Below are positions 1 through 64,000 of a stretch of DNA of 64,000 nucleotides, piece by piece; the stretch's first letter is position 1, and each line of letters begins with the position of its first letter. A model generated the notes under the pieces. The model had not been told where the DNA came from, ran no database searches, and worked only from the letters and a program-made list of their open reading frames with translations. Source of the stretch: Klebsormidium nitens (lineage: Eukaryota > Plantae > Klebsormidiophyceae); NCBI GenBank assembly GCA_000708835.1, contig DF237309.1, forward strand, positions 1 through 64,000. Direction: 5' to 3'. Made by a program: the position numbers and the translations under genes.

Positions 1-152
1 AAAACCCTAAAACCCTAAAACCCTAAAACCCTAAAACCCTAAAACCCTAAAACCCTAAAACCCTAAAACCCTAAAACCCTAGAACTCTAAAACCCTAAAA
101 CCCTAAAACCCTAAAACCTTAAAACCTGACAACCCTAAAACCCTAAAACCCA
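1..152 (+). repeat. Telomeric repeat array (AAAACCCT)n = (TTTTAGGG)n on the opposite strand; chromosome end
   Basis: Ten perfect AAAACCCT units at 1-80, then variant units (AGAACTCT, AAAACCTT, AAAACCTGAC) mixed with perfect ones to ~152, as expected for the proximal edge of a telomere. Confidence 0.97.
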
Positions 153-1221
153 GCAATCGCGAGACGGTGTCGGAAGAGATGTTGATCTAGCTAGGCCGCT
201 GACATACCTTGAGCTTGATATTGGGACAACGCGGCATACATCTTTTATGATTCGGTACCGGCGGCCTAGCTTTGTAGCTAGCTTCTGCTTTATATAAATA
301 TATACCGAGTAATCATGATTAATCACAATTAACCACTGGCATGCACATACGTTTCAACGAACCGCAAGACTCGAAGGCTGCATGTTTTGCGCGGCCAGAT
401 CGAACGGAAGTCCCCTTTGCGCAGTTCAAGGATCCACCTAAACTGGCGATTTATATATATGCAAAATCACTTAAATAGTATTGTTTTCGTGTACTATGTC
501 TAGCAATGCCCCTATTAAAGCCAGGCTAGCTGGCCGGGCCTCATGATATTGAAAGTGCAGTCAGTGACCGGACCGAGCCGCCTAGCTGGCTGGCGTACGG
601 TCCGATGGATGCCAATGCAGTGCACGCTGGTTTTATGATTGATCGCTTTATAAAGCATTGACTTTTTGCGTTCCGGGCTACATGAAACCACTTGACACCA
701 GAAACAGCACCCGATCGAACAGCACACTCAATCTAGATTTGGAACAATGCCACATTGGAGTCCCAGAAGGTCGAGCTAGAACGTGTTGTCCAGATTGAAG
801 TTGCAAATCCCGGTTCAGATTGGATTGTGAAAAATATTTGCAGTTGGGAAGAGGGCACCTCCGGATGCAAAAAGATTTGACTAATTTGACACGTATACTT
901 ATTCAAGTGCATGGCCAGTGAGACCAATTTTTTCGGGTCAGCTGCCTCTACGAAATACTAGGTTCCATCTCGAACGGAGAACTTCCAGCGGAAAGTTCAA
1001 GCCAGAGTCAGGTTCATGGTACAAGGCCGGCCATCACAATGTGGCCGCAAAGAATGGCGGTAGTGCACCAACTTGAGTCCAATCTATGTGTGTCACGCTT
1101 GCAACCTTGTGGAGGCGACATCTCAGACCTATTTACCTTTCCGCATTTCTAATGGAGCGCAAACCTACATGATCTGTGCAGGGCCACCAAACACGTTCCC
1201 GAGACCCACCCAGCCCAACGC

Positions 1222-1716
1222 CTAGAGACCCATGGTCTTTTTAAGCATCTTCTTGTAGTCGCGGATGTCGCCATTCCACCGCTCAACCTTCTTCTTGTCG
1301 CACACCCAAATCTCCTTGGCCACTTGGTCAATCAATCGGAAATCGTGACTGACCAGGACCAGCCCACCGTTGTAGTGCTGCAATGGAAGGTGAAATGAGT
1401 TTCAGGCGCACTGTCAGCTCCAACATTCTCGACCCCTATAATCTAAAACCCCAGAGAACTGCGCGCATGAATGTAGCCCTTTAACCCATGGTTCTTGACA
1501 ACCACCTGGATCTTAATACTCTGGAGATTGTCCCAAGCGGGCGGCAATCTTGCCGTCTAGGAAGAGTCTGTCACAGGAACCTCCAGACAGTCGTGTCAGA
1601 CAGCTAGTCTCGTCCAATCCTCGAACGAGCTCCTGTCTTCCTCAGACCCTGGCGGGCTGGTGTGCGGCCTCACCTGGATGGCCTCGGCGAGGGAGTCGAT
1701 GGCCTCAATGTCGAGA

Positions 1717-1747
<31 letters not shown>

Positions 1748-4700
1748 TGGGCGTCTTCATGCACATCATGGCGAACACGACGCGGCTCTTCTGCCCCTCC
1801 GACAGCTCCGCGATCTTGGTCGTCTGCATCTTGCCCGTGATGCCGTAGCGACCGATGAACGCGCGCCACTCGTCCACGTCGCGGCTGAAGGTGGCGTTGT
1901 TGGGCCACGACCTCTGGAAGAACTCGAGCACGGCGCAGCTCTCGTCCAGCTGGTCCACGCTGTGCTGGTGGTACCGCCCGATTGAAAGGTGCGCGTGCCG
2001 GTTCACCTGCCCGCGCGTCGGCATCAGGTCGCCCGCCATCAGCTTGAGCAGCGTGGACTTGCCCGCGCCGTTGGGGCCCACCAGCGCGAGGCGGCTGTCG
2101 CAGTCGATGCCGAACTCCAGGTTGCGGTACAGCATGTCCTCCTCCTTGCCCGAGTACGAGAAGCTCACGTCCACGAACGGCAGCACCGGCGGCGGCAGCT
2201 TGTCGCAGTCGGGGAAGCGAAACTACACCAACAACACCCCAGACATTTAGTCGCCGGACCCATCCCATTAGTCAGGATGCAACTCACGCTGCGAGCTTGC
2301 CGGTTGAAAAGGAGAGGAACAGGCAGGTGAAGGCGTGAGCACCTTTACGGCCGGATGGCTGTTGCAACGAATCCTTGCTGCTAAGACCTCGTGCAGATAC
2401 ACACTTTCTGTCAGCGTTGAGAGTGGATATCAAGGACGAGACGTCGAGCGTGGCGTGCACATGTCAGCGGTTGAGAAGGATGGATCGTGGCTAGCTCTTA
2501 TATTTCCAGCTTATCAGCGTCTACATTATCAACAAGAACCATTCCATCATCCAGAAGAGTACAACCAGGTGGACATGCCACAAACAGCAGGTGGGTTTCA
2601 AAGCCGTTCTCAGCGCAAAGCGCGACGCAACGCCATAAACTTGATATGAAACAGCGCGCGTGGTGCGTTTACCTGGAAGGTCCTGCGCCGTTGGACGGGC
2701 GGCGTGAGGCCGGCGGCCTCCATCTTGTCGAGGATCTTCTGCTTGGACTTGGCCTGCTTCACCAGGTTGGCGAACGTGCCGCACGACGCGATGAAGGCCT
2801 TGATGTGCTTGATGTCGTCCTGCTCCTTCTCGTACTTCTTCTGCTGCACCGTCTCGTTCTCCGACACCGTCTTCATGAACGTGTCGTAGTTGCCCGAGTA
2901 GTACGTCAGCTTGCGCTCGGTGAGCCAGATGATGTTGGTGCACACGCCGTTCAGAAAGTCCTGGCTGTGGCTGATCAGCACCAGGCACTTGTTGTACGTC
3001 TTCAGGTACTCCTCCAGCCACACGCACGCCTCCAGGTCCAAGTGGTTCGTCGGCTCGTCCAGCAACTGCACGCACAAACACGCCGCACTGCGACCGCTCA
3101 GCACAGCAGTGCTAGGGGAGGTAGGGGCCAGGCCTCACAGAGTGCCCACTCAAGGTGCAGCCGAATCAATCAGCAGGGGCACAGACATGGCGGCGTAGCC
3201 CCCGAGAGGTTGTCAGATAACAAAGTGGGCCCATGCGCAAATGTTCACCTTGCCATCAACAAGCTCACGAAGCAACCCTGACAGGTTACAGCTTCAAGAA
3301 GCAAAGCAAAAGCCACCTATCATTGGCTATCCGTATTGAGCTCCGCTACCAACTTCTCAAAGCTGTGAATGCCCTCGCAGAAGCGGGACTGACCAGGAGG
3401 GTGGGCGCCGCGAAGAGCGCGCGCGCAAGGGCGACGCGCATGCGCCATCCTCCGGACATGTCCTTGGTGGCCTTGGCCATCATCTTAGTCCCAAAGCCCA
3501 GGCCGTGCAGCAGCTTGGACGCCTCCGCCTCAAACTGGTTCGGGTCCAGCGACTCCAGGCGCTCGTAGATCAGCTCCAGGCGCTCGTCCTCAGGGCCCGT
3601 TGTGCTCAGGATGTGCTCCTCCGCCGCGTTCAGCCGGCGCACCTCCTCCTTGATGTGGTCCACCACCGCCTGCACACAAGGCACCACGCCACTGCCACTC
3701 AATGACCCAGGTGGCGATGGTGGCACTCAAAGGTGCCTGTTCCCCCCAGGCAGGGACAGGCAGAAACGCTGCCACCCTCAGCCTGTTAAAACTGCTGCGC
3801 AGGGAGTACATACACCTAGCATAACCATCATCCTTATTGCCTCTGTAAACAGTCACTTTCACTGTCCAGTAACTTCAGCGAATGACGCAAGGAATGTGAC
3901 GACAGGAAGAATGACAGCAGGCATGCGACAAACGGCCTTGGGGCTGGTTACTCTGACACCCTGCCCCCTGCTGTGTCTCTCACCTCGAGCGCTGTCCTGT
4001 CGCTGGGCTCTGCCTCCTCGTGCAGGTGGTACAGGTCCATGTGATCGGGGATGGGCACCTGCAGGCACACACAGGCAGCACGTCACACCCCCGCTCGCTA
4101 AGCAGCAGCCCCCGCGCCTTTCTACTGTCTCAACTGTCTCAACCACACATCCTCTGAGTGTCGCAGTCTCAGACTAGCCCTCAGTCCAATCCTGCGAATC
4201 AGTGTCTGGCCGGCAGGCTTGCCACATGACATTAAGTGATTGCTGTGCAGTGAGCTCCTCACCTCGCGTGCTGCAAGGCATTGCAGGAAATTGGTCTTGC
4301 CCGACCCATTGGCTCCGATAAGGCCGTACCGCCGCCCGATGGTGAGCTCAATGGTGCAATCCTGGATGAGCTCCTGCCCATTGAGGCCCATGCTGAACCC
4401 ATCGATCTTGATGTCGCGCGACGTGGGCCGAGACGACAGCACCCCCGTCACTGTGCGCTGGTGGTGATCCGACTGAGGGAGAGGGCGGGGCGGGTCAGCC
4501 AAGGGATGCCAAGACAATTCGTACCACGAGCGAGAGGCAACCAACCAGAGGGCTCGACGTCGCAGCCGTAAGAAAAATGTTGGTAAGTGGACACCGAGTC
4601 AGTCAACATTCAAAGATTAGATAGCGTACAGTCAATATCAGACGCACCATCGCTTGATGGCAATCAGAATGACCAGATTGGTCACTTTCATGGTAATCCC

Positions 4701-5305
4701 TCTATTCCTCTCCGAGTGACAATCCTGATGAAGCATCCAGCACTACGCGGCCCGATGGTTGTGTGCCCCAGCTGATGGTGCCCCTACTCACCGCGGAGCC
4801 ATTTTGTTGGCTGGGTTTATCCAGTATGCTCAAATCTGCCGCACTCCCTGTCATCTTGGACAACTCCGCAGCGCTCTGCACAAGGAGCGGCACTCATCAA
4901 AGGGTTTCCAGAGTTGCAACAGCGGGGCGGCACTGCTCTGGTTCAAAACACATCTTGCAACAGCGGGGCGGCACTGCTCTGGTTCAAAACAAAGCGAGGC
5001 TACATCTCATTGTTACAGCGCAGTAGTGTGCCTCCCCAAGCAAGGCAGTTTTGCTTTCATAAACCCTCAAGAGCCAGCCTCATGGCCAGCATGATCAAAC
5101 CACTCGCAAGGTCTGGGCATGCTACACACGTGGCAGTGGTGTGACCCCCCGTTCCTGCAGATCTGATCTAAGTGGGGCGGGGCAAGTGGTGTGTGCTCAC
5201 CGCGTTGCGCGACACTGCGGGGCTGGACCCTGCGCTGCCATGCAGCTTGATGTTCTGCTTGGCCTTCTTGGCCAGGGCCTTCTTCTTAGATGCATCCGAC
5301 ACCAT
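1222..5305 (-). CDS. ABCF1: ABC transporter F family protein (ABCF1/ABCF2-like, soluble ribosome-associated ATPase); ~8 exons
   Basis: Starts [16 protein letters not shown] at 5305. Two NBDs with Walker A GANGSGKT and GPNGAGKST, signatures MSGGWRMR and LSEGQKSR, and [11 protein letters not shown] twice. Approximate exons 5305-5201, 4878-4792, 4474-4261, 4058-3984, 3670-3389, 3063-2674, 2225-1674, 1377-1222; last exon [16 protein letters not shown]...KKTMGL*. Confidence 0.95.
4914..4991. repeat. Perfect 37-nt direct tandem duplication (period 41) in ABCF1 intron 1
   Basis: TTGCAACAGCGGGGCGGCACTGCTCTGGTTCAAAACA at 4914-4950 and 4955-4991. Confidence 0.9.
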
Positions 5306-6378
5306 GGTCACTGGCGCAGCTGCTGCAGACAACAAACAGAGCAGGCAAGTGGTTACCACCAGCCCACCACGAGCTTCACGAGCTACCAATAGGAAGGTCC
5401 TCATCTGAAAGGCAAACATCCATGCGGTTCCAGACACGGTGGCTTACGTTTTGGGCTACCGTGTTGCTTCAGATACTGGCCCGAGGAATGATGGACACCA
5501 CAACTCAAGGTCGTCCAGATCACTTTGCGGAAGCTTGAGTCACACCATTACCAAAACAGAACATGTTATAAAACTTCAATACCACAAAGGGGGTTTCTCA
5601 GACAAGAACACCTCTTCACATACTTCAAGCCAATGATGCCATAGAAGCGCCCAGCTTCTGCCAAAATCGCCCCCTGTAGATTCATTCAGATCAGAGCCAA
5701 ACAGCAGACTCTTTTTTGCCAAGACATGAGCTTGCCCACAAACATCGCATGAAGACAAAGATCCCGGTTGGACCTGAGCAAGGATGTTCAATGAACGCCG
5801 TGAGATGAGCAAAATCTCACCAGACGACGAGAAGATCTGCACGTGTTGCTCTCAAAAAACCTTGCAAACACCCCTTGACAACTCGACCAATTGCGATCCC
5901 CACAAACTCTGTTCTTCCAAAGGAGCGGATCACAGCGGCACTCAACGTAATTTGCACGACGCCTTCGCGATGATTGTCTCCACTGAAGCAAGGAATTGCT
6001 GCTGGGCGCGATCTAGACTCCTCCTCAACGTCCGGTCCTGCGCTGTTGAGGTTGAATTTGTGCTCTTCTTTGACAAAAAGTTGCTCACTATGGCATGATT
6101 CGCATGATCCGATCTGGCGCCAGCAGTTGGCAGCCGTGCACGTGACTGAATTGGCGCCAGCTGAAGTGAGCGTTTCCGCTTGATCTGATTCTCTGAGCGG
6201 AATACGGTATTAAGAGACTCTAGAGTAAAGGTCTACGCCTGGACGGACGGTTCCGCTCGGGAACGACGCGGACGAAGTGACAATTACCGGAAATTAGGCC
6301 TCGGAGCTGCCGTCCGCGATTTCCAGCCAGCTCTAGTTTGTTGCGAGTCACAAAAGGGAGGCAAGTAGCTTCAGCCCG

Positions 6379-6389
6379 TCCTCTTTCTT
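6379..6389 (+). promoter_or_regulatory. Pyrimidine tract (5'TOP-like) upstream of RPL13A
   Basis: TCCTCTTTCTT about 45 nt upstream of the ATG at 6432; TSS not known. Confidence 0.35.
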
Positions 6390-6431
6390 ACTGAGGCTGC
6401 ACGCTGGGAGGGGCGCTTGCGGCGTGTCAAG

Positions 6432-8649
6432 ATGGTGTCCGGCAGCGGGGTGATCAAGAAGCGGGTGCTCATCGACGCCCGCCACCACATGCTGGGCCGC
6501 CTCGCCAGCATCATCGCCAAGGAGCTGCTCAATGGACAGAGAGTGGTGAGCGCAGCAGCGCAGCGGTTCAGCAGCTCATGTGACAGGCCAGGAGCAGGGT
6601 GATGAGCTTTAGAACCTCTAAAAATGGAGCGGGCTCATTCTGGTTCACGCATGTCCACTGAAACACAGACATACTGTGGGCAACCCTGTGGTAATGGTCT
6701 GCTGTGCTGTGAGATCCATGTGGACCAGCAAACCGTCCAGTCTGTTTATCGTGCTTCGTGTTCAGGGCTACGGAATGCATCTCTTCGCAAAATGGTACGA
6801 AGGTATAGGGTTTTGTGGGGGCTTTCATCGTCTTAGATAGTTTACACTAGTTTGTTGCCGTACAAGTCTGGGGTAATGGTGATGTGCAGACAGCATCGCG
6901 AGCTCGGGCTGTTACTGTCGTTGTGGCCACCTGCAGAAGGACCGCTGTCTTGAGAGAAGGTGGTCCTATGCTGAATTTCACATGGGCGCTTTTTCCCATG
7001 TAGTTTTTGCTCCATCGTCTCCTTTTTGAGGAATCGTTGAACTTGCTGCTGCCGGATTGTACCTTTTTCAGAAGGGCTGCTGGTCAGGCTAGATGGGCAT
7101 GTCTGGACTAAGATTGTTCTTCGTGCTTGGTTGGAGCCAGTTTGTGATCGTGCATTGAGTCAGTCAGTCAACGGCTGGTAATGCTCGTGCTCTGGCAGGT
7201 TGTTGTGCGGACGGAGGAGATTGCGGTGTCGGGCGGGCTTGTCCGGCAAAAGATGAAGTACCTGCGCTTCCTGCGTAAGCGGATGAACACCAAGCCAAGC
7301 AAAGGGCCCCATCACTTCCGGTCCCCCGCCCGGATTCTTTGGAGGACTATCCGAGGGTGAGCATAAATGCGCCTCACAGCGGACGGCAGTGGAATGGACA
7401 CAGTGGACTGATACGCATAGCGAGAATTACGTATCTTTCAATGTTGTTGAATATATAGATTTGTTTGGCAGAGAGCGGTCATGATTGATCAGGAGGGCAA
7501 GGTGCCGAAGCAACAACTGGTGCAGACCGCGGTCGTCATGCGTTGAGGTTAGAAGTGGCAGAAGCAACCACTGGTGCCGATCGCGGTCGAGATGCATGAG
7601 GTTAGAAGCGGCAGCCAAAAAGTCTAAAAAAGTGGCGGGGCTGGACGATGTTTCAGGGAAGTGTGCCTGCAGGATCCTGCTCTTTCATAAGAGAGATACA
7701 TGTAGGCTGGGGCCTAACCAATGTAGATGCTGCAAAGCTGCATTGCCGGACTTGATATGAAGACTTGATATGAGATGCCCGCCTGGAACACACCATCCGG
7801 CAATGGGAGATGGTTTGTTGGAAGATGCTGTGCCTCAGTGATATGCTCTTTTGGAATCTGAACACAGTACTTGAGCAAGGGAGCTGCTCATTTTCCTACA
7901 GATGTTAGCGCGCTAAGACTCAATTTGGAGTCTGGCGGCCTTGCGTTGGTCAGGTTCATGATTGTCTCCAGTTCAATTGTGGATGACTAACCTCAACAAT
8001 CGTATCCACCAAGTTTCCGCGAGAAACATGCACCTGCCCTGTTGGCACACTTTCTGCTCGCTGCCTGACGCTGCTGTTCGTTGTTTCCCCAGCATGATCC
8101 CCCACAAGACCAAGCGCGGCGCGGAGGCCCTGGAGCGGTTCAAGGCGTTTGAGGGCATCCCCGCGCCGTACGATCGGATGAAGCGCTTTGTGGTGCCGGA
8201 CGCGCTCAAGGTGCTGCGGCTGCAGCCGGGGCACAAGTACTGCCTGCTGGGGAAGCTGAGCGAGGAGGTCGGCTGGCACCACAGCGCCACCATCAAGGAG
8301 CTCGAGGAGAAGCGCAAGGCCAAGTCCGCCGCCTTCTACACCAAGAAGAAGGTCAGCCACCCCTTGGAGACTGGGCAAGGGTTGATAGGCAGCTTCTTGC
8401 CAGTGACCGCTTCTTGATTGATATGCAATCTGGGATGTGTTATCGTTGTGAGCAGCCCCTCTTTCAATTGTGCTGCAACCCTTTTGTCGCCTCGCCTGAA
8501 GTGACTGGAAACTACCTGACAGCCTCGTTTCTCTGTTTTGTTTCCAGGAGCTAGTGCAGCTGCGGTTGAAGGCCACCAAGAACGCCGCCAAGGCGCTGGA
8601 GCCCATGGAGAAGGTGCTGGCCCCTCTCTCGTACAAGGCCGCTGCATAG
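6432..8649 (+). CDS. RPL13A: 60S ribosomal protein L13a (uL13); 4 exons
   Basis: [38 protein letters not shown] | VVRTEEI...[34 protein letters not shown] | [27 protein letters not shown]...KKK | ELVQLRLKA...KAAA*. Exons ~6432-6546, 7199-7356, 8093-8351, 8548-8649. Confidence 0.97.
7507..7613. repeat. Imperfect ~54-nt tandem duplication in RPL13A intron 2
   Basis: GAAGCAACAACTGGTGCAGACCGCGGTCG...GAGGTTAGAAGTGGCA followed directly by GAAGCAACCACTGGTGCCGATCGCGGTCG...GAGGTTAGAAGCGGCA. Confidence 0.8.
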
Positions 8650-10372
8650 GGACACGAAGTCGAATTTGACAACTGTTTTCATACAATCGTCAGCTCATCT
8701 CAGGTCTCCAAGAGCATGCCACTTCAATGTGTGAAGCGCAAGAATGACAGCCATCTTCATGTTCGAACCAAGATGAAGCTACTGCTATTGATCGATGATG
8801 AGGAGTTACGAGACTCGCAATTTCTTTGGGGTATGCGGGGTCGGAGGCTCTAGCAAAGGAGCATGGTTTGTAGCCGCGAGCAGCTATTCCTATCCTGCTT
8901 GTGCGCATCTTGGTATGTGACGGTCCCTGCCTAACATTCGCATTGCATACTAAACAGTCGTGCCACCAACATTGCATGTACAGCATATTGTGCATCCCGG
9001 ATCGATCGGGGCTCTGGCATGGGGTGTGCATGGTCGCATGCAATGTTTGAAATCTAGTCTGGTGAACATGGATTGGTAGCTAGTACGTCGATCAAATCCG
9101 ACTTTGCACATGGGCACTGCAGTCAGATCGATTCACTGAGTCAATGATAAGTTATAGCTGCAATTGTTTGCTGCCGCGCCGCGCGTGCATGAGCTATAGT
9201 GACAGCGACGAGCCTGACCTAGTGCAGTCATGCATGCTCAGCTGTATAGTTTTACACTTTTGTTGCAGCTAGTACCATGAGTCGCGCCAGCAATTAGTAT
9301 AGATAGCTATCTAGCTTGAAATTGCAATTACCGTAGTATTTGATCGACCAAGTATCTCGATCGTATACTCTATAAGCTGAACTTTGTAATTCAATGTTAC
9401 AGCCATGTCGCATTGAAATAAGCAAATCATTAATAGGCCTCCGCTCACAGCTCGTCTTGTTAAGAGTCATGGTATGGTCGATGGTACTGCTGTACATAGT
9501 GATATTGCTAGCTTGCTACCGTAACGTAAGCTCGAGTTCAATTGAACACAAAGCATGCCACATGCCATGGTGCAACTAAACCATTCCGTTCGCGGATGCA
9601 TGGCCGGTCAGCTCAGTCCGACTAGTCGGACGGTATACATCTGGCAAAATTTTCAATGCACGAGTGGCACCCAGCATGCATGCATATGATGTTTTGACAG
9701 TCACTTGAGATGCAAACAATTCCGAGTTGTATGCATTCAGTTTACAAGCTTTTAGCGTACAAGCAAGTGATGAGTGAGGTCAGACCAACCATCGAATAGT
9801 GTTAGCCGATTTGCTGACACAGACCAGACGTTTACACTTTCTAGACTCGAGACTACTAGCTTTCTAGACGTGGCTTGAATCCTGAGGACCGGTGTGCTCT
9901 TCCTCGCCGTCGTACTCGTCCTCATCCATCCCGGAAATCCGCTTAATTTGTTCTACATGGTCGTTGAGTGCAGTTTGCACAGGAAAGTCGCGCGAGAGCT
10001 CCAAGTCCATGCCTGCCAGCGAGGAAAAGTAACGCTTCAGAGCTCGAAGCTCGGGACTACGGTTCCAGATAGCAGGGCTGGTCAAAGCCCATGATAAAGC
10101 AGACATGCGAAGTCTACATGTAATCAAGAAAAGCCGCAGATCGGCTGTGGGGTTTTGCAGCAAAACTCAACACTAAACTGCAGGTCACCAGGTCTCTCTA
10201 CCACTTGTCTACTTGCTGTCCTACGCATTAGCAGCTCTCAAAGACCCTACGGTTGCACCCCCCCAGGCTTCCGTGCATCGGCAGTGTGCGGGGGCAAGGG
10301 GGCGCCTCACTCACCTCGGGGGGGAGCGAGACCAGCCAGCGCCCACCCTTGTGCTCTAGCGTGACCATGCAC

Positions 10373-13300
10373 TCAAACGGGGGCGTCTGGCTGCCTGCCC
10401 TCCCCCCCGGGTGCCGTGCCTAGCTCTACGTGCCCGGGGCCGCCCCCCTGCCCCTCGTGCAGCCAGACGTCGTCCTCCCAGTCCTGGTCCGTACCAAACT
10501 TTTGTGGCTGGTCCTCGTTGATGCGGCTGTACGCCTGGTCCTGGTCCGGCAGCACCACAATCGCAACGCGCCCCGTCTCGCGCGTCAGCAGGTAGTACAG
10601 CACGCCGAACACGACCGCCACCACCAGCTCAAACACGCCAAACGCCAAAAACTTGCCCGGCACCAGCGCGTGGTCGCTCCGCGCCTGCACCACCACCGCA
10701 CACAACGGCGTCAAGCGCAAGCGCAGTCAGATGGGAAAAGGGCAGGGGGAAGTGCAGAGGAGGGCCTTGTCGACCGCTCCTCATCGGCGGTCCACTTCTC
10801 TTTGCCTATCCAGCGAACCTGATATAGTCGTGCAGAGATGCGGACTTGCAATCTTTGCCCGAACAGGCAAGCTTTCTCGCAACTCGACTCCAGACCCAGA
10901 TTGTGTGCCTCTACGTTCACTCCGACAGTATGCGCGACGGTGCCCTGGACGTGCGCGCAGGGTCGGGGTGCTCACGGTGTAGATCTGGAAGATGCCCTGC
11001 ACAACCAGCTGGCCGGCCGTGTTGGTGGCAAAGAGCAGGATGTAGCGCGCCGTGCGCAGCGCCAGCGCGGACTGCGCCACCACCAGCGCGTACAGCGCCC
11101 ACGACAGCGCCGTCACGACCGTGAACAAAAAGTAGGCGAACCCCGTGCTGCCCGTCCGCGAGAGGAGCAGCGAACAAACGCCAATCTGAGGAGGGACAAG
11201 GGCAAAGGGCCTTCAGCGCCTGGCGGCAAGTCTTTGTTGGCAGCCGATGCAATCTATACAAGCGGACGAAGGGTCAACGTTGGATGAAATGAGCAGCAGC
11301 ACAAAGTTCGACAACTCCCAAAAGCCGTCGAGCCAGAACCATCCATTCGGCGAGGAGCAGCCATGCCGCCCGGCTGATAAGTACGCACCACAAGCGAGCC
11401 GACGATGTAGACGCCGCCGCCAGCGGACGCGGCGAGGCGGTTGAAGCGGATGAGGCTGAGCACGGCGAGCAGGGCGGCCGCGTTGGCCAGCACGTACACG
11501 AGCGACTGCGCGCGGTAGCCCGAGTAGGCGGGGCCGCCGTCCTCCACGCTGTAGTGGCTGAACAGCTCGCTCGCATGCGCCTGGATCAGCGGGCCCACCG
11601 CGCCGCCCAGCACCCACCTGCGCCCATAGCCACCCAGCGCCACGCTCAGACCAGCGTACTTAATTCTGCACTATAAAGGAGTTCCAGAGAATCACAAGCA
11701 GGCCCAACGTCGGCCATTGCAGGAGAAGAGCCCACCTCACACGCCAAGACCATTAGCGCACTGATTGGAGGTTACATCTCACCAGACTGAGAGGAGGCGC
11801 AGGTTCCGGTTTTGGTACGTCTCTTTAAGCGCCGCAAGGGGCCCCTCCTCCGGGTCGGTCAGCTTGAGGAGCGACGTGTTGCTGGACAGGTGGCTGTTGG
11901 GCTCGCGCGGGAACACGCACGCCAGAATGGCCGCCAACGTCACCTGGGGGAAATAGGGCGGTCGCTCCTGATGTCTGAGCCCTCGCGCTCCCATCAACAA
12001 AGTTGCAGAGCTCGAGTTGCACGGGATCGAATGCAGGTAGTCAAAAGCAGTGCAGCAATAATTCAGGTGGTGGAGGCGGCCTCACCGGTGCTAACGAGAT
12101 GAAAAGTAGGAGCAGGGTAGGGATGCCGATTCCCCGCAAGATGCTAGCTGCACGAGAACAAACAGCGACGTGTAAGAAGCACGTCGAGTTGTCAAGAATG
12201 TATTAGAGCTGCCCTGCGGACCTTGTAACATGGCAGCTGAATTGAAAGGCAAGGCGGCTTCTGAGGTTCCGCCAAAGACAACGCTGCCAGTGTTTATACG
12301 GGGACAATTCGGAAAGACCTGGTCAAGACGTGTTTCCAAGCGAAATCAACTCAGCTATTGCACATTTCATTAAACCTGGCCGCCTCAAGCAGGATCTGTC
12401 TCTGCCGCTCACAGAACTCAAGCCATCCGCTAAGTACGGCTAGGTTATTGGGCGGGCCGCTTCCGCATTTCTCTGGATTCGAAGTTTCGGATCGTGTGAC
12501 AAAGTTTGACAACGTGCACAGCAGTGAGTGTCAAGACGGTGCTGCCCCTCACTGAGCGCGGTGGCCATGATGACGGCTGCGAGGTGCGCCCCGATGGCCA
12601 CGCTGGTGATGAGCTGGAAGTTGCCCTCCGCCACCAGCAGGTACAGGAACGCCGCAAACGCCAGCGCGCCCGCAAACGACAGCCCATACGTCAGCTGGAG
12701 AACGGACGAAAGAAGGAACGTCAGAAGAAAACGGGCTGGGCCTGGGCCTGAACCTGGGGGATCCCTCACCTCCGTAATGAATCTGATGGTCTTGACGTCA
12801 GGTAAAAATATGATCTTGCTGCGCTCCGTATTTTAGGTATGCATGCTGGAGTTTGATGCTAGAGCGGCTACCTTCAAGAACCACATGTTTCCAGATCTCT
12901 AGCACGACACTACAGCATGCTCTATCACATAGCGGCCTCCTTGTCTTGCTCGGAACCGACAGAGTAGCGGCTTACCTGCATGAGGGCGTCGGTGAGGAAG
13001 GACGTGCCGTACATGACGATGACCTGCGTGAAGATAGCCGCCACCGCCCCTGCAGCCATCACCGGCGAGTGCATCACACGTCTGCGGCGAGACCTGCCCT
13101 CAGGCCACACAGTGACTGCACCAAAACCGCAGTAACCGACCTTCGGCGCAACTCGGCTCTCATACGTTTTCGAAACACGTGCAATCCGCTGATGTGAGTC
13201 AAAATCCAGGGGCAGCGGGGAGGAGCCAATTCCAAAGTGCCCATCGCAGTCACCTTTGACAGCCCTAGTGTGAGAGCCTGGGCAAAGCGCTGCTCACCGA

Positions 13301-15333
13301 CAATGATGACCGACTTGTAGCTGAAGTATTCGGCGGCAGGCGCAGCCGCCACGGCGAAGAGCAACACGGTGAAGATGCTGACGGGGAAGTTGCGCGAGTC
13401 CACCACCTGGGGAGGAGCGATCCGCTGGAGGAAACCCCCCTGCAAGCACATTTGCAAGAACAGTTGAGAACAGACGAAACCTAAACTTGGTCTATCCAGG
13501 ATTAGAGCAGAAGCCTGATGTATGCTTGATCAAGTGCATTTCCAAGGGCCAACGACAATGGTCGCACTCGCACTAGCTTTTCACCCTTGATGACATAACT
13601 ATTGTAGACAGGGAAAATGACTCTGTTTTTCATATGGACTTGTTGCTTTTTTGCCACCCGTCCGCATGGGACCGCCAAACTGAAAAGAGGACGATCTGGT
13701 CTTGATGTCGGGTGAACATGCCACACACCGTTGTGTTTGCGGGCGGTGGGGCGGCGATGGCCTCCGGGGCCAGCTGCGTGACGCGGATGGCGTTGGCGAG
13801 CCCCCCGTCGTCCTTGAAGCCGTCCTCTGGCGCGGCGTGCAGGAACTGGATGAGCAGGTGGTGATCCGCCACCGCCGTCTTGGCGGTGTACGTGTATGCA
13901 GTCAGGCGGCCCCCCGCGCGCTCGACCAGGTCGATGGGCCCCTCCACGGGGTTATCCTGCACGCAGCAGGACAAGCGCTTAACGACTTGGCAGCACCAGA
14001 TGTGTAGACGACGAAGTTTACTGACCATCTGTAACCCCTCTGCAACTCAGCACCTGTCACATATTGAGGCGTGTGTACCAAGCAGCTCTATTAACGCATG
14101 TCACATTCAGGCAGATCGTGGCGCTAGGTGCCCCAGACAGTGCGCTCACCTGGACCTGGATGTAGAAGCCGCGGTCCTTGGGCTCCTGCCACCAGCTCTC
14201 GGCCATGTCAATGGACACCTCATACAGGCCGTTCTCCAGGTACGGCAGCGTGTAGTTGAACGCGCCCCACCGCTCTGTCCAGTACAGCTGCGGGTCCGCC
14301 GTGTTGTTCACGTCCCCTTCGGTCAACCGCACACTGGTCCAGTTGGCGGTCGTGTACTGCGCGTTCTCCTGTGTGTAAAACCTGCCAAGCGCACCACATG
14401 ATGGGTGAGCTCTCCAACTGTCCTGCGGCACATCATCAGAGACCTCCTAGCATGGATACACGGCCAAGCCTGAATCTCCACTCGAGGCGTCTCTCAGTAT
14501 TTGCCCCTGAAAAGGTGCATTGTCCGGGCCACACTCTCCTGAGGGCCCATGATGATTTAACCGCAGGGCCTGCAGAAGTCGCCCCGCAGCAATCAAACAT
14601 GTTGCACACACAATTGTCTACCCAGCTTTTTCGTCTGGGCTTCATGTTCTGCATGCTGACACTGGCGGGGCGGAGTGATGGCGCATCCCTCAACCATCAC
14701 AGTACCCTGGCAAGAATGTCTAAGATCTGACCCTCACCCGTCGGGCATATACACCACCCCATCAGTGGCAGTGTACGCGTGGTCGTCGGCCACATTGAGG
14801 GCATACCCCTTCCTGTAGGCCTCTACTGGAGCAGGGGCGGGGGCGTGCGCCGCCAGGTATGCGCTCCGAGAGTATGTGGAGTGGGGCTTCAGATACTGCA
14901 CGTGTGGATTGGGTTGAATTCACAGGATGCCAGGAACACATCACAAGCCGTCGATCAGCCATTTGCTAATGCATCTAGTCAGGAAGTGGAATTGTCGATG
15001 GTGGTGATGAACGTGACACAAACTTGCACGAGGATAGATTCCACGAGGATAGATTCGAAAATTCTGTAGTAACCAACGCAATCCTGAAAGCACCACATGT
15101 GAGCACAACGGGAAGAATACGACGTAGCAATCCGCGCGTGGTTGTACTCTTACCTGGACTGCATTCGGCTGCTGCGGCCGGATCTGCAGCAGGAACACAA
15201 AGGCCCCGAGCAGCAGCAGAATGCGCACCAACTGCTTGTCCAGGCCCAGGTTGGGGCGATCCAGGCCCAGGCGCTCGGCCGCGCGGTCAATGCCGCGCAT
15301 CACGCTCTGCGCCGTGGCTGAGTCCTCCTCCAT
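10373..15333 (-). CDS. SLC19/reduced folate-thiamine carrier family transporter with a malectin domain inserted between TM1 and TM2; 3' end uncertain (may extend to 9864)
   Basis: Exon 1 ends LLLLGAFVFLLQIRPQQPNAVQ. Exons at 14895-14739, 14381-14150 and 13956-13729 encode a malectin-like domain (YALNVADDHAYTATDG...TADPQLYWTERWGAFNYTLP.L.NG.Y.VSIDMAE...R.F...LLIQF...ANAIRV). Then FPVSIFTVLLF...EYFSYKSVIIVG, LMQLTYGLSFAG...FQLITSV, LRLLSVWWALALGGY and AYSGY, all matching recalled SLC19A motifs; many hydrophobic helices. Confidence 0.85.
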
Positions 15334-17086
15334 GGCGACAAGCTGCAGGTGGCGACACCATCACGCAGATCTAAGCAGTCTACTTGGAAGGAGCAACAAT
15401 CGCAAGTGACATGACAGAGGCATCATTCACCGTGCGGACTACCATCAAGCCCGTATTTGTCGCAAATCCATGCTCAAACGTCCACCACCACACAAAAGTT
15501 GAGGCCCAGCGTGCCCTCAACTAGATCCATGTTGACTCCTGATGGTAGACAGGATAGGCATGTTAAGTGTGCCCAAGGGACCACCCCAAAACAAAATGTT
15601 GAACACAAGACACGACAACATTAAAATGATCAAGTCCCCTCTCTGTCAATGAGCAATAAACGAGAGGCGCTGGACAGCTTGCGTACAAAGTGGAGTCCAA
15701 ACTATTGTCAATGAGCAACAACCTCTGCATATACGAACCGCACCAAAGCTCGAGGAGAAGCTATGATCCACCTAAACCATCTGACATGCAGGAGATCTGT
15801 GACCAGCTTCAGCGGACCGATCGACCCAATCTAAAGGGGAGAACTGCTGAGATTTGTCTTGGAAACTGCTCGAGGACACAACGCGAAGGGTCAGCATCAT
15901 CCTTTCAAGTGAAAAACAGACTCAGTAAGGCACCGCTCATCTTGCTTCATCCCATGCTTCTGCAGCTACAAAGTTTGAAAAGATCTGGGTAGGTATTAGC
16001 AGACCGTACATACCTTGAGAAGCAAGCCTCCTCGGGTATGAGGAAAAGGCCAGACCCTCTACCGGAATGCCTCAGGGTTCTGGTCTACCTATGGGTAAGC
16101 ACTTCAAAGCGGCCGGAAGCTCACAGCGTTTACCTGACTTCCTCGAGTCTCTCCGCAGTTGCATCTACCCAGGTCCTAGCTCATTGCTTCTCAGGAGGTA
16201 GGTGAAAGTAGTGAGTAGTGCAATGACTGTGCATGTGACTCAATCGCCTCCACTTGAACTTTGCACAATGCAAATTGCAACTCATGTCTCTTCCATCTGC
16301 ACACTCGTGAGCGTTCTTTACGGAAAGCCGCACGATGTCTCTCTTTGACGGGTCCCGGGAGTACGAACATCTGCACGTGCCAAATCACACGTGAACTTTG
16401 GGCAAATCTGGAGAAGAGGTCTCTTCTCAAAATTCAAATAGGCCAATGGCAAAGGCTTCTTATGACACACAATTGAATGTCTATGTTCGTCGAAACTCGA
16501 TGCATGTTGAGTTGCTTGCTTCCACAACCGTCAACATCAGTGACAGATCGTCTAAGTATGATTCCATGGTGTATTGACCGATTCCACTGCGGGCTCATGA
16601 CCGGCACACTAGATCATGATGGCTACATGTCTGATTTGATATTTGAGATAATCTTGCAGTCCCAATGAGCACCTAGTATAGCCACTCTTAGCGAGGGCAT
16701 CACTGTCACCCCGTGTCTGCCGGAGATCTTGTTCAGGCCATGGCCCAAAGTGCGTAAGGGCTTCGACGATGACATTTAAACATTGCATTGCTATAATGAT
16801 GTAGTCAAACCATCATACACTATGGTACCTTGCGTCAGATTGATACCATTCTTCCGGTAAGTACAGGCTACATGTGGCTAGTCAAATGGGCAACTAGAAC
16901 AGCACTAATTAGCCGGCGGAGCGTAAAGGTAACATGTTAAGGTGGCCAGAACGACACAGCATGTGTTACTACCTCGATGTACATGATGCAAAGCGCGGCA
17001 CACGCTTGCAACATTCAGAAGAAAGATTGATGACGGAAAGAGACAATCGTAGACATATCAGGTTCGACGAGCTCAAGCACTGCAAA

Positions 17087-19368
<2,282 letters not shown>

Positions 19369-19447
19369 TGCGTCTGCCCCTGGCGTCTACGTCTCTTCCC
19401 CCGCTCCAGAAAACCGCCTTGCCGCCCAGCCCCAGGAACGACCAGCT

Positions 19448-19466
19448 GAAGAGGAAGAAGATGAGG
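19448..19466 (-). promoter_or_regulatory. Pyrimidine tract (5'TOP-like) upstream of RPL23A
   Basis: CCTCATCTTCTTCCTCTTC on the minus strand ~80-100 nt upstream of the ATG; TSS not known. Confidence 0.35.
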
Positions 19467-20596
19467 CCCTTCGAGGGGAGGTCTGATGGGGGGCACCAGT
19501 TTAGAATGAGTGCACAGCTTCGACTCGAGGAGTTCTAATCGGCGGTCCCAACTCCATTGGCCCGAAGACGTCTCAAGTCTCGATCATTCTCCAATTCTCA
19601 TTCTACAATCCGGTCTGCATACCGGTACACAGCTTGAGCTGGGTGCACCAACCTCGCAGAGTTGGAACTCCGAGTCTCTGCTGGCACCATGATCTTAGGC
19701 TGGTTGCAGAGCTTCAACCTTCAGAGCTTTGTATTTGCAGGGACCACTTCCACTCTCAGTGGTTGGGCACAGACGCTGGCAGGAGTGAGCGGACCAATTC
19801 ACAGGAGCTCGTATATGAGTAATTCTGGAATGGAGGTGTTGGGAGTAACATTTGGCTGGGCGTGAGTCCAGCGGGGGAGGACTTTCAGCATTCGCAAGAC
19901 GCTGGCTGTCACTTGACCTGCTGACTTTCCGACACAAACATTGTGCTCAGTAGCTGGAAGTACCTTGGTGGGCAGATATGTGCAAGGAGTTTGTCAAATG
20001 AAACGAGGGATAGCTCATGTGACAAGGGTTGAGGCAGGTGGACACGCCATAAAGGCATTTCTTTCTTTCCAATTGCGTGTGCTGAGAGTCGCCCATTGAT
20101 GTCAACCGCAAGATCCTTCAGCTTGGTGAGTACGTCACAACAAGGCAACTTCTATGAATTTGGTGCGTGTTCCAGTGAGCAATTGTTTGGTGGACTCGTG
20201 AAGTGGTCGGATAGTCAATCTGGTTGAAACATGTGCTGCAACAACCTGAATGATTCGCATTGGTGGCATCTTTGTATAGGATGCTTAAGCTTCAGCTCTG
20301 CCACTTCAGCAATTAGCACTTCAACACAACCGCAATGCTGGTCGGGCAATCTAGTTTGCAAGACGTTTATTGTCGACGATGTCGTGTATCCTGTTGTAGT
20401 CTGCCGGGATTCATTTATCTTGGAAACATCCATCGGAGTAGGGTCGCGCAATAAGTGCTATCAACGTCTAGCATGATCTTCTTACAAAGATCGATGACAT
20501 GGACTATATCAGTCCCCTCATCCTTCTATTATGCAGGCTAGGCTGGCGGGCACAAGTGGGGCAAGCCCACCGTGATGCTGGTCAGAAGGCTAGCTA

Positions 20597-23500
20597 GTGG
20601 AGGAAACGGCATCTCCACCCGGAACCAAGGCAGGCACGGGGATGGCAGCAGATGGCAGCCGGCCGGATCGCTCGATTCTCTGGGAGGGGGCCGTGCCGGT
20701 GGCGCCGGGGCTGGCCTACCTGGGGTCTACGAACGCGGGGTTCGATCCGCAGGTTCTCAAAGATCGGCATGTGCCGATCTTTGAGATGCCCCCCGGCTTC
20801 TTCCCCGCTCACCACAAGCACGGGCCCCCTCCAAGCGCTGCCGCTACGACAAAGCCGGGAAACTCCAAAGGCCCATCTGGCAAGGCAAAGAAAGGAGGCG
20901 CCAAAGCGGCGGCCAAAGCGTCGGAGGCTAGCGGGCCATTGCAAAGCAAGCCTGCTGCTGCCCCTGCTCACCATGGCAAGACGCCCTCTAACGGGCCACC
21001 GAAGCCTGCTGTGTCTGAGTCAGCTGAAAGGTCGGACTCGGGCACGCCTGCGAGCGTTCCCTTTTCGCAGCCTGCAATCCAGGCTCGGAAGCTGACGGAG
21101 AGCGAGGCGCGTGAACTGGAGAGGCAAGCTGCGGCGACCAGGATCGACTACAGCAAGTGGGCGGCCATAGTGGACAGCGACGATGAGAGGAGCGGAGGGG
21201 GGGGGGTCGGGGCAGGACGAGGGAGGAGCTTCGGACGATGAAGTGGACGAATACGGCTGGGTGTTTGACGAGGATGTGGGGCATAACGTGTGGTCCACAA
21301 CGGGCAGGACGATCAAGCGCAGCGAGGCAATCGCGCGCGGCCAGACGGTCTGCCGGCCAGGAAAGGGCGGCAAGGAGAAGCGGAGGAACTACGTGATGCC
21401 AGAGTTTGGGAGTGTGGACTTCTTTGAGCATATGGCGAGGTGGAGCATGTCAGCAGAGGGGAAAGCCGCCCTTGCCGCGCAGGCACAGGCCTCAGACAGA
21501 GGGCCCGACGCGGATGAGGACCACGAGGAGGGGGCCAACACTGAGGGGGGAGGGAAGCAGGGGCAGGCGAGTAGCAGAAGTCAGACCGATGGAACCGCGG
21601 CAGCAAAGGGGAGGCCAATCGATTACAGCAAGTGGGACGCGTTTGAGGACAGTGATGACGAGCGTGAGAGGGCGGCGGCGCAAGGGAAGGGGTGCTGCCG
21701 GCACTGCAAGTGCTGCTACCCAGACGGGAATGACTCGGACTCGGAGTGCAGCGACGACGGGCATGACCACCGCCACCGGCAAGTGCACACAGTGCCGGGG
21801 AGGACGCGCGACGATTCCCCAGAGCCGCGCAGCGATGCCGCTCCCAAGACGCGGGGGCGAGGCATGCGAGGTGTTGGGGGTAGAGGAGCGGGGGAGCCGC
21901 CTCCGTCTCGTGCTCCACGGGCTGGTCTCGCGAGTGTCGGCGAAGGTTCGAAGCATGAGAAGGAACGCGCTGTGGGGATTAAAGAAAGTGAGAGCGCAGC
22001 CAAGAAGCCGGGCCTCAAGGGCGGCTTCTTTGCGCCCAAGGCCGCAGCAAAGGCAACTGAAGAAGCGCCAGGGAGGAGTGGGAAGGAGGCGGGGGATGCG
22101 GGTTCGCAGAAGCCGTCTGTGGACGACCTGCGGATCTATCACAAGCTGGGGGGAACTGCGAAGCCCTTGACGGCCTTCCCGCTCAAGAGTCCAGAGGAGC
22201 AGGAGAACTGGTGGATGTACATTGTGAGACTCGCCGGGGCTGACCATCAATCTTCCGTCTGTGCCTTTCGAAAAAGTCCAAGTTTAACACACCAAATCTG
22301 CACAGCTGGAATGTTCCGATTTCTTGTCAGGGCGCCAGTCGTTCTTGCCCACTTCATCCTTTCCTATCTGCTTTGCGCAACAGATGACGACCGCTCTGCA
22401 CGTATTTGACAGTAAACTCGTGCTGACGTCCATGGACGTACTACTTGTGATTCTTCCCGGATAACCACACCGTGCGAATGGTCGTTCGTTCATAACTGAC
22501 GTGCTTACGAGTTTCCACCTGATGCAGCATTCGGACGGCCGGCTCTACTTCGTGCGTGCTGGCAGCTCCGGGCTGGGCACGTGGTGGAAGCCGGAGGAGC
22601 TGCTCGACGTCACTGAGGCCCCGACGGGTGAGCTTCCGCCAGCATGGTGGAAGCTCAAGCAACTTGACGCTCTGAACCCATCTATGCACTTGCGTCTTGT
22701 CTCAGCATGGAGACAATCAGGGCTTTTGCAGTCGCTTTCAATAGTGTCAGCTTCTTAGCGAGGAGTGTGTTTGCCCCATTCCTTCGTTGCCTTGAGCCTC
22801 TTATTTTCACCGAGATCGATCTCGTGTTGAACGATAGCTTTGTGGGCATCCGCCCATCCCCGCCCCCTCCTCTCGGCCCAGTCTGCGCCCCTTGTGCCCC
22901 AGCCACTGACGTAATCGCATGTGTCCGGCGCAGGGTGGCAGGAGCTGTACGACAAGACGGGCCGCGTGTATTACTACCACGCCGCCTCGGGCTGCTCGCT
23001 GGACACAATTCCCGACGACCTGGCCGTGGCGCGCTTCTCGTGGCCGGGCCGGAACGGCAGCGGCCCCCGAATGGACCTCATGGCGGAGGCGGCCTGGCAC
23101 GACATCTGCAAGCACGCGCGCGGGGCGGCCACGCGGGTGAGCTCGCGCGGGGGGCGGACATGCAAAGCTGAGCCGGAGGGGGCAAGGCTAACCCAGGATA
23201 CTCTCAAGATGCGATCATACACCTACTCTCTGGCCGGCTTTGCGACGGCGTGCTCGATCATCCCAGTTTCGCTGCATTGCTCTCATTTGCTGGCCCAAAA
23301 CGGCGGGAGCTCCGACTGAGTGTGGTGTGTTTCAATCCGCAGGAGGAGGCTGCGGAGCGCGCAATCGCGTCCATGCGCTTCTCGCGCTTCTTCCCCGCGG
23401 GCCTCGACCCCGCGTCCTTGCCGGGCCTGCAGGACACCATCCGCAAGCGCATGCACGCCGAGTGGCCCGCCTGCTGCGAGGAAGGCGAGCAACCGGGGTT

Positions 23501-26500
23501 GCGCTGCCCGGTCGGCAAGCTCACCGACTTCCCGCCTAAGTTCCCGGAGAGGCACCACCAGTGGCTCTCCTATAAGGTGGGGGCGCCAGTCGAGACTGCG
23601 GGGCGTCTTAAAGTCCCAAGGGAGAGGCAACCCTTCTGGTATCTGCTTCTGTCCGGACGGATGATCAGCACTTTGGAGGGGCCCTCACGATTCTTTGCTT
23701 GTCTCGTTGTTCTGCAGTTCGCCCTGGTTCTTCAGTCGCTTGACAATCGTCACTGCCGGTGCCTGAGGCTCAGGCAACCCATTCCGGCGAGAGGACCCAC
23801 GTCTTGCAACACAGGACATCCGTTACGCTCTGAATTGCACCCAAGGCCATTGCAATTACTGCTTGTAACAGCTGCGTGTGTGTGTGGCTGTGTGCAGCAC
23901 GCAGAGGGGCGCTTCTACTTCGTCCACACCGACGACCCCGGCCCCGGCACGTGGTATCGTCCCGAGGACCTGCTCGACATCCCCGAGTACATCACCGGTG
24001 CGTACGTGGGGCAGCCGGCACCAGGGGGATCCCCCATTCCAGGACAAAGTTTATATATACGTGGGCTGCGTTTCATTGGCATATTTTCGAGCCATCCTGT
24101 TCTGGCTGGTGCCCTATCTTCTGTATACCGCTGATCTCTTACCTTGCATTCTCGGCGGTGCCCTGACGTGTGTTTCGTGGTTGTCCCAGGCTGGCAGCAG
24201 GTTCTCGGCACCGGCCCGGGGTCGATGTCGTACTACCACGTGGACGAGTGCCGGAGCCAGAAAGCCCTTCCTGCCGTGCTGGCCAAGGCGCGTCTGCTGC
24301 AAGAGCACTGCCCCTTCTTGACACCCCACCTGGCCGCGCGCAGGTTTCCGGCCTTCCTGAAGCATATGGAACAGGCCAAGACAGAGGTGCGGTGACCGAT
24401 TCTGCACTTCGTCCTTGGTTTGTGACTTTAGTCTGGTACTGTACGTTCTGCTCCAGTAATTAGGATCGTAGAGCAGACGGTTCCAGCAGTATCTCTTGGT
24501 AATTACTGCAGGAGTAGCAGACATTTGAAACTTTTCTGCGTCGCATTTCTTGATGCCCTCATATGGTGGGATAAGTTCCGTTGAAAGCTTTTCATCCGCG
24601 ATGTCGAGCATCAACCAGGTTATCTCTCGCAGCCTTCTGGAGGAAACCATCAAGCCCGCTCTTATGAATGCGACAAGCTTTCAGCGACTGGCCTTCGCGG
24701 CCATTTTCCCCAGCAGCAAACGCCCAGAAAGCCAAATCTTGTGACAAGCCAAAGATGCGATCTGCCGGCTGTGCAGGCGCACGCGGAGCGGCTCGCTGCG
24801 GAAGCTGTGGCGAAGTATCTGAAGGTTCCGCCGCCGTCCGTACCCAGTTCTGTACCTGACCCGCGGCCTCAGAGCAGCGGGAGCCAAGCACACGGCAGTG
24901 AGCGCAAGACTGCTGACAACAGCTCAGGGCCTTCCAACGGGAGTCAGCGCAAGGCGGCCGCTGACGGCAGCAAGGCGGCACCGGCGAAGCAGGGCGGGAC
25001 TTCGGGGCCGCGGTTTAGCGTGGAGAATTTCCAGCTGACACGCTACCGGCGGATGCAGGAGCAAGTTTACCACGACTGGCAGGCCTACAAGGTGCGCCCC
25101 CCGCTGCAAAGCACCCGACTCTCCGCTGTTGCTCGTCCATCGCTCTTCTTTTGATTTTGCATGAGCGGACGTAAAGTAGGCACTTTTTTTGTCTGTGTCC
25201 AAGCAATGCTGCGAAGCAAGAAACCTGCTCTGGTGTCGTCAAACGTTTATGTCAACGATCTTTCTCCCGATCTTGCCGTTGCACGTAGATTATTTGGCAG
25301 TCTGAGTCTGATGGTTTGCTCGTCGGTCCGCTGTGCAGCACGCAGACGGGCGGCTCTACTTTGTGCGCGAGGGCGACCCCGGCCCCGGCACGTGGCGCAA
25401 GCCGTACGACCTGCAAGACGCCACAGAGGGCCTCTCGGGTAAGCGCTTCAACCTTCTAAATCGCGAGTTTGTTTGCGTTCTGCCTAGCACACGCGCAAGG
25501 CTGCGTGTACACCGCGTCAGCTGGCCTATCGGTGCTGGGCTGCTCTAGCGATCCAATCGAGTTTCGCTTTCTTGCAACGAACCGTCAGAGTTAGGCAGAA
25601 CTTTACCGAAGGTGTCTCAACTTCAGATCAACTTCAGATCATGATACAAAGCTCTGCACTATGATGACCGTGGGTGTGCTGTGCGCACGTGCAGGGTGGC
25701 AGGATCTGACAGACGCGGATGGGCGACCGTACTACTGGCACGACGGCCAGCAGCGTCGCTCAACCGCGCTCCCCGAGGAGCTGCGGCAGGCACGGGACCT
25801 GGCGGACCGAGAGTCGGGGAATTACGGGCCACTGCCCGACCCGGCAGAAGTGATTGACCTCATGCTCACAGCCAAGACGGTGAGGGGTCATTCGCTGGGT
25901 CCTCACGGTGATTTCGGTTGCGGATTGTTTACTGCATGCAGCATCTGCTGTTTGTAGACCATGAATTGCCGTTGGCGAATTGTACGCCAGGGCTGCTCAG
26001 AGCACAGTGTGCTAGGAATCAATGTCGACGGCTTGCTTCTCGAAGAAGTTGGCTCCGTTGCAAACGTGCATGCAGCCTGATCTATTGTTTCGTGTGCCTT
26101 GGCAGCCCGAAGATGTCACGGAGGGGATCATGCGCGGCGCACTGACGGCAGGCATGACCGAGGCGGACAAAGCGGTGATGCACCGGCTGGTGGCGGCCAA
26201 GATGGCGGAGAAGTGGCCCGAGGTGCAGGCAGCACAGCCCAACCCCGCACCCGCCCGGAACAGAGCCCCGGGGGCCAACGCGACGCCCAGCGGGGCGGCC
26301 GCGAGGTCCGGAGCGGCTGACGGGAAGAGCGGGAAAGCGGGGGCGCAGGCTGACGTCAGCAGAAGGAAAGAGGACGCCAACGGGAGGCGAGATGGGGCGG
26401 TCAAGGGGGCCGCCGGGGCGGGGACAGCGACGAGCAGCGGGGCAAAGGCGGGGACAGCAGGCACGACTCCCTCGGACGAGGACGCGGCGGCGGGCGAGGA

Positions 26501-27071
26501 TGCAGGGGAGGGCGGGTACCGGGTGGGGCCGGGCGGGGAGCGCGTGAAGGTGTGCTGGAGCTGCGGCAAGGACGAGACGGAGGCCGGCAAGTTCAAGAAG
26601 TGCGACGCGTGTGCGCGGGCGCGCTACTGCTCACGTGAGGCCGCCCCTCCTGCGCAAAGCCACCCAATGTTGTCAAGACGTCTGCGTCATGGAGCGTATT
26701 TCGGTGCAAGCAAGAGTCACCAGCTTGCAAAAGTCCGGTCAATCCTGTCTTGCTTCCTTGCTCCCCAGCTTCTGTTCTGAGTGCCATCCATCTCTGCCTC
26801 AAAAATGATGTTTAGTTGTTCATCTTAACTGTCTCCGTCCACTTATGCTCCAAGTCGCGGCCACTGAGGAAGGCTTGCGCCACATGGTCGGACTAAGCGG
26901 AGTACCTGGCAAGTTTTTCCGAAGTCGACAGATGTAAGCCGCTTTCAATGTATGTGTGCTGTCTTGGCTGCAGGCGATTGTCAGCGCGACCACTGGAGGT
27001 CGCACAAGGACGTGTGCAGAGAATGGGCGGCGGAACGGCTCAAACGAAAGCTGGCAGCCAACAACGGATGA
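20597..27071 (+). CDS. MYND zinc-finger protein with three internally repeated WW-WW-like modules and two IDYSKW..SDD motifs
   Basis: C-terminal CWSC..KKCDACARARYCSRDCQRDHWRSHKDVC (MYND; last exon from ~26974). Three copies of W..Y|H.(D/E)GR.YFV....GTW..P.(D/E)L.D..E..|GWQ. One-base frame break in a 10-G run at 21197-21206. Confidence 0.85.
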
Positions 27072-28258
27072 ACGCTGTTCGGAGCTGCACTGCTGGTTGG
27101 TGCTCGGAAGATCGTAAAAAGAGGTTTTATTGGTCGTCAAGACACAATTATTGGTAGGGGTTGATCGAGGTTTTGATGTAACGTCGTTCCGACGCACCAG
27201 ATTGCTGATTACCCGACTTTAGGTACTACGGTCCGGCCCAAAATCGTTGTCCCATCGAGGATGATGAAATAGACACTCGAGAACACAGCATATGCATGGG
27301 CAATCTGGGTCGGGGCCGCTGCTGTGCAGCTTGCGTGCAGCCGTCGGCGCCAATGAATCCATGTCGATGGTCATGAGGTGCCCTCCGACATGCCACCATG
27401 TCGGCATGCCATGACATCAGGCTTGACAAGCTAAGCGAGTCTTAACGTCGGCCCGGGCGTTGATCTACTGAGCTGTGGGGCGTCATTAACTTATATACAT
27501 TAATGTATATATTTGTAGCTGCCGCGGCCGGGCGCGGCCGGCGCCCGCGGCCCTCAGCTCGATTCATACTAAGCTTAGCCCGATCGACTTAAGTGTTTCA
27601 ATCATACCTTCTGCCCTTTTTGTGGTAGGTGCTGGCGGCTCCCGCGTCGGATCAGTATACGCACACATGCAGCCGCGCTAGCTGCAATTGATCTGATCCT
27701 GCGATCGTTGCATTGCAGGCACGGCCCGCTGCGGGCCGGACGTAGTGCCACCCGGGCACCAATTTGGAATTAGTACGTCTTGTACAACTTGTATACCATG
27801 CCGCCATGTACGGTACGTATACATGGTCACTAAGTTCTTTCCATACATCGATGTCGCGCGGCTGCAGCTTTCGAGGATAAAAGCATGCAACCGAGTGCAT
27901 GCGCACCGGCCATATGAGCTTCCGATGTTCCGGACCCCGGGGCCACCGGCAGCCGTGAAGGTTCCTTGACAATATATTAAAGTCACCGCTTTCATAAGAT
28001 AATGGGTGCAGCTTGTGCCCGGGGCCGGTACATATAGTCACGCTGACGAATTATAAGACTGATCATTGCTCTTGAACTGCTCAATGAAGCAATGTTTTGT
28101 GGAAAGTGGTTGCATGCCGCCAGACTCGAATTGGAGCATCAAGGAGCTTGCAAAGGCCAATCCCATGCATCCAAACGGAGTGGGCAAAATGTATACTAAC
28201 GAGGACCTGGCACCTGACACAATTGCGATCGGCCATAGCAAGAAAGAACAATGACTAT

Positions 28259-31077
28259 TTATCCGTTGTTGCACAAAAGAAACACCGCAACCCCCAATGC
28301 AAACGTCCCCGCAAGCAAGCCGGCCCCAAACAGTTTCGTCCTTCCATCCGGCGTCCCCGTCTCTTCCAATCCTATCCGCGTTTTCCTTTCCAAAATGTCC
28401 CGCACTCGGTCCATGTCCCCATCCTTGGCCGCTTTCCGCAGCGCGTCCTCTCGTTGCAGCCTGTTCTCTTGCCGTGGGCTGGTGGCCCGCCAGAGCATGA
28501 CCCCCACGAAGCAGCCCAGCACGACGTCCACCGAGTAGTGGTGCCGCTCGCGCACCTCGCGCATGCCCGAGTGCGCCAGCAGCGCCCACACCGCAGCGCT
28601 CGTCCAACCGGGATACACGTCCTGCAGCGCAAGACTTAATACCCTTCACTGAGTCTTAAACGAAGGCGACCAACATTTGCGACTGCTGTAAACTCTCCTC
28701 GTGGTGAGTCCGTTTAGGTGATGCAGGTCGAAGGCAAAAACGGCTCATCACAGATGAAGCGAAGCCAATTCACAGAAGCAGCATCTGCTCAACCAGTAAG
28801 GGTCGTTCACAGATGCAACTATTTGCTTCCTGAAGGACGCCTTAGCCTCAAAGCAAAGCCCAGATACCGGTCTCTTTCATAGCGAAGCACCCCACATAAT
28901 ACCAGAGACCTGCAGAGTCCACTTAGCTCATCACTTTGCTGGTGATATCAGGATAAACATGGTTACACGCACTCACCTGGAAGGCTGCCGCAGTGAGGGC
29001 GGCGACCAGCATGTGGCCGCTGAAGACCAGGTCGTTGCAGCCGCCCCCCGCCCGCTTCAGCGTGGTGAACCAGTCGTCGCTGGACTCGGGCGTCGGGCGC
29101 AGGAAGGGCGCCAGGAACTGGAGGCGGCCCCACGCAGGGACGAACTCGGGCGGGGACTCCGAGGGCGGGGCTAGCAGCGGGATCAGGAGGTGCGTCAAGC
29201 GGAGTTAGAATGAGGCATCCAGCAAAGAGATATGAGCAGGCCCCGCGTGGCGGCGACGAGAAGCTGCAAGCGTAAGGAAAGTAAGAAGTGCTACCCAGCG
29301 AATCCAAAAGAATTTCCGGATTTCTTATGCGCGTGAGGGTAGATTGTATACATTCAATCATCCTTGCAGTCGCAGGTAGTAGGTGCCGTTTGACGACGAG
29401 ATACTCCGCTACGTGACCGTTGATGCGCTATAAGAGTGTACTGCAGCTGACCTGCAGCGCGGTGGTCCTTGAGGAGGCCCCACAGCGCCATCTGGTCGTG
29501 GGCATACGGCAAGTGGTACTGTTGGGCCCAGGGGGACGCGTGGGCGGGGACCTGGAAGCGGTGGGGGCCGCACCTGCAGCAGCCACAACCGATCAATCAA
29601 GGCTTGTAAAACTCTATCCTCCGGGACTTATTGAAAAAGGAGAGACCTCGACTGATGCGTCCCAAAACGCTCCATTGCAGGGCGGATGCAATAAAACCAG
29701 CCCCACGAGCAGGTTCAGAAGAGTCTCCTTGCTTAGAAGCCGATAAATCTTAAATGATAACCCCGAAATTCGTAGAGCCCACTACCCCAAAAGCATGCCT
29801 TGCGGCACAGCGCAGCACTGACCAGGGGCGTGGCGAGGGCAGGATGGTGCCCACGAAGGCGAGGGTGCGCAGGAGGCGGCCCCAGGCCATGGCGCGCATG
29901 TACTGGGCGCCAATGTGGACGCCGGGGCGGGGCGTGCAGCCCCACAGGGTGGAGAAGCACAGCATGAGGAACAGCGCCAGAAAGTGGTGCAGGCCCAGCA
30001 GGGGGGCGCGCAGCAGCGCTGTCACGGGGGCCGGCAGGCGCTCGTCCAGGGCCTGAAACAGCCACTGCAAAGAGACAGGGAAAGGGTGAGCTGGGAGATC
30101 AGTGGGCGGTTCCAAATTGGGCAAGGCAAGGTTTTAACGAAGAAACAACTTTAGGACGATTTCAGAGTTTGAGTGTACTATGAGAACGAGCGACGACGTT
30201 GCAGGGTGGGTTTGGGTACTGTTTGAGTGGAGCAAGCAGTTGACTGAGGGAGGAGAGCTGTATTCATGCATTGGGGGCCACGTACCTGACCCGTATCGGG
30301 GAGTGGGGGCTGTGACCTGCACAACCAAATGCAAGCAGTTGGGAGAAGCTGTGCCACACTCATCTCCAGAAAGCGTAAATCAAGTATCTTCCACATTCAT
30401 GAATTGCCGGAGGTTCCAAAGTATCATTTGTCCGCTTGTGTGCCCCTGATTCTGCTGGACTCACCTGTGCCAGTCGAGGCCCATGAGCGCTGTCACAAAG
30501 TGCACCCCAAACACGGCCTCAAATGCCAGGCTGGCCACCATGAAGAGCATGGACAGCAGGAACAGCGGCACATGGCGTGCTTCCTGGGCCCAGCCTTCGT
30601 ACGCAGGGATTCTGGATCAGAATGACAAGCGTGGATCTCATTGTCTGAATTCGCAAACAAGGTGAAGGCAAATCTGAAAGCGGCAGCACTGAAGAGGGTC
30701 CCTCTAAGACTTCCGTTGTCTCAAGTCCAAAAAAGGGGAACGGCAATGTAAGGGCCCACCAAACCCTAATTCTCGACAAGTCTGTATGAGCAATCAGGAA
30801 AGCAACATGGTGCCCATGCAGTGTTGCAGGCTTTAAAAGCTTATTGCTGAGGTCTCAGCATTATGTTCTTGCTGAAGTCTTAGTGGGCGCCCATGCCAGC
30901 GTTTGCTCACCTGCTCAATGCTGCGCACCCTAGGATTGCCCACACCCCGATTCGGACGTAAGTTGCCCAGGTGGCGGGGAGCCAGGGCAGCTGGTCCACC
31001 ACAAAGTCCAGAAGAAGGTAACCGAGCGCCACCGGCCCTAGGAAACCATGAGTTGATTTTGGGCGGCCTTTCATCAT
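28259..31077 (-). CDS. Sphingomyelin synthase-like / PAP2_C family membrane protein (At1g43580-like)
   Basis: RLLRTLAFVGTILPSPRPWC, GGGCNDLVFSGHMLVA and REVRERHHYSVDV catalytic-type motifs; several TM segments; stop TAA at 28259-28261. Confidence 0.88.
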
Positions 31078-31848
31078 TCTGAAGGTCTGATAGGAAAATG
31101 AATGGGGCCCCAAGATGGACCAAAAAAAGCATAGTCTTGTGTATCACTGCGCTTGAGCCTTGAGGCTTGAGGTCTTGCCTCACACAATGCCTCACACATG
31201 TCACTGTAAGCTGTTAAGAACAGCACAATGCACACGCAGGCTGGGGCCTGTCTTAACCAAACCCAAACCAAATCGGGTTCCGCCCAACAAAAGCTTCACG
31301 CTGTACCGTACGATGATAAGTACGGGGATTTGAAGGCCTTGATTCTGGCGGGTGTTTGAACTTTCAAAATTCAGGTTTACAAATTCCTGGTGCCTCTGCA
31401 GGGTCTGCACAGGACGTTCCCGTGCAGAGCTCAGATCGAGAGGCAGTCTTCAAAGGACTTCTCTGGTCATGCGCAGTGTTTGTTGAGCTGGCTCCTAGTG
31501 CCTAGCAATGGAAAGCTGGCGGAGCAGGCAACATTGCATGGTTGGAAAGTCAGCCGTATGGTACGCTGGCGGGTCACAATCCATAGAAGATTGCCCATGC
31601 CAAGATTTTCTAGAGCACTTTAGCGATAAAATGCTGGTTGCTTTTCAGCGCTGCTCAAAGCTGATCATGGCGGAAGCTCATTGAGATCATGCTGCTGAGC
31701 AATCTGGACTACAGTGCTAACCAAGGTGGTTGACCTAAAAATTTGCAGCATCCATTTTTGAAAAAGCAAAGGGGAAGCTGAGCAGGAAGTGTCAAAAAGC
31801 TGTGATTGCTGAAGTCACATAATCTAGCAGTTGTCCACCTGACCCAAG

Positions 31849-34800
31849 ATGGCGGCTGCAGAGGAGCACGAGGACGATTGCGACACCAGGCCTCCAATAT
31901 TTGAAGGTGTCCGCTTTGCTCTGCTGGGCTATGACGCTGTGCACGCAGCAGAGGTCAGTCCCTTCAGCCGTGATGCTCCTCTTTGGAGCTCGCCGCCGAC
32001 TGATTATGATCTTTCACTAGTTTTTGTTATATCCACAGGGGAGTGAGTTCTGTACTTGAACTGCTTGGATTCTGCAAAACCAGGTACTGAGAAGGCAATC
32101 CTTGTTGATAACATTGATAACATGGACCATGAAACGTCCATAGCCTCTTACAGTCATGAGCAAATCTGTGTTTGTGTTTGGGCAGCTGCGGTCCCTGCTG
32201 GAAGGTGAAGGGGCTCAAGAGGTGGTCGATGCAAGCGAGGTGCCCCCGGGCTGCACACACCTGATCACAGCGTACAACTATGACGATCCTGCCTGCCTTT
32301 CGGCCAGGCAGGCAAAGGTCGTGGTCGTGCGAGCACTTTGGGTGGAGCACTGCATGAGGCACGGGCCGGTTAGCCCCCACCGGGTGAGACCATGATTCCT
32401 TTGCAGGGGCCCGCGCTTTTTTCCATACTGGATGTCATTCTCCAACCTTGTTCCAGGGCACACATGTCGTTGTGACTACCGCACTCTTTGGAAGAGAGCT
32501 CCCAGCCTACAGCATTCATTTGAGAGGAGCTCAAGCAGAACTTCCTGCCACGTCAAGCAGCAGCATTGACTCATTTCTCGGTGGCATTGCAGGTGGTGTA
32601 CCAGCCCCCCCGCCCATCCGCCCCACTTGCTGGGGCGGCCTCGCTGCAGATCAGCCTCACGGGCTACAAAGGCATCTACCGCACCACTATCATGGTACGT
32701 GAGACTTCGCAGCCATTTCATCGCCCGCGATGGGTGCAGGACAGCAGATGCTGCAAATAAGTGAACGTTTGCGTCCTAGTGACATTGCTCAGACTCTCAG
32801 ATCATGCCCTGTCGAGCCTTGCAGGCGCTGTGTGAGCAAATGGGTGCGGTGTACACTAAGGAGCTGTCCGCGGGCAACACGCACCTCATCTGCTACGAGT
32901 TCAAAGGTCAGGAGCGCACTTCTCACGAGGCTTTGCCGTCGTTATTTGTGCTACCAAGAGTGGCTGCATAGATTCATGGAAGCAGACTGCTTCCTTGAAC
33001 ATGTGGAAGCTGCAGAAGCCCGGGACTATATTTGCAATGTCTATGTCTAGCAGTCAGCTCCAAGGTGTGGATACACCCATTCCCCTGCCTGCAACTCCTG
33101 TTCTGCGCTGTTTGCATCCAGCATTCTGCATGCTACCAGATTTCCTTGAACTTTATCTGCAATGCTGCCCTCTCCGCTGCCCTGACCGCGGCTTTCAGTA
33201 TGAGCCTCTCTCGTGCTGTGTTTCCAGGCGAGAAGTACAACTTTGCGCGCGAGCGTGAGCTGCACCTGGTCAACCACCGCTGGCTGGAGGACAGGTGAGG
33301 GCACCAAGCTGCAATCCCTTACCCTCCGACAGCAGAACACGGGTAGAGAAGAGATGCAGAATGAAGAGTTTGAATTCTCTGGTCAAGCATGCGTTGTGCG
33401 CAGCTCAAAGGGCCTCGTCTGCCTCGCAACCCCACTTTGTGGTGCTTGTTTGACCCTCTCTGTCTGCTTCTCTGTCTCAGCTTGCGCCTGGGTGCCCTGC
33501 AACCGGAAGAGCACTATACAGAGCTCAGGTATGCCGCACCCCCACAACCTCTTTTCAGCATTGAACCTGCCCAAAATGACAGAAAGCGCGAATCCTCGAG
33601 TAGCCCCAAACGCACCTCTTGCGTGCGCTTCCCTTTTTGACAATGGTCAGCCTTGATTCAACCGTTCCAGTACATGTTAGGGGTCTTCACCCATCTGAGT
33701 GGGTTTCCAAAGCTTGTAATTCGCTGGATTCTATTTACTCGCTTAGCCGCTGTGTTGTGTTGATACAGCGGTCAGGAGGTGGAGGCTGCAGAGGAGGCGG
33801 AAGACCCAGCTGCGGAAGACGAGGCAGCGGCACAGGAGAAACAGTGCAAAGCAGAAGGTGAGGTGACAGGGGATGAGCGCCATGAGACGGCAGGAGAGGG
33901 GGTCACTGGCGGCACAGGAAATGAAGCTGAGCCCATGCAAGAAGATGACGACGGGGGAAATATGCAGACTGAAGAAGAGGCACTTCAAGGCAACGTCGAA
34001 GAGGGCTCGAAAAGTGGAGGCCCAGCGGAGGAGAACGTCGGCAGTGTGAGGCCCGAGCGGCGGGAGGGTTGGAAGGCTGCTGGGGCAACGGTGCGGGTGC
34101 AAAAGGGGCTGGGGTATCTGGCGGGCAGCGCACAGCCCCCTGGGTGGGAAGAAAAGGAGAGGGGCACGAGCAGGGGCAGCCCGAAGGGCGTGCAAAAGTA
34201 CCTGGACGAGATGTCGAGTCTTGCAAGCGGGGGCGCAGAAAAAGGACCTCTGGAAGGAGGGGGGTGGGAAGAAGAGGGCGGAAAGGACGAGGACGTTTCA
34301 TTTGCCAAGATGGGGCTGACGGAGAAGACGGCAAAGAGTGCTAACGAGGAAACGATCAAGGGGGCAGCTGAACCGGCGGAGCCGATGCGCAGTGTGCCTG
34401 AAGGAGAGGCAGCGGCAGAGGTAGAAGTAGGACCAGCTGTTGGGAAGGCAGGGGGCGGCAGGTTGAAGAAGGTGGGTGAAGCGGCCTGCCTGACACCAGT
34501 CGTAGAAAGTGGGGGAGCAAACGGCGTGGTGCCCCTGGAAGAGGAGGAAGAGGAAGAGGGGGGCCCAGCGCAGGCCAGCAGCAAAAAGGGGAGAAAGCGG
34601 GGGAAGAGAATCTTACTGGAGAGCGATGAGAGCAGCCAAGAGGGGGCCGCTGATGCAGCGACACATGAGCCCACAAGACCAGAGGCAGCAAATGAGGAGC
34701 AGGGGGAAGAAAAGGAAGACGGTATGGCAGAGCCGGTGCAGGGACCCGTGCAAAGAGAGCTTGCAGATGAGGGGGGCAGCGAGGGGTCAGGCGACGAGGC

Positions 34801-37800
34801 AATCGCTTGTCTAGCCAAGGGGAACAAGCGGAAGAAAGTAGGGCAAGGACAGCAAGGGACGGCCAAGAAAGCAGCGGCTAACAAGAGGAAGAAGAAGGGG
34901 AGCGAAGCCTCAGGGGCTGAGTGTGAGCAGGATTCTAGGTCAGAAAGGGACGGGACAAAGGGAGGGTCAGCCAATGGAGATGAGGCGGTCATCGCGGAAG
35001 CCTCAGAACGGAAGCAGGATGAGCAAACGGGGGCCATGCCTGAGCAGGGCCAGAGAGCAAGTAGCGCAGGGGACGAGCAGGAAGCACTAGTTGGAGAAGA
35101 GGCCGGTCAGCCGGCTGAACCGAAGCAAGACGAGGAAATGGAAACGGAAGCAGCAGGGGAGCCAAAAAGCGCCGCCCAGCGGTCTCCTTTGGCCGCAGCG
35201 GCGGCGGGCCTCGGGCGCACCCCCGGGAAGAACGCTCTGGTGCGCGCTAAGCCGAAACCGATTGTTAGGCGGGTTGGGGGCAAACCGAACCGGGCGTTCC
35301 GGCCCCCTGCCAGGGTGAAGGCTGCGGAAACGGAAAGTGGGCAGGAGGGGCCCGCAAAGAAGCCAAAAGGTGGGGCAAAGAAAGCGGTCCCCACTAAAGC
35401 AGCGGTAGCGGACATTGCGGAAGAGGCTGAGGAAGAGGATGCGCAGCAGGGGGGCCTGCAGCCATCGGAGGGGGCCAGTCAGGAAGAGGAAGGCCAAGCG
35501 GGCAAGAGGAAGGGCGGACCAGCAGACGGGGACGAGCAAGGGGAGAAGAAAGTGAAGAGCGGGAAGAAGAAACGGAAGCTAGCCAGCAACGGTAGTGTTG
35601 TGGTGGGGAGGCGCAGCGAGGAGATGGTAACGCCTGCCAAGGGGGCAGAGAGAAAGTCGGGGTCCGCAGGGGGTGCACCAGAACCAGCGGCTGAGCCAAC
35701 GAGCGACGACCTGAGGCACGAGGCGGCGGGTGGAGGGCCGAAGCCCGAAGAGGAGTGCGGAACAGCCTCCGCACTGGATCCGACAAAAACAGGGGCAGGT
35801 GTTGTTGAAAAGGAATGCGAGGGGGGGAAGGAAAAGAAAGAGGGCAAGCAGAGTAAGAAGGGGGGCAAGAAGCCCCAAGGGGTCAAGAAAGGGACCGGCG
35901 AAATCGAGGGAGGGGACATAAAGGAAGCGGCGAAGGCGGATTCGCTGATTGAGGCAAACAAGGAGAACATCAAAAGCGAAGCCGAGAAAGCCGCAGCGCA
36001 GGGGGTGTCCTGCGAGGCGAAGAGCAGCCTGGGAGGAGCGCAAACGGCGCCCTACTTTGCGTTTGGAGGGAGCGGGGAGCAGAAGGACAGCATGGTCAAG
36101 AAAGTCAAGGTCAGGCGAACGTCACCTGTGCGCGTCTCGAGCATTCGCAGTTGGGCGTGCCTGCTTCACTCCGGTGCCCAGAGCGGCTGCAGCGGGGCTA
36201 CTCCGACCCCTTTTGAGTCGTTTCCCCCATCGTTTGCACTGCCACGTCAAGCGAATGGTTCAAGTTACTCAAGAAAGTCTGCCCCGCATTTCGAAAGGGA
36301 TTTGGTACCTCGCTTAACTACCAGCGAGTCACCGGCCGTTTCACGGACGCTTCATTGGCTTCACGTCCCTGAAGCTCTTCGACAGCCCACTTCCGGTCTC
36401 GGTACCGATCTACGTGGACGATCTCTTGCAGGCGCTGGGCGGCCGCGTGGCGCGGCTGGGCCACGAATTTGACCGCAAGACGACCCACGTGGTGCATCCC
36501 CCGCCCCTGAAACGCACCGAAAAGGTGCTGGCCGCGCTTGCTGCTGGACTCTGGCTGCTGCAGCCGGCCTTCCTCACCGCCAGCAAGCCCGCCGGGGGGT
36601 AAGGAACGAGCTCGCGTGTGACAAAAGACCCTTTTGCCGGTCGTCAAACCTGGAAATTCGTAGACGAGCGCTTTTTAGATGGTCGACCAAGTGTGATCAA
36701 CACTGATCCTTGCAAGGGATCCCCCCCCGCTTTTCTTTGTCGCACAAGCTTTCTATTCGATTCGTCCTCCCTCTGTCCGTTCCATTGCTGAAAGCGAAAA
36801 TGAATCACAGACTGACTTGCTTGCGGAAGTTTGCCACTCAAGCGAAATATCTGTATTGCGGAGGCAAGGCGGTTGCAAGGCATGGGTTCCTCGCCACTCG
36901 TTGCAGAAACTCTCAGTCAAGCGTTCAAAAGATGCCGACCATTACAGCCGCCCTTCCCGTGTTCAAAACAAAACAGCAAAACAGCCTCGATACGGTCCCC
37001 TTTCAGCGTAGACGAATGAGATTCAAATGCCAATCCACTTCCGTCGACGTTCTCTTTTCTCACGTGGAGTTTCTCGCTCCCAGGTGGGCTACCGAAGAGG
37101 AGCACGAGTGGGTCCCAGGGACCGGTGACGTGGGCGCGGCTCTTGATTTGTCGGCGCCGCGCCACTGGCGGCAGCGACGCGCGGAGACGGGGCGGCGTGC
37201 GTTGCAGGGCCTGCGCGTGGTGTTGTACGGCGACTTCCAGAACCCGACCACTGACGCGCTCAAGCGAATCGTGCTCGCGGGGGGCGGCCAGGTGAGGCGG
37301 CACGAACAAACTTGCGGCTGCCCTTGGAGTGAGGGTTGATTCAGGTTTAAGCTGGATTGCTCCCTTGTTGGGATTTGCCACGATAGCTGGTTGGCGTTGT
37401 GGCTTGATTTAAGATGATCGACCGCTCGAATTGACTGGGCTTTGTCGTGGCGTACTGATATCGGCTCAATCCTTTCTTTGAGATGGACGATGCACGAAGG
37501 CACCAACAGAGTGTCCAAAACAGGCACGGTCGACTGACGCTTCGACGGTTATCCTTGCGTTTCTGCTTCTCCTTTCACAAAGCCACACTGAATATCCACG
37601 CTTCTCACGTTGAGCTCGTTCCTTAATTGTGTGGTTTGTTTCGTCGTTATTCCGCTTTTTGGACGCCCTCTTTTTGCCCTGCCAGGTGTTGGCCAGCGGC
37701 CCCGGTCCCCTCAAGCTGCCCGCTGCGAGTGCGAGCAGCGTACAAGTCGCCATCATCGGAGAGGGAGTGCTCAGCGCCGACGTGTGCGTGACGGAGCTTT

Positions 37801-38330
37801 TGGCGGCCGGCGCGGGTTGCGTCAATGCCACGTGGCTCCTGGACACGCTCTCGCTGCCACGTGGCGATCACTCGCAGCACGTGCTGTTCGGCACGGAGGC
37901 CGCCGTGGCTGCCGCCCTCGAGAGCGTCAACAGTGCTCCGGCGGAACCGCAGAAAGGTACCGGCAAAGGGGTAGGGAAAATGGGGAAGGCAGGACCCAAA
38001 GCGAAAGGAGTTCTGCAACCCCATAGTGCAGGAGGGAGCCTTAAGACCAGCGCAAAGACGGGGAAGAAGGCGGGCAAGGACAAGGGAACTGCGAAAAGCG
38101 GGGGTTCGGTTGAAGCTGAGGATAGCGTATTAGAGGAAGAGGATGACGTGGCGTGCGGGGTGTGCGGCCGCGTGGACCAGGAGGCGGAGATGGTGCTGTG
38201 TGACGGCAGAGGGGGGCAGTGTGACCTGGCAGTGCACATCTTCTGCATGGCGCCGCCGTTGAAACAGGTGCCCGAAGGGGACTGGTTCTGCTCCATCTGC
38301 CAGGAAGGACAGGGCGGAGCGAGTCCGTGA
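31849..38330 (+). CDS. Multi-BRCT protein with C-terminal PHD finger (At4g02110-like)
   Basis: N-terminal BRCT pair (IFEGVRFALLGY...CTHLI...WVEHC; ISLTGYKG...NTHLICYEFKGEKYNFA...VNHRWLED). ~2.3-kb exon encoding a charged disordered linker. Second BRCT pair (TTHVVHPPPLKRTEKVLAALAAG.W; ALQGLRVVLYG...NATWLLD). PHD CGVCG...MVLCDG...C..AVHIFC..PPL..VPEGDWFCSIC. Confidence 0.9.
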
Positions 38331-40047
38331 GGCAGGAAACATGGTCTGCAGAAATGTCAAGCGGCTCTGGAGCAGTATTTTGTGGCTCTGTTGCATCGCG
38401 GCACGAGCAGTCAATCGGTTTAGAGAACACGCAGTTCCTCAAGTGCTGCAGGGGGTCAAACGGTGCTAGGATGATGCACTCAGTATTTATTCTGCTGGTG
38501 CGGGCTGGTCGGACAAAAGCAGGCTGTCAAGTGAGATGTCAGCTGTGATTCCGACCACCCCAATCCTTCTGGGGTGCTCTACCCGTCCTCTTCACATCAA
38601 TCTGAATGAGATTGGCAGGCCCGCGGTCGGGCCTGGAGCTCTTGCCTTGGAAACCCGGCACATATTTGCACACGCGAACGCGGAAGCGTGGCCCCAGACA
38701 ATGTTGGTGTGCCCGGCCGCGCTACCGCACGTGACTTGTGACGACATACCTGTGCACTTACTTAGGTGCGGTAGATCTCAAGGGCTGCAAAGCCCGATAT
38801 ATTTTGGCGCGCCCCTTATAGTTTGATAGTTGACTGTCATCTTAAGCATCATCGTACGTGATCCACGAACAACAATCAACGTAGGTACATGACTTCATTT
38901 AGTCATGTGCGAATGTTGTTCACGATCGAACGATATGCCATCTATCAACTTCACTCCGACCAGCATGACGATTAAGTTGGTACCGTACCGTAGCTAGTAG
39001 GACCACATGATGTAGCATTTCTCTAGCTAAAATCAATGATGTGCCATGGATGAGCCCGCATGCATGCCGCAGCGCGCTGCCGCCGTCGGACGTCCGAATC
39101 GCGATGAGTCTCACTGAGACGATCATTGTTTGGCGGCCTGCAGCACACTGCATGATTGGCGCAATGCATGATGTACGTGTGTGCCATGTGCGCGCGCGCT
39201 GCAGCATATGGGATGGACTCCATCGTCTGTGGGTGACCGTCAGGGATATGCAGTGCGGCGGCCATAATGATGACCATATTGCAATCAATAATCACTAGAT
39301 CGCGGATCGCTCGATCACTGAGCCTAGCCTAGTGTATTGTTCGCGCTGGCATAAAATAAGTGTCCGGTCGGCCAGGATCAATCGCCGGATACGTATATAG
39401 GATAACCTGCTGCGGGCCCGGCGCCGCAATCGGCGGCATCAAATGTGGATTGCGCCGCAAACATGGCGGTACCGCCATGTTTACATTGAATGTATACATT
39501 GAACAGTGAATACATTGCCCCGGCCGGCTACGCCGCCTAAAATTGCACAAGCGCATATATATAGCCTGAACGCTGGCATGCCGCAGCTAGTGCTCACGTA
39601 CATAGAAAGATACACAATGATGGGCGGCCAGAGCGACCTCCGCCGACCGAGCTGCAATCAATCAACCAATCCAATGCACACAAGCAATTGATGGAGGCCC
39701 CGCCAATAGCGTAACGTGGAGTCGCCAAAAGCGAGTGGCCAAAAGCGAGTGCTCATGACCTCAAGTGACCAATAAGCACCCGTAAGTGCTCTCACTAGAA
39801 CGATCTCGACGAACAGCCGAAAGATGTGCCCTCTTCAGCGTCTATGTCAATTTACCTCTATCACAAGGTCCTGCCTTAGTATACACCAACGCGAGCAGAT
39901 TGATCTAACAACGCATACATCCTAGATTCTCCCGAATGATAAACAACCGAGGTTGCCCTCTTCCATCTTTCCCCGCCCCTCGCCATTACCCTTCCGCCAC
40001 CCTCGCTCCTTCAGCTCTCCTCAAGGCTATTTCAGGGGGTGCCCCGC

Positions 40048-43000
40048 TTAGGCTTGTCTTCCCCCCCTCAGCGACCTCGTTTTCCCGATGGGGCGCGCCT
40101 CCTTCTGCATCCCTCGGTTTGTCTCACCGTTACCTACAGCCGAGCCCGACTGGACAGGTGGCGGCTCCAGGATCGTCGATCCCGCCAAGTCGCGCACCGC
40201 TGCCTCCAGGTGCTCAAGACTGCTGCGCATCTGCACAAGCAAACGCGGTGGATACCACGCCAATTGCCTGCCCTTGGGAGAGCAACAAAAGGAACTTTCC
40301 GAAGCCTTCGGAATTCCTATTCAAAGCCTACCTAGTCATGAAATCCAACTGACCGTTTTTACTGCAATCAGCAACTACGCCATCCCAACGGACACAAGCT
40401 CCGTAGAATAGAAGAAATATGTTACATGCAAACTCAAATGGCAATACGCAGTGCTGCGACTAGAGCAAAGGCCCGTTCACGCAGACATGTCTGTCTATAT
40501 ATGCGAGAATATCATCTTACATATGTCCGAGTAATAAGAGTCTTCTTACCTTGCGCTTCCCTGCTGTGGATCTCTTCCGCTTGACACCGGCCAGCGCGTT
40601 CTCCCCTTTCCCGCCCAGAAGGGACGCCCCGACCATTCCGTTTTCCGTACCTTCCATTTCTTCCCCTCTTGTCCCATCCACAGCCATCTCCGCTCCCTCC
40701 GACTTTTGCTTGCCCGCCAGTGAGCTAGGGCCACGTGGCACTCCCTGATGGATTCCATTGGGCAACTTCCCGCCGTTCTCAACCGGCGTCTCGTCTCCTT
40801 CCGTAGCTTTGCTCTCCGCTCGAGCTGCCACCTGTTTCTGCTCGGTGCGACTTGTACCGGGCAGCTCCTGGGAGTGGCCGCCAATGTTGCTGTTGGCCCG
40901 GTTTGGAGGCCCCGGGGGAGACGGCTCGGACGGCAACTGAAGCCCCTTCTGAGGGCCCTGCAAATGGAGATGGGGATTGGTTAGCTTTTCGAGACTGGAA
41001 AACCTTGTGAAAACTTCAGATGTGCCGAAAAAGCGCAAAACGAGGTTTTACAAAAGGTCAAGTGGAACTTTAAAAACCCTCGTCTAGTGGCTGTGCCTGT
41101 CTTTGAGTTTCTTTGAACGCCTGTATCAAGGTGCTTTAAACTCGACGATCCAAGAAACACGGATTAACAGCGAGGACCCAGACTCACGCTGACTTGCACA
41201 AAGCTGAGTCTCCTTCAGCCTGCGATGCAAGAGCGCTAAACCTGGCCTTACCTTGCCTGCCTTCTTTGGGCCCTTCCCCTTGGCCCGGGGCTGCCCCCCG
41301 GGGGCGCACCGCGGGCACACCACAATGGCCGGCACACTGTCCCGGTCCCGGATCCGCAGGCAGCGCGTGTGCAGCCACGTGGCACACGTGTCGCACTCTG
41401 CCATGCGCTCCCCGTCGTCGTCCTTCGTGCCACAAAGACAGTCCACCACCCAGCTCTCCAGCCCCGCCTCGAACCGCGCCTCGCTCGCAAGATCCGCGCC
41501 CGCACCGGTACCTGTGAGCGACCACAGCGCCACGATCGCAGGATCGTCTTGGCCGGGGGGCAACGGGTGCACTTTTCCCGTTCTCTGCTCCCCCCTGTTG
41601 AGACTACCTAGTGACCCTTCCGCTTGCTGTTTCCCCACAAGTAACCCTGCGTTCTGCTCACCCCAAGCTGCAGAGAAGTGACGGGGGACACCCCCTCCGG
41701 CGCCTTCTTCCGACGCCTCTCTCTTCGTATTCGTTGGCCCGCCCCCACCTAGCTGCCCAAACTCAAGCGCCATGTCAGTAATAAGGCCTCCCCCCGTTTC
41801 GAGGGGTGCACTGCTGGGCTCCCAGGGTCCTCCCCCACCCGTCGCTTGCCCCGCTTCCGCCAACCCCTCCTGACGTGGACTGTCCCCGAGCTCTCCCATA
41901 GTAACGTCAGCAGCCGACTCGGACGGATAGGTCACTCTGTCCGTTCCCCCAAGCGCACTCCCCTTGCTATTCGCCTTGTTCACCTCCCTCCCAAATCCGA
42001 AGCTCCTCTCCTTCGCTAACAGGGGCCTTACCGCCGCCTTGTCCGGCGTCCCCCCCCACCCCTCAACTCGCGTCACCCGGAATGACCTCATCATGACGTA
42101 CATCTCCTGAAACGCACTCCCCGCTTCCGCTTTCAGCTCCTTGAACGTCGCCCCCGAGGGAAGCACAAGCAGCTCCTGCGGGGGGTCGCATTTCGCCCGT
42201 GGATTCGGCCCCTGATCTTGAAGCTTTACCCCAAACAAAAGCCGGATGTCCGCCCCCTGGCCCGGCTCTTGACACCGCGACTCGCCACGTTCCCCGTGAT
42301 AGCTCTTGATGAACTTTTTGGTGTTGTGGATCGCTTTGGACGCGCGCAGCACAGCGACGGGGTCGATCGGCGAGGGGTCGGTGTGAACGGCCACCGAGAG
42401 CCCATTCCCCACGTGCTTCGGCTCAATCCCCTCCCTTGAAACACCAAGCGGTTCCTCCTTCCCCGTCGTCGCCGCTCGTCCGCGATGCTCAATAGCGATT
42501 TCTTCATTCGCCTCCTCCCTTACGTCACTGGCCAGATGCGAAACGCTCCCATTCACATGGATTTCAGCAAAGGCCGCCGGCACTTGCGAACCAGATCCTG
42601 TTCGCCATTCCTGTTTGGCCTCCACCAGATCTAGCTCCTTCTTTTCCGGCTTCTTCTCCTCACCCTCAGGCCCCTGCGTCTTCGAAGTGCCAAACTTCCC
42701 TTCTGCCCCGCGACCATGTGGCTGATACTCCTCAGGAGCTTCCTTTTTGACCGCAAATTTTCCATTTCCCGTCAGCCCGTCCCTGTTGCCCGCCTCATGC
42801 ACGCAACTCTCCCCCTTCCCTGAAGTACTATTTATCTTCTCGTCCGTTTGCAGCAGACCCCCTGCCGAACCGCTTTCAAACCCCTTTCCGGTAAATTCTC
42901 CTCCTCCCGTCCCCTCCGCAACACTGGTCAGGGGGGTCATTCCCAGCGGCGTTTCCTCCCCCCCGAAAGGAGTGGTGGGCGCAATGCCGAGGGCGGGGTT

Positions 43001-46000
43001 GACGGATCCCGTACGGCGCAGCTTGCGCGCGGCTTTGTACGAGAGCACCACCTGCTGCTGCAAGTATCGCAGGTCCTTTACCACGTCCTGCTTTGTCAGC
43101 TTGTGCGCGCCGGCAGCAGTCACGCCACCTGCGAGTCCGGAAAAGCTGAGTGAGCACGGCATTCATCCAACAAGAGAAAGAACTCGAAGAGAAGGGAGCT
43201 TATGGACGTAGAACTCAATATTGCTCCGGCCAAACGCAGATGGTATAACGCTCCCCAGATGCAAGGAGCGCAATCGAAATCTGCCTTGAAAGCAAGATCG
43301 CTCCGCTTTCCTGCCGGGTCTGACGCTCGTTTTGAATCAACTTACCAAAATTGCCTGCAATGGAATCCCTTAGTAAGCCTCGGAAACATATTTGTGACTG
43401 ACAGATTTACCACCGCAGTTTGGGGCTTCCATGTTGACTGCCCAAGCAAGGCAGGTGTAGCGGTGACAACAAGCAGCACGACCGCACAGCCTTACCTGGC
43501 GTCCCCTTCTGCGGGCTTCCAGCAACCCTCCTAGAGCGTTCCGGCCGCGCGCCATCATCTGCCCCCGCCGCCGTTTCTTCCGAGCCACCCCCCTCGGGCC
43601 CCTGCCTTTTCTTCCCCATCGTCCCCGCTTCCCCCTGTTTCGCGGTGCTCACACCCTCACTTTGCATTCCCGGCAAGTACAAACTCCTCCGGGCGGTTTT
43701 TGCCGCGGCACCTCCGCGCAAATGGTTCGCTGCCACGACGTGCTTGGACCCGGACCCCTTCCCACTTCCGCTTTCCTTCTGCATCCCCTCCCTTTCCGCT
43801 GGCCGTTCGGATGCACCCGTCTCTGCGGGGACGTCCGATGCTCCTTTTTTTGCGCCAGCTTCCATCTCCGCACCTTGCCCTCCCTCATTGCCTTTCCTTT
43901 CGCTCACGGCAGCCCCGGCGTCCTCAGCTTTTTCAGCACTTCCGTTCTCTGCAATCGCCGGGCTGGGGCCAGGTTCTCCGACCTGCCCTGAGGTTTTGCC
44001 CTCTCCCGAAAAGTGGTCGGAAGCTGAAACCCCGACCTTTTCCGTGGCCTCAGCAGCAACGGGAGGCGCAGTGAGGTCCACGGCGCCAGCGTGGTTCCCG
44101 AGGACCTCCAGCCTGGAAAAGAAAAGAAGGCCCGCTCAGGAACTGTGAGGGTTTGCTCGAACGAAGAAGGGAACGAACAAGGCAGGATCCGCGACGCTGG
44201 AGCTTTGCTTGAAACCATCGGAACAGATTTGCATTCCACCTGAGTAACGTGACTGCTCCAATAGGCAAGCTCGAAACTAGACCTCCTATGAAGCCTACAA
44301 ACTATGTTAAAAGATTCACCATGTGGGATGAAACCAAACAGCAAAACGAAAACACTCGTACAGCCCAGAGAAAGACCAGAATATCCGCTGTTCACGCACA
44401 CCTGGGCCCAATCCAAAAACACATTCTAAGCGGAAATCCCCCGAAGAAATGCCGTCAAATTCTTAAGAACCAACAGCGCAAAAGTAATTGCTTACCTATA
44501 TTCCATGACGTGGCTATCCGGGTGCACCATGCGCCGCACGACGGCCCCTCCGCCCACTTCCAGATTCTCCACCACCCGCAGCGCGTAGTTGAGCAGCCCG
44601 GTGTCCCCGATCTTGGTGCGTGCCTTCTCTTTCAGGCTGACACGTGTCATCCACGTGTTGTCCGGCAACGTCCGGATGATGCTCACCAGCGCTTTGATTG
44701 CATCGTCAATGCGGCGCGGGGTGTACCTACAGAAGATGTAAGGTCTGCTCGGTCGTCGATGAGTATTTTGAAAGATAATTACACAAACAAGGACTCAGGA
44801 AAACTCGGAACAGAACGGCAACTTTTGCTCGTAAACATCGGCTGCAGGAGGATCTGTTGGTTCTCAAACCGAACTTATCCCCGATTGATAACGCGAAAAG
44901 TCGTCAACAAAAGAAACTAGAAAGCAGCTCTTGCAATCTTCAAAGAAAGCTATCAGAAAGAAGCTTGAAATTGTGCAGAATCTTGCTATCACGGACGGTG
45001 GAGCCAACTTCAAAGTTCGTAGTCAAAGGCCGAGTTCCGCGCTATCTGCAGGTCGACCTTGGGGCCAACCTTCTCTCCCCACCTGCTCTTGCCGCTGTCC
45101 ACGGAGGGGCTCCTGGTGCTCTCGCGCGACGACTCGAAGGTGCGCACCAGCTTCGACATCGACCCCTCCGGCATCGGCGGCTTCCCCGCCGCCCGCCCGC
45201 TCTCCCCAACCTCCCTCTCCGGCGTCTGCTCCGGGGGGGAGTACGACAGCTGCAACGCCGACCCGGGGTCTGCCCCCCTCCCATGCCGCGGGGGCCGCTT
45301 CGGTGTCCGCCGCACCGCGGGCGTGCGCGGCCCTTCGCTCGCCGCACGCGCGCTTTCGTACGCGCTTCGCTGGAGAGGCGACGCCGCCCGCGCCCGGGGA
45401 CTCCGAGCCGCCTCTGAACCAGTCACGCCTCCGGGTTCGGTAACCTGACCTTTTTCGCCCTCACTTGCCAGTGAATGCGGAAAGCTGACGTCACCATTGG
45501 CGGCGGGCCCGTTCTCCTGCTCCCCGAGGCGCGTCCTCTTGGCCTTCCTCCGGAGCGCTGCCTCGCTGTCGAGGCTGCCGTCGCGCTCAAACCCAGCCCC
45601 GCTCATCCCCAAAACGCGCGCCTCTTCCTCCAACCGCTGCCGCGATCTCCGCGGCCCGGGGCTCTCCTCCCGAGCTACCTCCCCCGCTTTGCGTTTCCGG
45701 GGGGACACGGGCGGCGACCCGTTGCCCCTTGGTGACGTCCTCGTTAGCGGCTTTTTGGGCGACCTCATCGGCGAAGTAGCTGGCAGCTTGCCCGGGGACT
45801 TGGTGGACAATTTCCCGGGCGACTTGGCTGGTGAACTCCGGGGGCTCTTGCTCAGGTTCGGTGAGCGGGGGCTGCTGCTGCCGTTCCCGAGACCCATCCT
45901 TTGGCGAAACCCAACCTTTAGTCCTTTAGCCGGCCGCCGCATGTTCTGCGTCCGGGCCTTTGCAATCCCCTTCAGCGGACCCTGCATGAGGCCACGGAAG

Positions 46001-49000
46001 CGGCCCCCGTTTTGCGCCGACCCAATACCTCCCCGTCGAGCTTTACTCCCCTTCCCGCTCCCCTGCTTCAAGAACCCCGCCTTTTGGCCCCGCTTAAGCG
46101 CGTTCGATCCATTCTGCGTCTTTGCGAAGACCCCGTCTGCCTCCTTCCCATCCGGCAGTTTCGGCCGCAACTCGAGCATGAACCGATACAGCTCGCCCAG
46201 AGTGCGCACGGACCCCCCCGAAATCTTCTGGTACTTCGAAATGATAGCCGCCACGTTGTGATCCACCAGCTCGAAGTGCGAAATTATCGTGGCGAGGGGG
46301 AGACTCTGGAGCAGCGCGACAGCGCCCGAGTAGGCGTCTTTGGAAACGCCGAAGCTGCCGCGGCCAAAGCGGTAGCCCCAGCGGCCGTACCACGTGCAGC
46401 CATAGGCAACGGCGTGCAGGAGCCGGAAGTCGAGGCCGAACTTCTTGCTGACGTCCTGGACCGACACGTCCCTGCAGCAGGAAACAACGAAAGTCAAGTG
46501 AGACCAGAATCTGAAGGACCACAATTTCTAAGTGAAGGGTCTGCATGAAAGACAGAGTGGAGAAGAGCTGTGCGATGCACACTTCTGTGTACTGCTTGAA
46601 AGCACGACGGAGGACGGCTGAAGGACGAGGCCTTTGCAATCTTGAGTCCAGCTGAAAGGTGCGCCCAAATCCTCTCGACAACTCAGCCGAATGAAGGATG
46701 AAAGGAGATAGGTTACCGGAAATGAAGGACAAAAGGAGGGAGACGTCAGTCACGCTTCAGTCACAAACAGGCACTTTAGAAGCAACTCGAAGAGCAAATT
46801 GCAAGGACAAAGAAAAGATACGGGTTCTCAACGTGTCCGCCAAAAAAGAATGTTTGTCATCTTGCGAACGCTTTCAAGTCTGATTTGAAGCTGAGGTGAC
46901 AAAGACGAATCCAAGTGCGCTGCTAGTTCGACTAGCATTGCGGAAAACAATCATCCTACCAGCTGAAACGTTATCTCCCAAAGAACGTGGCGTTTCAAGC
47001 CGTTTGCAAGGTCGTCTAATCAAGACGTTGCGCAGCAGTGATCCCTTTGCCTGTTGCTTTCATCAAAAGCCTGGAGCTAACCAGAAAAGTGGAATTAATA
47101 ACCTTGCGGCACCAATTAGGCTGTTAATGATTCTCAACAAGGCCAGCCAATTTTGCACGTCAGTCCCCCTTTTCATTTCCAGGAACAGTCGCCCAAGCTC
47201 AGCACGACTACAATGCAAGCTTCCAACTAAGCTTGAACCAAGTGTCACAGGACTAGGCAAAGTCCTCACCGAGCCTTGAGCAGCGTACAAAGGCGGTCCC
47301 AAAAGTCCATGAGCTGCGTCCCCGAAAGGACGCGCGAGCCCCGCTCCCGCCCGTTGATCCTCATCAGGTGTCCATACCCGTTTGAGTGCAGCACGCCATG
47401 TAGCAAATGGGTCTGCACCTCCAGTGCCGAGGACCGTCGCAGGTCGGCCCCGCACTGGGGGCACTCGCTTGACACCACCGGGCAAGATGCCTCGCAGCTG
47501 GGACAGTGGCGGGTGCCGGTGTCAAGAACGGTAGCGCTGTCTTCGCTGGGGAGGATGAAGTGGAAGCGCGAGCAGGAGACAGGGTGGTGGCCCCAGCCTG
47601 AAAAGATTGATGCAAAATGGTCAAAAACTTGTGCAAAGCTTAAGCATAGCTCGCAAAGAGGGCGCGTAAAGGACTTCATGACTTTGTGCACAATGAACGC
47701 AGTTCAAGCACCAAGCATTTAAGAACAGAAGTCAGCAATACCCTTCATAGCAGTCTCACCCTGTCTCGCGTGCTGTCAAAGGTCAGTCATAAGACACAAG
47801 GAGGCCAGAGGGCCGCAGAGGCAAGTCTAATCAACGCCAGTAGCACAGGGGGGCGGACTTTTGATTGCAAATTGAGCGGTTCATGGACGTGAAGCGGGCA
47901 GCTAAGGGCCACAATAGCAGCACAAGTAGTGCAAGGACTGACTTCCCAGTGGAAGAGTTGTCATCCAAACTGAAGGAAATTGGTCCGACCAGGTGCAATG
48001 AGATTGTCCAGAACAAGACTGCCAGCTAAGCACGCACACGAAGGAGTGATTGCCAATCTCTTGAGAGCGCACAAAAGCGTAAGCTGTATGAACCAGAGAC
48101 GAGTGATGTCGCCTAGAAAAGAGTGTGACAGGATGTGGCCGGCTCACCGATCACCCTGCACTGCTCGCAGTACAACTTCCCTGTTGCTGGCACATCCTCC
48201 TCAAAGACCAGCAGGTCATCAGTGCCCCCCTGGCCGTCGCTGAAGGCAATCTTCCACCTGGACGTTCCCGCCAGGGAGCATGGCTGTGGCTCTCCCACTT
48301 CGGACAGCAGGCGCCGGACGTTGGACCGGAAGGGGCCGTCCAACCGGGCGCTGATTGGTGGAAGTTCCGCCATGCTGGCCGCATCCTGTCAGGCGCAGCT
48401 CATGGAAGGAGGGGGAGAGGGAGGGGGCTGTGTGCCTGTACAAGAGAGGGAGCCAGAGCTGTTCAAAGAGAGGAATCCTTTCAAGGACGCCTGCTGCAAA
48501 GCCTAGCATCCCACTACTTTCTTCTGCAATCTGGTTGACGCCCAGGCAACTTGAGACAGCGGTCAGGCAGGCAGCAGTTCTATTCAGACGGATGGAGTCA
48601 TCATTCACGCACTAGTTGACCCCAAGCTGAGTCCTCCTGAGATGAGGGAGTCATTTGCCAGTGCTCTGTTGCTAGGCCCCACTGAGCAGCAGCGGTGAGC
48701 AGCACAGAGAAGGCAGGCTGCAACCGCAATGGCTGACTGGCAAGTGACAGTCAACGATTCCCCACACAACATTGACAAGCAGGCTCGGCAAGCAACAGAT
48801 GCATCAGCAGACTGTGATGGGGCCAGTGAGCAATGGCTATCAAGCTGACAGGGACAGTGCAACCATGTATGTTGTCTGTACCTTTGCAGGAGGCTTGGCT
48901 TCCAGGTTGACACAGCAGGGGCACATACAGTGGTCTTTGGAAGTAAGAGTAGCCTCAGGAAGGGGCATGAAGCTGAGGAAGAGATGCATTCATGGCCATA

Positions 49001-49285
49001 ATGAGCAGCAACGACGAGCTGCAAACAGCACCCTTGCAACTGGGTCATTCAAGTATGTGGGAGCCATGCAAGTAGCACCAAGGCAGCTGCGACACACCGT
49101 TGGCTTCAGGCTGAGGAAGGTAGCACAGGTGCCAGACCCAGGCTGGCTCCAGCTGCTGCTGCAGCCTGCACTGGCAGGCTGTGATGAGGAGTGGGCCTGC
49201 TTCAGAATCGCACCGGAGCTGGACTTGCATGAGTTTGCGCAGACTGGGGGAGAACGCTGACGTCACTGGCGAGTTCCGTCGACAT
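40048..49285 (-). CDS. PHD finger protein of the MS1/MMD1/At1g33420 family
   Basis: GPFRSNVR..., CEQCRVIGWGHHPV, THLLHGVLHSNGYGHLMRINGRERGS..LSG.QLMDFWDRLC, WYGRWGYRFGRGSFG, ARTKIGDTGLLNYAL, PPQELLVLPSGAT..ELK, PHD VVDCLCGTKDDDGERMAECDTCATWLHTRC. The start at 49285 is inferred from a putative short first exon; alternative ATG at 48373. Confidence 0.88.
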
Positions 49286-49658
49286 TGCAGATCGAAGTCG
49301 GAGGGGCTGTTCACATGAAAGCAAACCGCCTCGAAGTTTCCGGAACCCTCTCTCAACGCCTGCTTGAACTGATGGTTACTGGAGAAAGCTGGAGGAACTG
49401 GAAATTTGATCCATGTGTAAACATGCTCGACTCAACAGCTTAAATGTACGGCCCAATATAAACCGTTATCGTAACTTTTCAATGGGTAACTTGGCCTATA
49501 AACGGTTACCAATATCGAGCATTGTCTTTCGCATCATCCTAGTTGGTGTTCTTGCTGCATCTCGTGCTGGCAGAGTGTCGAAAAGGTGGGAAGTCTGAGC
49601 CTTTGAAGGTGCTAAAGTTCTGCGTTTGGGCTATCCTGTTTCTTTGAAGGCGGGCGCC

Positions 49659-52600
49659 ATGATGGCGCATGGGTCCGCTAGCGTCGCCGAAACGGCTTCC
49701 GCTTCTCTGAGAAGGCTCCACCTCTCAGCCTGCAGCACCAACCCGCTTCCTTCCCAGTGTCCTGCATTCGCGCGCCAACCGGGGGGTATGGCTGGCCGAT
49801 GGCGGTCGCTGGCTTCTCGAGCCCCGGCATTGCAAGCCATTTTCGTACCCACTCAGCAAGCTTCCTGCAGTGCCTCCTCTACGCCCCTCGTTAAAAACGC
49901 AGACCTTCCAGGTGTTGCGCAGTCTCTGACGTCGTTCTTCGGCGCTCGGTTAGATCAGCCGGACTCGACCTCTGCGAATCAGTTCCGGAGATCCTTCCGG
50001 TCCGCGAGCCAAGTCTCTGCAAATGCTGCAATACTAGTAGAGGAAGCGGCGAGGGGGGAGGAGGAGAATGCGGCCCCTGCGCAGCGGGTGGGGGCGTATC
50101 CATTCAAGGAACTGGAGGCCAAGTGGCAGACAACGTGGGCGGAGCGCAAAACGTTCCGGACGCCAGAGGAAGTGGACACCAGCAAGCCAAAGTTCTATGC
50201 GCTGGACATGTTTCCATACCCCAGGTACTGAATGCAAGCGTTCACACTGGCGATGAGTGGGTGGTGCATTGTGTCTCTCGCTGTGTTGCATTTTGCCCCT
50301 TCTTAGCCAGAAGAGTCTGGCGGTGGTACTGTTGCGTCCACATTCCAGCATGATGGTACTTAAGAGTGCATCCATGATCCCATTTCTTCAAGTAGTAGAA
50401 GATCTGATAGTCAGCGAGATCATCAGCTTCTTTAGTCCCTGTAGGAGAGCGTATGTGAGGCTTCCTAAAAGAACTGGGGCTGAAGCTTTGTGGTGTGGGG
50501 CTACACGGGCGCTCAAGCGCGTTTCTATGCATTTGGCCAGCAGTGTACATTTATGTGGTGAAAATGACACAAATGGATGATTGAGCGTTCCCAGCATACC
50601 TACTTCCATTGACGTCCTGCTGCTGTAAGTCCTCACATCGACGGTCCAGATGGTTTCAAGAAATGCGGCCGCCACCATTCATTTCAGGGGGCCAAACCTA
50701 GAGGGTAGTGTGTATAGGTGGCCCGAAGTCTTTATTTTCCGCCCATCCGTTTTTGAAGACAGCTCTTCAATCGCTGGTTCCGAATCGAGTACCAGATTAC
50801 TTTCAAATACTCACGCTTTTCGGCCCCTTTGCAGTGGCGCTGGGCTGCACGTAGGCCATCCGGAGGGGTACACTGCGACCGACATCGTGTCGCGCTACAA
50901 GCGGATGAAGGGCTTCAACGTGCTGCACCCCATGGGCTGGGATGCGTTTGGGCTGCCGGCAGAGCAGTATGCGCTTGAGGTGATGAGCAACAAACTTGGT
51001 TTCTTATATCTTTGATCCTGTATTCAAGCCCCTTGAGGCTGAGAATCAATAATTGACATCCTGATGATGCATCTGACACAAGCTTTATTGGCCCCTTTCA
51101 ATTACAAGCTCCTGTCCTGGCTCCCCCATATGGTCAGCGGGGCCATTGCGGGTTTCCCTACAAAACGGGTCCGCACCAGCGGATTGCCTAGTACGGCTCC
51201 GAACCTGCAACTGGCGTATGGAGTTATGTTAGGATCTCGGTGTTCCCAGCTGGTCCTTAGCGTCACAAGTGGCATCATTCATCGAAACCTGCTCTGTCAT
51301 ATTTTCTGTGCCTTTCAAAATAGCGCAATCGGCCCGTTTGCACGTTTGCAGACGGGCACGCACCCGAAGGTGACGACGGAGCGCAACGTGGCGCGCTTCC
51401 GCACGCAGCTCCAGTCGCTCGGCTTCTCGTACGACTGGGACCGCGAGTTCTCGACGACGGACGAGAAGTACTACCGGTGGACGCAGTGGATCTTCCTCAA
51501 GCTCTGGGAGAACGGCCTGGCTTACCAGGTAAGCGCCGTTATTATTTCATCTCCGGAAGTCCGTACATACTAGTCGTTTATACGTTCAACATTGATTGTG
51601 GTGGATACCATACTTGATGGACAAAGAGAAGTGTGAGTCACTAGCCTCGTGGTCTGGCCGTTAAAATTGAAGTCCATCTTTCTGAGGCTCGATTGCTCCG
51701 AAGGGGCAGGTCGCTGACACTAGCAGAAGTTGTGTATGGAGATCAGCAAACAAAACTGCCCTCCGTGTGACGTTTTGTACCGGTCAATTTCTTTGGCGCT
51801 CTGCGTGAAAGGGTGCTCGGGCATTGCCCAATTCTTAGAAAGAGTAAGATTTAGCCTTATTGACTGCTTGTGGGCAAACCGGCTGATTTGACACCGGTTT
51901 CCGCTCTGGTCCTGCAGGCTGAGGTGCCGGTCAACTGGTGTCCGGCCCTGGGCACGGTTCTGGCGAACGAGGAGGTCATTGACGGCCTGAGCGAGCGGGG
52001 AGGCCATCCCGTCATCCGAAAGGTGAGCCTTCTCTTCACCGCTCGCTCACAAAAGCCTTCATTCTGCATATTTGTGTGCTCATTTTCCCCTCCTATGTAC
52101 CTATGTGAAAAAGGCATAGGGAAAAATCGTAACCGGAACGTATTTTCCGACCCTTTTTAGATTCGAAAACCGGGGGGGCTGCCCCCGCCCCCGAGCCCCC
52201 CTGCTTTTTCCTTTTAGGCCTTTGTTTCATTGCATACGATTGATTGATAACGTCGTCTACGACGAGAACGAACGGCTATGGCTGTGCTCAGGTCGCTGAT
52301 AAATGTCGCACATGCGTGAAAGCCTCATCGGCATGAGAGTCGAAGTCCGGCCTACGTGAGGTATGACCTGCATGCTTATCTGATTTTGAGTCTCAACATA
52401 TGTGTGTATTGTTGCAAGGACGAGTCACCCGCTGATCATTGTAAGAGTAAAGCTGCAACCGCGCGTGTGCTTCAGTCGAACTTCGAAGTACACCCGGTTC
52501 CGAGCAGTTTATTGGCGCCGTTCCTTCCTCGAGCTGCTTGTCTTTCCTGCCAAACCTCCATTTCCAGAAGCCTTCATGTACTTGATTATCCAGTTAAGCG

Positions 52601-55600
52601 ATTGTTGAAAATGCATCTGCTTTTCAAGCCTACTTTAAAAGCTTCCCGACAAGGCATCATGTAGAATTTAACCCCACTTCTGCTCCCCCGGCAGCCAATG
52701 CGTCAGTGGATGCTGCGCATCACGCGCTACGCGGACCGTCTCCTGGACGACTTGGAAGACCTCAACTGGCCCGAGAGCATCAAGGAAATGCAGCGCAACT
52801 GGATCGGCCGTTCCGAGGGCGCCGAGATCGACTTCCCCATTCTCGCCCCCGACGGTTCCGTCACCGAAAGCTCCCTCCGCGTTTTCACGACCCGTCCCGA
52901 TACGCTGTTCGGCGCGACGTACATGGTCGTTGCGCCGGAGCACCCGCTGGTGGAGCACGTGACGTCAGCAGAGCAGCGGGGGGCGGTGGAAGAGTACGTG
53001 AAGAAGGCGGCGCTGAAAAGCGATTTGGAGCGGACCGAGCTGCAGAAGGAGAAGACGGGGGTGGCGACCGGGGGATATGCGCGGAACCCGGCAACCGGGG
53101 AGAAGGTGCCCATCTGGGTCGCCGACTACGTGCTCGGCAGGTGGGCGGTAGAACCGGCTGGGGAACATATGTTACGGACCCTTGGAACGTTAGGTTTGGA
53201 GAGGCGACTATTGATTTGCGGAGATGGTACGATCTTTGCTGGGTTTAGCATTCAAGACCGTTGCTTTTGGGTATAAGCTTCGACCTTTGTGAATCGAAGA
53301 ACCAACGCACCAGAACTTGATATATCAAACCTTCTTTGCGGGCTTTGCTAGCTCCGGTCCTTGTGAACTGCAGAAATTTCAGATCAAGTGTGTCAGGTTC
53401 GAAAGCGGATTCGTCTTTGTAGCTAAGATTTTCTTCTTTCCTTTGCAGCTACGGTACTGGCGCCATCATGGCCGTTCCCGCGCACGACTCCCGCGACCAC
53501 GAATTCGCCACTGCTTTTGACCTCCCCATTATCCAAGTCGTTTCCGCCCCCAAAGGAATCAAAGTCGACTCCAACGAGGCCTTTTCAGAGCCGGGAAAAG
53601 CCGTCAACTCTAGTAGCGAGGCAACCGGGTTGAAACTCGACGGGTTGAGTACGAAGAAAGCGGCGGCCAGGGTTATAGAGTGGTTAGAGAGCACGAAGCA
53701 GGGGACAAAAAAGGTTAACTACAGGTTACGAGACTGGTTGTTTGCGCGGCAGCGGTACTGGGGGGAGCCGTTCCCGATGGTTTACGTGGACGGTGCAAGC
53801 GATCCTGTGCCGATTCCGGAGAGTGAGCTTCCGTTGGTGCTGCCGGAAACGGACTCGTACAAGCCGAGCGGAACGGGGGAGAGCCCGCTGGCTACGATCA
53901 CGGATTGGGTCAATACAACAGGTGAGGACACTTTTTGGTCGACGTGACGACCCTTTGCAAAGCAGATTGGCAACCTTCTCAAAAGTATGCCCCTCGTTTG
54001 ATATTGCTTCTGACAGTTGCCATTGGCTCTCGCTTGCCTCTCCTTGTCCATTGAAAAAACCCAAAGTACATGTCGTTGCGAGATTTCAGGAACATCAGAG
54101 GCAGGTCAAATTTCTGTATCCTCGCCTAGCTAGTTCGGTCTCTGAACGACTCTCACGCAATCCCCTCTCTCCACGTGTTCAAATCCAAGCGGGCGGGCCG
54201 CGAGACGAGAAACCTACACAATGCCGCAGTTTCAAGATTCAAAAGGACTTATCGCCAATCTCCTCTTTCCACGTGTCCAGATCCGAGCGGGCGGCCCGCG
54301 CGACGAGAAACCAACACGATGCCGCAGTGGGCGGGGTCCTGTTGGTACTTCATCCGGTTCATTGACCCGGGCAACGACCAGGCGCTCGTCGATCCGGATA
54401 AAGAGCGCTACTGGGGCCCGGTAGACCTCTACGTGGGCGGGGCGGAGCACGCCGTGCTGCATTTGCTGTATGCGCGGTTTATTTACAAGGTGTGGGGAAT
54501 GGAACGTTTTCCGTGTTTCTGTCTTTCGCCCACGAGGCCATTCGTGGCCCACTCGTGAAGTAAGCAAGGTCTCTCAAGGAAGCTGAGGTTGATAAAGTGG
54601 GTCTGAGGCAGCCTCATCGTTTGGCTAGGAGTTTGATTTGAACGCTGAGCAGTGGCGGAGCCGTCGAAGGAAAACTGCATAGGAAGGCAATCTCCATTCC
54701 ATGTTCTCCTTTGAAACAGGACAGATACGTTCGCCCCAGTAAGCCTCGCGTGTCGTTGCTCTGCAGTTTTTGTTCGACATTGGCGTTGTTTCTCGAAAGG
54801 AGCCGTTCCAGAGCCTGGTGAACCAGGGCATGATCCTAGGGGAGGTAGGACCATCACACTGCTCTGCCCGCAGAGTTCATCCCTCCGAAGTCGTGCTTGT
54901 AGATCCTTTTGTCGAGCCTTGACTACGTACTTTCTTCTTGAGACTTGTGTTGCTCGCCTCGTCTGGAACTAGGGGCTTGAAAGGTCGGGACCGAGAAACA
55001 TGCACGAATCGGTTAGAAGCTGTCTTGGGCCCCTTCAAACGGACCGCTTCACTGCGAAGAAGCACGAGTCCAAAGGGGTCGGGGTCTCACTCCTTGTGCT
55101 GACGCTTTGCTTCACCTCTTCTCCCCCTGGGTCGAAATATGACTACGAGATTTGGAGAAACCTTGAGACTTTCTAACATTTCCTCCGCCTGCCAGGTTGA
55201 GTACACGACGTTCCGGAACGAGCGGGGTGAGCGGGTGTCTGCAGACGTGGCATCCTCCAGCCGAGAAACATACACCCCGGAGCGGATCCCGGAAAGCGAG
55301 GTACGCAGAGCTTCCGCTTGGGATAGTCAACGACAAAAACATTTTTCAGTTCCTGACGTTCTGGACACATCGCGTAGAACCTCAGAAAGTTCTTCTTGAG
55401 TTCACCTACAATTTTGATCTGCACAGTCAGCCTTGGCGCAGGTCGCCAGTCAAATTTATGCTTTTAATGTGTCTGAAACGAAAAGTTGGCGACGAATGTG
55501 AATCACTGTGAAAGTGTATCCCTCGTTTCAAGTTCTAAGCAAATCGAGGCTGACATCAGTCTACGAAAGCAATGTTATTGTGAGAATGATGACCAAGCTC

Positions 55601-57822
55601 ACAACCGTAGATTCGCTTGCTCCCGCTGCCTTTACTGCTGTGCAATTTTGCTCTCTGCTGGATCAAATCAAAACAAGTATCTATTCTAATGGATTGCGCG
55701 TGTTTGCTAACGCGGGCTAACATGAGTGCGAGCCCAAGGATCCGGACATTCTCAATGTTCGATTCCTTGAAAGGTCAAGAAACTTTCCCCAGGTGACGAA
55801 GTCCGGCAACGAGTACGTGCTGCGCACCGACCCCGGCGTGCGCGTGCAGGCGCGCGCGCACAAGATGTCCAAGTCGCGGGGCAACGTCATCAACCCGGAC
55901 GACGTCGTGTCCGAATACGGCGCGGACAGCCTGCGCCTGTACGAAATGTTCATGGGTCCGCTGAAGGAGACCAAAGTGTGGAGCACTAATGGCGTAGAGG
56001 GAGTGCACCGCTTTCTGGCGCGTGCGTGGCGGCTGGTCGTGGGCCAGAAGGAGGGCGCTGACGTCAGCGTGACGGAGAACGAGCCGAGCGAGGGGCAGCT
56101 GCGCACGCTGCACGCGTGCATACAAAAGGTGCGGCGTCTGATCTGGGCGGGTCGAAGCTACTTGATGCGTGCTTATTGAATCTCAAACTTACACCTACAC
56201 GACTCACCGAGGATGATGTGCTCGGTAAGGTTTCTCTTCTGTGAGCTCAGTAGGCTCAATAAAGTAAGTCGCTTCAGAATGAAACAGCCCACATCCGGAT
56301 TGCTTGTTATCAAAAGTGAGTAAGCCGCTTGTTGCAATTGGTATCTGGGGCGAGCTTCCAACGTGACTTCACTGATTCATCTGACGTTTTGAGAACCTGA
56401 ACGCAAAATCCTGATTGTCAACAATGAAACTGGCCTCAGGTGACGGAGGAGGTGGACAACATGCGCTTCAACACGGGCATCGCCGCCATGATGGAGTTTG
56501 TCAACGCCGCCAACAAGGTACGCAACTGTCACCATACAAGGGAATCACACGCCGGGGCTACAGCTGTTTGCATCAAACTTGCCAACCCAGTTTAGATTTT
56601 GAATCTGGTCCGCAATGTTTGGCCGTCCGATGCCTTTGCATCGTCGATCGGACGCTTGAAGTCAGGAACCATGCTCGGAGCGTTCGGAACGCGAAAACAA
56701 GTACGACACGTATCGCCCCTGCGAACAAGAGCGTTCAAAGTGCGCGAGATAGCTTTCCTCCTTCCAGTCTCTTTGAGTCGTTCAGGGCGGATGGTTGGGT
56801 CTTTTTCAAGAGCCGTAATGAATGCACCGTGCCCTTCTCTTGGATGCGCCAGCCACGAGGCCGTCGAGGCAGATTTCTGCCTAGCAGACTGGTACGGACC
56901 AGGGTTCAGTTTGCACTTGCCTTTTACGCTCCGTTTTCTGCCGTCCACTGGAAGCGGCACCACCACTACAGATACATTTGGCTCCATCCTGCCGAAGTCT
57001 GGCGCAGCGCCTGAGCTCCTCAGTCCTACTGCGATAAGATCTGAGCCCACCGTCAATCTGATAGGGAGCCCTTTCACCCTGCACGGAATTCCTTCATCAA
57101 GTCTCTGATACCTTTTTCTGCACCAGTGGGATGACCGGCCCCGCGCCGCACTGGAGCCGTTCGTGCTGCTGCTGTCGCCGTTTGCGCCGCACGTCGCGGA
57201 GGAGCTGTGGCACCGCCTGGGGCACCCCGACTCGCTCGCGTACCAGCCCTGGCCGCAGGTGACTAAGACCTTTAAATCACCCAAGCTGAAGATGACTCGT
57301 TTCATTTGGGCTATGTGTTCGAGTCGCGTGACCTTGTCAGCTCATCGAACCATTCCGATAATGGGTCAAAACGTAGGGGTGACGTACGTCTTTCCGCCGA
57401 GTGATCGTCAGAGATGCTCCGTCAGCAGACAGATTCCTCCGGACTGGGTCGCTATCGTTTCTTCTATGGTGCAGCGTGTGCCACGAATTTTGCCTTCTTA
57501 TGCATCCGTCCCCTACGAACCCAACCATTTCGAATCCTTCGGCACACCATCTTTTCACAAAGTCGGTGGAAATAAAACGTCCTTTTTGCCATTTGTGCCG
57601 CAGGCCGAGGAGAAATACTTGGTGGCCAACTCGTTCGTGCTGCCGGTCCAAGTGAACGGCAAGACGCGGGTGACGCTCGAGCTGCCGGTGGGCATCGACC
57701 AGGCGGCCGCTATGGCGCGCGCGCTGCAAGAAGAGGCGGTCGCTAAGTACACCGACGGGAAGGAGATCAAGAAGACGATCTACGTGCCCGGCAAGATCCT
57801 CAACCTAGTTGTTGGCAAGTGA
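49659..57822 (+). CDS. leuS: Leucyl-tRNA synthetase, bacterial/organellar type with N-terminal transit peptide
   Basis: Ser/Ala/Arg-rich N-terminus, then [27 protein letters not shown] (HIGH), [75 protein letters not shown] (55861), LPVQVNGK...[14 protein letters not shown]. Confidence 0.97.
54151..54327 (+). repeat. Tandem ~80-nt duplication of a LeuRS splice acceptor plus exon start; upstream copy degenerate
   Basis: ...CCACGTGTTCAAATCCAAGCGGGCGGGCCGCGAGACGAGAAACCTACACAATGCCGCAGT versus functional ...CCACGTGTCCAG|ATCCGAGCGGGCGGCCCGCGCGACGAGAAACCAACACGATGCCGCAGT. Confidence 0.85.
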
Positions 57823-58836
57823 CGGGGAGTAAGTTCACGGGGCCTTTTTAAGCCAGCGGCAGGAACGGGAGGGACGTCTAATAGACAATATACGTGCTTG
57901 GGACGACCTCGATTTAGTTGGGCACAAGCGAGGGGGTTCGTGCATAAGAGCGCGAGAGACGACAGGAACTGCCGCGTTGTGGCCAGGCTAATTGCAGCAA
58001 TACAGCATTATAAGGAGCTGCACAAACCCGCTGATAAGATGGAGCTGCACAAACCCAAAGCTGGCCGCCAGCGTCTCAGACATCTGCACTAAGACTTGCG
58101 CCAATCAGCGTGCACAACGTTGTCGTGCCTTTGAGCTCCATGACTCTGTGCGCGGCCCTGATTTGCAAGAGTACTTGTATCGTCCTAGCTGAAGTCAAGG
58201 CTAGTCGCATGCTGATGTCTCGAGGGGTGGACTCCGACTGCTTGCCAGTACTAACGCTTGCAATAATTCAACAATAAGAACTGCGTCATGGGGGCTAGTC
58301 GATGCCCGGTGCCAGCTCAGTCACTGTCGTGCTAGACCGCGGGCCAACGTATGGCCGGGCGCGATCGAGTATGCACGCACGCGGTGCAGTGAGCAGACCC
58401 TTTGCGACCATGCTGTGAGCGTTTACTGAGCTCCCAAGTACGTGACTTAGCCTAGTAGACAAGTCTAAAGAATGAGAGCACTGATGTAAGGACATGAACG
58501 ACTTAAGAACATCTAGAGCATGATTCGATTATGCATGAGCATACTGTGACACGCTTCATACATGTTAGACCGCCCAGAAGGGCGGCGGGGGCTTGCCTCT
58601 CTGGGGTGAGACTGGGCAGAATTTTAAAGGTCCATATTGTGGCGTCTACTTGTGCGTGGCTCTGTCATGCGCGAGCGCGCGCACAGACGCTAGGCTTAGT
58701 CCGTACAACACCTTGCGGTATGCACCGTAGGTAGGTGCACAGTGCGTACCAGGTTGTCTGGCACTCTTCTTTCCGGGCACTTTGGTCCAATCTGAAAATC
58801 CTTCGGGTGCAATAGTGAAGCAGTCCACTATAGAGC

Positions 58837-59709
58837 CGCAAATGGAGCCTGTATTTGCATTTCTGCAGGTTTTACATCTGACATCTGCATATTTCTATAA
58901 ACGCAGCTTAAATACTGCACGTATGTACTTTCTCATTGGAATAATTGCATTGCTGCACAAATACAGGACACATATTGCATATATGCACTTGAAGCACTGC
59001 ATAAGTGCACAACTGCACTTTTGCATGTTTGCACGTTTGCATATTTGCATATTTGCACATCTGCACACCGGTGAATTTGAGTGCCGAGGTTCATCTGCCG
59101 GACACTGTAGGTGCCAGGTACGGTACCCCTTAGGTACCAGAGGTCAGTTATAGAGCAATATGGACCTCAGGTCGTCATGCGGTACCCTTGCCAATTGTTC
59201 CTTTTCTCACCCGGTAACATCCTCTGGAGCCCCCGATCAGTCTCCGTCCAACCGGGCGTTTCGGGATGTTAGGGGGCAAATCATTGATAATCAGTCCCCA
59301 ATGAGCGGATCTCAGGATGCATTTACAACCGTCGGATGATCCGCCGTTAATGGTGGTCCCGTTGAGCGCGAGCGTGAGCGTGTAGGTGCCAGCCTGCGAA
59401 ATGCTGTAGCTGCCTGCTCGTGATGGCGTTGCCGTACTGGTCCGCGGCTTGCACCGTGAACGTCAGATTCGCACCGGCCAGGCCCCCACTGATGCCCGCA
59501 GTCGGCGGCAAACGACTAATACGCTATTAGTTCGCAAAGGGGAAGTTGCAATACCTTATGAGATAGTACCTACCTACATATGCACATATGCAGACCTATA
59601 ATGCACAAAACGCGAATATGCAGACCTCTACACACAAAAGTGTTATAATGTGCTCGTGCGCTGCACAATATTAGAAAATGCAGAAATGCATATTCTGTAT
59701 CCATTTGCG
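58837..59709. mobile_element. Putative non-autonomous TIR DNA transposon (~870 bp), no transposase
   Basis: 31-bp imperfect inverted termini: CGCAAATGGAGCCTGTATTTGCATTTCTGCA (58837-58867) versus reverse complement of 59679-59709, CGCAAATGGATACAGAATATGCATTTCTGCA. Many subterminal TGCATAT/ATATGCA repeats at both ends. No TSD identified. Confidence 0.6.
59340..59515 (-). pseudogene. Decayed filamin/ABP280 Ig-repeat coding fragment inside the TIR element
   Basis: Minus strand reads TAGISGGLAGANLTFTVQAADQYGNAITS, then after a frame change GSYSISQAGTYTLTLALNGTTINGGS. These are the N- and C-terminal motifs of a filamin repeat with the middle missing; GC-rich codon-like patch within AT-rich DNA. Confidence 0.7.
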
Positions 59710-61165
59710 CTGCCATCGTCCACTGCAGATAAGCGTCATTTGAATTTTGATTTTATCGCTCACTGCCCGGGGTACTGCACAGTGTCGCACACTGTCAGCC
59801 TCTCGGCAGCGGTATAAACCAGCTATTTCAACCTCGTAATGCAACGTGGCAGCTTCAGAATTGTCCTGTTCGGAGAAATCGAGGTCAAAGTTGAACAAAC
59901 GTTACATGATTACGGCATTTTGCGGCGGCGGCCTCGCGTCCGCGAACGATTTGTAGCACCAACTCGCCGCAGCCGTGCGGCGCAGTCTGAGCTTGCTGTA
60001 CATTATGGTCTGGAACTTTTGGGGTATTCTCCGTACGTTATCGTATTGAATGCCGGGCAATTAGAAAAGGCAACAGACTGGGCGTGCTTATCTTCCGCAG
60101 AGCCACGTCGTACAGCGTCGCACGAAACGCGGTTTCATGGAATGCAAAAGCTTGCTATTTTACTTCGTAAAAAAGAGGCAAGCCAATATGCGCTTCAATG
60201 CAGTCATGCATCGCCCAGACATTGCCTAAGCATATATGTGCGCGCGTGTCGATCATGCATCATTTGACTGAGATACTTTACAAAAGAGGCTTCATTGCTT
60301 GATGTTGCACTGGCTAGAGTGGTTGAAGGGATTGCAAGTTAAGTCTGATAGGAAGCTGCAGAAGCTAACGTTGTGCACAATCTGTGTATAATCACAAACC
60401 TAGCGACTGCATGCCAGCGTGGCCGACGCGAGCTCGTCAGACTCGGCTCTGTTTCGGTTGCTTTTCGCCGGATCTAGCGGGTGGTGGCAGTCGAGATCGA
60501 CGGCCCTGGTTTGCATGACGCTTATCGTCACGCTGCCCTGCATGCTTCGAGTAGGGCAAACCCGATTGCTGATGCTTGATTCGATGAACATCGCATGTCA
60601 CTGAAAGTGTAAGCGGTTTGCATCGTCTTGCAACGATCGCTTGACGGGAGGGCTACACCACTGACCAGACGCCACATCTGAAACGACCAAGGAATTTTCA
60701 CTTGAATGGACTCGCATCTGAAAGGTGTCGACGCCATGACAGAAATGCTGTTAGTTTGACAGAAGAACTTGCAACAGATCTGGCTTGCCAGTAGGGACCT
60801 TCTCAAAGCGTCGACGTGCCAACCCCTCAAAACATTGGTCATGGGCTCCCTGCAGCGTCCTCGGATGTTGGGCACAAGCGATCCAGAGAGTAGTTTCTGT
60901 TTTCTCATAACGACTTGCTAGACCACAACGCTCGCAATCATTATTATTGAATACTGCTTCAAATCAAAGCACTCTGATTGAGCTAGTGTTTCAGCTTCCT
61001 TTTCAGTCAAATATAGACCTCAAAGCTGGTCATTGTTTCTGTGTGGTCCTGTGGAGAGGTTGAGCAAGGAAGCTACAGGAGCTGACGTTTGTACATAGGC
61101 CGCTGTGATCTTTCGAACAAACTTCTCATCTGCAAAGTGTCACAGAACAGAACGGACGAGAGAGG

Positions 61166-64000
61166 ATGACGCAACGGGGCGAGTCTGGCGTCAGCAGGGA
61201 GCAGCTCAAGGAAGTGGACGACGTGGCGCAGGTCCTCTCAGAAGTCTTTGACGTCACCCCGGAGTATGTGCGTGGCGCGTTCACGTGCGTGTGGCAGGTG
61301 GGCACTTTCGTGGTGTTCTGAAAAACGGTGCAAGCACCCACTGTGAATATGCCAGGCAATCCGAAGGCAGCTGCTGACGTCAGGGGTAGGCTGCTGCCTG
61401 AGAAGCAAAACTTGGGCTGCTGACGTGTTGTTGCGGATGAAAAGCAGATTTTACGCTACGTTTCTCCTCCGGGTCAAACTTGCAATCTGGGATCCGCTCC
61501 TTGAAAACAATCTGCTTGAGAAAAAGTCTTGTCTGGTATCTTGCATCACGTCCATGTCTTAAAGCTCGATATATGATCCAACTTTCTGATCCAAAGTGGA
61601 CCGAAAAATGGAGTCGGAACGTTGCAGCCATTTTCTCAAGCTAGACTAGAGTCCAAACACTGTCTGCTTTCGACATCGCAGAACTATGGATTCCAGCAGG
61701 AGGCGTGGGCTGCCATCAAGGAGGATGACTGGGCTGACATCACAACGTACATTGTAGATGACCTCAGAGCAGCGAACCCAAATGATGACGTGAGCATATC
61801 GGCAGTCCCCGGGGCTGCGGTTGACCACCCACAAGAAGATTCATATTGTGAGTTGTCTGCGCCGTTGTCGAAGTAGCTTGTATTCAGTTTTCCTTTCATT
61901 CTGAATAAAGTGGATGCAAAGTAGCTCGCGTTTCAAACGTTTTGATGAAGCCAGAGACATAACAAGGAGTCTTCAATCAAGCGCACTGAGTCGAAACACG
62001 AAGGATGCCTTCTGGATCGCTACAGGGCGTGATTTTGATACGATTTTACCAGATAAGCATTTTCAGGTTTGCATATTCGTAGTTGTGCTTCCGAAATAGG
62101 ATCTACAGAAAAGCGCGAGGCAAAGTACGAATCGGCGACAAACATGCGGGATTCTTTACTGACAATTTCACGCGACTGTTCTCCCTCTTAACTGAGTCTC
62201 TTGATGACTCGAAGGTCCTCATGGGCGCAGAATGATGTGCCGCTTCATCCAAAAAGCACTCGAGTAACTCGCGGGAAACGTTTCGAGTGCTGAATCAGAT
62301 TTATGACCCACCAACGGTCACCTTAATATGCTTCGCGCAAAGGTACTTTTAGCTAGACACTTATCTGACCGTAGTTGTTGTCACCTTGCAGGGTTCCTTC
62401 CAAGATCAGAGCAGGGCGACGGAGGAAGTGCCGCTTCAGATCCCCGAGCAAAGACCAGCAATATACCTAGTCAACTCTCCGACGGAGAAGCGCACTCAGA
62501 AGACTACGCCCAATGCTTAAGCGGCATTCCCGCGGTGTCGAAAGCGAGGGATCCCCCTCCCGGTGGGGGAACTGAGGATCTGACAACTGGTGGACGCGGC
62601 TCGAGAAATGTGGCACAAATCTGCGCCCAGAAGCAAGCGATGGGCGAACAAGAAAATCCATTCGAGCAGTCGCTTTCCCCTCTTGAGCGCAGCAAAGCCA
62701 CACTTCGTTTCAGAACTCCCCGCCGTAGGAGCCCAGACCGTGCACTGGAAGCGAGGACAACTCCGGAATGCAACTTCCGACTTTCGGAATCAGCCGTCCC
62801 CACTTTGCCCAGGCCTTGATGAGAACGGTAAAAATCCAGTTGCACAAAGTGGGCCGCAGCATCGGGAGGGGCTAACTTTAGCGGCCTTGGCGATCCAACC
62901 GGTACGAGGAAACCGTGAAGAGCGGGTGGTTTCTCCCGACATCTCGAGGGGGAGGGAGCGCGTGCCAATCTCGTGCGTCAATGCCTACACGGAGGACAAC
63001 CTGCCCAAAGGCTTCCGCTACATGACAGGCTCCGTTCCGTTCGACGTGAGTAACAGAACAGGTTCGGAGCGGCTTTCATAGGTAACCCTCTAGTTGAACT
63101 GAAAGCTAAGGTCTCAGGGCAGCTATTATTCATGAAAGTCCTCGGTTTTCCCCCTTCAACGACCAGCATTTTGGCAATTCAATCGGAATGTCGGTTACTT
63201 TTTCATCACTTCTGAGCCAAACACGATCCTCTATGTCCCACTCCAAGGCTTGGAAAACTACCAAATCATATCTCGTAGAGATCTCTTTGTATCAACTGAA
63301 TCCTCCAGATATCATTGTGATGCCGGGCGCCAAATTCATTCCCCTCGATTCCGCATACATTTGTCTCGAACTCAGGCCAGCGCATTTCAACTTTCAAGGA
63401 AAGGAATAAAGAGCGCCTGGAGGCCTCATTTTCGTTTCGCTTTGTCTTTTGTGGCCAAAAGTAGCCGGGAATTTTGCCCAGGCCGTATGAAACCCCTGAA
63501 CTTGGCCTCGTTTGCTTTTGCAGAGAGCCCGGAAGTACGCCCCAGGATGCCTCTCCCGCCTGGTCGATCAGGACCAGTGCCGCTGCAAGGGTGACTGCGT
63601 GGGTCGGAAGTTCGAGTGCTGGTGCACAAACATCACCCGGGGATCCTACGCGTACAACCGGGAGGGGCAACTGAGCCAGCAGTTTCTGCGTCAAGAGGTA
63701 GGCCCTCTACGCTCTGTTGCTCTATTTACCGTTTGTGCCCAAGCATTGCAACATTCTCTTGCCGCCAACAGGACTTGCGATCCGTACCAAGGAATTGTGA
63801 CCTTAAATTTCGTGGTTTTATTACGACTGGTTCTGGCTGCTTCGACTGGTTCTGTTCTATTGTCCGCGACTGTGTTGAACACGTGACAACTTTTGCGAAG
63901 ACAGTTCATGCTGAAGAAGACTCTGCGGATGCATGATGGAGTCTAGGAGGGTGGAAAAAAAGAAACTGAAAAGACCACGCATTGACGGCCATGAAGAAAG
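61166..64000 (+). CDS. SUVR1/2/4-type histone-lysine methyltransferase (WIYLD-like N-terminus, pre-SET); 3' part outside window
   Basis: N-terminal helical segment ending AWAAIKEDDWADITTYIVDD (WIYLD-like). ERVPISCVNAYTEDNLPKGFRYM and CLSRLVDQDQCRCKGDC...CWCTNITRGSYAYNREGQLSQQFL resemble the SUVR4-type pre-SET. SET domain not in the window. Confidence 0.78.

Follow-up and report, generated by a model that had tools for sequence, protein, structure and literature searches.

The analysed window, a stretch of 64,000 nucleotides from Klebsormidium nitens contig DF237309.1, carries on its minus strand a well-expressed and conserved gene of this alga, whose product combines a 12-helix SLC19 carrier with a malectin domain lodged in the first loop of that carrier. 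On balance, we favor the reading that this single gene product still moves a small solute, probably not thiamine, and that its lectin binds a glycan and thereby serves to tether, gate or feed the carrier. In the literature searched we found no paper on a malectin domain inside loop 1 of an SLC19 carrier; a 2021 review of malectin architectures has no occurrence of the word ‘transporter’ (PMC8287233), and one survey describes SLC19 as ‘mainly present in animals’ (PMC3058773). The claim in the earlier note that the architecture was not described thus stands for the searched literature but not for the databases, as the protein is present in NCBI and UniRef with both Pfam domains on record.

The gene consists of 13 coding exons and a 5′UTR exon, with the coding sequence running from 15333 to 9864 and the main isoform comprising 718 amino acids. 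All 12 coding junctions are of the GT..AG type and were recovered in RNA contigs (four runs from four studies), bearing out the continuous spliced frame that had been proposed, here placed on the minus strand. Single RNA contigs (X8 record 14, 2264 nt; X9 record 18, 2251 nt) reach from 10494 to beyond 15344 and span exons 1–12; thus, one and the same mRNA carries both the malectin and the carrier exons. The RNA contigs jump from 15344 to letters at 16016, placing the 5′UTR exon at 16016..16246 on the minus strand (its upstream end is approximate); X9 record 18 extends 231 nt beyond 15344 on this side, and the start ATG (15333) is preceded by an in-frame TAG. The 718-residue model is 100% identical to residues 19–736 of P0155, the publicly available K. 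nitens protein, whose 18-residue N-terminal extension is doubtful; its automatic annotation in NCBI reads ‘major facilitator superfamily protein related folate carrier activity [Klebsormidium nitens]’.

Exon 1 (15154..15344; this and all the following features are on the minus strand) encodes the cytoplasmic N-terminus and TM1 (aa 1–60) and has a QIRPQQ motif at its end. TM1 ends ...LLQIRPQQPNAVQ|YLK as had been claimed, the hydropathy peak lies at aa 35–53, the exon shows 100% amino acid identity in L003 (the ortholog from a congener) and L004, and the junction 15154|14895 was found in four runs. The next three exons encode an Ala/Pro linker and the malectin domain, again in keeping with the earlier description: exon 2 (14738..14895, aa 61–113; RNA junctions) supplies the linker and the start of the domain, exon 3 (14150..14381, aa 113–190) its core with the sequons NWT, NNT and NYT, and exon 4 (13729..13956, aa 191–266; RNA junctions) its C-terminal half and a linker with the sequon NTT. 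The domain itself, as delimited by Pfam, AlphaFold and structural matching, covers aa 88–253, corresponding to 13768..14814 with two introns included. Exon 5 (13298..13439, aa 267–314) encodes the end of the linker and TM2; its start had been put at 13406 and is corrected to 13439 by the joint 13439|13729 in RNA contigs of four runs and by the same residues in L007, a cDNA-like contig from a related alga, which adds 11 residues (GGFLQRIAPPQ) between ANTT and VVDSRN.

The remaining helices are encoded by exon 6 (12976..13049, aa 314–338, TM3; RNA junctions and alignment), whose last residue, Q338, aligns with Glu110 of SLC19A3, exon 7 (12553..12694, aa 339–386, TM4–TM5; profile scores of the exon alone) with Y341 equivalent to SLC19A3 Tyr113, exon 8 (12086..12147, aa 386–406, part of TM5/TM6; RNA junctions), and exon 9 (11783..11943, aa 407–460, TM6 and the central cytoplasmic loop; RNA junctions), which shows 98% amino acid identity in L003. 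Exon 10 (11389..11617, aa 460–536, TM7–TM8) is joined at 11617|11783 and aligned via a profile to SLC19A2 302–380; the TM7 segment WWALALGGY read earlier is absent from the mRNA, in which TM7 is LRLLSVWWVLGGAV from the acceptor 11617. Exon 11 (10976..11185, aa 537–606; RNA junctions and SLC19A2 profile alignment) encodes TM9–TM11 and exon 12 (10495..10684, aa 607–670; RNA junctions) TM12 and the start of the cytoplasmic tail. A C-terminus at 10373 does not hold for the main isoform, in which a splice from 10495 to 10012 (depth 106–178) leads into exon 13 (9864..10012), encoding an acidic C-terminal tail that L003, L007 and P0155 share, with its stop TAG at 9866–9864, outside the range claimed earlier. 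Retention of this intron (10373..10494; unspliced contigs 10314–10523) instead yields a less abundant 709-aa isoform with an alternative tail ending in TGA at 10375–10373, and the alternative-tail ORF is kept in L003. A second joint, 10315 to 10012, is also seen in RNA contigs at the 3′ end.

As the earlier note had anticipated, P0155 is recognized by both Malectin (PF11721; 74.2 bits, residues 109–248) and Folate_carrier (PF01770; 72.2 bits, E 4.4e-20, in two stretches), well above the gathering cut-offs of 23 and 27 bits, with the corresponding scores for L007 being 78.3 and 74.7 bits and exon 3 alone giving 47.6 bits for Malectin. The AlphaFold model shows a malectin fold with pLDDT of about 95 over aa 88–255. 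Foldseek placed human malectin first (9ikp_A, E 4e-11, TM 0.67 by target), ahead of malectin-like portions of beta-glucuronidases from Bacteroides and the ectodomains of FERONIA/ANXUR; Xenopus malectin (2jwp) scored E 3e-6. At the sequence level, exon 3 aligns to Xenopus malectin (2jwp/2k46), and no malectin of known structure was recovered by a sequence search with exon 4. The insert comes closest in sequence to secreted proteins of bacteria that carry 2–9 malectin repeats (about 40% identity, as against 17% for human malectin), the local alignments to bacterial malectin domains beginning at aa 75–100. The ligand contacts of Xenopus malectin are Tyr67, Glu87, Tyr89, Tyr116, Phe117 and Asp186 (as quoted in PMC13335976); of these six, two could be aligned, with an inferred numbering offset, namely Tyr67 and Tyr89, whose equivalents are both kept, and the Glu near 87 is not kept. 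The positions of Tyr116, Phe117 and Asp186 fall in exon 4. Of the four sequons in the insert, three are shared with both L003 and L007; the fourth, NNT, is shared with L003 only.

The top match to an ER lectin and the two retained ligand tyrosines raise the alternative that this is an ER or Golgi protein, in which a lumenal malectin reads glucosylated N-glycans like animal malectin and the SLC19-like part is an anchor or a mover of a lumenal metabolite. In topological terms the lumen is the same side of the membrane as the cell exterior (PMC8287233), and the cytoplasmic tail, as read from the sequence, has a YSRI motif and an acidic DEDEYDGEEE cluster that are possible sorting signals. However, the insert is nearer to the secreted bacterial multi-malectin proteins than to human malectin, there is no KDEL- or KKxx-type end, and in a paralog (see below) the two malectins are borne by a long stalk rich in Pro, which would suit reaching into a cell wall. 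Though these points are not decisive, we regard such a residence as unlikely.

The membership of the membrane part in the SLC19 family is indicated by searches with L007, an 81%-identical ortholog of the K. nitens protein, for which all 12 PDB matches listed are human SLC19A3 (E 1.9e-14), SLC19A1 (6e-8) or SLC19A2 (9e-8). L007 residues 286–427 and 448–644 align to SLC19A3 54–196 and 268–463, i.e., collinearly over both six-helix halves after the insert, and in the K. nitens gene the SLC19A3 alignment begins in exon 5. Exon 7 alone gives 15.7 bits for PF01770 and 11.8 bits for TIGR00806, the five best PDB matches to its profile are all SLC19A3, and a profile including K. nitens exons 10 and 11 matches SLC19A2 at E 8e-4. 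L007 scores 57 bits against TIGR00806, far below the RFC equivalog cut-off of 227.4 bits; on these scores, the carrier classifies as a member of the PF01770 family and not as an RFC equivalog. Hydropathy and the structure model concur in predicting 12 hydrophobic or helical segments with a central loop (model helices 33–50, 284–301, 307–327, 332–360, 364–390, 396–416, 440–482, 494–519, 526–545, 550–575, 579–608 and 615–643). Of the two halves for which a fold had been anticipated, the model confirms only the insert: the carrier half has pLDDT 40–60 and pTM 0.40, and its 3D packing is of low confidence, so that the model does not by itself place the lectin over the pore. TM1 could not be aligned to SLC19 chains by any tool tried and the best PF01770 stretch begins at profile position 42, after the insert; hence, its R52-P-Q-Q55 may be compared with the pocket-lining Arg29..Glu32 segment of SLC19A3 only at the level of a motif, in which Gln would take the place of Glu.

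We compared 11 thiamine-contact positions of SLC19A3, namely Phe56, Trp59, Thr93, Trp94, Leu97, Val109, Glu110, Tyr113, Asn297, Glu320 and the partner Lys380 (for their roles see PMC11686366). In a gap-free alignment three of the 11 are kept (F56 as F284, T93 as T321 and Y113 as Y341), V325 and M337 are conservative changes, and six are lost (W59 to S287, W94 to Q322, E110 to Q338, N297 to A473, E320 to V500 and K380 to T561). The pocket residues of L003 are the same as in K. nitens, as are those of L007 save for Ile at Phe56 and Pro at Glu320. A role in vitamin B1 uptake is thus doubtful, given the few contacts kept and the substitution of Glu110, Glu320 and Lys380 by uncharged residues, and no TPP riboswitch was found in the introns or UTRs of the gene. 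These results leave the vitamin, anion or cyclic-dinucleotide carrier proposed earlier unsupported. They also weigh on the alternative of an ordinary thiamine- or folate-type vitamin importer with the lectin as an accessory for glycan anchoring or stability: family membership, the three kept contacts and the public name (albeit automatic) speak for it, whereas the eight differing contacts, including both Trp positions, the vacant riboswitch search and the shortfall from the RFC cut-off make it distinctly improbable.

The gene has close counterparts in related algae. In L003 the division into 13 exons is identical and the 718-aa ORF is intact, at 93% identity; L007, an intronless metatranscriptome contig with the same architecture, matches model residues 1–718 in one tblastn HSP at 80.6% identity. 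Between K. nitens and L003 dN/dS is 0.16 overall, 0.20 in the malectin part (dS 0.53) and 0.13 in the carrier, whose helices are 96% identical, values that show purifying selection on both parts. A second, paralogous type, found in two related assemblies (P0147/L005 and P0151/L006), is arranged as TM1, two malectins, a Pro-rich stalk and then the carrier exons, with the TM7–11 exon scoring 43 and 35 bits against PF01770. Thus, there is a small family with one-malectin and two-malectin forms in Klebsormidium and its close relatives.

The pattern of constraint bears on a further alternative, a non-transporting sensor or ‘transceptor’, in which glycan on the lectin shifts the conformation of the carrier to signal via the cytoplasmic tails. 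A remodelled pocket and two alternative tails, both conserved in the congener, would suit it, and plant malectin-type ectodomains work in wall sensing (PMC8287233). Yet Pfam finds only its two families on P0155, with no signalling domain or known partner motif, and the stronger constraint on the carrier helices than on the lectin fits an active transporter at least equally; we consider such a sensor very unlikely. Finally, an artefactual fusion of two adjacent genes, arising from mis-splicing, from an assembly error or from a faulty gene model, can practically be dismissed, as the junctions are identical in four independent studies, the exon structure is identical in the congener, a full-length cDNA-like contig without introns comes from another alga, neither half would be complete as a lone protein with TM1 preceding the insert and TM2–12 following it, and we found nothing in its support, the sole model error being the N-terminal extension in the public annotation.

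We accordingly return to the solute carrier with a lectin in loop 1. Major-facilitator carriers have both protein ends in the cytoplasm; hence, the insert should face the cell exterior or the secretory lumen. The short TM1–TM2 connection appears to have been replaced by about 225 residues, comprising the Ala/Pro linker, the complete malectin domain (a beta-sandwich that binds glucans or glycans) with its conserved N-glycosylation sequons, and a second linker, and the insert would start right after the helix-1 segment that in human SLC19 carriers lines the substrate pocket near the outer face. The carrier part may still transport a small solute by the usual rocker-switch; thiamine is an improbable candidate for it, since uncharged residues have mostly replaced the aromatic and acidic contacts seen in SLC19A3. 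The lectin may bind a wall or N-linked glycan, thereby tethering, gating or feeding the carrier. A more specific version, which we offer as a possibility of rather low probability, is that Klebsormidium-type algae have turned the SLC19 fold to a new, lectin-assisted use: the malectin domain would sit where the outward-open funnel begins, capture a ligand derived from glucan or glycan out of the wall or medium, and either hand it over or gate the carrier by the state of the wall; the receiving pocket would then be uncharged and sugar-porter-like, with Gln, Gln, Ser and Thr replacing Glu, Trp and Lys. If so, the system would parallel, in a eukaryote, the uptake that depends on binding proteins or would be, with wall-state gating, a wall-integrity sensor on a transporter instead of a kinase.

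Among known systems, human SLC19A1–3 share with the K. nitens protein the PF01770 domain (72 bits), the 12 helices and the central loop, and SLC19A3 in particular the collinear match over TM2–TM6 and TM7–TM12 and the equivalents of Asp75 (as Glu), Tyr79, Lys80 (EYFSYK) and Tyr113. The algal protein differs from them in having most thiamine contacts replaced, in its host being a streptophyte alga, and in the TM1–TM2 connection, which in SLC19A3 takes about 20 residues (Glu32 to residue 54) and here about 225 with a folded lectin. The same PF11721 beta-sandwich occurs in animal ER malectin (9ikp, 2k46) and in malectin-like portions of glycoside hydrolases from bacteria; whereas animal malectin has a signal peptide and one C-terminal anchor, the algal domain is anchored on either side, by helix 1 and by helix 2 of the carrier. 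Membership in the animal ER malectin family was rejected in view of this position between the first two helices of a 12-helix protein. FERONIA/ANXUR and LRR-malectin kinases such as CORK1/IGP1 likewise present a malectin-type ectodomain at a streptophyte membrane, and the ANX1/2 and FER ectodomains match the insert structurally at E about 1e-9; however, these receptors are single-pass kinases, whereas our protein has no kinase and a transporter as its membrane part, and the CrRLK1L receptors have tandem ‘malectin-like’ PF12819 domains rather than a single PF11721. Other MFS carriers, too, have large glycosylated or folded domains in their outer loops, namely in loop 1 of the SLC22 OCT/OAT transporters (i.e., likewise between TM1 and TM2), between TM9 and TM10 of PepT1/2, and as the luminal domain of SV2; to our knowledge, these inserts include no recognised lectin or carbohydrate-binding module, nor does any of them occur in the SLC19 family. 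A further close system is the two-malectin paralog of the same family, which has the same ending of TM1 (LQARPPQQ), likewise carries malectin in loop 1 and continues into the same carrier exons, but is about 30–33% identical to the K. nitens gene, has its two malectins and a Pro-rich stalk of roughly 120 residues all in one exon, and keeps Asn-Tyr at SLC19A2 Asn314-Tyr315, where the one-malectin gene has Ala-His.

The minus-strand gene encodes, on a single mRNA and in one conserved open reading frame, an SLC19-family (Folate_carrier, PF01770) carrier with a complete malectin fold (PF11721) in the loop between TM1 and TM2. The first model of this gene was built manually from GT/AG sites on the minus strand, and public RNA was then used as its test. 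Of the words sampled from the 4961-base stretch, 20 RNA runs contained one-third to one-half, which is approximately its exonic share. RNA contigs from four runs, each of a different study, were placed on window positions 9900-15800, and all coding junctions were seen in every one of the four, their CT..AC ends being GT..AG when read on the gene's strand. One contig each of the RNA runs X8 (record 14, 2264 nt) and X9 (record 18, 2251 nt) starts at 10494, takes in all exons and continues past 15344; hence, the malectin and carrier exons share one mRNA, bearing out the single spliced frame proposed in the earlier note.

That frame stood, whereas three of its details were revised by the RNA. Exon 5 starts at 13439, contributing 11 residues more than the earlier text; the TM7 acceptor lies at 11617, with TM7 reading WWVLGGAV (an alternative Cys-containing acceptor at 11646 is ruled out by the RNA); and the dominant 3' form splices from 10495 to 10012 and ends at a TAG at 9866-9864, giving a product of 718 residues. 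The TGA originally taken as the stop belongs to a less abundant retained-intron form of 709 residues. The segment 10012-10495 (minus strand) thus displays three 3' forms, namely the main splice, a splice from 10315 to 10012 falling within the 3'UTR of the retained-intron form, and the unspliced form, and the C-terminal tails that result are of two kinds, both acidic. In the congener ortholog (L003) the ORF of the retained-intron tail is nearly unchanged, and given this conservation both tails may be functional. At the other end, the 5'UTR exon extends as far as 16016; when this exon is read as contiguous, the start codon at 15333 has an in-frame TAG ahead of it. The public K. nitens protein of this gene, P0155, starts 18 residues earlier (MQLRRDSRKS...) through a further small intron that its model takes out of the 5'UTR exon, within 15345-16330 (minus strand); the RNA contigs were placed up to 15800. 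The cDNA-like metatranscriptome ortholog L007 likewise shows a stop ahead of its ATG, so this N-terminal extension looks like an annotation artefact.

L007 (Ga0315919_1002022, 2469 nt) emerged when metagenome contigs were scanned with one of the conserved carrier exons; exon 3 as the query gave no match. It aligns with the 718-residue model in one tblastn segment without introns, at 80.6% identity, and is thus a cDNA-like contig of a related alga; both the exon 5 residues and the exon 13 tail of the model are present in it. When the carrier region of L007 was the query of a word-index search, one protein was returned, P0155 (736 aa; NCBI, UniRef and EukProt). Its database name is 'major facilitator superfamily protein related folate carrier activity [Klebsormidium nitens]', and its record lists precomputed PF01770 and PF11721 domains. 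P0155 matches the 718-residue model exactly over its residues 19-736, and the gene is therefore already in the public annotation under an automatic name. Elsewhere in the window, the longest ATG ORF of the first 27 kb lies at 21183-22409 (plus strand, 408 aa), and its exact product is absent from the gene-position index.

Both domains expected from profile searches were recovered on P0155 above their cut-offs: Malectin with 74.2 bits over residues 109-248, equivalent to 91-230 of the model (cut-off 23), and Folate_carrier with 72.2 bits over two separate stretches, of which the first spans profile positions 42-188 (cut-off 27). The corresponding scores on L007 are 78.3 and 74.7 bits. TIGR00806, the equivalog model of the reduced folate carrier (RFC), reaches 57 bits on L007 against a cut-off of 227, indicating a member of the family and not an RFC equivalent. 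All 12 of the solved-structure sequence matches of L007 are SLC19 proteins (SLC19A3, E 1.9e-14; SLC19A1, 6e-8; SLC19A2, 9e-8), and their alignments form two collinear stretches beginning directly after the insert. Exon-by-exon Pfam/NCBIfam searches gave weak Folate_carrier matches, on exon 7 only, and neither SLC19 nor malectin structures were matched in phmmer searches of the PDB with exons 7, 10, 11 and 4 singly and with a TM1 profile, blanks that stem from the size of the pieces and not from absence. In the ESM Atlas, exon 10 retrieved generic MFS fragments and exon 3 malectin clusters; exon 7 retrieved nothing, and no fused malectin-carrier cluster was found with any of the three.

The AlphaFold model, computed from a shallow alignment of 30 rows consisting mainly of malectin segments, is confident only over the insert (pLDDT ~95 over aa 88-255), whereas the carrier half, at 40-60, was used for the twelve-helix count only. 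In the structural comparison the model fits human malectin best (9ikp_A, E 4e-11, TM 0.67 by target). After it come the malectin-like parts of Bacteroides beta-glucuronidases, the ectodomains of ANXUR and FERONIA, and Xenopus malectin. Sequence comparison puts the insert closest, among full-length proteins, to secreted bacterial proteins that contain several malectin repeats (best 150 of 911 matches). The carrier part occurs in none of the best 150 of 911 exon 3 matches in this exhaustive representative search; P0155 is unlisted there too, despite its 100% identity to the exon 3 query, so that blanks in this search do not amount to absence for proteins of this genome.

Major-facilitator carriers have both termini in the cytoplasm and loop 1 on the opposite side; hence, an insert in loop 1 faces the exterior or the lumen. 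The retention of its sequons fits this orientation: three of the four are kept in both L003 and L007, and NNT is kept in L003 only. The first SLC19A3 alignment block runs without gaps from SLC19A3 residue 54. For TM1 against the SLC19 chains, the TM1 profile and PDB phmmer produced no alignment, and R52-P-Q-Q55 would place a Gln at the position of SLC19A3 Glu32 by motif only. With the RPQQ correspondence so drawn, the lectin would adjoin the pocket-lining segment of helix 1.

The substrate pocket of the thiamine transporters SLC19A2/A3 lies near the extracellular side, mainly in the N-domain, and comprises Glu32 in the unwound part of TM1, Phe56, Trp59, Thr93, Trp94, Leu97, Val109, Glu110, Tyr113, Asn297 and Glu320, the last held by Lys380 in SLC19A3 (PMC11686366). 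We transferred these residues to the K. nitens protein through the SLC19A3 alignment. Three are retained (Phe56 as F284, Thr93 as T321 and Tyr113 as Y341) and two conservatively replaced (Leu97 by V325 and Val109 by M337), whereas Trp59, Trp94, Glu110, Asn297, Glu320 and Lys380 are lost to S287, Q322, Q338, A473, V500 and T561, respectively. The orthologs are the same at the pocket positions, save for L007 with Ile at Phe56 and Pro at Glu320. These substitutions remove most of the acidic and aromatic character by which cationic thiamine is selected. The gene's UTRs and introns contain no TPP or other riboswitch and no other Rfam family; an HCV_5BSL1 match at 10294-10353 (minus strand; 21 bits, cut-off 44; E 0.44) is at chance level. 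On this sequence evidence a role in thiamine transport, which the earlier note had entertained, is disfavoured. The note's reading of the architecture is supported by the transcript and domain results.

The carrier part may still transport a small solute, probably one other than thiamine. The putative ligand-binding lectin would bind a glucan or glycan and so tether, gate or feed the carrier. The main rival places the protein in the ER or Golgi, in a quality-control type role; the insert would then face the lumen, and the evidence is compatible with either an ER or a plasma-membrane location.

The architecture is conserved beyond K. nitens. L003, a 14.9-kb Logan contig from run SRR23617307, shares all 13 exons, each bounded by GT-AG, and its 718-residue ORF is intact, at 93% identity. 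Against it, dN/dS is 0.16 for the whole protein, 0.20 for the malectin domain (where dS is 0.53) and 0.13 for TM2-TM12, indicating that both parts are under purifying selection, with non-synonymous change ~4x faster in the lectin. L001 and L004 are partial orthologs. A third, more distant copy of exons 1-4 (45-65% identity) lies at L002:1019-4035, in the assembly of L004 (ENA ERZ26165376); its TM1 end is without the QIRP motif, no TM2 was found in the 2.6 kb downstream, and 3493-4035 contains a degraded piece of malectin sequence interrupted by stop codons. This copy may have become a pseudogene, or it may encode another kind of malectin protein with a single membrane pass.

A second type, with two malectin domains, is represented by P0147 (JGI contig L005) and P0151 (L006, from the run of L003). 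In both, one exon encodes a TM1 ending in LQARPPQQ, two malectin domains and a Pro-rich stalk, with carrier exons downstream; the single TM7-TM11 exon of this type scores 43 and 35 bits with PF01770. A synaptobrevin/longin gene lies ~6.5 kb upstream of this paralog in the JGI contig (L005:2694-3077) and in the Klebsormidium-like Logan contig (L006:3543-3914), and this conserved neighbourhood suggests a fairly close relationship for the JGI organism. Word-index searches with P0147, the L007 carrier region and P0155 found P0151 and P0155 as the only real relatives, and the few weak P0147 matches cover only 11-35% of the query; this index requires shared exact words and scores 8000 candidates only. 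The family is small, comes in one- and two-lectin forms and is apparently limited to Klebsormidium and close relatives, so that gain and loss of the insert should be traceable.

Malectin and the carrier are each well known, and their union in one chain is undescribed in the literature searched: no paper pairs 'malectin' with 'folate carrier' or SLC19 with Klebsormidium, and neither of the two pairing 'malectin' with 'MFS transporter' has a title on such a fusion. The earlier suggestion of an undescribed architecture thus holds for that literature, though the protein itself was already public with both domains. The word 'transporter' is absent from a review published in 2021 that covers malectin and malectin-like architectures (PMC8287233), and a survey of SLC families describes SLC19 as 'mainly present in animals' (PMC3058773). 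The protein offers an SLC19-family member with a rebuilt pocket in the plant lineage and a natural test case for an outside domain controlling or feeding a major-facilitator carrier. It also adds a transporter to the malectin-bearing surface proteins of the algae related to land plants, a setting in which malectin-type domains are otherwise tied to cell-wall sensing.
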